64,000 nt of DNA from Dicyema japonicum (lineage: Eukaryota; Animalia; Dicyemida), in NCBI GenBank assembly GCA_011109175.1, contig RDEW01000025.1:527990-591989 (forward strand), given 5' to 3'. The notes beneath the pieces were generated by a model. That model saw nothing but the letters and a program-made list of their open reading frames with translations, had not been told where the DNA came from and searched no databases. A program made the translations under genes and the position numbers. Every line of letters starts with the position of its first letter. Within the stretch, counting starts at the first letter, position 1. Shown here one piece after another: positions 1 to 64,000 of this stretch.

Positions 1-210
1 TGCCCTCTATTCCATACACTATCGAAATATCTACAATCATACAGAAATTTTGAGCCGATGCCATGTCCAATGAGAAGAGCTGTTCAGGATTCTCGACCCC
101 ACCGGACTCGTCCTCTTCCTTGTCGGTCTGGGATCACTTAGTTAGATGAGAACTTTTATTTTTTTTCTCTTTGACCCAGTGATCCTGGGGTAATAATAAT
201 AATATTGATT
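1..210 (+). mobile_element. 3' end of APE-type LINE (family A, Ingi-like): Cys-containing ORF end and terminal hairpin tail
   Basis: Homologous to the reverse complement of ~52434-52626. The ORF ends ...PCPMRRAVQDS...GIT*, followed by GGGATCACTTAGTTAG...CCAGTGATCCTGGGG(TAA)n. Confidence 0.75.
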
Positions 211-1299
211 GAATGACAGGTGACATGTCAATTGACAGGTGAAATGTAACCACCACGGGATAAGTAACCTGTGCATACCTATACCTCTTCGGAGACTCGC
301 AAAATGGCTAACTTTCCGGTGGGTTCGAGCATTGCTTTTCAGACTATTAGGAATGAAGGGGTCCTTGAGGTGAGTCAAAGATCGAAAAATAATGCCCCTA
401 GGTCTGAAATGATACATGTGGCCTTCATCAAGAAAGCATAACGGTAGCTTCAGGATGGGTGACGTTTCCAGGAGTTGTAAAAAAGACGGAACTGTTTTTT
501 TAAGGAAACTAATAAAACCTCCGTAAGATTGTGGTAGCTACTCCCAACTTAGCCTATGCCTATCGTCGCTAAAATCTCCGAGAGAGTGATACATCAAAGA
601 CTACTTCAAGAATGTATAATAAAAGACACTTTTTCGAACTTTCAGATGGGGTTCCTTGAGGAACGACTCAACGGTGATTATTTTTAATCTGCCGTCAAGC
701 AGAAATGAAACAGCGTCAAGTGAAGCTGTTAACTAGATGTAGAGAGGGCGTTCGACTTGTTATGACATGATTCCCTTCTATGTGCCCTCACTGAAGCGTG
801 AATCTCTCTCTAATTAAGAAGTTGGATCTCTTAGCTTCTTAGAGGCCTACGTGCGGCATAGAGGCTGTCGATCTAGTTCTGACCACGAAGTTCTGCAGAG
901 GGTCGGTTCTTAATTCTACCCTGTTAAACATATTTTTGTTGCCACCTCCTACTCAGTCAATGTGAGGAATGAAATTGTTGTCTATTTTGATGACGTCGTA
1001 CTCTGGGATCACTCTTGGAGACTAGATCTGCGTGTTTGAGAACGCAAGACGCAGTAGATATGCTGATGTGAGAGTAGTGAGGTCTCAGAACAGGGTTTCA
1101 TGTAACGGTCATAGGGAGGATGAACTACCATTGAGTTACTTTCAACTCTAAGAGTAGCGTCCTGGAGCACGCGGCCTTCATTAAGAGGCAAGTATTAAAA
1201 GATCGGGGGCTCTTCACGATCCAGCTGAGCCGAGGTACCTGGGTCAAAGTGTTCAATGCCGGGTAGTGCCTATTTTCACATATTGAGGGCACTGGTGTT

Positions 1300-1680
1300 T
1301 CAGTGAGAAAATCGAAGTGTTTTGAAATTCTTAGGAAAGTTAAGAGACGTGCAATACAGTATTCTTTAGGAATATGTTAAAAGGCATCGTTTACACAAAG
1401 AGCTTTTCCAGAATTCTTGGATCCTCAGAATATAATCGGGAAGATCCTTTGAAGATTAAGATGTGAAAGTTGAAAAAAGATAATTATGGGCAAGGGAAAA
1501 AGAGGCGTCCTGAAAACGTTAAGAAAAGGACGGAATGATGGTCTCCTTACACAGTTCATCATCCAGCAAACTGGAATAATCGGATAATACTTCGCGTAAA
1601 ATTTTTGACTTTATTGACAAAAACCGCACTAATAATGACGCGATGTCTCTTGCAGAACACTGGGATCGCGATCATGAGGG
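1300..1680 (+). mobile_element. degenerate RTE-like LINE 3' remnant
   Basis: Broken frames include KFLGK and IIMGKGKRG, resembling the RTE C-terminal GKRxRGRP motif; many stops. Confidence 0.3.
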
Positions 1681-2439
1681 GTACTTCTTTGGACAATTTG
1701 AAGTCCATTGAAGTGAAAAAAAAACTTTATAAAAACATATATTGGCTAGTGAACTAGAAATTAGCCTAATATTAACGAAGTAGCCCTTTTCATCATCACA
1801 GAGCTACCAAAACGACTTCCGATTGGCCATGGCGAGGGTGGACGAGGAATATCTCAAAGAAAAGATAGGAACCGACGGAAAGGCCAACGGACGGGGGAAA
1901 CCAGCCCAGTCAGAGACCACACATAACAATGACTACTTTTTGGTAGGAGAATTAGTAGTCGTTTGCGGAGGATGAAGGAATCTTGCCCACGAGTAGAGCG
2001 GAGCCTTTGGACATAAACCAGCATAAGTTGGTGGTGGATTATTTGCAGATACGACTCTGTAATTACCACAGTTCATTTTGAGGGATGGAGGGCCAACTCA
2101 CATACATGCAAATTTACTAATTTATAAAGTTCCATCGCAGCCGAAATCCAGGTAATTCTAGGACCCAGATCACTTTCTTTCCTATGTGCCATCGGATTGT
2201 TAAAACAAAAAGAATGAGGGACAGCCGAGATGTATGACTGCTTAATCCGATTTTCACACAGGAAATGCGTTTAATCACGAGACCTGCTTACTAATTTGCA
2301 ATAGTGGAAAATTTTTGACTAGTAAATTAATATATTTTGATAACTTAGCTAAATGTCTCTTGTCCGAACGACTCCTAACTCGATTCTTATAATTTAATAA
2401 CTTAAAAAATGTTAACTTAGATCCTCATTAATTAGAGCC

Positions 2440-2745
2440 ACTAATCAAAAAATGTGGCGCAGTGCCTGGAAAAAGTCCTGATGGCTTCTGTACGTTCCGG
2501 CTGATGGTTCCATACATCTACGATGCTTTGGATTGACGAGTGACGCCGTCATCAGTGAACATGTCACTGTGGAACCGGATCGTTCACAAAAGGACTCATA
2601 CCCAACAAAAATAATGAAGAACATTTCTAGGTTCTCCCTCATCGATTAGTAATGATAACTGTTTTTTTACTTAAAGTGTGTCCTGGCTGGGAGGAGCTAC
2701 GGCTAGTTATGATAACTGTTCTTTACTTAAAGTGTGTCCTGGATT
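2440..2745 (-). repeat. repeat family B (probable 5' head of a second APE LINE), with a 57-bp tandem unit
   Basis: Core GTGACGCCGTCATCAGTGAACATGTCACTG recurs at 21869-21928 (opposite strand) and 60305-60430. The unit GATAACTGTT(T/C)TTTACTTAAAGTGTGTCCTGG occurs at 2654 and 2711. Confidence 0.75.
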
Positions 2746-2850
2746 AAACATCTAAAAACCGTAAAATTCCGTCACTACTGTTTGGTCTTGAAAAATAATA
2801 ACAGGGTTTGACGTAATCCCAATCCTGGCTACTGCCTGCTTGGCAAAGTC
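2746..2850 (-). pseudogene. ~105-bp unspliced duplicate of an UNC-45 exon/intron segment
   Basis: Near-identical to 3634-3732, including the 27-nt intron; encodes DFAKQAVARIGITSNPVIIFQDQT. Confidence 0.9.
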
Positions 2851-2969
2851 TATTCTTAAGTGCAGTATTATTATTAATCAAGGAATATTTTCATTAATAA
2901 TTTTATGGGTCAGATCAAAAACGTATAAATTAATAAATCAAAATTAGTAGTTTATTAAAAGAACTAACT

Positions 2970-5900
2970 CTAAGTTATGTCAACCATTTTAATGATGTCT
3001 TTAGCACAGTTGACCACACTAGAAGATGTACTGGACAGACTAATAGCTTTAATCGCCAAAATAAATTCAGTGGACAATTTGGTTCCATATCCTAGTAGAT
3101 TCCTCACTATATACAAAAGTCTGTGTAATATTCCATCATTGCCCGTTGATAAACCACTCATCAGTCTCTCCTGATATTTGTTGACCTACAAATTATTCAA
3201 AATCAAAATCAACAGCACAAATTCGTTGGCAAATAGTCTCATTATCAGAAAGAATACCCAATGCTCCTGCTGCAGCAATAATCAAGTCAATAGTCTGCTC
3301 GTTAACTTCCTCCTCGATGAATGTTGTAAAGAGGACCAACAGTTTGACCCGATCGTTCTCAGGAGCTGCGTACAGATCAACAACGTCTTCCAACATCGCC
3401 ATATTGCACATGCACTGTGTCGCAGCTAACTGAATTCGAGGATCCTCATTGAACATGCAGCTCTCGATAGCATGAAATCCCTTGTTATTCATTATACATT
3501 TCCTAGAATTAGTGAAAAACCCACCGAACGTCATCATCTACAGAGGCGAGATTTCCAGGGCTAACAGAGCCTCAAAATTTTGTAGAGGAGTTTTTGAGAC
3601 ACACAGAAGCTCAACCAAAGGTCTCACGACATGAAACATCTAAAAATCGTAAAATTCCGTCACTACCGTTTGGTCTGGAAAAATAATAACAGGGTTTGAC
3701 GTAATTCCAATCCTGGCTTGCTTGGCAAAGTCAAACTCGTCAGTTAGTTTTAGCAGTGTTTTGACGCACCCAACCTGCGCAGCTAGTCCTCTGTACTTTT
3801 CATACCTCATAATTGTCAGAAAAACTCTGAAATTAAAAGATCACAAAACCTGGAAGCATTCTCACGAATTTTGGCGCTTTTCTGACTGACCAGGGTGCTC
3901 AAAGATTTCAAAATCCCGATTTCAACAAGTTTGGCGATCCTTTCCTTAACGAACTTCTCATCATCCTTGGATATAACCAATATAGAAACCTTGGGTGCTT
4001 CTCAGGGACCTTTTCTTTGGTAAATTTAGCTAATTTAATGAGATTTTCGTCGGCATCCATCTGATCGTACGAATTTGTGACATTCACAAGAATCTGGGAC
4101 ACAGGATATAGGGAATGGCACTCGTTTTGACAAGACTGCATAAAAATTCAAAATAAACCTTGACAATCCCAGACAGCGCTTCCTTATCGTTGGCCAAAAG
4201 CTCCTTTGAGTCGGCTGAGAGTGAAATGAAGAGCATTGCTTGGACAGCGTAGTTAAACAAGTCCCCATCGTCCACCACCTGCCTTCTTCCGCTTAAAACA
4301 CTGAAATAAATGCTAATAAAACTGGAGGACGGATTTTGTGATTTCCTCTGTTGATAAAATATTCTTAGACTCCGCTGATAGGGAGTTGGTGAACCCATCT
4401 ATGGATTGAGCCTTTCCGAGTCCAACCAAAGCTCTTATCCGAACAGAATCGGAGTAATCGGAAACTAGGTACTTGTTGAAGCAGCAGAAAATTGCCTCTG
4501 AGTGAGCTAGAGCCAATTTTTTGATAGAAACAGAGAAAATTAGACAATCCAACACGGCAATCTTAAATAACCAAGTCGTCTACCAATTCCCTCCTTGTTG
4601 GTTCCTCATCGTCGTCGATCATCATTAAAATGAAATTGAACAGCTCGTCCTTGTCACAAAGCAAGTCAGAAGCCACATCGGGGACCGACTGAGGTTTATG
4701 GACAAAGGAACCTGAAGTAAAGTAGATATCATTTCGATAGAAACAATGAGGGACTCATCCAACTCGCTTGCATTGGTCAACAAAGAACTGAAAATTACTA
4801 AGAAAGCACCTAAGGTGCTCTTTACACTTTTCCTTGAACATTGTCCTGTATTTATCGCTGCCCAGGCCGTCGTATACGGTAGAAAGGAGAGCTTTGGCAA
4901 GATCTAAGGTATTCTTGTTCACCAGGACGAGTTCATTCGTAACCCTGACTTCAATAAGGTTTAGCACAGCGTCAATAGCTAAAATAGACCTCTACCAATC
5001 AAACCATTGGTCTCTTCCACAAGCTTGGCTGTCGAGGAATCCTTTAAGTGCTTAATTAGAAACAACAAAAGTCGGTTCCTCCCAAATACTCCCAATTTGT
5101 TGGAGTCAACAAACGCCATTGCCATCTTGGAAAATTTAGTTGTGTAAGTGGAGGACTTGAACCCAAGAAGAAGGCTATCACTGAGTCCCCAAATCGCCTC
5201 CACCAGAACATTGGAGATATTTCCCTTCATAAGAAACTTCACATCATCTATCAACCAATCAAAGACCAGCTAAAACGGTTAAACCACGTGGCTTACATTA
5301 GCAATCTCCTCGGAGTTGACAGACAAATCTTTTACACAGTGACAGGCTGTGATCCTCACTTCTGGATACCTGGAGTACAAGAATAGAGAAAAAAGGGCTT
5401 TGAGACCACCAAGTTTGATAATTTCTGAACATTTTGTAGTCGTGGATCCAATATAATGTAATTTTTTGATGCTCTAAAATATAAATTTTGCCCACGTTGA
5501 TCAGCTCAGCCTCTTCCGTTCCCTTATCTTGCATCACCTTCACGATTTCCTCCAGTTTATCGATGGTGATCAGATTACTTTGAGTCTAACCAGATAATCA
5601 GACAGATTATGCCTTTTGGCAGATTTGTTTATTGACTTGTTCCATCAGATTTATGATCTCCTTCTTGTTTCCTTCTATTTTTATCAGAGTCTTCAGATGA
5701 GTTAATGAATCTTCGAGTCTCCCAACTTCCTTGAGACTGAAAGCCATTCTGTAGAGTGTTTTAGCATCAAATGGCAGTATTTCGATAACTAATATGCCAA
5801 TACTAATTACTTTTTTGACATTGAGTTAGTGCTTCTTTGTATTTTTTCATTTTAACAAGACAGGCAACTTTATTTTTTGATAGTATAAGCTCGTCTTCTT

Positions 5901-6000
5901 GGGATGAAGAGAGGGCCTCACACTCCTTGTATGTTTCGAAGGCTATTTCATATTTCCCTTGTTTGTAAAATTCGTTGGCGTTCAGTTTCAGAGATTCCAT
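2970..6000 (-). CDS. unc-45: UNC-45 myosin chaperone (TPR + central + UCS domain), ~15 short introns, two apparent -1 frameshifts (possible pseudogene or assembly error)
   Basis: N-terminal TPR (ANEFYKQGKYEIAFETYKEC). UCS motifs RIGITSNP..FP, VVRPLVELL, QNFEALLAL, IQLAATQCMCNM and VPEKHP. Frame restored by 22-28 nt introns except near 3555 and 3991. Confidence 0.85.
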
Positions 6001-7269
6001 CGTTGTTTACAATTTTTTATGCCATAAAGGACAACAAAAAGTAGGTTCTTATATTTAGATTAGAAATTATTTAAAAATATTTAAATAAAAATAATGTTTA
6101 AATTAACTTTATTATTAAAAATCGAAATTACTTTTATTTTTCTTCGCTTCCGTCCATAAACAATATTTCCTCCAATTCCTTTTTGCCATAATTAATTTGA
6201 TTTATTTCATAATAACGAAGCTGCTGGTCCATGGTTACTGTCTCTGTCAGAATGTCTGGGTTTGATTGCCGACTATTATTTTTATGTGGATGCTTAAAGA
6301 ATTAAGCTATCCAAAAATGGATGTTTTGACGACAGTTATTTTAGTTCGAAGACAATGAGCTTAATATTGGAAGGTATACGCTAAACTCTCCAGTCCTTCC
6401 AGGAATGGAGGGAACTTTGTTTTGGAAGACTTCATCTCTATAATTGGAAATAATTATATATGTCTTTTTTGGAAAAAGTTATTACCAAATTAATGAAAGG
6501 ATTATGGATATTTAATCCTGACTTTAATATGAGGAAATCCTTGAGGAGAATAAAAATGGAGTAAGTAGTTAAGCAACATCACTAACTAGTAGAATGCCAG
6601 AGGCTATTAAGTGGGACGCAGAAAATGCTGGTCTCTTTCATGGTAGAGCCTATCCTACGAGACTCTATTAAGTGGGATTCGGAAAATGACGTTCCCTCCG
6701 CAAGTGGTGCACTAGTTGTTCTATTGAATTTACTTCAATATAATATTTATATGTTTGGTTTAATGATACTAATTATTATTACCCTCTTGATCTAAAAATT
6801 AAAACTTATTAGGGCACTAACCTATCGGAAGTGTGTCGGCTCTTGGAGGAATACCGAGAAAAGATGCCTAAGGAGGCCGGGATCACCTGACGGCCCCCAC
6901 TTTCTTTTATTTTATTTTGTCGGTGATTCTTGGTTTTAAAATAGAAATAAATAAATGTTGAAAGGAGAGCGTCGTGGTTAAAGAAAAACAGTGGGTTTTA
7001 TAGAGGAGTACTGTAAAACCTCTTTCCCCTGCTGAAGTCTACCGTTTCAACTCCTTTCATGGTGTTCCGCTCTTTAAAAATTAACTTCATAAACACTTTC
7101 AAAATCCCACTTATTCACTTAATGACCCTGTTTCCAGTCACCTCGGTGGTATTTACAGTGGTAAAGCTTTGATTCATTCCTGGTTTATGCCAACAACCGA
7201 ACGACTCCCTGTAAAAATATTTCACAAATGCTGCTATTTGTAAAATCGGAGCTACCAATAATTTCTTAT

Positions 7270-7900
7270 GTCATCTGCATAGGATAGTCTTGGATAGTTG
7301 TTTCGGAATTTGTTGGTAGGCCGTCGTGAAAAGGCAAATTATAGAGGGCTGCCAACAGGGACCAGGAGAATTTGGTTTTTAGAATCTGAGTTTTTTGCGG
7401 AACCAACGTCACTTTCCCGACCAGATGGGATATATTGTACTTTATCAGGCAAGACAACCTACCCCTAAATGTCATGACTGCTAGTACTTCGGACATGTGG
7501 TCCCATATTGATAGCGGCCCAGTATGTGCTGACCGTGAAACCTTAGGGACTGCATGCAGAATAAAACCTATGTAGAGTCTGAATCGACTATGACAGTTTA
7601 CATAAAGCGAGCAACGCTTGTCGCCATATGGCAAAAGCAGCATCAAAACTGGTTGCTTTTGTTAAAAAATCTCCAACATAGTTTCACCATAGAGATTTAA
7701 ATACAGTGGAGATGTTTACCACACCAGAAAGCAAACAGATGTTCCAAATTGATGGCTACCTTCCATCTGTGAAGAACTCGACGTTCAATTGTGTCAAATA
7801 CACTTTGTGCTCAGACTGTAGTAAACAAGTCTCATCGTTAGCTAATAAATGTTTGTTGAAGTGTGCCACCATCAGTGGATGCGAAAGCACATTGTAAACC
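7270..7900 (-). mobile_element. highly degenerate non-LTR reverse transcriptase remnant
   Basis: Fragments SVFDTIERRVL (cf. KAFD), PYGDKRCSLYVN (cf. PQG..SP.LFN) and KTQIL occur in RT order across shifted frames. Confidence 0.4.
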
Positions 7901-8090
7901 CAAACCATATAATCACACATAATTCTAATACCTACACGACCAATTAGCTAATTGGTGACCACTCGTGACCAGATTGAATTTCTTTATTTTTTGAAGCGTC
8001 TAAGTCTTAAGTCATAATTGGAGACATTTTTGAATTGACCACCTCTCTTAAAGCCTTAATTCTAGGGAATAAGATATAAGATCTGATATA

Positions 8091-9420
8091 TTAATTGTTA
8101 ATAATGGATGGCTTAGTGGAATCCTCTTTAAGTTTGATTGCCTGTAATATTGGTATTCTCTTATAATTGTATATTTGTCTCACATTTTTAATTTGCTCCT
8201 CCAAAGTTAATTCATCGTTAATATCTTTAAAGTTATCACCTACTACTAATAATATAATTACTTTCTATGTTTTAATTTAACAGTTTTATCATTCTCTCTC
8301 ACTACTACAGTGTCCCCATATCATATTCCGTATCCTCCATGTTATATCTTCAAAGTTTAAATTAAATTAATTAAATAATAATAAATAAAATATATTTACT
8401 GTTGTCTTCCACTATTATTGTGTCCTCCATATATTTTGTTGTCTTTTCTGTTTTACCAATTTTAACAAATCTCTCATATAATTCAATCAAAGACTGACGA
8501 TCGCTTTTATCAATGAATGAATGCTTAAATGTACAAATCTTTACGACCTTAATAAGTTCCTCGCATTCAGGACGATTTTGAGGATCCTTAGAAAGACAAA
8601 GGGAGACAAAATCTTTTGCCTCAGTTGAATGATGAGTTCGAAATGTGGGAGAATCTTCGTTTTCAATAATCATAATGACTCTCATTGGATGAATATCATA
8701 ATGTGGGGGACTCCCTTCCAATATTTCGATGGTAGTGATGCCTAATAAGTAATGCTTATACCAAGACTCCAAATATCAGCCGAGAATGAATATCCAATCT
8801 CTTGTACAATCTCAGGAGCTATCCAGTAAGGACTCCCAATAGTTGTAGTTCGTTTATTACCCCATTCCTATAAGTAAAGATACTAGACTAATATTTTGTT
8901 AGCGACTCCAAAATCAGCCAATTTGGCGATTCCTCCTTGAGTGAGAAGAATATTCCCAGCTTTTATATCTCTGTGTATTAATCTGTGTTTGTGAACAACT
9001 TTTAGTCCCGCTAGAACATCAGAAAGGATCGAAGCAGTCTCAACCTCATCCAACTTATATAATAATCGTAAAATACAGTCATTTGGTGTATAATAGATTC
9101 GATAGACCCACCAGAACAGTACTCCATGATGATCCACAAGAATCCGTCAGAAATGTAACTCCCGTAATATTTGGTCACATATTCTGTCTTACAATTTCTA
9201 AGATATTCTATTTCTTTGAGTGAATTCGTCATGTTATTTCTAATTGGTATTTTCTTAGCAGCCAGGATATGCTTAGATTTTAAATGTACGACCTTAAAGA
9301 CTATGCCATATGACCTTAAATGACAATATGGAGATACCCAGATCCAATAATATCAACAAATTCAAATATATCTTTGTGAGAATCCGACAATTCGTCTGAA
9401 GTTAGTGAGAAATCAATCAT
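8091..9420 (-). CDS. STK3/STK4 (hpo): STE20-family Hippo/MST1/2 kinase with C-terminal SARAH domain
   Basis: Spliced [22 protein letters not shown] and [11 protein letters not shown]. The C-terminus [27 protein letters not shown] matches SARAH (cf. EQEIEEIRQKYQSKRQPILDAIEAK). Introns of 23, 23, 21, 20 and 24 nt; linker exons at 8230-8400 are uncertain. Confidence 0.88.
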
Positions 9421-9559
9421 TACTAGTAATCCTATAATGCTATAATTATATCCTTATATATAACAAATTTTAATAATAAAAAAATAAAAACAGAAAAAAA
9501 TAAAAGTAAAATAAAATTAAAAATATTTATAAATAAAAAAAACATACAACGTTCTCTTG

Positions 9560-9900
9560 AGTCGGTCAGGTTAAAACTCTCTCGAATGAGGAAAAATGTC
9601 GGTAAGAAAGAGAAGGGTCACTTACGTTATCAGATGGCAGAAATATAATTCTTGTCTTGTCCGGGAGCGTTGTTGCTACTGAAACAAAAAATGGAAGATA
9701 CAGGTGTTCCTGCAAGTACGTCGCATGCTACCACGAATGTCCTGGAATGGTTCGGCAGTGGCAGATTTAATACTCACATCTGTGAACTCAAGAAAGGGGC
9801 TATAAACAATGAGGGTCAGAGGAGGATTACTGGTCTAAAAGGGCGGGGAGCAGATGACCACAGTTGCCAAAGAGATCACGAGCACAAGAGCAGTGATGCG
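9560..9900 (-). mobile_element. LINE RT N-terminal remnant
   Basis: NNAPGQD (cf. KAPGPD) followed by a L..FF.IRES-like segment; many stops. Confidence 0.3.
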
Positions 9901-11149
9901 TTGTAGCTCAAGCATGTTTATGAGGTCTTCGCGCGGAATTTCAAAAATGCAACTAATCCCTTATATTCCGAACCAAGTTGCTGTTTCATTCTTAGCCTTC
10001 GTTTCGAGTATCTCCCATAAACTGAAACGTTTTGATGCTGAGAGGTATTCAAATCAATTATTAAAACTATTTCGTACAGAAGTTTCAACATCTCTATTCT
10101 GGTTCTGAATTGACCTCTATGTGGTTTTGGGGTGAGCGAGTCACTGTCAGGTGATCCAGCTCACTCAATGATCTTCTCATCAATTTAATTATTTTCGATA
10201 TAATTATTTTGTTATTAAAAATATTTTAATTACAAAAAACTTAAAAACGATTATTGCTTGTAGGAAATTTTTTTTCAACGGAAGGAAGGAAACAACAAAA
10301 ATGTACGTTAAACGGAATGAAAATGTCCAAATATATAAAGCAATAAACATAGTCGGTCATAAAAATGCTTTCGTGTATTATTAAAGAGTAATCTGTGTAT
10401 TTTATAGTGTAGACGTAAAAGACCAAACAATCTTTCGATCTCAGAGCAATATTTACAAGACACTGAGGCGGCCTATGGGGATCCAACAAAGAACGAGACA
10501 GATTCCGAAATTATAGCGTTCATGAAAACCCCTGAATACACCTACAGACATTTAAACAGAGTTTTGAGACAGCATATTGAAGAACCCGTAAGAACTTGGA
10601 ACACTCTAATAATTAGACTTTTTCGGATTCTCTGGACAGTGTGGAAGGAGATTGTGAGATTTATAGACAGATGTATGAAAGTCATAAGAAATATATGAGT
10701 GAACATCCCGAAAACGAGATTGAGGACCTTAACTATGATGATGCTTGTGAATCCCCACAACATACATATTGGTACATAAAATTTGTTAAATATTTAAGTG
10801 AGCCCCCTACGAATTCTCCCCCGTCTGTTGAAAAGGACCGATTGTCGAGGATTAAAAATATTCCAGGAAAGAAAAATCTTCCACTCCGTCAAGCAGTAAA
10901 GAACAGAAGATTCATAACCCTACTGCCTTTTATGGATCCAGAAATACTCAAATCTAAAAAAAAGAAAACAAAGAAAGTATTTTTTGTAGATATTTTTAGA
11001 AAGTAAAAATAATTACTAAAGAGGTCAAAAGAACCAGTAATAAAGATAAAAAATGCAGAAAACTTTATGGGGTACATAACAGGGATAAATGGTGCAAGCA
11101 ATGCCAGTGGAAGAAGGCATGTTCCCGCTTCTAGATTTGATTTTAACTA

Positions 11150-13570
11150 CAATTTTATTTAAATTAAATAAATAAATTTTTGATAACTAAATAGTGGAAA
11201 GGACCGAAGAGCACTGGCGTAGATCAAAAAAACTAGGATCCCTTCTCGGTGACACCGAATTCGCTCAAACAGCCAGCGGCGTTCGCGGAGATCTCCAGTG
11301 CATGAGGTGATCCGGTTTCCAAGACGTCCGAAAAACTCTAGTGTAGAAGGGGAATAGGATCCGGAAGTCTCCATAGCAAGCGGAACAAATTGGACATTAT
11401 CGGGAAGGCCGCCGTATTTTTTCGAGTCTTGACGGATGCAGAGCAGGCCCTTGAAGCGCACTCGTGAAGATTGTTCGGGGCGAACGTTTCTGTACTTGAA
11501 GGGAAATATGGTCATCCCGTCCGGTCGTTTCCCGTCACTTCAGCATAATTCGACCGGTTCAAGAATGGACCAGTATCCAGCAGCATCCATAGCCCGTTTG
11601 ACAATCTTATTCAGAGCCTTGTGCCTTGGAAATCTTCCAGCGCTCCTCTTGCAGGCGAGAGGGTGCAGGCCATAACAGTCTATCAGGATGCCACATCGGC
11701 ACGGGTGAGGTACACATACTTTCAGTCCCAGCCGCAAAGAGATACCACTTCTAACGCATTCACTATCCAGAAAGGTGCCCAGAGCTCTATTTGGGATGAC
11801 GTTTAGCCAAGCTCCGCACTCAGGGGAAGCCCCTGAAAGCAAACAAAAGTGTCGGTGCTGATTGGCTGATTCCAGTAAGAGTCCAAATGATTTACAGCAC
11901 AATAAATTGTCCAGGTTTCGCTGGCAGTCTTGTGAAGGAGGCAGGGGGAAATTGGTGGCACTCCAGGCTTCTCGTGGGTGGGTTATGTCTTGGTAAATTG
12001 AGAATTCGGGTAGGGAGTGTAGAATCCTCTTGACATGGGAGCTACAGCCCACTAGCGATGATAGGTATGAAGTGAGAGAAAAGTCCACAGGGTTCCGAAT
12101 TCCAAGTCCTCCAAGTCTCACTGGCAGCGTGGCTTGCTTCCATGAGTAATCCTTGAACCGGACGTTGAAGATACGTTCCGCTGTCGTACGGAAGATCCGT
12201 TAATCTGTGCGAGTTGGTCATACAGGGTAAATAGGAAGCAGTCCTTAGGACATATGCAAGCCTCTGTACGTTGAGACTGTTTTTCAGGAGGAATAATGCT
12301 TTATGCATATCAAGTAGACACAAGCGGTTCAGAGTCTTCGAGTGACAGTCGTTTTTCACGTATAGCTCTTCCCATTGCATTTATGGTGCTCGGGGATCTG
12401 AGGAATATAAGTTCTTCATCGGTGTGGAAATACTTCCAGACAGTAAATTTCCGAAACATGACAAAGCTTTTGAATACTTCTCTGAAAGTCCGCAATTGTA
12501 GATTTCGCATTTAGTGTAATTTAATTCCAGTCCAGCCTCCAACAAAGCTGGAATTATCACTTCCAAATCCCGGAAAACAGTATCCGGGGGTCCTCCGAGG
12601 ATAGCATCATCCAGATACCATAGGTTGAGGGGCGAGCACGGAAGTTTGGTGATTTTCTCTATTGCAAGACAAAACAATAAGGTCAAGGGGATCTCCCTGT
12701 TGCACTCCAGAATACGAATGGATTAGGTAGTCTCCGAAAAGTAAAGATGAAGATAGACTGTATGACTGATTCATAAAATTGAAAATCTTAGGGCATCTCT
12801 CAACACACGCCTCCAGGATATTGTCCCTCCTTAGACTATTGAAGGCGTTCTTGATGTCCAGTTTGACTAGGACATGTCCCCGGGAATCTTCTATACTGTG
12901 GTTTAAGAATGTCCTCACTGAATGGACAGCGGCTTTGCATCCCAAGTGAATACCTTCGCTACTTGGGGGGTTCAAGAATTTTGTGACGAGTGGAATAGAA
13001 TGTTGGAGGCAATTTTAGCAGCCAGTCTTCTGAAGACAAACCCGAACGCAACTGGTCGTACTCCGTCTTCCTTTGTATCAAAGGCTATCAAATTGGCGGA
13101 AAACAGGACATGGCGGATAACTTCGGGAAAAAATCCAGACATGATCCGATTCATAAGTGAAGTAATTGAATTCGTAAGACGAAGTCCCTGGTCTCCTACG
13201 GACAAAGAGGTCAGATCCTTCAGGTAGCCAGGTCTCATTCCTTCGAGCCCGCCACAGCTACTAGGGGCGAAATTCCGTATTGCGAGGAGAACTTCATCGT
13301 TTGATGTAATCAGGGGACTCACTCCGGATGGGGAAGCGACTTGGCGTAGGTTTTGCATCTTCCTGCATAAACAGTAGTCGGAATTTCCTACGTTACTTCA
13401 AGAACCCGGAAATCTATTTGGGAAAAGGGTTACCCTTACAGCTATAGTAAATATGTGAATAATGAGATGAATTGAACTGAGTTAATTATCATGGTCATTA
13501 TGGGAACCGGATGTTTCAACTGCGAGACAAAACATCCTCGGATAGGACCGCGTATTTTGTTCTTTTTGAT
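11150..13570 (-). mobile_element. near-complete, frameshifted RLE-type non-LTR retrotransposon (CRE-like): RT + CCHC knuckle + PD-(D/E)xK endonuclease
   Basis: LDIKNAFNS, GVQQGDPL, WYLDD, LGGLGI, CRCG..DCYGLHPLAC...RH, (R)PDGMTIFPF and FVPLAMETSG; A/T-rich tail at ~11150-11180. Confidence 0.9.
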
Positions 13571-14559
13571 CTCTCACTCTTTTAAATTATGGAGTATTCA
13601 CTAGTTAACTGTGTTAAGCATATCAAACTTAAAAGGCTACAGGCCACACTAACAAATCTGAAAAACATCGTAATCTCATTGAAGTGTAATAATTTGCTAC
13701 AACGACTATATTACGCTAACGTTCCACAACGTAAAATATAAGTCTTCTCGGAGCTGTCTGAATTGCCGATGGTTAAGAGCACTGCCTATAACGTTTACTT
13801 TTTCTGTGATCACATTAAGTGCGTGATTCAATTTTAAGTGAAAAAGTGCAAATTATGAGAGTTCCCAATTTTTGTTTGCAACTTGGCAGCAACACCAATG
13901 TGTCTGCAACCATATTCGCAGAAAAATCAGTAGATAAACATGCAAGTTTACTCAAATCAAAATCATACTCATGTTCGACTTTTCAAAAATGTCTTAGTTA
14001 GTTGAAGTGTCATGCATTGGAATCAGTTCCAATCAGTTCTTTATAAATATTAAATTCACGGTCGCAGATTTTGATAAAACTGCAAGCTTTGCTATTTCAG
14101 TGATTTCAATGGTCTTGTATGAACGTCTTTTGAACACCTAAAACGCTCATAACCGCGGCTTGTCAATTTGACGCAATTGGCAGATATCCACTGCTTTTCT
14201 CTAGTGGTTTCATTTTAATGACAAGGTCCCCTTAATGTCATCGCCTTTATAACAAATCCTTTCTCTGGGCCTCACGCCTGTATGCAAAAGCCACGTGCTT
14301 GACAGGTCTGTTTTATGTTGTAGGGTTTCCCGACCATTAACTTCACTTTCTAATCGTTAACATTGGGATAAGGCAAATATATTTTTGGATAAAAGAACAT
14401 ATTAGAACTCCTAATGAGGTCAGATTTTAGATATTTTAAAAACCAAGACATGGAAGAGTTGATTCAGGATCTTCTGTCTACATTCCTGTAAAGGCCATTA
14501 AAACCAGGATTTGCATCAATGACTAATTTTTCTGGAATCATTAAAAAATCTTTATTAAG

Positions 14560-14705
14560 AAGAGGGAATTGAAGACCTGATCTTTATTTTTGATAATCCC
14601 CGTATTCATCATTATACGGAGATTGAATGAAATAGAAAACCTCTATGTTCCATTTTTACCCCGTTACTCAGCATTTCTCAATCAAATTGAGAATTTATTC
14701 CAGCA
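14560..14705 (+). mobile_element. IS630/Tc1 (DDE_3) transposase fragment
   Basis: DNPRIHH followed by FLPRYSAFLNQIENLF (cf. LPPYSPxLNPIE). Confidence 0.65.
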
Positions 14706-14719
14706 TCACGTCCCTTCAA

Positions 14720-15480
14720 AGTATCCGCCATTATGGAACTCCCAATACTGAAGAGGAGAAGAAATGATTTTTTGGATGCCGGTCAGGTATTGGGCTACTC
14801 CTGGCTCAGTGGATCCAATGACACTTCTAGGAATTGAATAGGTCAAAAACAGAAATAAAACACTTCGATCAAGTAGGAATTTACAGCTAAATGCGAGAGA
14901 CATTATTAACCACTGGACAAATACGCTACTTAACGCTACGTGGTCTGAAACAAATATCATCAGCCAAATCTTGAATTCTTCGAGATATCGTATAATTCGA
15001 GAGGAATCTCCTTTTATTTTTTTTGGAGATAGAATTGCGTATACGTTTCCACGTAATACGGCAACCTCCTTTGATTTAAATACAGAATCAACCCCAGGAA
15101 GAATTTCTGCCATGGAGACAACAGAAGGTTAGAAGTTCATCATATCTTTGAACCTCAGAATAGCGCATTGCCACCTATGTCGCCATACTACATCAGCTGT
15201 TGATTTTCCAGTCCTGAGGTCACTTTGGCCTGCTCCCCCTTCCATGCGGTACAATGAAACGTTCTTATCCATTTTGTATCCCTACTTTAACATTCCAATA
15301 GCCCGCAATAAAGAGGAACGAGGAAGACTTGAGGCGAGATACGATCTTGGAAAGTTCCACTTAGAAAGCGGCCGACTCCTCAAAATCTTTGGAAACACGT
15401 ACACGTTAACGGAGAAGTTAGCTCTCCCAATCGTTAATTGAATGAAACTAATTGATTTTCCAAAAGCAATATAATGTGGA
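14720..15480 (-). mobile_element. decayed APE endonuclease of a LINE
   Basis: FIAGYWNVKVG (cf. GDFNAKVG) and the terminal SDHVAL motif, in correct order. Confidence 0.55.
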
Positions 15481-15677
15481 AAGTAAATCTTTGTGCACAG
15501 TAAACCCTGTCCATAGTCCGATGAGTAGAATTAATCTGCAGTTTCCAAAGAGTTCGTCAAGCCATTCACTGACCTTAGTCTCTTGAGATGGCAGACAGAA
15601 CGGCGATACTTCTCAAGGTCCAGCCATAGTTGGTACCAGGAGTTTAAGGTAAGGGAACAATTTTATTGAGTTTGAGA

Positions 15678-15897
15678 TTTAACCCACATGCGGGAACTTT
15701 TTACAATCTCATCAGACAAATGCCTCAATAGAATCACTCATTCATAGGATAAATTTCATCATTTGAGATAGTAAAAAACTAAATAAGAAATAACATACAA
15801 TTGCGACTACATGTCACACAAGACAACACAAGGTAGAATCGTGCAATTCATGTGTACTATCAATATTTAAAAATATATTATTTATCTAATAATAAAA
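15678..15897. repeat. ~220-bp direct repeat, copy 1
   Basis: TTTAACCCAC...TTTTACAATCTCATCAGACAAATGCCTCAATAGAATCAC...AATTTCATCATTTGAGA shared with 17646-17866. Confidence 0.9.
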
Positions 15898-15933
15898 TTC
15901 TAAATTGTGATATTTAAGTAGCTTAATTGTAGT

Positions 15934-16790
15934 TTGATAGAATTAAGAAATATTAAATATTTCGATACAGGCAAAAATTGGAGTTGCACAAAGATCCAAA
16001 GGTTAAGAGTGATGACGACCATTCTTGGGATCGGCATGTCAAAGGCTTTCGACTCGGTAATTGGGCGGAAATTGAACAAGTCCTTGAAGGCTTCCTTGAT
16101 AGTTCATGTCAGGATAATTATCACGCGCCTAATGAAACCTGAATGTGAGGATCAGATGAATATGCTCAAGATGATTCGAGACAACAGTAGGCACCCCAAG
16201 GAGATCCACTATTCCTTATTTTGTTTGTTATCTATATTGAGGCAGCCTTTCGGGACGTGAGCCGCTCCTTGGAGGGGAGACGAGCACAATAGCATACCCA
16301 GATGACGTGGAATTCATTTCAAACGACAAAGAAGCACTCACTGTTTTGTTGAAGGAAATACCGGGTACGTTGTCCGAATAATTCTTAACTGTAACCCAGG
16401 CAATAAAGTCGCGGAATTATGAAAAGAGAAAGCGAGGACGAGGAGTACTGGCGTAAACTAAAAAGCTTGGCTCCCTCCTTGGTGACAACGAAGACATAAC
16501 AAGAAGGAAAACTTTAGCAAATGCCGCACTTTACAAGATCAAGAAAACCTGGTTTTCCAATAAAGGGCACTATATGGATACAAGAATCCGCCTGTACAAA
16601 GCACTTGTGAAACTAATACTCTTGTATAGCGCGGGTACTTGGGCCTGCTTCATTCGGAACCGCCAGTTTGTTGAAGTAAACCATTTCCCCGGAGTTGAGC
16701 AGGGCCAATACTTTTCACTTTGAGCTACTGATAGTGTGGTGAACAGCATAAACTGCGAATTCAACATGTGGTACTTGGTCGGTGCTACTA
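15934..16790 (+). mobile_element. RTE-like LINE RT fragment (decayed)
   Basis: GMSKAFDSV, AYPDDVEF and RIRLYKALVKLILLYSAGTW. Confidence 0.7.
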
Positions 16791-16799
16791 TAGCTAGCC

Positions 16800-17570
16800 T
16801 ATGGAAGAATGTACGGTTATTTTTGTTTCTTCGGCTATTCTAGCCCTATGGGAATTAGGCCTGAGTGTCAACACTGAAAAGTCGGAACTGATCAGCATCT
16901 CTTGTTCGGCGTCATATTTTTCAGTTGCGAGCAAATTCGAAGCCTTACTACCAGGGATCACTATCACTTCTTTGGACAGATAATACTTTCTTGGATTTCC
17001 ACTGAAAGATGCAGAGTTGGAAAACCAATTCTGTGGGGGTATTGCGATAAGATCCCCCATATAAGTTGCCCCACCTGCTTACCTCTCATCGCTTGCAAAC
17101 AGTAGTTTCTTGGTCTAAGGAATCCTACGTAACACAACTGGGCTAACTTTTAGCCCAGAGTTCGACAGAGTTGTAAGAGGAAATGGGCTTATAATACCAC
17201 TAGAAATTCCTAAACAGGGATGATGGGACTCTATTATAAGTTCAAGGACGCGGAAAGAAGAGCTAATCAACACCAGTTTGCATGTATCATGTAGGTCGTA
17301 CAACGTAGAAATGAGGCATGGCCTTAAGTCCTTTTTTTCCTCTCTCGTTACACTCCTTGAAGAGAATTGCCTGAGGATCGAGTGGTACTGACACTCGGAT
17401 TGGATATCCGTCAGCAACACAGCTGCAGATATAGAGGGAACGTCGACACCAAGGGCCTACATGATCTTCTTTCTAAAAAAGCCGCGACGTGCCACGCAGC
17501 TCTCAATGGCGTTGCTCTACGGACCTTTCAGAATCGCGGGGTTTGCGGCTCAATTGGTGCCTCTTGACTA
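16800..17570 (+). mobile_element. CRE-like element fragments
   Basis: GLSVNTEKSEL..FLGFP and CHAALNGVALR parallel the segments of the 11-13 kb element. Confidence 0.55.
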
Positions 17571-17645
17571 GTCATTAAAGTACCAGGCGTTGAAGGTAAG
17601 GTGTTACTAACTCAACCAAATACTATAATTTTATAGAATTTTAAA

Positions 17646-17866
17646 TTTAACCCACGTTCGAACACTTTTTACAATCTCATCAGACAAATGCCTCAATAGA
17701 ATCACTTGTTCATAATATGAATTTCATCATTTGAGACAGTAAAAAAACTAAATAACAGAAAATTTCGCCTACATAAATGACACGAGACAAACACAAGACA
17801 AAAACGTGAATACATAAATGTATTATCAATATTAAAAAAATATATTATTAATCTCATAATAAAAAT
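17646..17866. repeat. ~220-bp direct repeat, copy 2
   Basis: Same orientation as 15678-15897, 1968 bp downstream. Confidence 0.9.
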
Positions 17867-17890
17867 AATAAAATAATAAAATTGTAGTTT

Positions 17891-18160
17891 CAGGTGATCC
17901 CGGTGTCCCTCAGCAGTCTTCGCATGCTCGGACTTGAAGGAAGTGCCTTCCAGGAGGAACTCCTCTGGATGGTTGTTACTAACTGTCCTTTTTGAATATA
18001 ATTTGGGATTACATCTGGCGCCACTAGAGATGGTGAACCACATGACGCACGCTAACAATTCAAGCTCCCTGGAGCCAAAGGAAAAGGAGGAACAGAAGAA
18101 ACAAACAAATAATCTTCAATTCAAATAACCACATAGCACCACACTAACGTTGGCACCACG
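17891..18160 (-). mobile_element. short internally deleted family-A element (head with pseudoknot + GGGATCACC tail motif)
   Basis: GTGGTGC leader, pyrimidine tract, pseudoknot core at 17984-18049, ~90 bp spacer, then CCGGGATCACCTG. Confidence 0.7.
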
Positions 18161-18289
18161 TGGTACAGGTTTCTGCTGAGGAAGGCTGGGATCACCTTAA
18201 TTTTAAAGGGGGTCGTATGTGATCCACAGTATTTTGATAGTGTTAGTGGAGGGGATTGACATTCCATTAAGGGTAAAGAAAGGTACTTA

Positions 18290-19470
18290 GCTAATCAGTC
18301 TTCTATTGGAAGTCAAAATCATTGTGCTAGACTATTCAGTTCTTGTATGTAATAGGTTCCTCGTAAGCCAACAACTCAGGTTGTCCAGTAAATCTTGTAA
18401 GCGGGTGCCAGCTGTGTGAATACACTGGCCTCTTGTTGCCAGGATTATGTCGTCAGCATAAGCGAGGATCAGATTATTGTTCTGCTATGAAAAGGCATGT
18501 CACTCATAAAGAGGTTGAAAAGAATGGGTGACAGTTCGGCAAAAATTTAGTAACAGAAAATGTGGAATGTGAAATTACTCTTCGTCATGAGGAAGTTTGC
18601 TAGCCAAATTTTCAAATTCTTTGGAATGTTTGAGCTATGAATCTTCCTAGTGAGTAATTTTCTCGGTCAAAAGCCTTTTGTATGTCAATGGAAGACATAA
18701 GTTTCTTTTGATATCGAGATTTGCATTGTAGGCTTTCCTTGATGAATTTCGTCAAGCATGTAAGATGAGTAGTGAGCCATCTTAAAACCATGTTGGAAGG
18801 TAACGTCCGGGAGATGTGGTTTAATCTGATCGAAAATGAGTTTTTCCAAAATTTTTGAAGAGGCACAGATATATGTCTGTAAGAGGCCGGTGAGTCCTTC
18901 GGCCGTCTTGGTTTTAAAATTGGTCGGATAATTTCCACAGGGATGGAGTTCTTGCTGATGAAGAGGTTGAAAATTCGGGTAAGGGCCATGATAGGATAAG
19001 GGCCTATCTTCTCCGATACCATTGTAGAGATACCATCTAGACCGCCTGAGTAGGACGATTTTTGGTTTGAATCGCCTTTCGCACGTCATCAATAGAAAGT
19101 GGTTGCGTCGCGTTTAGGTTTGGTGGAAGAAATGGAAGGACCCTCAATTTTCTGGTGAGGGATAAAACTCACAGGAGAGTAAACCTTCATGATCTTGTTT
19201 AAAAAGTACTTGTTCTCCAGGTCTTCGCAGGGAGACGTCTTCACAAAGTTGGTGAAGCCCCGAAGAGTATTCCGCCTCGTGAGGAAGGACTGTTTGCTTA
19301 GGGTGGACATGAGGTTATTCCAGACCCTCTCCTGTTTCATCTTGGCCTTGTTTCTGATCTGTCCCAGAGCTCGAATCCCTACCCTGGTTTCTTTAGATTG
19401 AATCTGTAGTTTTTTAAACAAATTCTTCTTTCTTAAATGAATCACTACACTATTGAAGTAGTGCAATGCG
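18290..19470 (-). mobile_element. LINE RT domain fragment (frameshifted)
   Basis: RPILKPRRPKDSPASYRHIS, KILEKLI, QHGFK, IDIQKAFD and YADDIIL. Confidence 0.85.
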
Positions 19471-19740
19471 CTATCGAGGGAGTTGAAGTCGTTAGAGTCA
19501 AAACCATACCTGAGCTCAAGGACTTTCCCTCTTATTCCGTTTATATTTAGTTGTAAAAAACAGGGGATTTTGACGGCCTGGGGTTTGGATTTATATCTCC
19601 AAAGAGCATCAGCCGAACTTCGACCAAGTTAGATGAGGCAGATCAGAAAGGACAGTCTTCTTGGATTGGAAGGAATAAGGGGTCCTTTTTATTTGAGAAG
19701 TAGATTCCAAAACTTGCGCCACCAGGCTCGTGCGTTGTGT

Positions 19741-20215
19741 TATTACCCCCAGGATCACTGGGTTGATGAGCCATGTTATTATCTAACCATAAAAAAGAAA
19801 CACCAAGAAAGAATTGTTAAACCAACTAATTAAGTGATCCCGGTAGAACTCGATAGGATTGATAACTTTTTTCTGTGTTCCTCCATAGTACCCACAACTT
19901 TTCTAAATCCACGATGATCTTTTTTCATGAGAATTTAGAGAGTAGGGCTTTTTCCCAATTTACGTGTACAGGTGGTTTCTATTGCTGGTTGGTAGAAGCA
20001 ATCGGACTCCGAGCCGCAGAGAGTGATGAAGCCGGAACCATTATTCCAGATTGCCGCGTTGTCGAATAATGGGAGGAATAATTGAGCAAAGGAATTCGTT
20101 ATGCCGATAATTTTTGTTCTTAGGGAATTAGTCTTATAGAAGTTTGAGATTGAAATTCCGTAAGCCCAGGAGGCACAGGCATACTCTACCGTCGGATTCA
20201 AGAACTGGTAGTATA
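19741..20215 (-). mobile_element. family-A LINE 3' fragment with complete tail
   Basis: PTVEYACASW RT C-terminal motif; tail CCGGGATCACTTAATTAG...CCAGTGATCCTGGGGGTAATA. Confidence 0.8.
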
Positions 20216-20381
20216 AGGTGAGCCATAAAGTGAAAATTAGTAAATAAAATGTACATTATTAAAAATTATAATGATTAATTCAAAATATAAATAAATTTTG
20301 GCCCCCAGAAATTCTTAGTTTTGTGAGGAATTGCTGTCATTTAGTATATTTTTTTAATTTAAGGCAAAACAAGTAGTTAAA

Positions 20382-21348
20382 ATGTCCACAAACAATTACG
20401 CCGATTTGTGCTCAATTTTTGCTAATGTTACTTCCACTGACTCTGCCATGGCTATGTTTTTTCTACAGGATGTCGACTGGAATATCGAAGTTATCTTGAT
20501 GTCATATATTTCAGCAAGCTTTGGACAATTACTATAACTCTACCAACTGTGAAGAGCCACAGAGGGCAGAATTACGACTTCTGTCTTGGAATATTCAAGG
20601 CCTCGATTCCAGAAGCTTGGAAATAAGAACTCGGTACATTTGCGAGAAAATTAAAAAGTTATTTTTCAACCAAAACCTCATAGGGGTTCATTCGACATTG
20701 TGATGCTGCAAATAGTGGTCCCAGCAACTTTACATATACTCAAGGAATCTTTGGAGTCAGACTTTTTATTTTTCTCTCAACCTCTTGCACAATATTTTGT
20801 TTCGACTTTGATAAGGAAAAAAAAATTTAATGTTGAGTACTTTGAAGTCGAGGATTTCAAAGGAAGCCAAATGGGACGGGGACTCGTTAAGACTCTGGTC
20901 AAATTCGACGGGAAACGACTTATGATAATTAATACTCACTTGGAAAGTTGCCTTCAGTTCTCTAATGAACGAAGGGCTCAGGTAGGGAGATCATTCGACC
21001 TCCTGAGGGATTGGGATTCTATTATTCTTGGGGGAGACGTGAATTTGAACGCTAAAGAAGTTTTATGTTTTTTTATTGAAGCTTGCCGATGTTGGAGGAA
21101 TACCTTCGGGAGCTGTAGATGTCTGGGAGGCTATGGGATCACGAAAAGAGGTCGAGTACACGTGGGATACCAAAAGAAACCATAATCTCGGATGCAGTTA
21201 TGTTTCTAGGAAGAGAATGGATCGAATTTACCTGAAGAGTAATTTTCTCATGCCCACTTACTTTGGTTTGACTGGATTGGAGATCGTTCCGGCCACGCAA
21301 CTGTTTCCAAGCGATCATTGGGGAGTTGTCACTTTTTTTTCTTACTGA
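20382..21348 (+). CDS. TDP2: 5'-tyrosyl-DNA phosphodiesterase 2 (UBA-like + EEP domain); introns 20490-20514, 20658-20683, 21060-21081
   Basis: N-terminal FANVTSTDSAMAMFFLQDVDWNIEQALDNYY, then SWNIQGLD, MGRGL, THLES, GGDVN, YTWDT..N, RMDRIY and FPSDHWG; open after splicing. Confidence 0.92.
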
Positions 21349-21419
21349 TTCTCCTTTGCTTTATAATTTTTGCTTTCTGAGATTTGCTTAATTTTTGTTT
21401 GCTGTTATGTCTATGCTCC

Positions 21420-21660
21420 ATTGAAGATTTGCTAAGAGCCCTTAGAGGCGCACTTTGCCTCCTTTCTTATCCACAGCCAACAGGTTGGTTAAGAACAGGA
21501 CGGACCTCTTCGGAAAGTCCACAGACAACTGTTAATAAGATATTTGAATTTGTAAGGCCAAGTCCTGGATCTGTAATGGACAGAGAATCAGGTCTCTCAG
21601 ACGACAGTCTCAATCCGTCAAGAACATCATGGGGCAAAATTCTATTTTAAAAGAAGTATC
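21420..21660 (-). mobile_element. CRE-like element fragment
   Basis: DGLRL...SLSITDPGLGLTNS and NLLAVDKKGGKVR align with 13000-13250 of the large CRE-like copy. Confidence 0.6.
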
Positions 21661-21868
21661 TCGTCACTTTATGGGTCAGTGAACTCACTTTGAAAGGGAA
21701 AGTGACGCTAATAGTCGGGAAGCCCTATATTTCCATTATTGTCGGGAAGCGTAGGAAGAACTTACAGTTTATTCAAGATGAACAGTCATGCCTGTTAATC
21801 CAAGACATTGAAAATGTTCTTGACTTGTCGTTCTTTCCTTTTTGCTTTTGTGTGAGCCTCAGAAGATA

Positions 21869-21928
21869 ATCCGGTTCCGCAGTGATGAATCACTGATGAC
21901 GGCGTCACTTGTCAACCCAGAAGCATAC
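21869..21928 (+). repeat. repeat family B core
   Basis: ATCCGGTTCCGCAGTGATGAATCACTGATGACGGCGTCACTTGTCAACCCAGAAGCATAC is a close match to the reverse complement of ~2520-2580. Confidence 0.8.
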
Positions 21929-22557
21929 AATTATTTGACTAAAATTTTTTAAAAACTCACCATGATGATTTAAATCCAATTTTTTTAAACTTTTTGCTTT
22001 AAATTCAACCGTCCTTGCTTTAAACTCAGTCAGAAATAATAGAGTTAGTTACAAGTAACAGAGAAAACAGGGAAATTAATAGTGCACCATTCTGAAGTCG
22101 TAGAGGGGTGGGAATTGTGGAACAGTTCTTTTCCATGCAAAACTTTCCACCACAACAGGTGAACCGTATGACATCACACTAAGAATTGTAATGGTTTTAG
22201 CTGGGACGTTGGAAGACTACGCAAGGAGGATCCGGGAAATAGTGGAAAGTGGGATCACTTAATTAGTTAGACCGGACAAGTAGCTTTTATGCTTGAAACC
22301 ATTAACGGAACGACGAGAAATTGGTTTTTTAATTTATCTGAAGAGTTATGACACATAAGAAATTGATATTTTGTCATTCTGTTGAATAAATTTTACACTT
22401 TTAATTTTTCCGAATTTTTCAATCTCATAAAACTTCGCTTCATCACAAACACTTAGGAACTAACTTAAACACGTTTAATAAACATTCAAAATAAAAAATT
22501 TTCAGAAAATGTGACGGATTTGGCTGAGGAGAAATAGGCGACAAATTAAAAAGCCAC

Positions 22558-23010
22558 GTGGTGCTATGAGAGTAATTGGTTAAAAATTTATCTACCTTCC
22601 CTCTGATGGAGTCATTGGATCCACCTTACTTAGAAGACGCCGAATGCCTGGCTGGCATCCAAAAGGATCTAATTATTCATTCCACCGGGAGACAATTTCG
22701 TTTCCTGGCAACGAGTTCTCTAATTGACCTCAGCTTCCCGGACAAGTCTTCTGAATCACTGTTCTTGGGTGGAGGTTCTTCTAGAATGCGTCAGGATCAA
22801 GGAATTATTGTTTGCCTTTATCCCTGGTCTATGGAACAATTTTACTTATTTAATGTCGTCCGAATGTACGGTAATCTCGCTCCACCAAAATTACAGGTAG
22901 AGTTCCCTGATGTCATCCATAGTCATCAAAATGTATATTTAAAATCGTTTAATCATCAAGGAGGGGTAGGAGATCTTCATCATGATAAGGGGAACTTTGG
23001 AAATTGAAAT
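22558..23010 (+). mobile_element. family-A LINE 5' head (leader, pseudoknot core 22608-22670, 5' region to a degenerate 2A-position motif)
   Basis: Aligns with 25421-25660 and with the reverse complement of 51915-52364. Confidence 0.7.
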
Positions 23011-23837
23011 CATTTTGGGAAGAATGAGATTTTTTGGGCATAAAAAGTCCATCATGGCTGACAAGAAATGTCAATTTCCAAAGTGACCGTAGATTGTCAG
23101 GAAATGACTCTTGGAGTCGTCAGGGCAAGCAGAGAGAAATGTCCACTATATAGCAGTTCTTTGGACCCTTTAAGGAGTGATCTAGTGGGAGGGGAAGGTC
23201 AAATGACAACAGTTTTGTCTATGAGGGTTGGTGTGATGGCGTAATGCCAAGATTATCGGCCTAATAATGTTCTACATTTATCGAGGAAATGTGAAGTGAC
23301 TCCTGATTTGGAGAATCTGACTTCCAATACAGGTGAGACGGAGGAGTGTATAAGTTTACTAGAGCAAACAGGACTTCATGATGTTGACTTTTGGACCTTG
23401 AGCAGCTACAATTGATACTCCAGTTATTTCAGTGACTTCAGCATGCAAAAGTTTCTTTACATGTTGAGAAATATCCACATATTTGACTACATCCCGCACC
23501 AGATTAAGAAAACCGGCACCTTGTCTCTTTGCTGGGTCAGCATTGAGTTATAGCCGGGAAATCATGGAGCATAATTAAAACAGAGCAACGCCGATCTTGT
23601 ATTTTCCTGAATGGTCCTCACTTCAAAATCTCCCCTTTAAACCGCTTACTCTTCTTTTGTCGACTGGTGTGCTATGCACGGAGTTAACAAGACCTGAAAA
23701 AACACGGCGATTTTCAAGAGAGCCATAATACACATAACTCCGCATAGGGAAAACCTGAGTTTACTATAAAAATTAACAAAATTCATTATAAATTTATTTA
23801 AACAAATTAATTTAGATTATAAAAATTTTCAATAAAG

Positions 23838-24155
23838 TCAATCTTCCCTCCAAGTATAATCACATTTTCTACATTTATAAAAAGTAGTCATTGGCTCATC
23901 AGCAGATCTTAGTTGGATATCCTGGTAAAAAGCCTCATCATGACCACATTTTTGGCAAACTGCGGACGTAACGAGTCCTGTATAAGTATCCTTAGAAACG
24001 ATTCCAATAGTTTGTTTTCTTTGGCGAGAAAACCTGAACAAATGCCGGCCAGAGCACATTTTTTCAAACATACAGGTATAGCACTGCATTCTAAGCGAGT
24101 TTCCATCTGATATAGTACAAAGTAAATTATGACAACGTGGACAGAAAAGATACAT
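23838..24155 (-). CDS. POLR3K: RNA polymerase III subunit RPC10/C11 (TFIIS-like), intronless
   Basis: MYLFCPRCHN..CYTC and C-terminal CQKCGH...IQLRSADEPMTTFYKCRKCDYTWRED. Confidence 0.95.
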   Translation of the reverse strand: MYLFCPRCHNLLCTISDGNSLRMQCYTCMFEKMCSGRHLFRFSRQRKQTIGIVSKDTYTGLVTSAVCQKCGHDEAFYQDIQLRSADEPMTTFYKCRKCDYTWRED

Positions 24156-24221
24156 AAATAATAAAAACGTGAATTAAAAAAATAAATTTAAATTTAAAAT
24201 AAATATTTATTACTTTTTTGT
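24156..24221. promoter_or_regulatory. putative bidirectional AT-rich promoter (POLR3K / PQBP1)
   Basis: 66 bp, almost all A/T, between divergent ATGs at 24155 (-) and 24222 (+). Confidence 0.6.
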
Positions 24222-25172
24222 ATGCCATTGACTCCTGAGTTATTATCGAGACTTCACAAGCGCGGAATTGTTTCTAAAAATGAAAATGAATGTATTTGCC
24301 TAAAATAAGACAATTTTAGTCGAGAGTCTCAAAGTGGTTGACTCTAAGGAGGAAGTCTACGCTGAAGATCACGATAACCAACCCAGTGCCAAGCGTGCAT
24401 CGTCTGCGAGAGATTTTCGACTGCTTGTTCATAAAGTTCACTATAAGAAATATTATAGGTTGTAAACTGTCCCCTGAAGTCTAATGAATACCACGTGTGT
24501 GTCGATAAATGTGAGACCAACTATGGCCTAATGACTTTTATTGAAAATCCACGGGAATCCTCCAAACGCTTAAAAATACTTAAAAAATATCCTCTAACTA
24601 AACATTGGAAAGAAGTGGGAGATCCTTTGACGTATTACAAGTAATTATGGTAGAGGGAGATTTTACTATTGGAACTTTGTCACAGGAAAGGTCTCTTGGT
24701 TACCTCCAGATCACCCAAAGGCCCGTATTTCATCTCCCAGAGGAAAAACTACTCGTTTAGTCTTTGATGATTTTCAGCCTCTTTCTAATAAACGTAATGA
24801 CCCCCAAGAACAAATTACCCGTGTTTGACCCAGAAAACGCTTATGAAGAGAAGAGAGTGAATTTTAAAACACACTGAATCCTTCAAAAAGCTCTGGATAT
24901 TTAAATAATGATGCACATTGATCCAATGGACCCGGCTGCCTACTCGGAGGTAGAAAGGTTTTTGTATATTCTATTTTCAAGAGGTACATGGAGTAGTGGA
25001 CTTAATTAAGATGGGCCCAAAAACGGGGGTAGATCATACAGTGACAGGCCCGCTGTTTCAACAGAGACCTTATCCTAATCCTGGATCAATTCTGAAAGCG
25101 CGAACAGAGAATCGGCAACTTAAAAGTAAAAAAATGATTTCTTGTATCTGCTTATTTTTTCGTGTCATGTGA
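24222..25172 (+). CDS. PQBP1: polyglutamine-binding protein 1 (WW domain, spliceosome-associated); apparent single-base indels in the 3' half
   Basis: MPLTPELLSRLHKRGI, EEVYAEDHD, CPLKSNEYHVCVDKC, WW-type GRFYYWNFVTGKVSWLPP, IDPMDPAAYSE..RGTWSSGL and KTGVDHTVTGPLFQQRPYPNPGSIL. Not present in the ORF track; 3' end approximate. Confidence 0.88.
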
Positions 25173-25192
25173 GTGTTCTTTTCGGCGTACGA

Positions 25193-25396
25193 TTAGCTTT
25201 GCAAGACCTGTGTCCACCTCCTCGTGCGAGGAACGAACGGATGTATGTAGAGATTTAAAGACTCCATCCTTTTCCTACTGGGTCTCTCTCCTACGACCCC
25301 GGAAGTCTCTATCTCAATAGGAGTTAAATGGCAGTTATCGCTGAGTGATCCGTACTTTAGGATTTTGCCGCTGAGTGATCCGGGCTTTACCCTCAA
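25193..25396 (-). mobile_element. CRE-like endonuclease 3' fragment
   Basis: KYGSLSDNCHLTPIEIETSGVVG parallels KYGGLPDNVQFVPLAMETSG. Confidence 0.6.
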
Positions 25397-25420
25397 TTAG
25401 TTCTTTGCGATTTTGTCAGA

Positions 25421-25660
25421 GTGGTGCCATCTGGCTACTTGATTAAGATTTCCCTAACTTCCCTCTGGTGGTGTCATTGAATCCACCTTACTCAGGAGAC
25501 GCTTTATTGCCTGGCCGGCATTCAGATGAATTTATTCATTCCACAAGGAAACTTTTTTCCTCACAAATGACGAGTTCTTGCATCGACCTCAACTTCCAGG
25601 ACAATGTCCTCTTGATCACTGTACTTGAATGAAGGTTCTGATGGAATGTGTCACGTTCAC
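25421..25660 (+). mobile_element. family-A LINE 5' head (pseudoknot core 25470-25533)
   Basis: GTGGTGCCATCTGGCTACTTG leader; homologous to 22558-22790. Confidence 0.7.
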
Positions 25661-25949
25661 GGTATTAGTTAGTTTGGTTTTACCCTTGGTTTTTGGAATA
25701 ATTAAATTTAATTCATTGCTTAGTACATGTACTATAAATAGATCAAAAATTGGATAAATAACATTTTTGTGAGTCACCAACTGAAGTATCTTGATCGTCC
25801 TGACTGATAAAACAACTCGTCTGCTTACTAAAACTCAAAATTGCAAACAAAGAACATAATTAGTCTATCCAATTTATTTATCTGTTATTTACCCTGCTTC
25901 CTTCAAATTAAGGATACTGGTGGTTAGCAGGAAAGTAATAGCCAAAAAG

Positions 25950-26440
25950 GGACGTTTTCAGAAAACAATCTGTGGGGAAATTAAATGTGGACCAGGATAA
26001 AATAATATATGCCTTATTCTTTAGCCCCCAAGAAGGCAGGAGGCCATGGGGACAAAACAGAATGCCCAATTTCATTCATTTAGTCTCAAAATCCTTAGTA
26101 TCAACGAGTTTTAGCGGCGTCTACTCAGGCCGTATGGTGACCACCGTTTCCATCAATGTTAGGTGGGAGACGCTGCAAAAGCTTTTGGATTTTGATAATA
26201 TTAGTAGAAACCTAGGCTTAGCTTCTATTTTTAGAAAAAAACTGGAAACCACGATTTTTTATCGGAGGGTTGATATGATCCTTTGGAGTGAAACAGAGAC
26301 AAGTCCTTCCAGTGTATTATTAGCCCTTCTTCAATGCATCTGGACTCCTTAATCCGTAAGAAGGAACGTGCTCGTGCGACTACGGCTATCCAGTTATACG
26401 GTGGATACGGGCTTGTGTGAGCTCGAGAAAGGAGCATCGG
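25950..26440 (-). mobile_element. degenerate RT remnant
   Basis: LLILSKSKSFCSVSHLTLME (cf. D.SKAFDSVSH) followed by a PHG.L motif. Confidence 0.4.
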
Positions 26441-27103
26441 GCCAAGTTGAGGTCTCTGTTAGAGCGTTCCGGGATCATGTGAGTAGTTATTTTGGTTTTA
26501 ATCTGGTCTTTGAATTTTTTTCATTTCACATAAATCGTCAATCCATCTCTTCCATCCACCTCTTTGTTACCATCGACAGAATAGATAGGGAGGCAATCTT
26601 CGAAAAGATTTCTGTAGTCAGGACAGTAATTAATAAAATATGGAAAGGAATGAAAGGATGAAGTCGATATCAGAAATCCATCATTGTCGAGGAGTCATAC
26701 TAAACTCATATGTCCTATAACAAATGATGAAAAAGTATTTCGGGAGAAACCGGGCAGTAGTTTCTACAAAATAGAAGAAATTCCTTTTATTTTCAAAACT
26801 GGAAAGTATAGGGTGTAGCCCAATAAATCTAATTCCTGATGATGGATTTATTAAATATTGTGAAGAAGATTAAGAATGGTTACCAAATAAAGAAGTTAAA
26901 CCGCGATCAAGGAATGCAAAGCAAACCTACATCCAAAAAATCTCTTTTTTTCTACTCTAATGTAGGGGCTCCAATAATGTGGAATACGAATGGACGTAAA
27001 GGTTAGTAAGGATACGTCGCAAATTCAAAATTGTACTTGTCTTAGAATACTCAGTTATAAACATTAAAAAACCAAATTTGATTTAAGAAAATACAAAATA
27101 TCA

Positions 27104-30100
27104 TTAAATGACAGCAAAAAGTCGCATTTTCTTTCTGGAACAACTTTCTTGTACATTTTCAATAATTTTAATAGTGGAGATCTGTTCCCCATCAGAGGTT
27201 GTATTACAGTCGTAAACTCTGTACAAATGATAAGCCGATCCCATCATTATAGCTGTCTTCATTTCATTAAATGATATTGGCATAAAGTCCTTATCAGAAA
27301 AAATAGTTGATTTAACTTCAATATATGTTTTTTCTCCCCCAGACTTTTCAACAATAAAGTCATATGGCAGTCCTGATTCATTTATTTGGTTTAACCACTG
27401 AACACTTATCATATCATCCTCTGCTGTCTTTACTTTCTTCATTAAATAGTTGAACACAAACAACTCTCCACGATAACCAATGTCTAAATTATTTTGTTTG
27501 GGTATAGCATCAGGAATAACGTCCGGTAACTTGTCAGAAAGATCACTGTCCTCCTTGTTTACAAAAATCTTGGCCCTCTTAGATTCTCTTTGGTTCGGAT
27601 TACTTTGGTGCTTCCTCTTCTCATTCCTTACCTCATGCCAAGTGCTAAATTCAACACGTCTGTATTAACATAATAAATACTCATTATTCCGTCGAATTAA
27701 ACTATCCATGAAGATTGATAAATCATTCCTGAGTTCGTCATCATCAGTCAAGTGTGATGAAAGAACTCTGTTAAACTCACTGAGCAGCTCCACACAGTCA
27801 GTCCTTTGGTAGAAATGCTCAATGTGATTTATAGCATCAGATGAATTCATTTGACAATATATTGTGTTGGCTTCTGTTGACACACCAACCAATTCGGGTA
27901 TAACCACAGATTCGTCAAATCTCTCCGTTTTGAATGTATATCTTACAGAAAAACTGTCAACCTAGAGTAAACATTAAAACTACAGCTTTGAGACGAAGAT
28001 TGCGAACCTTTGCTCCACAGTCTTCCATTTTATACTTTTCATTCTTCAACCATCCACTCATATACTGTCTAATAAGAGGCAATAATCTATTCGTGTACAC
28101 ATAGAGAGACTCAAATTCAAAAACTGGTCCTTCCACATCAACAATCTCAGAAGAGACACATTGATTATATAAAGGAACTCCCAATTGTACTAAAATATCC
28201 CTTACTTCTACAAATCAGATAACGTCATACTCTTATTATCATATATTATACTATCAACCACCCTTAGATTACTAAATATGCCATAATCTCTACCAATAAC
28301 AACATCATCAAGCTAAAAGTGACTACCACATACAAACCTTACACAAACACGCATTAACAGGTATAAATGATAAATGCATCAGTTCCTTTCTAAGGAATTG
28401 CCAGGACATCCCCTCATTGGTCACTGCACTGTCTAAAGCACATAGCACTGAACACAAATCATTGAGGTCAGGCTTACTAGCACTAGCAATACGCTCTATA
28501 ATGGATAAACACTCCTTAACAGTCAAATACTCCTCAACTTTCATTAGTTTGAACAACTCCAACAACTACAGTCAATAAATAATAAAACCTCAGGATAAAC
28601 TGATTTCAACGAAACTCCACTCCTCAGTAAATAACGAGACAATATTCGTGCATTTTCGTGCCAAATTGCTTCACTTCCATACAAAAACAGACCATTTACA
28701 AGATTATTCTCATTATCCATTGATATTGGCACAAATATATACGGTTTATCTTCCACACAACGCTTTAGTTCGTCAGGGGAACATTTGGACAGTAATATCT
28801 AAAATAAAATAGAAATAAACTTATAAATCCTATCCATAGACGATACTGAAAGCATCATAGTCTTTGGAATCCTGAGATTATCCCTTATGGACCATTTATT
28901 CAATAACGAGAACAAACATGAGACAGAGAAGCAGTGAGAAATGCCAATAAAGTCCATAAACTGTTTGTTTAATTGAATATTATCGAATTCACAGTCCAAA
29001 TAGGGAACATTATTAGCAAACATATCTTCAACTTCCTTAGAACGCACAAACACTTCATTTGGTATCAACAGCATTAAATCCTCACATTCCCCCTCATCAG
29101 GAGAGAGTGGTATTCTTACACTAGGAATCCAACTATTATTCTTCAAAGTAAGCCCAAGGGAACTTAATTTACTTCCAGAGAACATCTAAAATAAGGGTAA
29201 TACTACATATTTGGAGTAATGAGTTGACCAATATTGATTTAAATGCTGTAATAGCTGTTTTAATCTCCCTCTATTTTCAGCGGAATCAGTGATAATGGAA
29301 TGTATTTCAAGACTTTCATAGTCTTCACATTCATCTGATTTAGGTATTCTTTCAATACAAAACCCATTAGAAATGCCCAAGTTATTCAAAAATTCAAAAA
29401 AAGAGATCAAATTTGAATTTACAATAGGCTTAGAGAAATATAATGAATGCAGTAATTTTAATTCCTTGAAGCAGTCAACCTGTGCCACCGATATTCCCTC
29501 CAAATTAATCAAATGGACAGTTTTCCTGTAATCCCCATAAACTAAATAGCTGTCCTCTGTCAAGATAGGAAGTTTCGACAAATCAACTTCAGATGGGGAT
29601 TTCCTCCATAAAATAAAAAATAATATAGCAGATGAAACAAAGAATTGTCGTTTCTCTTCAGGGACCACACCAACGTGAGCAAGTGAGGTATAACATAGCT
29701 ATTCATGAGTCCTTTCAAAGAGACAGATTCAATCCCCACCAACTTAATTAGTCCACGTGCTTGTGATTCTATGACCGGATCCGTGTCATCAAACAGACTT
29801 GGATGGATAAAGTTAATATTATCGACAATGTAAGACAAATCATCAAATATTTCGTCAATTTCATTAAACCCGTCATTATAAAACACATTATTAGACTCAA
29901 GTGATGTCAATCTTCCATTATTAAGAGGATAAATACACAAATGTCTCATATAATTAATTATATGATCTGTAATAAATCCAACAGATGACACGTGATGATA
30001 TAAACAGGACAACAGAGCACAAATATTTGGGTAGATTATCTAAGTTAGAAGTAATAATACCAATAATCATATCCCTTGTCCACTTGATCATATATTTGCA

Positions 30101-33100
30101 CACGTGGGCTGCCAAATCCACTGAGAACCGTTTAACTCCCAATTCAATTAGAATGTCTCTGTTAACTTTTGTGGGTAAAATTAGGATCAACGATACACAG
30201 ATTAAGTAAGTCATGCCAAAATGAATATGAAAAAGCAGAAGCCAATCTCAAATCATCAAATACAAGACATTCCCCAGGTTTTTTAGGTTATCATCTTTAA
30301 TCACGCGAATTATAGGCATTTCTTTAACTAAGCGAGCAAGAGAGGCCAGAAATGGATGGAAAAAGGCTGAAACTTCTGTCTTCTTTGGATAAAACTGTAG
30401 AAAGTGCATAATATAATCATCATTGTCAAAATAATTCTAAAATATAATGAAAAGTCAACCTTAAAGCAGTATAACCCATCTTTCATAAATAAATCAGAAT
30501 AATGAGACATTAGTGATAGATTCCAATGAGAATCACATAAAATATCCTCTCTAGAGGAAGACAAATCAAAATCCCCATGGAGGGCAAATCTTAATCCATA
30601 ACTCCGAATGGGGAGAAAAGCATAAACAGACTGAAATGTAGCTTTCCCTCCCAATGGAAAAGCCAATTTAATAGTGGTTACCTGACCCAACACTTGGACT
30701 TGTTTGCTGACACTCAACCAATTAACAGACTCTCCCTTTCCAGTAATACTCACCAAATTTCCCGATATATTATTTCTTACAAAAACAGTTGAATGTTCAG
30801 TCTAAGAATAAACAAATAATGATACTCCAAGCTTGATTACTATTTTGTGTAATTTATTAAGAAATAAAAGCACATTGCCATCAACTCTCCCCAATTTTGT
30901 TATTATTGAACCAACTGGGAGAGAAATTGGTAGAACAATGGTAGTATTATAGCCAATAGGGTTATATCCTTCATCTAAACTACATAAAATATATTAACCA
31001 ATGAATGACGGCACAATATAACCAATCGGCTGAGAAGTTGACGAAAATTCAATATGCAGGTTATTTGAGTGAATTTGAGGTCTATCAGATACTTTGAAGA
31101 CTGATTTAAACCCAATTCCCTTTCGTCCTAAACATGATTGAGTAATATCACCTATTAGTGACTGCTTTTTACTACAAGCAACATCACAAATGCTGTAAAG
31201 GTCATCAACCGTAAAACCAAGTTCATTATTGGAAATTTCAACCTTATAAAATAAAAATTTATACAAATGTAACAGAATTGCATGTTTTCACATTAAACTC
31301 AAGGGTAGGACAGTCTAATTGGTGAGAATAATAATTATCATCAGCGTTTTGAATTAATTCGTACACAAAATGAATGTCCTTTGAATACAAGTCCTAGGTA
31401 ATAATTGATGAAGATAACCTGTGAGAGTTGTCGAATTGTACGTGATAATCGTCCATGTTGTACTTGGATAATATTTGCAGTCATTCCATCTAATGAAAAT
31501 ACTCCAATTCCAAATTGTTCTCTCCTTAAAGTATCAACTACATTCCTCCACTCATCAATTGTAAGATCACGTTGGGGATTCACTTCTATTGGTACAAATT
31601 TTAAAATCTACCAGTTATCAACAAATCCGAAGATACTGGTAAATGTTCCCAATGCTTATAGTCTTTACAATTTTTAGATTGCTTTGAATGTTACTAACAG
31701 TATTGATAGACAATGTTGGATTATTATACGGAATCTCTACTTCTTCAATGTAAGAGTTAATAGAATATTCAAGTTTGTATAATTGAGCTATTCTAATAAG
31801 TCTCTGGTGTGTTTTGAAAGTAAGTGAAGTGTGAGATAATAAATCGTTGAATGTATTAAATTCAATAAAGTGTTTCAGAATAACCTATTGAGTCATTAAT
31901 AAGTAATACAGTGTATCCAACTGTGGCACAACTACGCCATGGAAGGAGATCAATACATGAAATCACAAACTGGGAGATGACATTCAAAGATTTATTAGAG
32001 AACTTGAGTCTGATGGATGAAGCAATCGCATTCAAGTCAGATTTAGATACCAAACAAGCCATAATATTAGCACAAAACAGTCTAGCATCCAAATTCTCAA
32101 TGGATGCTTCCAAGTCATTACAATTTTTGGGGACTTTAATTAAAATATTGGGGGATGTCTCAATAAATAAATAATCAACTTCTAAAAATAAATATTGATA
32201 GAATAACCATGAAAACACACAAAGTCCTTAAAATTTCCAAGAGAGTATTTAAAAACAACATCCCATGAACTAAACTCAATAATGTTATCCATATAAGGAC
32301 AATCTTGTATTCTTTCTAAGGCAGAATCCACCAATTCGTGGATATTCATAGGTCCTTCCAAACTCAGTAAAGACAAACTGGCATTGTCGATAAGAGCAGT
32401 CTCATAAATGACAGTCCCAAGATTAATTTTATTATTCCTTAGAGTATTTATAAATTCTTCAGTCTCTTCCCCAATTTGTCCCCTCAAACACAATTGGTCT
32501 ACCATAGCGTTTGAACAAAGTGGCTAAATAATATTTAATCATTACCTCGTCAGAAAAGTGACTTTTTTGGGAGATAAGACTAGCAATACTCTCAGTAAAA
32601 GCACGTGGGATGTTATGAACCTTAAATTCCTTTTTATTCGGGAAATTCTAAATTAATAAAAGGAAATACCATTGTGGGAAGAACATGCTCGTATAAGAAA
32701 TGAAGAAACGAGCCATAACCGAAACTATCAAATAATTCAATAGAATATTCTTCTTTCAATGCCCTTTCCGTGTGACAAATACTGTATAATAGAGTAGAAA
32801 AGTCCTTTGTATTAATCTCCCTTAATATTCTCTCCATCAGTTGTTCTTAATATAAAACATCACAGTAGAACCTTTAGAACACACTGGTTTACTATTTTGA
32901 CTGATAATCGCTGATACAATTTTTCCTGAATTTTCTTCAATTTCATTTCTACACACACAAACAGCATATTGGACGATTAATTGGAGTATTTCATTAGACT
33001 TCACTATTCTGTTGAATTTATTAATGCACTCTCTAGCAGTAATAAACTATTAATAAATACTAATTCAACCATATTTTTAGTTCGTTGTTGTGTGGGGTGT

Positions 33101-33740
33101 TCAATTACCGATAAAACTAATTTCCTGACTTTTTCAAAAATATCAGACGCTACTACGTTGCAGGGCTGAGTTACGTACCACATTCTCAACTTATCAACTA
33201 CGTTTTGATTAAAAAAGCTCTCTTCCAACTGCACAATGGATGTCTTAAGAAAACGACAGGTAATTCTAAGGAATGTGAGCGGAATATCATCATTTTTTCT
33301 ACTTCGAAAAACAGTGACAATGGTTGGGTAATTAGAGATCCTCAAACCAAGTTCGTATATATTTTGAACTCCTGTCTTTCTCCCCACAAAGTCGAGAAAA
33401 TCATACAAAGTGAGTTTCCCAAACTTTCCTTTGACAATAAACTCCTCTAAATATTCTAATACTTGTTTTGTCGTTAATGCATAAATATTTGGTTGATTTA
33501 TCTTAGTTTTAATTATAAAACTACATGGAAAAGCTCTATTATTGTCGGGAAGGACGTAGCTGGCCCAATCTGGTGTTGGGAAAAGTCTTGTACGTTAGTT
33601 AGATTATTATAGTCAATTATAAGTTCATGAAGAGTACACACAGCACGTGTATGAACATATGAACGAATAAATGCATCAAAATGCTTGAATTTTTGTTCTG
33701 GTGTTACTGATTGCTGGTGGCCTTGAGATTGATAAATCAT
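27104..33740 (-). CDS. NO VEIN-like large protein: sacsin-type GHKL ATPase + C-terminal DUF3883 (PD-(D/E)xK-like) domain; many short introns
   Basis: DLYSKDIHFVYELIQNADDN, NNELGF...SICDV and GRKGIGFKSVF..SDRPQIHSN. C-terminus WLNQINESGLPYDF...YIEVKST.....IS.NE...A......YHLYRV. I did not verify every junction. Confidence 0.85.
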
Positions 33741-34179
33741 GGATCGCTAATGCACTTAAACAAAACGTGATTTAAATTTTTGGTCTTTATTTTTTAAATT
33801 TAATTTGTAAATTTATAAATGTTGTTTATTATTTGTAAAAATAAACATTTAATTTATAGTGTTATGAAGTTAATTGGCATAAAATGGCAAATTAATCTGC
33901 GACATTTTGAATATGTTTTGGTGAAAAAGCACCTGTTGCTTTTTTGAAATGATCTTTGGAATCGTAATTATTTTCTTCATCGTTTTCACCCACTTTTTAA
34001 CATGAGGATTGCTTCCGAGTCGTCTACATGAGGGGGAGACCATTCAAGCGATACTTTTCTTTTAATGGTCCTAGTTGAGACAAATTCAGGATCATTGCGT
34101 CATCGTAATTTTTTTTGAAACGGAATAGGAATTTTCTTTAGCGTCTGTCTGCTTTTTAAACGTTCTGTGATTTCTTATT

Positions 34180-34450
34180 TCTGCTAGGTCGTTGCAGAAA
34201 TGCCAGGATTTGTAAGTCATTGAGGGGTTGTAGATTTCGCATACATAAATGATCTTGCATTGGATGATTATATACGGTCACATGTGTGCGCAGGATACGC
34301 CGGTAATCTTTTGTAAGCCTACGTTTTGAATCTTTTAAAGATTCCGTAGATTTGAGTAAGAGACATAGCTAGCGTAGTTCAGAGTAATTCTGATTAATTG
34401 TTTGAATATAGGTTTTAGGGTGTTTTTTCGTACAAATTTGTTTTTTCCTC
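34180..34450 (-). mobile_element. LINE RT C-terminal remnant
   Basis: IFKQLIRITLNYAS...KIQNVGLQKITG. Confidence 0.5.
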
Positions 34451-34812
34451 GTGTGCTTCATATGTCTGTTTCTCATCCGAGATTTTACTAAATCTTCAAG
34501 ATCTCCCTTCGAAAAGGCTTTCTTATAAGCCCGAACTGTGTGGGAGGGAATTTGATTATTTCTTTCTAAAGACCAATTTTCTCAGAGGTTCTGAGAATTA
34601 CTTCACATTTTTTTGAACTCATCAAATACCTCAACCAGTACCGCCTGGCTTGCATTCGATCGGCATGCATGAAGGATAGTGGTTGATGGTTTGATTCCTA
34701 ACCAATTCCTAGCGTCGGGACTTTACTCGACAATAAGAGCATTCTAATGACATTTCATATTTACTTTTTCTGGATTTCTGTGAGGCTCAATTGTGTCGAT
34801 GTGAGAAAATGA

Positions 34813-35010
34813 TTGATCGAAAAGGAATCCAACCTCTCTCCTCAAGAAGAGGTCTTGAAGATTTTCTATACATTAACCTTAAATGATGTTATTAATCGTT
34901 TGGGTTCTTTCCATCATCAAACTGTTGGACTTGTTCCAGAAGATAGGAGAAGATCAGACGGGATGACGATCTTCCCATTTGTGTCAATGTCTCTTCTTCA
35001 ACAAATATGA
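34813..35010 (+). mobile_element. CRE-like endonuclease fragment
   Basis: LNDVINR.L.....EDRRRSDGMTIFPF. Confidence 0.65.
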
Positions 35011-35899
35011 TTTCTAATTGAACTCATACTGTCCTGCTGCTGACTCTGCCGAACGGATGAACTGGATAAATATTCTTCGCTTGGAGACCAATTCAGTTTC
35101 GTCCCAATTGCATTTGAGATATAGGGTGTGACCGACCTGTCACCAAAGGTGTTCTCCGAAAGATTGTAAGCGAAATCTTTTTCAAAGCTGAGAGACCTCG
35201 AAGCGGCGTTGGAACGGGTCTCGGAATTGCTATTGTTCGTGGCAATGCTTACTGTCTCTTGGCAGCTGGTGTCTGATTTGTTTTATGTATAATAATAATA
35301 TTTTAAGTTTTTTTTTGTAATAAAAATAAGATCTGAGATCTTTCTGTTTAAAGTGGAAAGTCGATGACAGAGAATTGTCTAAGAGATGCTATTTCTCTTC
35401 ATAGCACGCCTTTCTTTTATCAGGGCAATGGTGTTACTATTGAAAACTGGCTTAGCCCCGGGACTACACCTCAATGGGGTCTATTTGGAATCAGAAGAAA
35501 TTATGCTGGAATTGAAATATTTCAAACCAAAATCAATTGAATTAAAATTTACCAGAGAATTCTTTGAAATTTCCATTCTCGTCGAAATTTATTCAATCTC
35601 CTGGTTTGTACCAAAATCATCGTTAAGTCGAAAAGAACAAAATAATTGATCCAGACTGTTAGCTTGACTCGATGTTCTTCCCTTGACCCTAAACAAGTTA
35701 GTTGGAGTCGGGTGGTCTTTTGATCACGTTGGGTCAGGACACTTCCGTTATTCCTACGGATTAGGATCTCCAAGAGTGTCGATGTCATGTTCTTTTGACT
35801 TTAGACCACTTCTCTGTCACCTAATGACCTTTTTGTCTAGTCGCGATTTTCTGAGAATTTGTTTAAAATATTAAAGACCTTCATGAAGTGAAAATGCAT

Positions 35900-36150
35900 G
35901 GCTTAGTGACTAGTACCAGACAGAAGTATGGGGTGATTCCCGATATTCCATTGTCACGTTAGGCTTTTCAGGAAGTTGATTTTTTTTTCGAATTTGTTTA
36001 CCACATTTAAAACATGCCGTGAAAAACACATGTGTGTATCGAAGGTTACTCTCAGGATTTTTTGTCATTTTTTAAATGGAAATGATTTCTCATTCGCTTT
36101 ATTTTCAATTGACATGTTTGCCATTCTCTTGGCGGAGGTGAATAGGGATG
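35900..36150 (-). mobile_element. family-A-type RT fragment
   Basis: KILRVTFDTHMCFSRHV...KKINFLKSL, parallel to 53160-53260. Confidence 0.6.
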
Positions 36151-36370
36151 TAACGGATTTCTTTGGGCCTTGCACTGGGAGAAAAGTCTTCCCGATATTT
36201 TTATGGTTAAAGATAAGTAAATAAACGTTTTTAATGAATATTTTTATTATTTAAATTTTTATTATTAAATAATAAATTTTTAATTTAAAAATTTTTAAAT
36301 TACGCATATATTACATTAAGTTAAGTATTTTGAATAGCTGCTGATGTTGTAATATATTACTATAAATAGA

Positions 36371-36865
36371 ATGGATAAGAAGACTGACACAAAGAAAACA
36401 TGGAAAATCAAAAAGAATACAAGTGAAGCCAATAAAACACCTAAGAAGGCGCCTAAACAGAAGAAGGTTGATTATTTGTTGTTTTCTTGACTAAAAATAA
36501 GTGATCTGCCTAAAAATATAAATACATTTGTAAACCGAGAGTGGGATGATTCGTATAAATTTATAAGTGAAGTATTTCCTAGTGAAAGTATAATAAATGT
36601 AATATTAGACTCTGCCTTATTTAAACAATTGAGTGTTCAACACAAGGAGAATTGTAGGATTAACAATGAGTTGGAGTCTCTTGAGAAAAGAAAGACAGAA
36701 CTACTTTTGATGATTTCAATGATTAACTATTTTGATTGATTTATAATTTTTTTAAATATTTAGTGACAACTACCGGACAGAATTGAGATGCTTCCTTGTT
36801 ATAATCTTGTAGCTCCTTGTTCCTACGATGCTTTATGGCATGACAAGTTACGTCGTAATCATTGA
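36371..36865 (+). CDS. candidate small orphan gene (Lys-rich N-terminus, coiled-coil-like), intron-split
   Basis: ATG follows an AT-rich island; MDKKTDTKKTWKIKK. Coding-like segments are separated by intron-like spacers, but not all splice sites are canonical. Confidence 0.35.
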
Positions 36866-36893
36866 TAGCACACTGCCGGAATGAAGTCTACAG

Positions 36894-38929
36894 CAGTGTT
36901 TCCCAACCTGGGTTCCGCGAAATTTATTATAAATTATTTAATAATAATTAAAATCCCAATGTTCGCCTTTGTCCCTACACTATTCAACCTTTTCCTCCAC
37001 GATCTACTAGCAGACATTGACAAGGAGTTCCTACTGCTTTCTTATGCTGATGATGTTATCATTGCAACAAGAAGCAGTTCGACATCAGAAACAGTCTCAC
37101 TCGCACAGAAGAAAGTGGATTGTGTCCATGATTTGTCGATAGCTAACCGTCTTTCGGCATAGACGAATTTAGAAATAAAATTCCCAAAATTTGTCCCTTT
37201 CTGTGTGAGTGAGACTGTTTCTAGACGAATTTAGAAATAAAAATTGCCAAAATTTGTCCAAACATTCAATCTTAACTTTTGGAGACTCATATTTCAAGTT
37301 TAATGGACATCCAATTTATTGGAATGGAAAATAACACACAATTATATGATGAGTGGAAATTGAAAATCATACCTTTAAAGACACAATACTGTTCAACCCC
37401 TACCCCGATAGAAAAGCGCCCCAAATCTTATAAAGTCATGTTCAAAAAAATCATCGAGTGTATTTATATCGAACAAATGTCTAAGAAACTGGATCTTGTT
37501 TCTTTGTCAAATAATGATATTTCAACTTTAGGAAAATATTGAAACGCAGTTACTAATTCGTTTTAATAATTCTAATGGTTTTGCCATTCAAATTGATGAG
37601 TCTATTGATGTTGAGGATTGGCAGTTTTATTGGTTTTCGTTCGATACCCATTTGACGATATTATTGAAGACATGTTAATGTGCGTTGGAGAGTAATTGTA
37701 CTGGGGAAAATATTTTCAACACTATTAAAAATTATTTTACTGCAAAAAACATAAATTGGAATAAATGTGTGGATGTTTGTAGTGATGGAGCTAAATGTAT
37801 TATCGGAAAATATTTTGGAGTTGTACCAAGGATAAAATAATTGACTCCTTATTGTACTATTATTGCATTCTTCACCGTCATGCTCGGTGTCAAAGAATAT
37901 TTCCTTTTTATTGAGTGAAGTTTTGGAAGATGCTATCAAAATTATTAATTATCTTCAAAAAGACCTATCCAATCTCGTATAATTCAAATATTGTGCGATG
38001 AAATGGGATGCAAACATACATCATTACTTTCCATACAGAAGTAAGGTGGTTGTCACGTGGATGGGTATTGCAACGTTTGTTCGAATTACAAAACGAACTT
38101 GTTGTTTCTCAAAAAACGAAATTTTCCAATTTAAAAAATTGGAAAACAATCTTTGGTTACAGAGAATTGCATATTGGTTTCAATTTATGAAAAACTGAAT
38201 AAATTTACATTATCTCTACAAGGAAAATATCAAACTGTTTTTATTTTGAACGATAAAGTAATGGCCTTAAAACGGAAAATCGAATTTTGGCGGTCATCCA
38301 TAAATAAAAATAACATTACATGCTTTGCCGTTTTGCAAGAGTATCTTGATGAATCAAAATGCGCATTGGACGATGCAGAGTTTAGGGCATCAAAGATCAT
38401 TTAGGAATTTTGGGTGATAACATTGCGAAATATTTTCCGGATAAATTTGATGACGATTGGGTTCAAAATCTATTCAAAATTAAAGTAATATCAGCAAATC
38501 TAACATCAATTTAATATGAACATCTCATTGACATCAGAATCCAAATCAGATATATAAAAATGAATCCCCTTTTAATTTTTGAAGAGCATACATTTCAAAA
38601 TATCCTGATATCTCAGAAAAGGCTATACGTAAAATATTACCTCTTCCAGCGACTTACTTATGCGAGTCGGGGTTTTCAATATATACATCTACCAAAACAA
38701 AATAAAGAAATAAACTCAATGCTTCCCTGATATGAGGATAAGTTGTCAACAATAACTCCTAACTTTACACAACTATGCTATGGTAAAAATTACCTCAATG
38801 TTCACATTAAAATAGTTTTTGGTTATTCGATTATGTTTTAAGTGAAATTGTAGTAATTGAATTGGAAGGGTTCCACAAAAAAATTAGCCCAAAAGGGTTC
38901 CGCGAGCACCTTAAGGTTAGGAACCACTG
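36894..38929 (+). mobile_element. Buster/Charlie-type hAT transposon, decayed, both TIRs present
   Basis: Left TIR CAGTGTTTCCCAACCT; right TIR (rc) CAGTGGTTCCTAACCT. Transposase remnants FAIQIDES, CSDGA, HTEVRWLSRG and TYLCESGFS. Confidence 0.9.
36955..37160 (+). mobile_element. LINE RT fragment nested in the hAT element
   Basis: PTLFNLFLHDL...SYADDVIIAT. Confidence 0.8.
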
Positions 38930-39282
38930 TTTTAGACCGATGAGGGGACGTCAAAACCGGAGGGAACAAGCATCTTGAATTACTCTTCATAACAGACTTT
39001 AAGTTTTTTTTATCTGAGTGTTTGTGGGGTATTAGATAAGGGGTCATATAATCAGAACTATGACCGATGACTTTGTTGATTCTGGATTGAGGACAGAAAA
39101 ATTGAAAATCTTCATGTCTCACCGAGGTATCGAGCTCAAATCAACGGTATCTATAATACCACCTTAAAAGGCAAACTAATTCAATAACTATCCTTGATCC
39201 CATTTGAAAGCTCACAGGTTTTTGTAAAAAAGACAGTCAAGAACAAACAAGTAACATATAAACAAAAAAGTTGACAAGGAAA

Positions 39283-43651
<4,369 letters not shown>

Positions 43652-43779
43652 AATAAACTCGTTGTCTTGGTGATATTAATATAATAAATATTATTAATTT
43701 AAAGATAATAATTTAACAAAATTAAAATATTTTACAGGGTTTGTTTATTTATTTAATAACTTCAGAAAATTTAATTTAT

Positions 43780-44085
43780 TTATTTATTAACCCCGGTACA
43801 CCGAGAAAGAAGTTAAAGTAAAAAACTAATTAAGTGTATCCAGTTTCCACTTCAACAGAAACAGAGTCCATCCGGAATCAACATAAAGGATAAAAGACGT
43901 CTATACTTGCAATTGTGGAACTTCTCCAGCGGAGTGGGGGAGAGCAAATGATCCTTTTTCGTGCCGCCTGGCACTGGGCGCCACCTAGGCAGGTGGATCA
44001 CATGACGCCACTCTAATAGGAAGATGGAGGAGGAACAGACAAGCAAGCAGAAACTTCAACCAATTAGCCACGAAGGGCGCCAATA
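43780..44085 (-). mobile_element. short internally deleted family-A element (best-preserved HDV-like core 43949-44009 + full tail)
   Basis: Leader, GGCGTCATGTGATCCACCTGCCTAGGTGGCGCCCAGTGCCAGGCGGCACGAAAAAGGATCA, ~110 bp spacer, then tail CTCGGTGTACCGGGGTT(AATA)n. Confidence 0.8.
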
Positions 44086-44229
44086 ACTTTGGCAAATAAT
44101 TTAATAACTTTGTCAAATATTTATGGGATTATTATTTACATTTTTGGGATTATTATTTATATTTATTAGATCATTATTTATATTTATTCGATTATTAAGT
44201 TTCTATAAAAACAAATTTTAGCGCAAAAT

Positions 44230-44850
44230 AAATTAAATGAAAACAAAAACAAAAATATTACTGTATCCGAGGATATCCGAAAACTTATAAATAAATATGA
44301 AACAGAGTTGGCTTATTCAAAAATAAGCGAAGACATCTGTATTAACTAACAGACATTTGTTTTTATCGTCAATAAATAAAAAAATACAGGAAGTAATTGT
44401 GGACGAAAAAAAACTTAATTCATCGGACATCTTATTTTTGACTAAAAGAATTGAAGAAGATGCTTCATTTACGGTGAAGAATTTACAAAATTCTTTATTT
44501 GATGTGCAAAGAAAAAATGTCTATATCGACAATAAATAGGACGCTAGAGACATTTGGATATATTTTTAAGAAGATTCAATTGTACCTTTGGCGAGAAATT
44601 CTACAATAAATATGGAAGAAAGGTATATGCCAGAAAAATAATTGAAATTGATAATCAACGGCTTATTTTTATAGACGAAATGGGAGTCAATTGTTCGATG
44701 AGATCCAAATTTGAAAGATCTATAAAAGGAGTTACTCCGAACAAATATATTAGAAACATAAGAGAAAAAAATTTCTTTATTTGTGCTGCTATTTCAGTGG
44801 ACGGTCTTTTACATTACGAAATCAATTCCTCCCCTTATCGCAGAGGCTCT
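44230..44850 (+). mobile_element. IS630/Tc1 transposase remnant
   Basis: HTH-like FTVKNLQNSL, LIFIDEMG..., RS.KG.TP and NFFICAAISVDGLLHYEI; truncated. Confidence 0.75.
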
Positions 44851-45822
44851 ACCGTGCTAAAGTTGGGACATTGGAAGACAACGGAAGAAGAGTTTGGAAT
44901 TAATGGAAGCTAGGATCATTTAATTAATTGTTTTTAGCATCCTCCTTGGTGATCTTTCTTGATGAAATGCACGTGGCGACGACTGGAAACTAAATGAATC
45001 CCAAATATTCCCCTATCAACTGGTTCTCAACCTTAGGGAAGTCGGATTGGATGAGCGGGCGCAAAACTTTCGCTTTAAAACACCAGAATGACTCCTCATA
45101 ACCCTCGCTGTGGACATCGAACATAGCCCAGTCACAAAAAATCACTTTTATCAATATTCACTTAAATTTTTAGAATAATTATCATGCCCATTTTCCAAAG
45201 TAAAGGACTGAGTTCGCTTTAATGAATTTCTCTTAACTTGCTCTCAATAGTAATAGCCTCTACGTAGAAAATAAAGAAATCGATTTCAGTAAATATCTCG
45301 AAAATTCCATCTTTCCTGTTCTTTTATCGAGCAACACGTATTTTTCCACACTTATGCAAATTCGATCTAGACGACAAAATTGCTGATGGGTTGAAGAGTC
45401 GTTCGGTGGCATTTAAAAAACCCCTCTTGATCGACACAGTTTGAGGAACTGGACCAACATTTCGTACAAGACTACTCAATCGACCCTTTTGGAAACGGAC
45501 GACTTGCGTCATCGGGCTTATTTTGTTAGCCTCTTCCCCCCCACTGCGGTGCTTGGCTAAACGCGTTTCCATTTTGTTAGCCTCTTCCCCCCAGCCAGAC
45601 TCATCCGTGCCGTTGTGGACTGGAAAAGGCTCTCTTACTGTCTCAGTAGTGGCCGGTTCCCGAGGCATGTCGCTATCAACGGGGTTGTGAAGCGCTCTCT
45701 TGATGAGGCTGTATTTTCGTCATCTCTGGAACCAGTGAGCCTGGATCGTGGATATGAAAGCGCCCAGACGAGGTAACAGTATTTGCCTTTTCTGGAGGGA
45801 AATTCTTGATTTGCGATGAGGC

Positions 45823-46134
45823 TTGCATCGACACCTTTTCCAGTCGAAAGCTGGGGAGAATGTTCAAACTTTCGAGAATTTCAAAATAAGAAAAAACGTC
45901 AGCTTCTTAATAAGATTCGTCGAAACGAGCGGAGTCTTTGAGGCCAAGACAGTTTCTTTTCTAAGATCGCTCGAGTCCATGATATCGAAAGCGAGTAACG
46001 AACGTCGGGTAACTGAGCGGCTGTTCCAAAGGATTTATATGGCAGTTGTCATGGGAACAGCCACCCAATTACGTCAACTGGATTACCTTGATTGTTTTGT
46101 TACATTTGTAAACTGTCAAAAAATTAAGAAGTAA
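45823..46134 (+). mobile_element. CRE-like 3' end fragment
   Basis: FVETSGVFEAKT..FLRSL...RVTERLFQRIYMAVVMG followed by a short A/T-rich tail. Confidence 0.7.
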
Positions 46135-46249
46135 TTAAGGAAATATGCACTTTGAATTACATAGATATGCATAAAACTTATCTAGAAGCTCTGTGTATTA
46201 CGTCGGAGATTAATAACAAAAATCAGACTTGGTTTATTTAAATTTATTT

Positions 46250-46310
46250 ATAACCCCGAGATCACCGAGAAAGAAAGACAAAAAAACTTCAGACAGTTAG
46301 GTAATCCCAG
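46250..46310 (-). repeat. solo family-A LINE tail
   Basis: CTGGGATTACCTAAC...CTCGGTGATCTCGGGGTTAT, about 110 bp downstream of the LENG8 stop on the same strand. Confidence 0.7.
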
Positions 46311-46422
46311 TTATTTTACTTTAAATGATTTGAAAAGTGGAATTATATCAAAATAAAATGAAAAGTGGAATATATCAAAAAATATTAAAAGAACTTTTAT
46401 TACAATTAATAAAATCAAAATA

Positions 46423-48204
46423 TTATGCAATTCGAGCAAAAGTTTGCTTACAATCAATATAGTCTCCATCAATAACAGCTCCCTGTTCGGCTAAAAAATC
46501 AAATAACTTTTCCTGTTCACTAAAACACAGAATGGTTTGCACACTCACAACAGGGAGAGTCGGTCTATAACTACAAAATATACTCAACAACATACGACTG
46601 ACACAAACACGTCAACACACGGCTTCTGAATGAATCAATAAACCAATCAATGATATACTTACCAAGTCCTGGGAATGTTCGGTAGGTTTTAAAGAAAAGA
46701 GCAAAATTACAAGTTTGGTAGGCCTTCTGTAAAGTCAAAGCCGCCACAATAAACTCGTTCTTCATCTGCTCTGACTCAAGGTTCCCTACAACCTCCATTA
46801 CGCCTTTAATAAGCACCTCTCAAACCAGCATCGTGGCGAGTAAAGAGGTAGTTTAGGATAAAATAGCAGAGGTACTCCTCATTGGCAGGAAACACACAGC
46901 TTGGCAGTTCCATCAGCAGTCGTAGCTGAGACAGACACTGCCCAAACTCAGTGGAATCTCCCTGAAAGTTAAAGTTAAGCATACAGCAAGCAATGCAATC
47001 CGTGCGTGAGTGTCGTACACACTCAGGGCAAAATTATTCCGAATTCCTTGTACCTTAACATCATCACACTCAGCTACCGTCATATCCTGTCTTATCGATT
47101 TGAGTTGGTCAGACACGTATAGGTAATCCCCTTCATCATCCCAAACTTCCTTCACCAACTCCAACGACTTTTTCAGGATCCTCTCAGGTCTCACTTTGGT
47201 GGGATCAATGTCCTGCGAATAACAAAACACGAAACCGAAGTAATTCTGTAAAAGTCCTTCTCCAGTTCCACGCATGTCCCTACAATATAGTCGACAGACT
47301 AATCATAAAGAATGAGACAAACCGCCTCGGCAAAGAGAACGTCCGAGGTGTTACGCAACTGACTTGAAATTCGCTCCACTCTGTTTTGGTGGTTAGTTGT
47401 CCATTCTGCACTCTTTGTGACCACAATGGAACTGAAATATAAAAATTACCCCCACCTTGTGTCATGTTCAGTCACATACTGGGTCGTAGCCTTCATTTTC
47501 TCCAATTCGCTGGCCAAACTAGCCTTGTTCTTCTTAGATCTCTTCTTGCATTTCTTTTTGAAGGCAGTCGTCTTTCCATCTGCAGTTGGTTGGCAATTTT
47601 GGCCATTCTCAGAAAGATTACCGGGAAAAATCTGCTGATTGGTGGAGGTCGATGTTGTTGGGACAGATTTGTCCCATGTCTCTGGGTAGAATCGGTTAAC
47701 CCTAGGAATATTGACAAAAACTGCCTTTTGGCAGAAGGCTTTGTCTCCTCGGTCGGTTTGGTAGGAAGACTAGAACTCAGAACACGCTCCAATTCCTTCT
47801 TGTTCGACTGAATACTCCTAAGAAAGGGATTTTGAGTGATGGAATTCGGCCTATAAGAGGGAACTACTGGATTTGATGGATAAAACGAGTTCATTGGGTA
47901 ATAAAATTGTGGACGGACGGGGATTGGGACGTTATAACCCTGAGCAAATGGATAGTAGTTGACAGGGTAATAGAACGAAGAGGTTGAGTAATTTTGAGCT
48001 AAATAATGATAAAAACATGGCGACCAGGATAGTTCCAGCACTGTTGAGGAACGTATCCATGGCAGACGGCGGAACTATTGTATTAGGGGATTTATACTTG
48101 ATGTGTTGTGCAGGGGGAACAGCCGGCCTGTTGGGGACAGCAGTACTTTCTGTTGGTGGAAGTTGAATATCACTTACGTCAATGGAAATATTCTTATTCT
48201 CCAT
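46423..48204 (-). CDS. LENG8: LENG8/THP3 (SAC3/GANP PCI-domain protein)
   Basis: Pro/Tyr-rich N-terminus; DPTKVRPERILKKSLELV, DQLKSIRQD.TVQGIRNNF..VY.THARIAL and C-terminal IDCK. Confidence 0.85.
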
Positions 48205-48317
48205 TTTTGTTATGGCTACAAGGTACCACAGGAGATAATAAATAAATGGTTATTTTTATTTTTAATTTAATTATTAATAATAATAAATTTTAGGCGTGTT
48301 TTTCAAATTTGGTTTTC
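48205..48317. promoter_or_regulatory. putative bidirectional promoter (LENG8 / DHX15)
   Basis: 113 bp with an AT-rich core between divergent ATGs. Confidence 0.6.
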
Positions 48318-50651
<2,334 letters not shown>

Positions 50652-51544
50652 TTTGATGATTTTATTTGATTATCTTAGTTTTATTGAATATTGATTTCTT
50701 CCATCCAAGATAATGTAGTTTTCTAAGCACGAACCATAATAACCTTTCACCAAAGCAATAGTACTTATAGATCCGCATGTTCACACACTTTATTTTTAGG
50801 GTAAAGAAGATTATGATAATTATCCTTTAAGGGAGTCAAGGTATATTCTTAACCTTTTTTTGGTTGCATGTGAGTCACGTTTTTACTTTCACTTTTTAAT
50901 TATTTCAATTTTATTATGAAAAAAAATCATTCATTGAGATCAAGGAAGCTTGATGAAGGCTCTTCTGAGAATGGAACTGAATGCCCCAGCTATCTTAGTC
51001 ATGGAGAACTTCTTCGTCTCTGATGCTCCCAGATTATGTGGACGATTGAGGATCACCCTCCCTATGGTTTTCGACAAGGATTTCCTTGGGAGACGCCGAA
51101 GAGAAAGGGAGGATCTAAATGAACTACGTGACCTTGCGTATGACATGTAGGAGGGAGATAACTGTTATAAGTTTCTCGTGTTGAATATGCTGTGTCATTA
51201 CCATGTCATAGTGAGAGTGCTAAATAATAAAAACATGATTTCGTATAATTAAATGAAGACATTCCAGACCAGAGGTTTCCCGACCTCAATCGGAAAAATA
51301 GACATTCATCTGCTGTTAACATCATTACTGCATGTCGACAAATTCAAGAAAAATGATAACCGACCGAATCCATAATCCGTCTGACAATCTCGTTTAGGGC
51401 ATTGTGTTTGAGAGATCTCACAGTACTCCTCCTAAAAGCAAGTGTTTAGTTTATAAAATACAATTCCCCTTATCGCACTTGCCATTTTCATCCAGTGAGC
51501 ATCGAAGGGCCCATCCCTAAGTTAGTTAGTTACTTAAGTGACCC

Positions 51545-52364
51545 CGGCTTCAATAATTTGTAGGAGACCAGCGGCTATTAAGTAAGACGCGCTTAGGTCC
51601 CTGCAGATTAGCGTGTTTTAAATCCAAATGAATCTGGTAGGTAGCTTGTAGAGATATAAACAATTGTCAATCGGAGAGAGGATAGGCGGGTTCTTATTGT
51701 TAGCTGTTCCAGTGGATCGTCCAGGGGGGAGGTGGTTAGAAATCTTATCTGAAATATTGCTTCCCAGGATGTGATTCCTGACCAAAGTAATAAAGCCTCC
51801 ACTCTTCCATGTTTTCTGTCCTTCTGAAATTGAGTATTCGAGTATGTGGGGGTTGGTTGCCGTGAGTTTAGTTTCATCTTGAAAAAGCTATATCCACTAA
51901 ATTTTGAAGAGATCTGGTCCAGGATTTTCCTCGACGTCTCCCCCAACACCATCCACGTCAATATGGTCGCAGGATAAGACTTTTAAATATTTCAAGTAGC
52001 AATGCCAACATTTAAGTGAGTCACGTGACATTTTCACGTGTCGCGGGTGAGTAAACACGTGTATTCAAAATAACACAGTAAATCAAATTAACTAATGCCC
52101 TGATCGTGATGTATTCTAGTAGAGCCCTATCTAGGTACTGTGATCCAGATGAGATTGTTTTAGAAGCCAAAGTCTATGCCAGAACTCATCGCCAGGGAGC
52201 GAAATAGTCACTCTGTGGAATTAAGAGATGGATCTTTTTGAATTCCAACCAGAATGGGTGTCTCCTGATTTAGGTGGATCACATAACGCCACTCTATTAG
52301 AAAAGGGGAGAAGAACAGACAAAACAAACAGAAATGTTAAATCAAGTAGCCATATGGTACCACG
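51545..52364 (-). mobile_element. family-A LINE 5' portion: leader, HDV-like core (52230-52290), 2A motif, APE endonuclease (decayed)
   Basis: GGDVEENPGP at 51915-51944, immediately followed by APE-type ETKLT...KSGGFITLVR. Confidence 0.85.
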
Positions 52365-52433
52365 ATCCAACCACTCGGCTTAAAAATAAAATTCACTAAC
52401 AACTAATCTACCTGGTCAAAACTTTTACATTAT

Positions 52434-52825
52434 TTTTACCCGAGGATCACTGGGTCAAAGAAAAAGAAATAAAGTTCTCAACAAACTAAGTAATCCCAGA
52501 ACTACATTGGAGAGGACAAGTCAGACGGGATTGAGAATCCTGTACTGTTCTTCTCATCGGACATGGCATCGGCTCGAGCTTTCTGTATGATTGTAGATAT
52601 TTTGATAATTTATGGAACAAAGGGCAGCTCGGTAGACAGACGCCTTTTAAAGTTTTTGTTGTAATTCGATTAAAAAGTTTTCAAAGGGCTGGATTTTGTG
52701 TCTGGTCCAATTAACTTTGTTGCAGCCTCCTGGATTGCGGATAGTTTCAAGGAAGAGGCACGTGAAATCTGCATTTCCCACGAAGGACTTGCATACATTA
52801 TCGAGGGAGACAGAGCTGTCTTTTT
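52434..52825 (-). mobile_element. family-A LINE 3' fragment with tail
   Basis: SPSIMYASPSW...PCPMRRTVQDS...TCP..GIT* followed by the tail hairpin. Confidence 0.8.
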
Positions 52826-52827
52826 TA

Positions 52828-52990
52828 CGTGGTAAATTGGTTGAATATATTGAAGTTTTCTGTTTGTTTGCCTGTTCCTCCTATCTCTTCCTATTAGAGT
52901 GGCGTCATGTGATCCACTTGTCTAGGTGACGCCCAGTGCCAGGACGGCACGAAAAGTTTACTTTAACTTTTTTCTCGGTGTATCCGGGGT
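52828..52990 (+). mobile_element. minimal head+tail family-A element
   Basis: Head nearly identical to the 43780-44085 element, joined after GAAAAG directly to TTTACTTTAAC...CTCGGTGTATCCGGGGTT. Confidence 0.8.
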
Positions 52991-53149
52991 TGTTAAATTC
53001 AATGTGAATAAACTAAGTTTATGGCTTTGGCAAAAATCAATCGACAGCTAGCCCGGAGAAGTCGGTGTTGACCGTATTCACGACAAACAAAAGATTAGGA
53101 AAAAATATAAATTGACGTCACACTGGATGGGGAAAATATCCCGCAAAAT

Positions 53150-53620
53150 TAATTCCAGAAAATCCTATGAGTTACCTTTGACACCTTCTTAACCTTTCCA
53201 AAACACGTAGAAAATATGTTATTGACTTGTACGAAGAAAATCAACTTCCTGAAGGCGTTCTTGGGAAACCAAGAGACAAAAAAGATCTGATTAAACTGGG
53301 TGTCATACACAAACAGTTCATCGAGTCTACAATAAGATACGCATGTAATGTCTGGGGATCTAACCTTTCTGCAACGAATTTGGACAAGATCTGAACTGAA
53401 GTCGTTAAGTACGATCAATTCCTCTTCAATTAAGCAGACCGGTGCTAAATTCTCAGTGAAAACGGAAAGCGGGAAAAATTATCGGTCTCTGTCCAAAGAA
53501 TGGAAGATGTTCTTATAATGTGGGAGAATGATGCACTTTTAGGTTTCTGTGGATGGAAAGGTGGATGGGAGAACTGAAATGTGCTGACCATTGGGAATGG
53601 AATCCGGTGGGATCACGGAA
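53150..53620 (+). mobile_element. family-A LINE 3' fragment
   Basis: VTFDTFLTFPKHV, KQFIESTIRYACNVWG, Cys-rich end, then GGGATCAC. Confidence 0.7.
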
Positions 53621-54685
53621 TTGCAGTATAAGGGAACAAAGGTGGGGATGTGTGCATAAAATAGATAAAAATGGGCGTGATTGAGGAGAGATTTGTCAGA
53701 CTAGGGAGATACATGAAGGAAAGATCGGTGGAGGCCGAAAGTAAGTCCATGAAATGCCCAATGCCATGTTGGTGATGATTTATTATATGTGGTAGGTTAA
53801 CAAGGGAGTGGAGATTTGTGTGGTGGACCTTAATGTCGGATGCATGTCGTACTAACCTTAATGTAGTCCCTACAAACCTTACCATACATTTTTTACAGGA
53901 AATAGCATGATAATGGAGACATGGCGAAGTACTTTCTATGATTTCCATAAAACTCGTCCTCAATATATAATGAACCAGAATCTCGATTTGGATGTTAACT
54001 CAAAAGAGATGACGGTCAGTATACTCGTCAAATCTACAGCAATTTCACGTAGCTCCCTCATGTTCCTCAGCTCCGTAGTTGACATTCTTTCTTTTCGACT
54101 AGCTAGGCGCCTCACATGATAGGGACTTTTCTTAAGACCCAGTTTTCGTAGACTCATTTCGATCAGTGTCTTGTACTATTTCTAGTGGTAACTTCAATCT
54201 TATGTACTTTTATAGTGTAATTGATATGAGTCCATCGACAAATATTTAGCACAAAACGACTGAATAGCTCTTCCAAATAGATCATGAAGGGGGAAACTCT
54301 CAAACAACTTTCATTTACCCTGACTTCACTATCGTGTAAGAAATTGACGGCCTAAAGAAAATGAGTTAAGTTAATGTGGTACTTAAAAGGTCTAGTATGT
54401 CTCGTTTGGCCGGGCCTGCAGGAGAAAAGCGTATCTAGGTCTCTGTAGTTTTTAAAAGAAGGGTGATGTCCACAACGTAGTCGTGCAAGGGTCGCTCTGA
54501 ATTTTCTGGGCAGAGAGGATTAAGAGGGGTTGATTAGTGGCTGCCGAGAAGTTTGCTGTCCTTTAGCCTTCTGATTGCGTCGGTAGATACGGAGTTGTGG
54601 TATATTTTCTGTCCATGTCTGCCAGATCCCACGCATGAGACAACGATTCCTTATGAACGACACGACACGACAGACAACGATTTTC

Positions 54686-54965
54686 GGAAACCTCTCATAG
54701 CTCAGTTTTTAAAAGTAGGGAAGTAGAGGTCATGACTAAATTGGTCTCCCCAGGATAACAGTTTTGGAAGGTGATGACTGATTGCCCATCGCTTGACTGG
54801 ACCACGTGACACCCATGTGCACAATACTGGAAATTGACACGAAGATTTTCGGGAACCTCTCAGAGCTTTTTTGGAAGAACTGAAGTAGAGGTCATGACTA
54901 GACTTGTCTCCCACGGATAACAGATTTGGATGGTACTGGCTCGTTGCTCAACGCTTGTCTGGACC
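54686..54965. repeat. ~165-bp diverged tandem duplication
   Basis: GGAAACCTCTCA..GAAGTAGAGGTCATGACTA..GTCTCCC..GGATAACAG..CGCTTG.CTGGACC occurs twice. Confidence 0.8.
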
Positions 54966-54999
54966 TTCAAAAAACGTCAAAATTTCGAGTTAGAGACCA

Positions 55000-55351
55000 C
55001 TGTATGCCTTTATTTCTATATACTCTGCTCTGGAATGGAAATCCTAGCATTGTTCGTTAAGCTCTTCATAACTCAGTGAGTTAAGATTTTCAAATTTTTT
55101 TAAAAAAACGTAAAAAACAGTCTGAGAGTTTTGAATGTTTCCAAGGCAAATGGAACAAAGGTCAAATCATCGGGAGTTGAGCATAGACTTAAATGTTTCT
55201 GGATGGAGTAAAGTGTGCATCCCGCTTGAGAATTCAAATCAAGACCCTTAGGGATACCAAAGATGAAAATCAAATGGCAGACTTGAGTATAGCGTATTAA
55301 CGTTTCCTCGTATCGAATCTTCATATATCCAATGTCATTTTGTCCAGCCAT
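55000..55351 (-). mobile_element. CRE-like endonuclease 3' fragment
   Basis: STPDDLTFVPFALETF. Confidence 0.6.
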
Positions 55352-57751
55352 TCGAAAAAATAACGCAAGATCACATCTATCTTAAGGATATTAAAAAATT
55401 GGTGCAATTGAGAGATCGTACCACATCAATATTGACTTGCTACGTGACTTATTTGGAGACACTGCCTTCAATAAAATTCATTCGTAAATGATCATCCATC
55501 ATTAAAATTTATCTCACTTTGAAAAGTCAATTTTTTATTTTTTCCTCCATGTTCCTCATTTTGCATTCAAACCCCAACAAGTCCATATTAGTTGACTTGT
55601 AATGTAATAAAAGAATTTTTAGTTATTTTAGATTTTACAAATAGTTTGTAGAATTTAAATTCGAAAACACGTTTTTCTAGTGGGTCCACCATAGAAATAA
55701 TCAGTATTTAATTATTCATCTAAATTTATAAGCAAATCTTTAACGTCCCTGTAAATTAGGAAAAAAGTCCTGCACCTAGTTTCACAGTTATCTGAGTTTT
55801 TATATATAAGCCTCTATAACTTAAAAATTAAGTTTTGAGTTTTATACCCTGTAGGATGTCCCCCATCGTCCCCATGTCTGGGAGCTTCTATTAATGCTTC
55901 GAAATGATTAAAGTTGAAAGGTTTGTAAATTAGATTAGAGGTCATGCCACTTAACAGACGTTATATTCATCAAAAATTGCTAGAACTCAAAATCTTGTTA
56001 TCTGGTCCCTGGAGGACTAAGGGTTCAGACAACTGTGCCAGTTCTAAAAGGTCAACATATGTGTAAGTGCATACCCGAAAAAAGTTTGGCCAAGTGGGTT
56101 TAATTTAAACCCAGACTCTATTGCTGTTCAGATCACAAAAAACTGCAATTCTCTTCTCAATTTTTCGATTATTTTTGCCACCTCCACATAAATCCCAATT
56201 CTATCCGCTTACAACTCACAATCATTATTGATCTTTAAACTGGAACACTTAATGATATGTAGAGACCCAAATGGAAAGCATTTACTCTTGCTAACCGTCA
56301 AACCATCCGACAACTGCGGGAGCACATTGAGAGTATCTTCCTGAATGACATTGATGTCCACACGAGAACCCCACTGAGGATACGCATACACATCTCCAAA
56401 TTTGACTATATGTTAACTAGCAGAACTCTCACTAGCAGAACTCTACATGAAAAGTTAATTACTGTTTTGAGACCGCAATTCAATCCTTTTATGGCTGATA
56501 GGATTCCTATGAGTCCACATGTGGAAAACTGAAACGAAGAGATTCAAGAGTTGCATGATACATGAGATTTAAGATGTCTGAAAGACAAGGGAAATATTAG
56601 ATTGTTTACCAAAGAATACCAATCAGATATGTCAGCAATTGATCGTTCGCCTCGAGAAATCCAGTTTTAGAAGATACTGAAACAGATTAGTTGCAGATGG
56701 AACTGGGAAACAGCATAGGAAAAATGACAGATACACCCGAACATGCTAATTTTTTTTAATTTAATATTTTTTAATATACCCGAACATGCTAATGAAACAG
56801 TATGCGGGAATTAACTTCAATTCACTTTCGAGAGACCTGGAGATCAAAGTAAATCCCCTTAAACCGAAATAATTGATTTACTGGAAACTATTCTCCGACA
56901 GAAAAATCTCAGAGATTATCGTCAGTCTAAAAAAATCGTTTGTATGTGATCGGAGCAGAATATCTATAATCCATCTTAAACATCCCAATTTCTTACATTC
57001 CAAGCTTAGGCTCCCCTTACCTGACTATCTTGGTGATATCATCAATCAAACCTTTCTGGACTAGGACCACCAATGACACTGAATGACTTATGGAGCGCCA
57101 GCACTCTCAGATGGACGCTTGATTGTTTTTATTACATTTTTAATCTGCTATGAATTATTCAATTTTTCAAATACACTCTTGATGACGTTTGTAGACCGGG
57201 CATCATGATGTGGTCCCTAATTGGGAGAATTTTCGATTCCCAGTGCAGATGGACAGGTAATTGTTCTTAGAGCAGAGTTTTGAGTATTTTTTATTTTTCA
57301 AGATTCTTTAAACAGGAACCCTAGGAAGAAACGACCTATTGGCTTGTGGATTATAAATATTCACACGGCCAAAGTTAAGAAGTTGCGGACCGTTATAACT
57401 TTGGATGGTCTAGTATCGCTCTTCTTTAAAAATGACGTGTAAATCCTCCAAATAAAATGTATTCTGTATATCCAGGTTACCGCACTCAATAAAACATTGT
57501 AAAGCATTGTGTTTACCATAAAACTGGTTCCATGAAGCACTCCAAATCCTCATGATCAGTAACTTTTGAGTGGAGAGAATAGGATGATTTACTTTGACAA
57601 TGTATGAGAATAAATTCAGTCAAAAGAAAAAAAATAATTAACCTCGTAACTGAACTCTAATGTTTATTAATAAATTTAATAATTAAAAAAATAAAATTAA
57701 CTTATTTTAATAATAATTTAAAAAAAGCATTGTGCAGAATCACGTTTCTAC

Positions 57752-58421
57752 ATGGCTCTTGTGGTTGGCTATTTTTTATAGCATCTATTTTACTATATGT
57801 TAATTTGTTTAGAAAAGTACAAACCCTATGAGAGATGTCAAAATAGAAAAGTTATGCCTAAACATCTCTGTCGGTCAATCAGGTGACAGATTAACACGTG
57901 CTGCCAAAGTTATGGAACAACTAACTGGACAAAAACCCCGCTTTTCTAAAGCTCGAATAACAATCAGATCCTTCGGAATAAGGAGAAATGAAAATATTGC
58001 TTGTTCCACCACAGTTCGAGGCCCAAAGGCCATGGAGATCTTGGAATCGGGCTTAAAGGTAAGTTCATTATTACGAGACCAATATAGGTGAAAGAATACG
58101 AACTCCGCAAGAACTGTTTCGCCCAGGACGGCAGTTTTGGGTTTGGGATTGAGGAACACATCGACTTGGGGGTGAAATATGACCCAAATACAGGGATTTA
58201 TGGAATGGATTTCTTTGTAGTTCTCGAAAGGAGTGGTTTGTCGACTATTTAACTCTATAGGATATCGAGTGAAGAGAAAACGCCGTGCACGTGCCAGAAT
58301 TGGTGCCTCTCATAGAGTGACTAAAGATGACGCTATGAAGTGGTTTCAGGATAATGTTATAATAATCATTATTCCTTAGTTTGAAGGGACTGTCATTCCT
58401 GCTAAGAAGAAAAAGAATTAG
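57752..58421 (+). CDS. RPL11: 60S ribosomal protein L11 (uL5); first intron ~50 nt, then 29, 25 and 24 nt
   Basis: [66 protein letters not shown]. Confidence 0.97.
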
Positions 58422-58559
58422 TTTTTCTTTACGTTACTTTTTGTTCCATTAAATTTGATTTTGGCGATTTGATTTTTACTTGCTGTACACTATCAGCTAT
58501 ATTTTTTCGTTATTAATATAGTTTTGTATAATTTCGCTTTACGAACTCTATTATCAAGA

Positions 58560-58970
58560 CACGAATGTAAAGAGGGCAAGGTTATTTAGGCTTGTTGTAT
58601 CACGAGTGTCTCCCCGGGACTCTCTTTCTGTGACCTAATCCACCCTATATTTCATCGTGTTTGACCGTATGGGACTCAAAGGTCACACTTTTTTTCATTC
58701 CATTCCGTAGGACTTCTCTGTTCGAAGTTAATAGCAGATCCTCATCGTGGGTCTCGTTGAGTCGTTTATAGTAAGTCTCTTGATCTCAGTTCTCGCGAGA
58801 TAACGCAGTTTTTGCGCCTGGAGAAGTACCATTTCTCAAGCCATAGATGAGCGACGGAATAATCGTAAATGAGAATAGGAACGTTTTCGATCGAGCTACA
58901 ACTCCACATACTTAAGATTGCTTTATTATTCTTTTCCGCTTGAACTTGTCTTTTATTGTGTATCCCGTTT
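58560..58970 (-). mobile_element. RTE-like LINE 3' remnant
   Basis: IIPSLIYG...; a RVPGRHS segment resembles GKRxxGRP. Confidence 0.45.
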
Positions 58971-59026
58971 TTTCGAAGACAGTTCTAAGGTATTGATAGT
59001 AGTTTATTGACTTTACACAAGTTATT

Positions 59027-59454
59027 GTGTTCCGTAGTTTATTGCCTTTGTTTCGTTTAAAAAACTACATAGATGGAAAGAGACCTGACGGGATGACCCT
59101 TTTCCCCTTCACGTCTGGAAGATCTTTTGTCTGGGACGCAACTTGTGTAGACACGTTCTCAATCACGAATATTTTCAAATCGGTTCAGACACCTGGAGCA
59201 ACTGCTTCGACTGCGGAGAACCTAAAAATCAAGAAATATTCTTACTTCGGGGACCGCTACTGATTTACTCTGTTGCGACCGAATCATCGGGAGCCGTTGG
59301 TCCAATGACGGCTGAGTTCTTGCGAGAACTCGGAGGAATGCTTGCCAGAAAGAAAAGGGATCAACGAGAATGGTTATGGCTGAGACAAAAGATTGGAATG
59401 GTCATACTCCGAGGGAACTCGTTCGCAATCCACGCAGCCGGCTTCCTCAACTGA
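59027..59454 (+). mobile_element. CRE-like endonuclease/3' end fragment
   Basis: GKRPDGMTLFPFTSGRSFVWDATCVDT...VATESSGAVGP...RGNSFAI*. Confidence 0.85.
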
Positions 59455-59799
59455 CATTTGTTTCTTTGTTAAAAAAATTATTAAAAAAACTACATAACGT
59501 TGGATTCTTCCTCCGATCGAACTTTAAGTGACTCCTCTCTCAATGCTATTGTGTTGAAAAATTGCAGTGATATATGGATATATGAAATTTCTTAGTTTAG
59601 TCCTTAGATCATTTCTTTACATCACAATCTTCCAGATGTGGGGAAGAAATCACAACAACATTGTTTCTCAAGTATATTTTTCTGTTGAGGCTTGTTATCC
59701 ACTTGTCGTAAACACAAAGATAACAGATTCACCAACCGTCATCAAATATAGGAGGAATAGCTGTGGGTTATGGTGGCTGCAATTATCCTGAAGGAAATT

Positions 59800-60810
59800 G
59801 ATTTGTCCGTATATTCAATAATGACAGACGAGATCTGAAAAACATCCAATTTGTCTCATCTGAACGGAGAGAAATGATTGTATTCCTCAAGCGTAAGGAC
59901 TCTCACATCAAGGCCTTCAGATAGCTCTTTCAAACGTTTGCCACCCCCTGTTATTCTTCTTACAACCAAAGTCGTGTTCTTGGAATTGAAATCTCCTCCT
60001 AGAGTTTGAATCTACTTATAGAAGAATTTAGTAATCCCCCTAGCGCATTCTATCTTCCATGCAGTAACTGGTTGGCCTGGACAGAGTAGATGGAACACGG
60101 AATTATGATCCTTCCGTTCGAGGCACACGTGTATCAACTCCCTTTCTCCTACAAACATCGTCGGGAGTATGATCTAATCCCTCTAATCTTCCCATTTAGT
60201 AATATTCACCCGAAATCTCCTCCAAATACAATAGTTAATCCCCAAATGAATTGTCTGTATTCCTAATTTAATCCAACGCCTCAAAAGTACGTCTATTTGC
60301 CATTGTGACGCCGTCATCAGTGAACATCTCACTGACTCGGATCGCTTACAAAAGAAAAAAAAGAAGTGAAGACGGATCGTCTACTCGGATTGTCCCTCAT
60401 TGATTAGTCGTCATAACTGTTTTTTTATGTTATGTTGTCCAATTAAGTCGTGTCCGACCCTTGGAGATCTCATGAAAGAGTTTCCTCCACTCTCCCCGAT
60501 CCGTTGCAATTTGGAGTAGCCTTGATATAGGCATTCCCGTGACTTCTTCCACCGTGGATAGCCACCGAGTCCTCGGTCGGCCAGGTCTTCTCTTCCCAGT
60601 AATATTGCTCAGCATAATGGTTCTTTCTAGTGAATCAGAGCGGACAACATGCCCAAAGAACGCCAATCTGTGTTTACGGTTCTTCTTCTAGCGAAATGTC
60701 CGTCTCTACCCGTTTGAGTACATCGATGTTTGTTATTTTGAAAATTTGGAACTGTTCTTTACTTAAAATAAAGTTTGTGTCCTGCTGGAAGGAGATATCG
60801 CTAATATGAC
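59800..60810 (-). mobile_element. family-B head followed by decayed APE (second LINE family), interrupted by an RTE fragment
   Basis: Repeat-B core at 60305-60430 and unit at 60750-60810; downstream LGGDFNSKN...GKRLKEL...DKLD APE motif. Confidence 0.7.
60425..60750 (-). mobile_element. 5'-truncated RTE LINE 3' end
   Basis: FFGHVVRSDSLERTIML..ITGKRRPGRPRTRWL...DRGEWR; tail ACATAACATAAAAAA. Confidence 0.88.
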
Positions 60811-60989
60811 TCTTCGTAAAGTGCATTATTATACTTCATATCCCAATCACCAAAGGACTTGTGTGATTACTTGTATGTCGTCATTGTGTGAGCTTATGTC
60901 CAGATTTATCAATATGAAGCTTGTGTATTTGATCAATCTGGGATTTTATCCCAAAATATTTCATCCGGTTTGAAAGCTTCTTATCTAAT

Positions 60990-61414
60990 TAGTATGAAAA
61001 TTGCTTATGCGAAAAAATCGCAGACCATCGGAGAACAATTGATAATACCTTGTTGCAGAGATATCATTTCCAACATGTAAGGAGGTTCTGAACTTCATAT
61101 TCTGAAGCAAATCTCACTTTCCAATGATACTGTTAAGAAGAATAAATGATCTCGCCGAGAATATTTTGTCCATTGTAATCGCGAAGATTAAAAATTCAAT
61201 GTTTCAATTTTTTGCTATCCAAATTGATGAAAGCACGGATATCGCCAACTTATCTCAATTGTGCGTACATGTTCGTTATATACATGACAAGCACTTTGAA
61301 GATGGATTCTTGTTTTGTGAAACTCTCAACACTAATACAACCGCCAGGGATATATTTGATAAACTTGACAGATTTTTTTAAATGTCTTTTTAAAAAAAAG
61401 TTTAAGAACCACTG
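60990..61414 (+). mobile_element. internally deleted Buster-type hAT fragment with right TIR
   Basis: TIGEQLIIP, SLSNDTV, FAIQIDESTDIANLSQLCVHVRYI; ends AAGAACCACTG followed by CTCTAGAG (nnnTAnnn). Confidence 0.85.
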
Positions 61415-61422
61415 CTCTAGAG

Positions 61423-61600
61423 TTACGCAGAAACTCTCCATACTCGAAGCTCATACAGCGTTATTCCTTTTGAGAATAGCATCGTCTTACCCTAACTCCT
61501 ATACGCTCTCCGTTGTTCTTCCATCGTAAGAAAGACGTGCAAGAAGCGGTCTGGCTGAGGCAACGAATTGGGATTGCAGTTGTTCGCGGAAACGCTTACT
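61423..61600 (+). mobile_element. CRE-like RT-adjacent fragment
   Basis: KLSILEAHTALFLLRIA parallels RLCLLDMHKALFLLKNS (12380-12300). Confidence 0.5.
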
Positions 61601-62246
61601 CCGTAATGTTAGCAGCCGCTCTTTTCCGTTATTGTTAATAATTAATATTTTATTGTTAAATAAAACGTGTTTTATAAAAAAGATAGCCTTTCACCTGTGT
61701 TATTGTGCTAGTGCTTGATCTGCTAAGTCGTATATAAAATTATCAATTAATAACAAATTATTTAAAAGTCAATTTTTAGGACAATGTCTCTATTACGGCC
61801 TGCAGGCATTGAGCACGCAATGGGAGTTACTTCTCATGATCGCGACCTTGACCACAACTCCCCGGACTGTGCTCCGTCGGATCACATGATTAGTTAGTTT
61901 GGTTCTACCGTGGTTCATGCTCCGCGTTAATGGTGTTGAGACAATTTTAGGTAAACGGGAAGTCACTGTCTTTTCTCAAGAAACTTGGATGTCTGACTAC
62001 ACACTGAAGCCCTACTTCCAGTTGATCTCCGTTACTATCGTAAGAAGGCAGGTATTACACATTTTAAGTCAGTTGAATCAAATTATCGTTAAATTCTCTC
62101 AAACGTTAAATTTAAAAATTCTAAAGTACGAATAGACGTATGCACGACTTATACAACTTCACCTTTTGTATAGGAGGTTGAATTCTTTGAGAAGTTTGGG
62201 GGGAAGTTTGGAAATGTCTATTATAGGTTTCCCTTTAGTAATTTCG

Positions 62247-62722
62247 TTAATATTGTAATTGATACTCTAAAACGGGAACTTTCTCTGGTAGGTCACATTC
62301 TGAATGTGGAGGCTCTGTTGGAATTACACTTTGATAAACCATTTGGGGGTGAGTCTATCATCTCCTTCCTGTATTCTATTTTCTTATGTATTTCCAATTT
62401 TTCGACTTTTCTAATAATTTCAGTAGATTCGGTGACTTCAACCATTTCTATGCGAGTATCTTCCCCATCTTCAGATTCCTTCCTAAAAATGCAAAAAAAG
62501 TTTTCAAAACTTTTCTTCGTTATCTCTGCTTCTAGTTTCAACATCTTCCAGAAACTCGTCATCAATTGTGGATCTTAGATTATTCAGTGTATTTCTTTCC
62601 ATTCTCTTTAACAGCAGTAGTCTAGCATTTTTTTTCGTTCAATCAGCTTTCTTCTCTTCATTTCGTGCATACTCATATTGAGCATATCTCGCTTTTTTTA
62701 GCGTCCTTGATAAATCAATCAT
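62247..62722 (-). CDS. candidate orphan gene or 3' gene remnant (charged, low complexity)
   Basis: Two canonical micro-introns (62483-62510, 62315-62339) join ..STIDDEFLEDVETRSRDNEEKKESEDGEDTRIEM..; an in-frame TGA lies near 62640. Confidence 0.4.
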
Positions 62723-64000
62723 ACGATCGACCTCATCATTCTCATCTGATAGAGTTTCGATGGGGGAGAAAGTCTTAAACAGATAATTTCAGTTGTAAAA
62801 GTCGTCTCTAAGGTCTTCAGTCTCGTATAGACTTCTATTCGGGGGTAATCGCAAAGACTGGGAATGACTCTCGATGTCCAATTAAATTTGAAGAGCACTT
62901 CTTGAGCCTCCTTATCGATTTCCATAATACAGTAGGAAGTATTGTTCGTAGCTTTTCTGAGCAAAACTTCCCTACGTCCTTTGTTGTGTTTTGTGATGTT
63001 CCGCGTGATTTCTTTGTTCAGTTTTGATATCCTTTCAGTTACGTCCACTGATTGTCTTGCGAAATTCCTCAGATTATTTCTCGTTTTGATTAGATCTCGC
63101 GTTTCAGCATCAATTGGGTGTGTTGGACGTTGAGGACGACCCGTCGGAATGTATCTTTTGCGAGCTCGGAGTATAATCTCGTTGAGGTATTTGATAGCAG
63201 CGTCGATAAATCAGAAGTTCTCTATCCGGAAGGCCTGGAAGTGTAGTTCGGTAAAATGTGTGAAGGTGGGCCATGTTGAGTTTGAGAAGTTCACATTAGT
63301 TCTCGGAGTGTTAATTAACTTATGTTTTTGTGAGATCCTCATGAAGATCGTGTTATAGTCGTATATAAAAACCCATGAAATAACAGCCGTAAAAAAATAT
63401 CTGATGAAGTAGGGGAGTCGGCTCGGCAGGAAGGAGTCCTTGTGTTTTCTTGGATTATTGAGAATGGCCAAGTCGTCAAAAGTGTCGGATATGAGGGCTC
63501 CCCGTTGATCCAGTTGTTGGTCAGCATACCATTGTGAGCTTTTCGAATTTAAGTCACCTCCCATTAGCGTGCTTTCTAACCTGGTGAATCGATTGAGTTC
63601 GGGGCTGTAGCCTCTTGGGCATAACGGTGGAGGGGGTATGTACATATTGACATCTGTCAATCGAAGGGAGGGTAGGCACATTCTCAGATTTAGATGTTCA
63701 GTGTGTCGTCTTGGCGGGAGGGGACCGGGATATCGTCCGAAATATTTCTGGCCATTATATGCTTCCTGATTAGAGCAATAAGGCCTTCTCCTTTCCATGA
63801 CCTCTGTCTCGTCTGAAAACGGAGCATCCCCGATGTTGGGGGTTGGTCGCCCTGGGTTAAGTTTCGTCTCTTTAAAAAGAGCTACAGTTTAACCTCTTTT
63901 TGGAGCGGACCTCGAGGGTGGAACACCTCTGTTTTTGATACACCCTCGGGATTTGGAACACTTCGAAAATTTCATCAGAAAATTAATAAAATCCTTACAA
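62719..64000 (-). mobile_element. LINE APE endonuclease and linker (decayed; runs off the window)
   Basis: VALFKETKLN, NMYIPP, GGDLNSKSSQW, RG..ISDTFDDLAILN. Confidence 0.85.

Follow-up and report, generated by a model that had tools for sequence, protein, structure and literature searches.

The window, by which we mean the whole 64,000-nt stretch of Dicyema japonicum DNA analysed here, is animal DNA with very short introns, as seen in a gene at 48.4-50.7 kb that is split by introns of a few tens of bases. The published genome of this species has a mean intron of 38 bp and contains 49% repeats (PMC6736024). Two further coding segments were recognised on the minus strand: a protein-kinase gene (Pfam Pkinase) at 42400-43700, and an open reading frame (ORF) at 27107-27664 that gives a strong match to the NO VEIN C-terminal domain (Pfam NOV_C, E 6e-20) and presumably belongs to a host gene.

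The window also holds several heads of LINE-type elements, each with a core of 61-70 nt for which a fold like that of the hepatitis delta virus (HDV) ribozyme had been proposed. Six heads were described as homologous in the original prediction, and all six were recovered by an nhmmer profile (E 1e-13 to 3e-21) and by a covariance model (55-87 bits). A seventh, decayed core was absent from that first list (copy G; nhmmer E 9e-10; covariance model 36 bits, E 1.5e-7). A scan of the window with the covariance model matched only these same seven copies, designated A to G:

14753-14837, minus strand: core of copy G, decayed (nhmmer and covariance model)
17984-18049, minus strand: core of copy A (covariance model, span 17972-18062)
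22608-22670, plus strand: core of copy B (covariance model, span 22596-22682), with a leader starting at 22560
25470-25533, plus strand: core of copy C (covariance model, span 25458-25545), with a leader starting at 25423
43949-44009, minus strand: core of copy D (direct reading; covariance model, 87 bits)
52230-52290, minus strand: core of copy E (covariance-model span 52218-52302), a LINE head with an ORF downstream and a leader starting near 52361
52901-52956, plus strand: core of copy F (covariance model, span 52889-52974), of the same family as D

The type of element was read from the sequences that follow the heads, and from copy D, which is complete.

51915-51938, minus strand: 2A 'StopGo' motif GDVEENPGP, approximately 350 nt downstream of the E core and followed by an APE-like ORF
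43763-44081, minus strand: copy D as a whole element of 319 nt, a complete short head+tail (SINE-like) element and not a LINE

LINEs of the APE type with a 2A peptide are characterised by an ORF whose N-terminus carries the motif D(V/I)ExNPGP (Odon et al. 2013, PMC3708506). Such a motif is present downstream of E, where the ORF continues into an APE endonuclease: the part following the 2A resembles an APE fragment at 63634-63876 (tblastn E 8e-7), which itself matches Pfam Exo_endo_phos_2. A decayed 2A was found at the matching place in copy B, near 22960-23000, and an APE-like ORF starts at ~26150 in copy C. Because of these reading frames, the heads are assigned to LINEs encoding a 2A peptide and an APE endonuclease, with ORFs too decayed for assignment to a clade (Ingi/Vingi or other). 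An 8-bp target-site duplication, AAGTTATT, brackets copy D at 44089-44082 and 43762-43755, and the 3' end of this copy is a (TAAA)n-like tail. Target-site duplications were also sought for A, B, C, E and F, and none was convincing. In copy F the core is whole up to the J4/2 junction, where an internal deletion fuses it to the tail, so that the P2' strand is gone; the 5' end of its leader is damaged. The protein-kinase gene lies directly downstream of D on the same strand, and D could contribute to the 5' region of this gene.

Other repeats accompany the heads. An APE endonuclease ORF at 63214-63888 on the minus strand (Pfam Exo_endo_phos_2) has the N-terminus ..KETKLNPGRP, possibly a decayed 2A; its head would fall past the end of the window. 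Pieces of a different LINE are found at 11162-13397 (minus strand) and 59003-59451 (plus strand), with a weak Pfam RVT_1 match for the reverse-transcriptase piece, and a C-terminal CxCG...H...C plus DGKRPDG motif makes a candidate restriction-like endonuclease domain. The decayed head G sits ~1.4 kb upstream of the 11162-13397 fragment, on the same strand, and behind it comes what may be the remains of a 2A (VIDANPGF, near 14520-14500). A 120-nt direct repeat occurs twice on the minus strand, at 15700-15783 and 17664-17752; its two copies are 88% alike, and one of them lies just downstream of head A. They give weak matches to C/D-box snoRNAs (snoZ266/SNORD70, 25-26 bits, below the gathering score), and may be a snoRNA-like pair or a mimic.

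Abundance was estimated from contigs of four runs (dated 2019) placed on 48400-53300. These runs are genomic DNA, as depth is flat across the gene, tiny introns included, and zero intron joints were seen. Compared with a flat depth of ~331 for the single-copy gene, summed word depth, which is not a copy number, was ~34,000 for the E head and ~1.49 million for the F head. The D/F family is clearly very abundant, with thousands of genome-equivalents in k-mer depth, a depth sum again not being a copy number. Most relatives of F continue like D, with a D-like middle part, as seen from contig loose ends at 52955/52956; the F deletion stands out among the best-supported loose ends, with 97-131 contigs. 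Between E and F, at 52400-52830, lies a second, unrelated repeat family (summed word depth 120,000-235,000 versus 331 for single-copy sequence), of which an inverted copy, 83% alike over 168 nt, forms the start of the window (1-168). Further copies of the head were looked for outside the window by two routes. With proteins, the head-to-2A ORF of B, the LINE APE ORF and a 64-aa ORF across D had no homologues in protein collections, and an exhaustive search with the APE fragment of C gave just two spurious matches (BNR and Rib domains). The LINE ORFs of the window are too decayed for such searches, and ORFs of this genome are seemingly missing from the collections. With DNA patterns, scans of metagenome and prokaryote-genome collections gave 40 loci; none of the 40 was recognised by the covariance model, and they are chance matches.

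HDV-like ribozymes are defined by a nested double pseudoknot with the strand order P1-P2-P3-L3-P3'-P1'-P4-P4'-J4/2-P2' (PMC4908430). Direct reading of the sequence of copy D found all the helices exactly as they had been drawn:

44009-44004 with 43982-43977, minus strand: P1, 6 bp, one of them G-U
44000-43995 with 43954-43949, minus strand: P2, 6 bp
43994-43992 with 43985-43983, minus strand: P3, 3 bp
43974-43970 with 43965-43961, minus strand: P4, 5 bp

The junctions of D are ATG for J1/2 (3 nt), TGCCTA for L3 (6 nt), CA for J1/4, and GAAAAA for J4/2, after C43961. The strand order had been said to be kept, wholly or in part, in every copy. It is perfect in D (6+6+3+5 bp) and mostly kept in B, A, C and E; G is decayed, F is without P2' owing to its deletion, and P3 is mostly short. 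Copy B pairs at 5/6 positions in P1, 6/6 in P2 and 5/5 in P4, with a P3 of 1 bp, and copies A, C and E pair at 5-6/6 in P1 and 4-5/6 in P2, with P4 present. The claim that P4 changes while remaining paired was confirmed, since all seven copies have a hairpin at this place, made from four distinct stem sequences (GTGCC, ATGCC, ATTC, ATGTAAT), copy A having swapped its P4 for a different 7-bp hairpin. Likewise, the J4/2 signature of a C and then a run of A was found after P4 in all seven copies: the C occurs within 0-2 nt of P4 and is followed by (G)AAAA. This C is the candidate catalytic residue; in D and F it doubles as the last drawn pair of P4, which would need to open. In copy F, the internal strand GGCGTC and the P1' strand GACGCC are exact reverse complements and non-palindromic: P1 is a true inverted repeat. 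P1 and P2 are nevertheless built on near-palindromes (GGCGCC, GATC), which eases the drawn pairings.

The centre of the fold departs from the HDV type. As the original prediction had remarked, L3 is short and there is no GG after P1' to make a P1.1. Candidate P1.1 pairs are UG:CA (2 bp) in D and F, UU:GA in B and CU:AG in A, with none in C, E and G, and 2-nt matches of this kind are expected by chance. P3 reaches 3 bp only in D and F (and A at best), and is 1-2 bp elsewhere, an A-A pair breaking it in B, C, E and G. A T private to F falls in P3, at 52918; C makes up ~98% of the depth there, which restores P3, and this is the only strongly supported core difference between F and its family. The HDV-type combination of a 3-bp P3 with conserved L3 nucleotides was not found: L3 sequences diverge widely and bear no relation to the conserved core of R2 and HDV, and a G in L3, which is important in an R2 ribozyme (PMC3774820), occurs only in D, F and G. 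Finally, the first P1 pair is G-C rather than the usual G-U.

Statistical support for the fold is weaker than first stated. The covariation claimed for the helices did not survive: in a seven-copy alignment 158 of 500 shuffles attained its score, and of the 20 pairs just 3 change on both sides. The variants offered as P1 covariants are one-sided wobble/Watson-Crick changes only, and G-U pairs, said to fit the sense strand alone, show no clear strand bias (13 G-U versus 9 A-C cells). In the same alignment 80% of cells pair, versus 28-40% with slid partners, and compensated changes occur at column pair 24-80 in P2 and at column pair 51-69 in P4. In copy C, a change from G-C to A-U in P2 is compensated in P2'. 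A competing local hairpin (GTGGCGTC/GATCCAC) was considered and rejected, as it never covaries and is broken by this very change. A loose descriptor of the HDV order matched from 88 starting points in the 64-kb window, which amount to some tens of loci; strand-order topology alone is therefore cheap. With a weighted pair score of 51, D comes top in the window, only just ahead of the highest score among 30 shuffled windows (50). RNAalifold applied to the heads recovered P1 and P4 only, and minimum-free-energy z-scores, calculated on the nested part, were unremarkable except for F. Rfam holds the HDV ribozyme and HDV-like families, including CPEB3 and drz-Agam. None of the HDV family matched over the window at the gathering score, and around all seven copies neither an HDV-like nor another relevant family matched at E<=10, which is weak evidence because these models ignore pseudoknots.

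It could be, then, that the core has no kinship with ribozymes and is an internal promoter, a protein-binding DNA or a plain pair of hairpins (P1 and P4), its HDV-like drawing being a coincidence aided by the near-palindromes GGCGCC, GATC and the E-box-like CATGTG. The frequency of topological matches by chance, the narrow advantage of D over shuffled windows, the non-significant covariation, the lack of an Rfam match and the recovery of P1 and P4 only by RNAalifold would all agree with this. Moreover, head+tail derivatives need a promoter, as which Pr77 of the trypanosomatid element L1Tc serves (PMC3383444), and CACGTG/CATGTG motifs are found at the start of the leader and in J1/2-P2. The E-box-like motif is missing from B, C and G, however. 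A coincidence would also have to accommodate the true inverted repeat of P1 in F, the compensated changes of P2 and P4, and an unrelated hairpin at P4 in A, as well as the conjunction of helix order, C/A-run junction and L1Tc-like context, which is much to ask. We consider this explanation rather unlikely.

Nor is the conservation better explained by a protein reading frame, an alternative raised along with the original prediction. A frame running through the core into the 2A can be traced in B, where 143 codons (22576-23004, plus strand) stay open across leader and core as far as the decayed 2A, and a 140-codon ORF of G also spans the core. However, the frame of G is shifted relative to that of B within the core, D and F carry a stop there, and indels between subfamilies are not multiples of three (L3 is 6 or 7 nt, and the distance from P1' to P2' is 22-28 nt). 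In B and E, a conserved ATG that precedes the 2A by ~35-40 codons is a likelier start, and the B peptide is without homologue in protein collections. Coding constraint on the core thus appears very improbable. In copy B, the ATG of the open frame overlaps the first G of P1; we judge the open frame to be chance (~0.1 once all frames and copies are counted), but with it read-through translation into the 2A would be possible.

As had been claimed, the core is preceded by a conserved leader, and this was found in every copy, with 47-109 nt between its first conserved hexamer and the internal strand of P1. The longest, in copy A (109 nt), has a duplicated start. In D, the leader divides as follows:

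44076-44081, minus strand: terminal strand, GGCGCC, the first six nucleotides of D, its position being set by the target-site duplication
44010-44075, minus strand: remainder of the leader, a conserved block (..CGTGGCTAATTGGTTGAAG) and then a polypyrimidine tract ending in ..TATTAGAGT, as seen in head alignments

The conserved 5' block reads GT GGYGCY AT n TGGCTAMTTGRTTRAAG, and the length of the polypyrimidine tract differs between subfamilies. Two ideas about the leader were discarded. A likeness to known small RNAs (U2, 5S, U1 and U6, compared by eye) is weak and has no Rfam support, and the polypyrimidine-AG is not a splice acceptor common to the family, as the AG is missing in B and C. 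The leaders of A (18165-18150, minus strand) and B (22553-22565, plus strand) begin with CCACGTGGTGC, and that of F (52826-52833, plus strand) with TACGTGG; the palindrome CACGTG at the 5' edge of these elements may reflect a preference for certain target sites, serve as a promoter motif or be there by chance.

The position of the leader matters for any cleavage. When HDV-like ribozymes reside in LINEs, the cut before the first P1 nucleotide coincides with the element's own 5' end or lies upstream of it. This is not the case here if P1 is made with the internal strand: the target-site duplication of D sets its 5' end 72 nt upstream of the predicted cut (44009/44010). None of the seven window copies begins at this cut, and no pile of contig ends was found at the corresponding place in F (52900/52901) among the best-supported loose ends listed. 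The reverse-transcribed RNA carries the leader. Since the leader is inherited by every copy, including D with its fixed 5' end, RNA cut at the internal site is not the transposing RNA. R2 and L1Tc use the cut RNA as their template (PMC3774820, PMC4035085), and the retention of the leader is therefore a real departure.

An ordinary, active HDV-like ribozyme could still be accommodated if it cut just 5' of GGCGTC, at the internal site, removing the leader from most transcripts, with an uncut minority transposing or the cut RNA being translated. The internal strand has the textbook layout, with a 3-nt J1/2 and with P2 and P3 directly adjacent, and its pairing with P1' (6/6 in A, C, D and F, 5/6 in B and E) equals or exceeds that of the terminal strand. 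Work cited in PMC4908430 links HDV-like ribozymes to translation initiation of LINE mRNAs. Yet D is non-coding and keeps the fold, so translation would not be its sole use. Leaderless copies should also abound, if the cut RNA served as template as in R2 and L1Tc, whereas all seven copies carry the leader, and contig ends do not pile up at the cut among the best-supported loose ends listed, where the F deletion is marked by 97-131 contigs. We regard internal cutting of this kind as unlikely.

The terminal GGCGCC of D is identical to the P1' strand and differs by one base from the internal P1 strand, GGCGTC. Contig loose ends give GGCG[C/T]CATGTGGTGCT as the 5' consensus of the D family, and its first 11 bases (GGCGYCATGTG) repeat the start of the core, GGCGTCATGTG, at 10-11 of 11 positions (p ~0.03). 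Similarity between leader and core is also significant in A (p 0.0035) and B (p 0.02), and is not so in D, E and F taken singly. Leaders of the older subfamilies start with GTGGTGCY; the D family has eight additional bases, which are the first eight of the core and are joined at the shared GTG. The terminal strand could be a fossil of a cut 5' end, an alternative P1 or a decoy.

The fossil reading fits a template switch of the reverse transcriptase onto an RNA whose 5' end lay exactly at the predicted cut. The 8-nt extension of the D family, GGCG[C/T]CAT, ends exactly at this cut, and its GTG microhomology joint is what such a switch would be expected to leave, a point in favour of internal cutting. 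Against it, the extension would be a single event at the level of the family, and the similarity is significant in A and B too.

The alternative-P1 reading fits a ribozyme that would cut at the very first base of the element, with P1 made of the terminal hexamer (44081-44076 in D) and P1' (43982-43977), and with the leader, internal strand included, as a long J1/2. A 5' end located by the cut is consistent with the terminal strand in D only, where the target-site duplication makes the first G of GGCGCC the end; this hexamer matches P1' perfectly by Watson-Crick pairing (chance for a random hexamer ~2e-4). The terminal:P1' duplex reaches -14.3 to -14.6 kcal/mol in D and A, equal to or better than internal:P1', and this arrangement would account for the retention of the leader. 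It has precedents in R2, with J1/2 loops of 216-498 nt in the silkmoth and P1 strands upstream of the remaining ribozyme (PMC3774820), and in Agam-2 ribozymes, which are activated by helices within J1/2 (PMC4908430). In B, C and E, however, the terminal strand meets P1' with a C-A mismatch (5/6, 5/6 and 4/6 pairs), where the internal strand pairs. In A, B, C, E and F the terminal hexamer does not open the element, as at least two conserved nucleotides (GT, often CACGT) stand before it, and the strong conservation of the internal strand would be left unexplained. Cutting at the first base seems to us quite improbable.

The decoy reading fits a terminal strand that would pair with the internal P1 strand and block the fold. 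In the predicted minimum-free-energy fold of the full D head, these two strands do pair, and the calculated energies of the three possible duplexes (terminal:internal, terminal:P1' and internal:P1') are comparable in A-E. The head might even be a two-state ribozyme of the HDV type, in which two interchangeable 5' strands of P1, one in the first six bases and the other ~50-110 nt inside, would compete for a single P1'; such a switch must be called distinctly doubtful.

Among known systems, the closest appears to be the Pr77 sequence of L1Tc/NARTc with its ribozyme L1TcRz, followed by the ribozymes of R2. As in L1Tc/NARTc, of the trypanosomatid ingi/L1Tc clade, an HDV-like fold would lie in the first ~80-150 nt of an APE LINE encoding an N-terminal 2A, and as in NARTc and SIDER elements, the head is kept by short non-autonomous derivatives (PMC4035085, PMC3383444, PMC3708506). 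Flanking sequence modulates or attenuates cleavage in the L1Tc system, and its hallmarks are tandem or duplicated in SIDER2 (PMC4035085, PMC3383444, PMC3708506). In contrast to the heads described here, in which a leader of 47-109 nt is retained before the fold, L1TcRz cuts at +1 of the element and Pr77 is its very 5' end. The host also differs, being an animal (a dicyemid) and not a kinetoplastid, and the likeness is one of organisation, with no sequence similarity claimed.

R2 and the R2-derived SIDE elements resemble the present heads in having a ribozyme at the 5' end of a LINE, a P4 that is variable or dispensable, and internally deleted non-autonomous copies that keep the ribozyme and the 3' end (PMC3774820, PMC3414825). 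J1/2 loops in R2 extend to hundreds of nucleotides, and the cut can fall upstream of the element junction by as much as 36 nt (PMC3774820, PMC3414825). Unlike these heads, R2 inserts site-specifically in the 28S rDNA, is transcribed together with the rRNA, and has an endonuclease of the RLE type; it also keeps a P1.1/P3/L3 core close to that of HDV, whereas this core is missing here and the Rfam HDV-family models remain unmatched. The large HDV-like ribozymes of the drz-Agam-2 type, from RTE LINEs, have a structured J1/2 domain (P1.2) that controls activity, and so provide a precedent for a long insert between P1 and P2 (PMC4908430). That insert activates the ribozyme, whereas the one considered here would hold a second, competing P1-like strand, and no P1.2 helix with covariation support was seen.

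The proposal that the fold is a ribozyme, or derived from one, thus stands in part. Helix order, J4/2, the LINE 2A context and retention in a derivative fit it; the Rfam searches, the covariation and the non-canonical P1.1/L3 core lend it no support. The part that survives is the suggestion of a variant or regulated fold, given the leader in every copy and the distance between the D end and the predicted cut. The best reading is that of an HDV-type pseudoknot which may have been attenuated or re-sited. More fully, we hold it to be an evenly balanced proposition that the core is a ribozyme-derived pseudoknot of the HDV type in the 5' UTR of 2A/APE LINEs, kept in abundant derivatives behind an inherited leader with a second P1-like strand.

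According to this proposal, the core would be an RNA module of the LINE 5' UTR that the short head+tail derivatives also carry. It would most likely descend from the 5'-end ribozyme by which such LINEs release their RNA from upstream transcripts. In this family the module no longer stands at the 5' end, the leader before it being copied into each new insertion. The start of this leader, a near copy of the P1/J1-2 strand, could pair either with the internal P1 strand or with P1', and might thereby restrain the ribozyme or, if cleavage takes place, shift the cut to the first base of the element. The module would persist as a structured 5'-UTR element, and we propose that non-coding derivatives keep it because it is needed in cis.

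[quoted passage not shown] What is new here is that the fold stands behind an inherited leader, and that the element opens with a second copy of a P1 strand. If the fold still cuts, it would be an example of a LINE ribozyme that has been re-sited or throttled. If it no longer cuts, a ribozyme fold would have been retained, even in non-coding derivatives, in a different role, with RNP assembly, stability and translation as examples. Were the two-state reading true, the choice of pairing would decide whether a transcript is trimmed at its own 5' end from host read-through, giving a whole template, or decapitated, or left uncut; a built-in switch of this sort is not known to be described for LINE ribozymes, and would be present in thousands of copies in a tiny animal genome. 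The combination known from L1Tc, of an HDV-like head, a 2A peptide and short derivatives, would also be extended from kinetoplastids to an animal, which suggests that it is either old or convergent.
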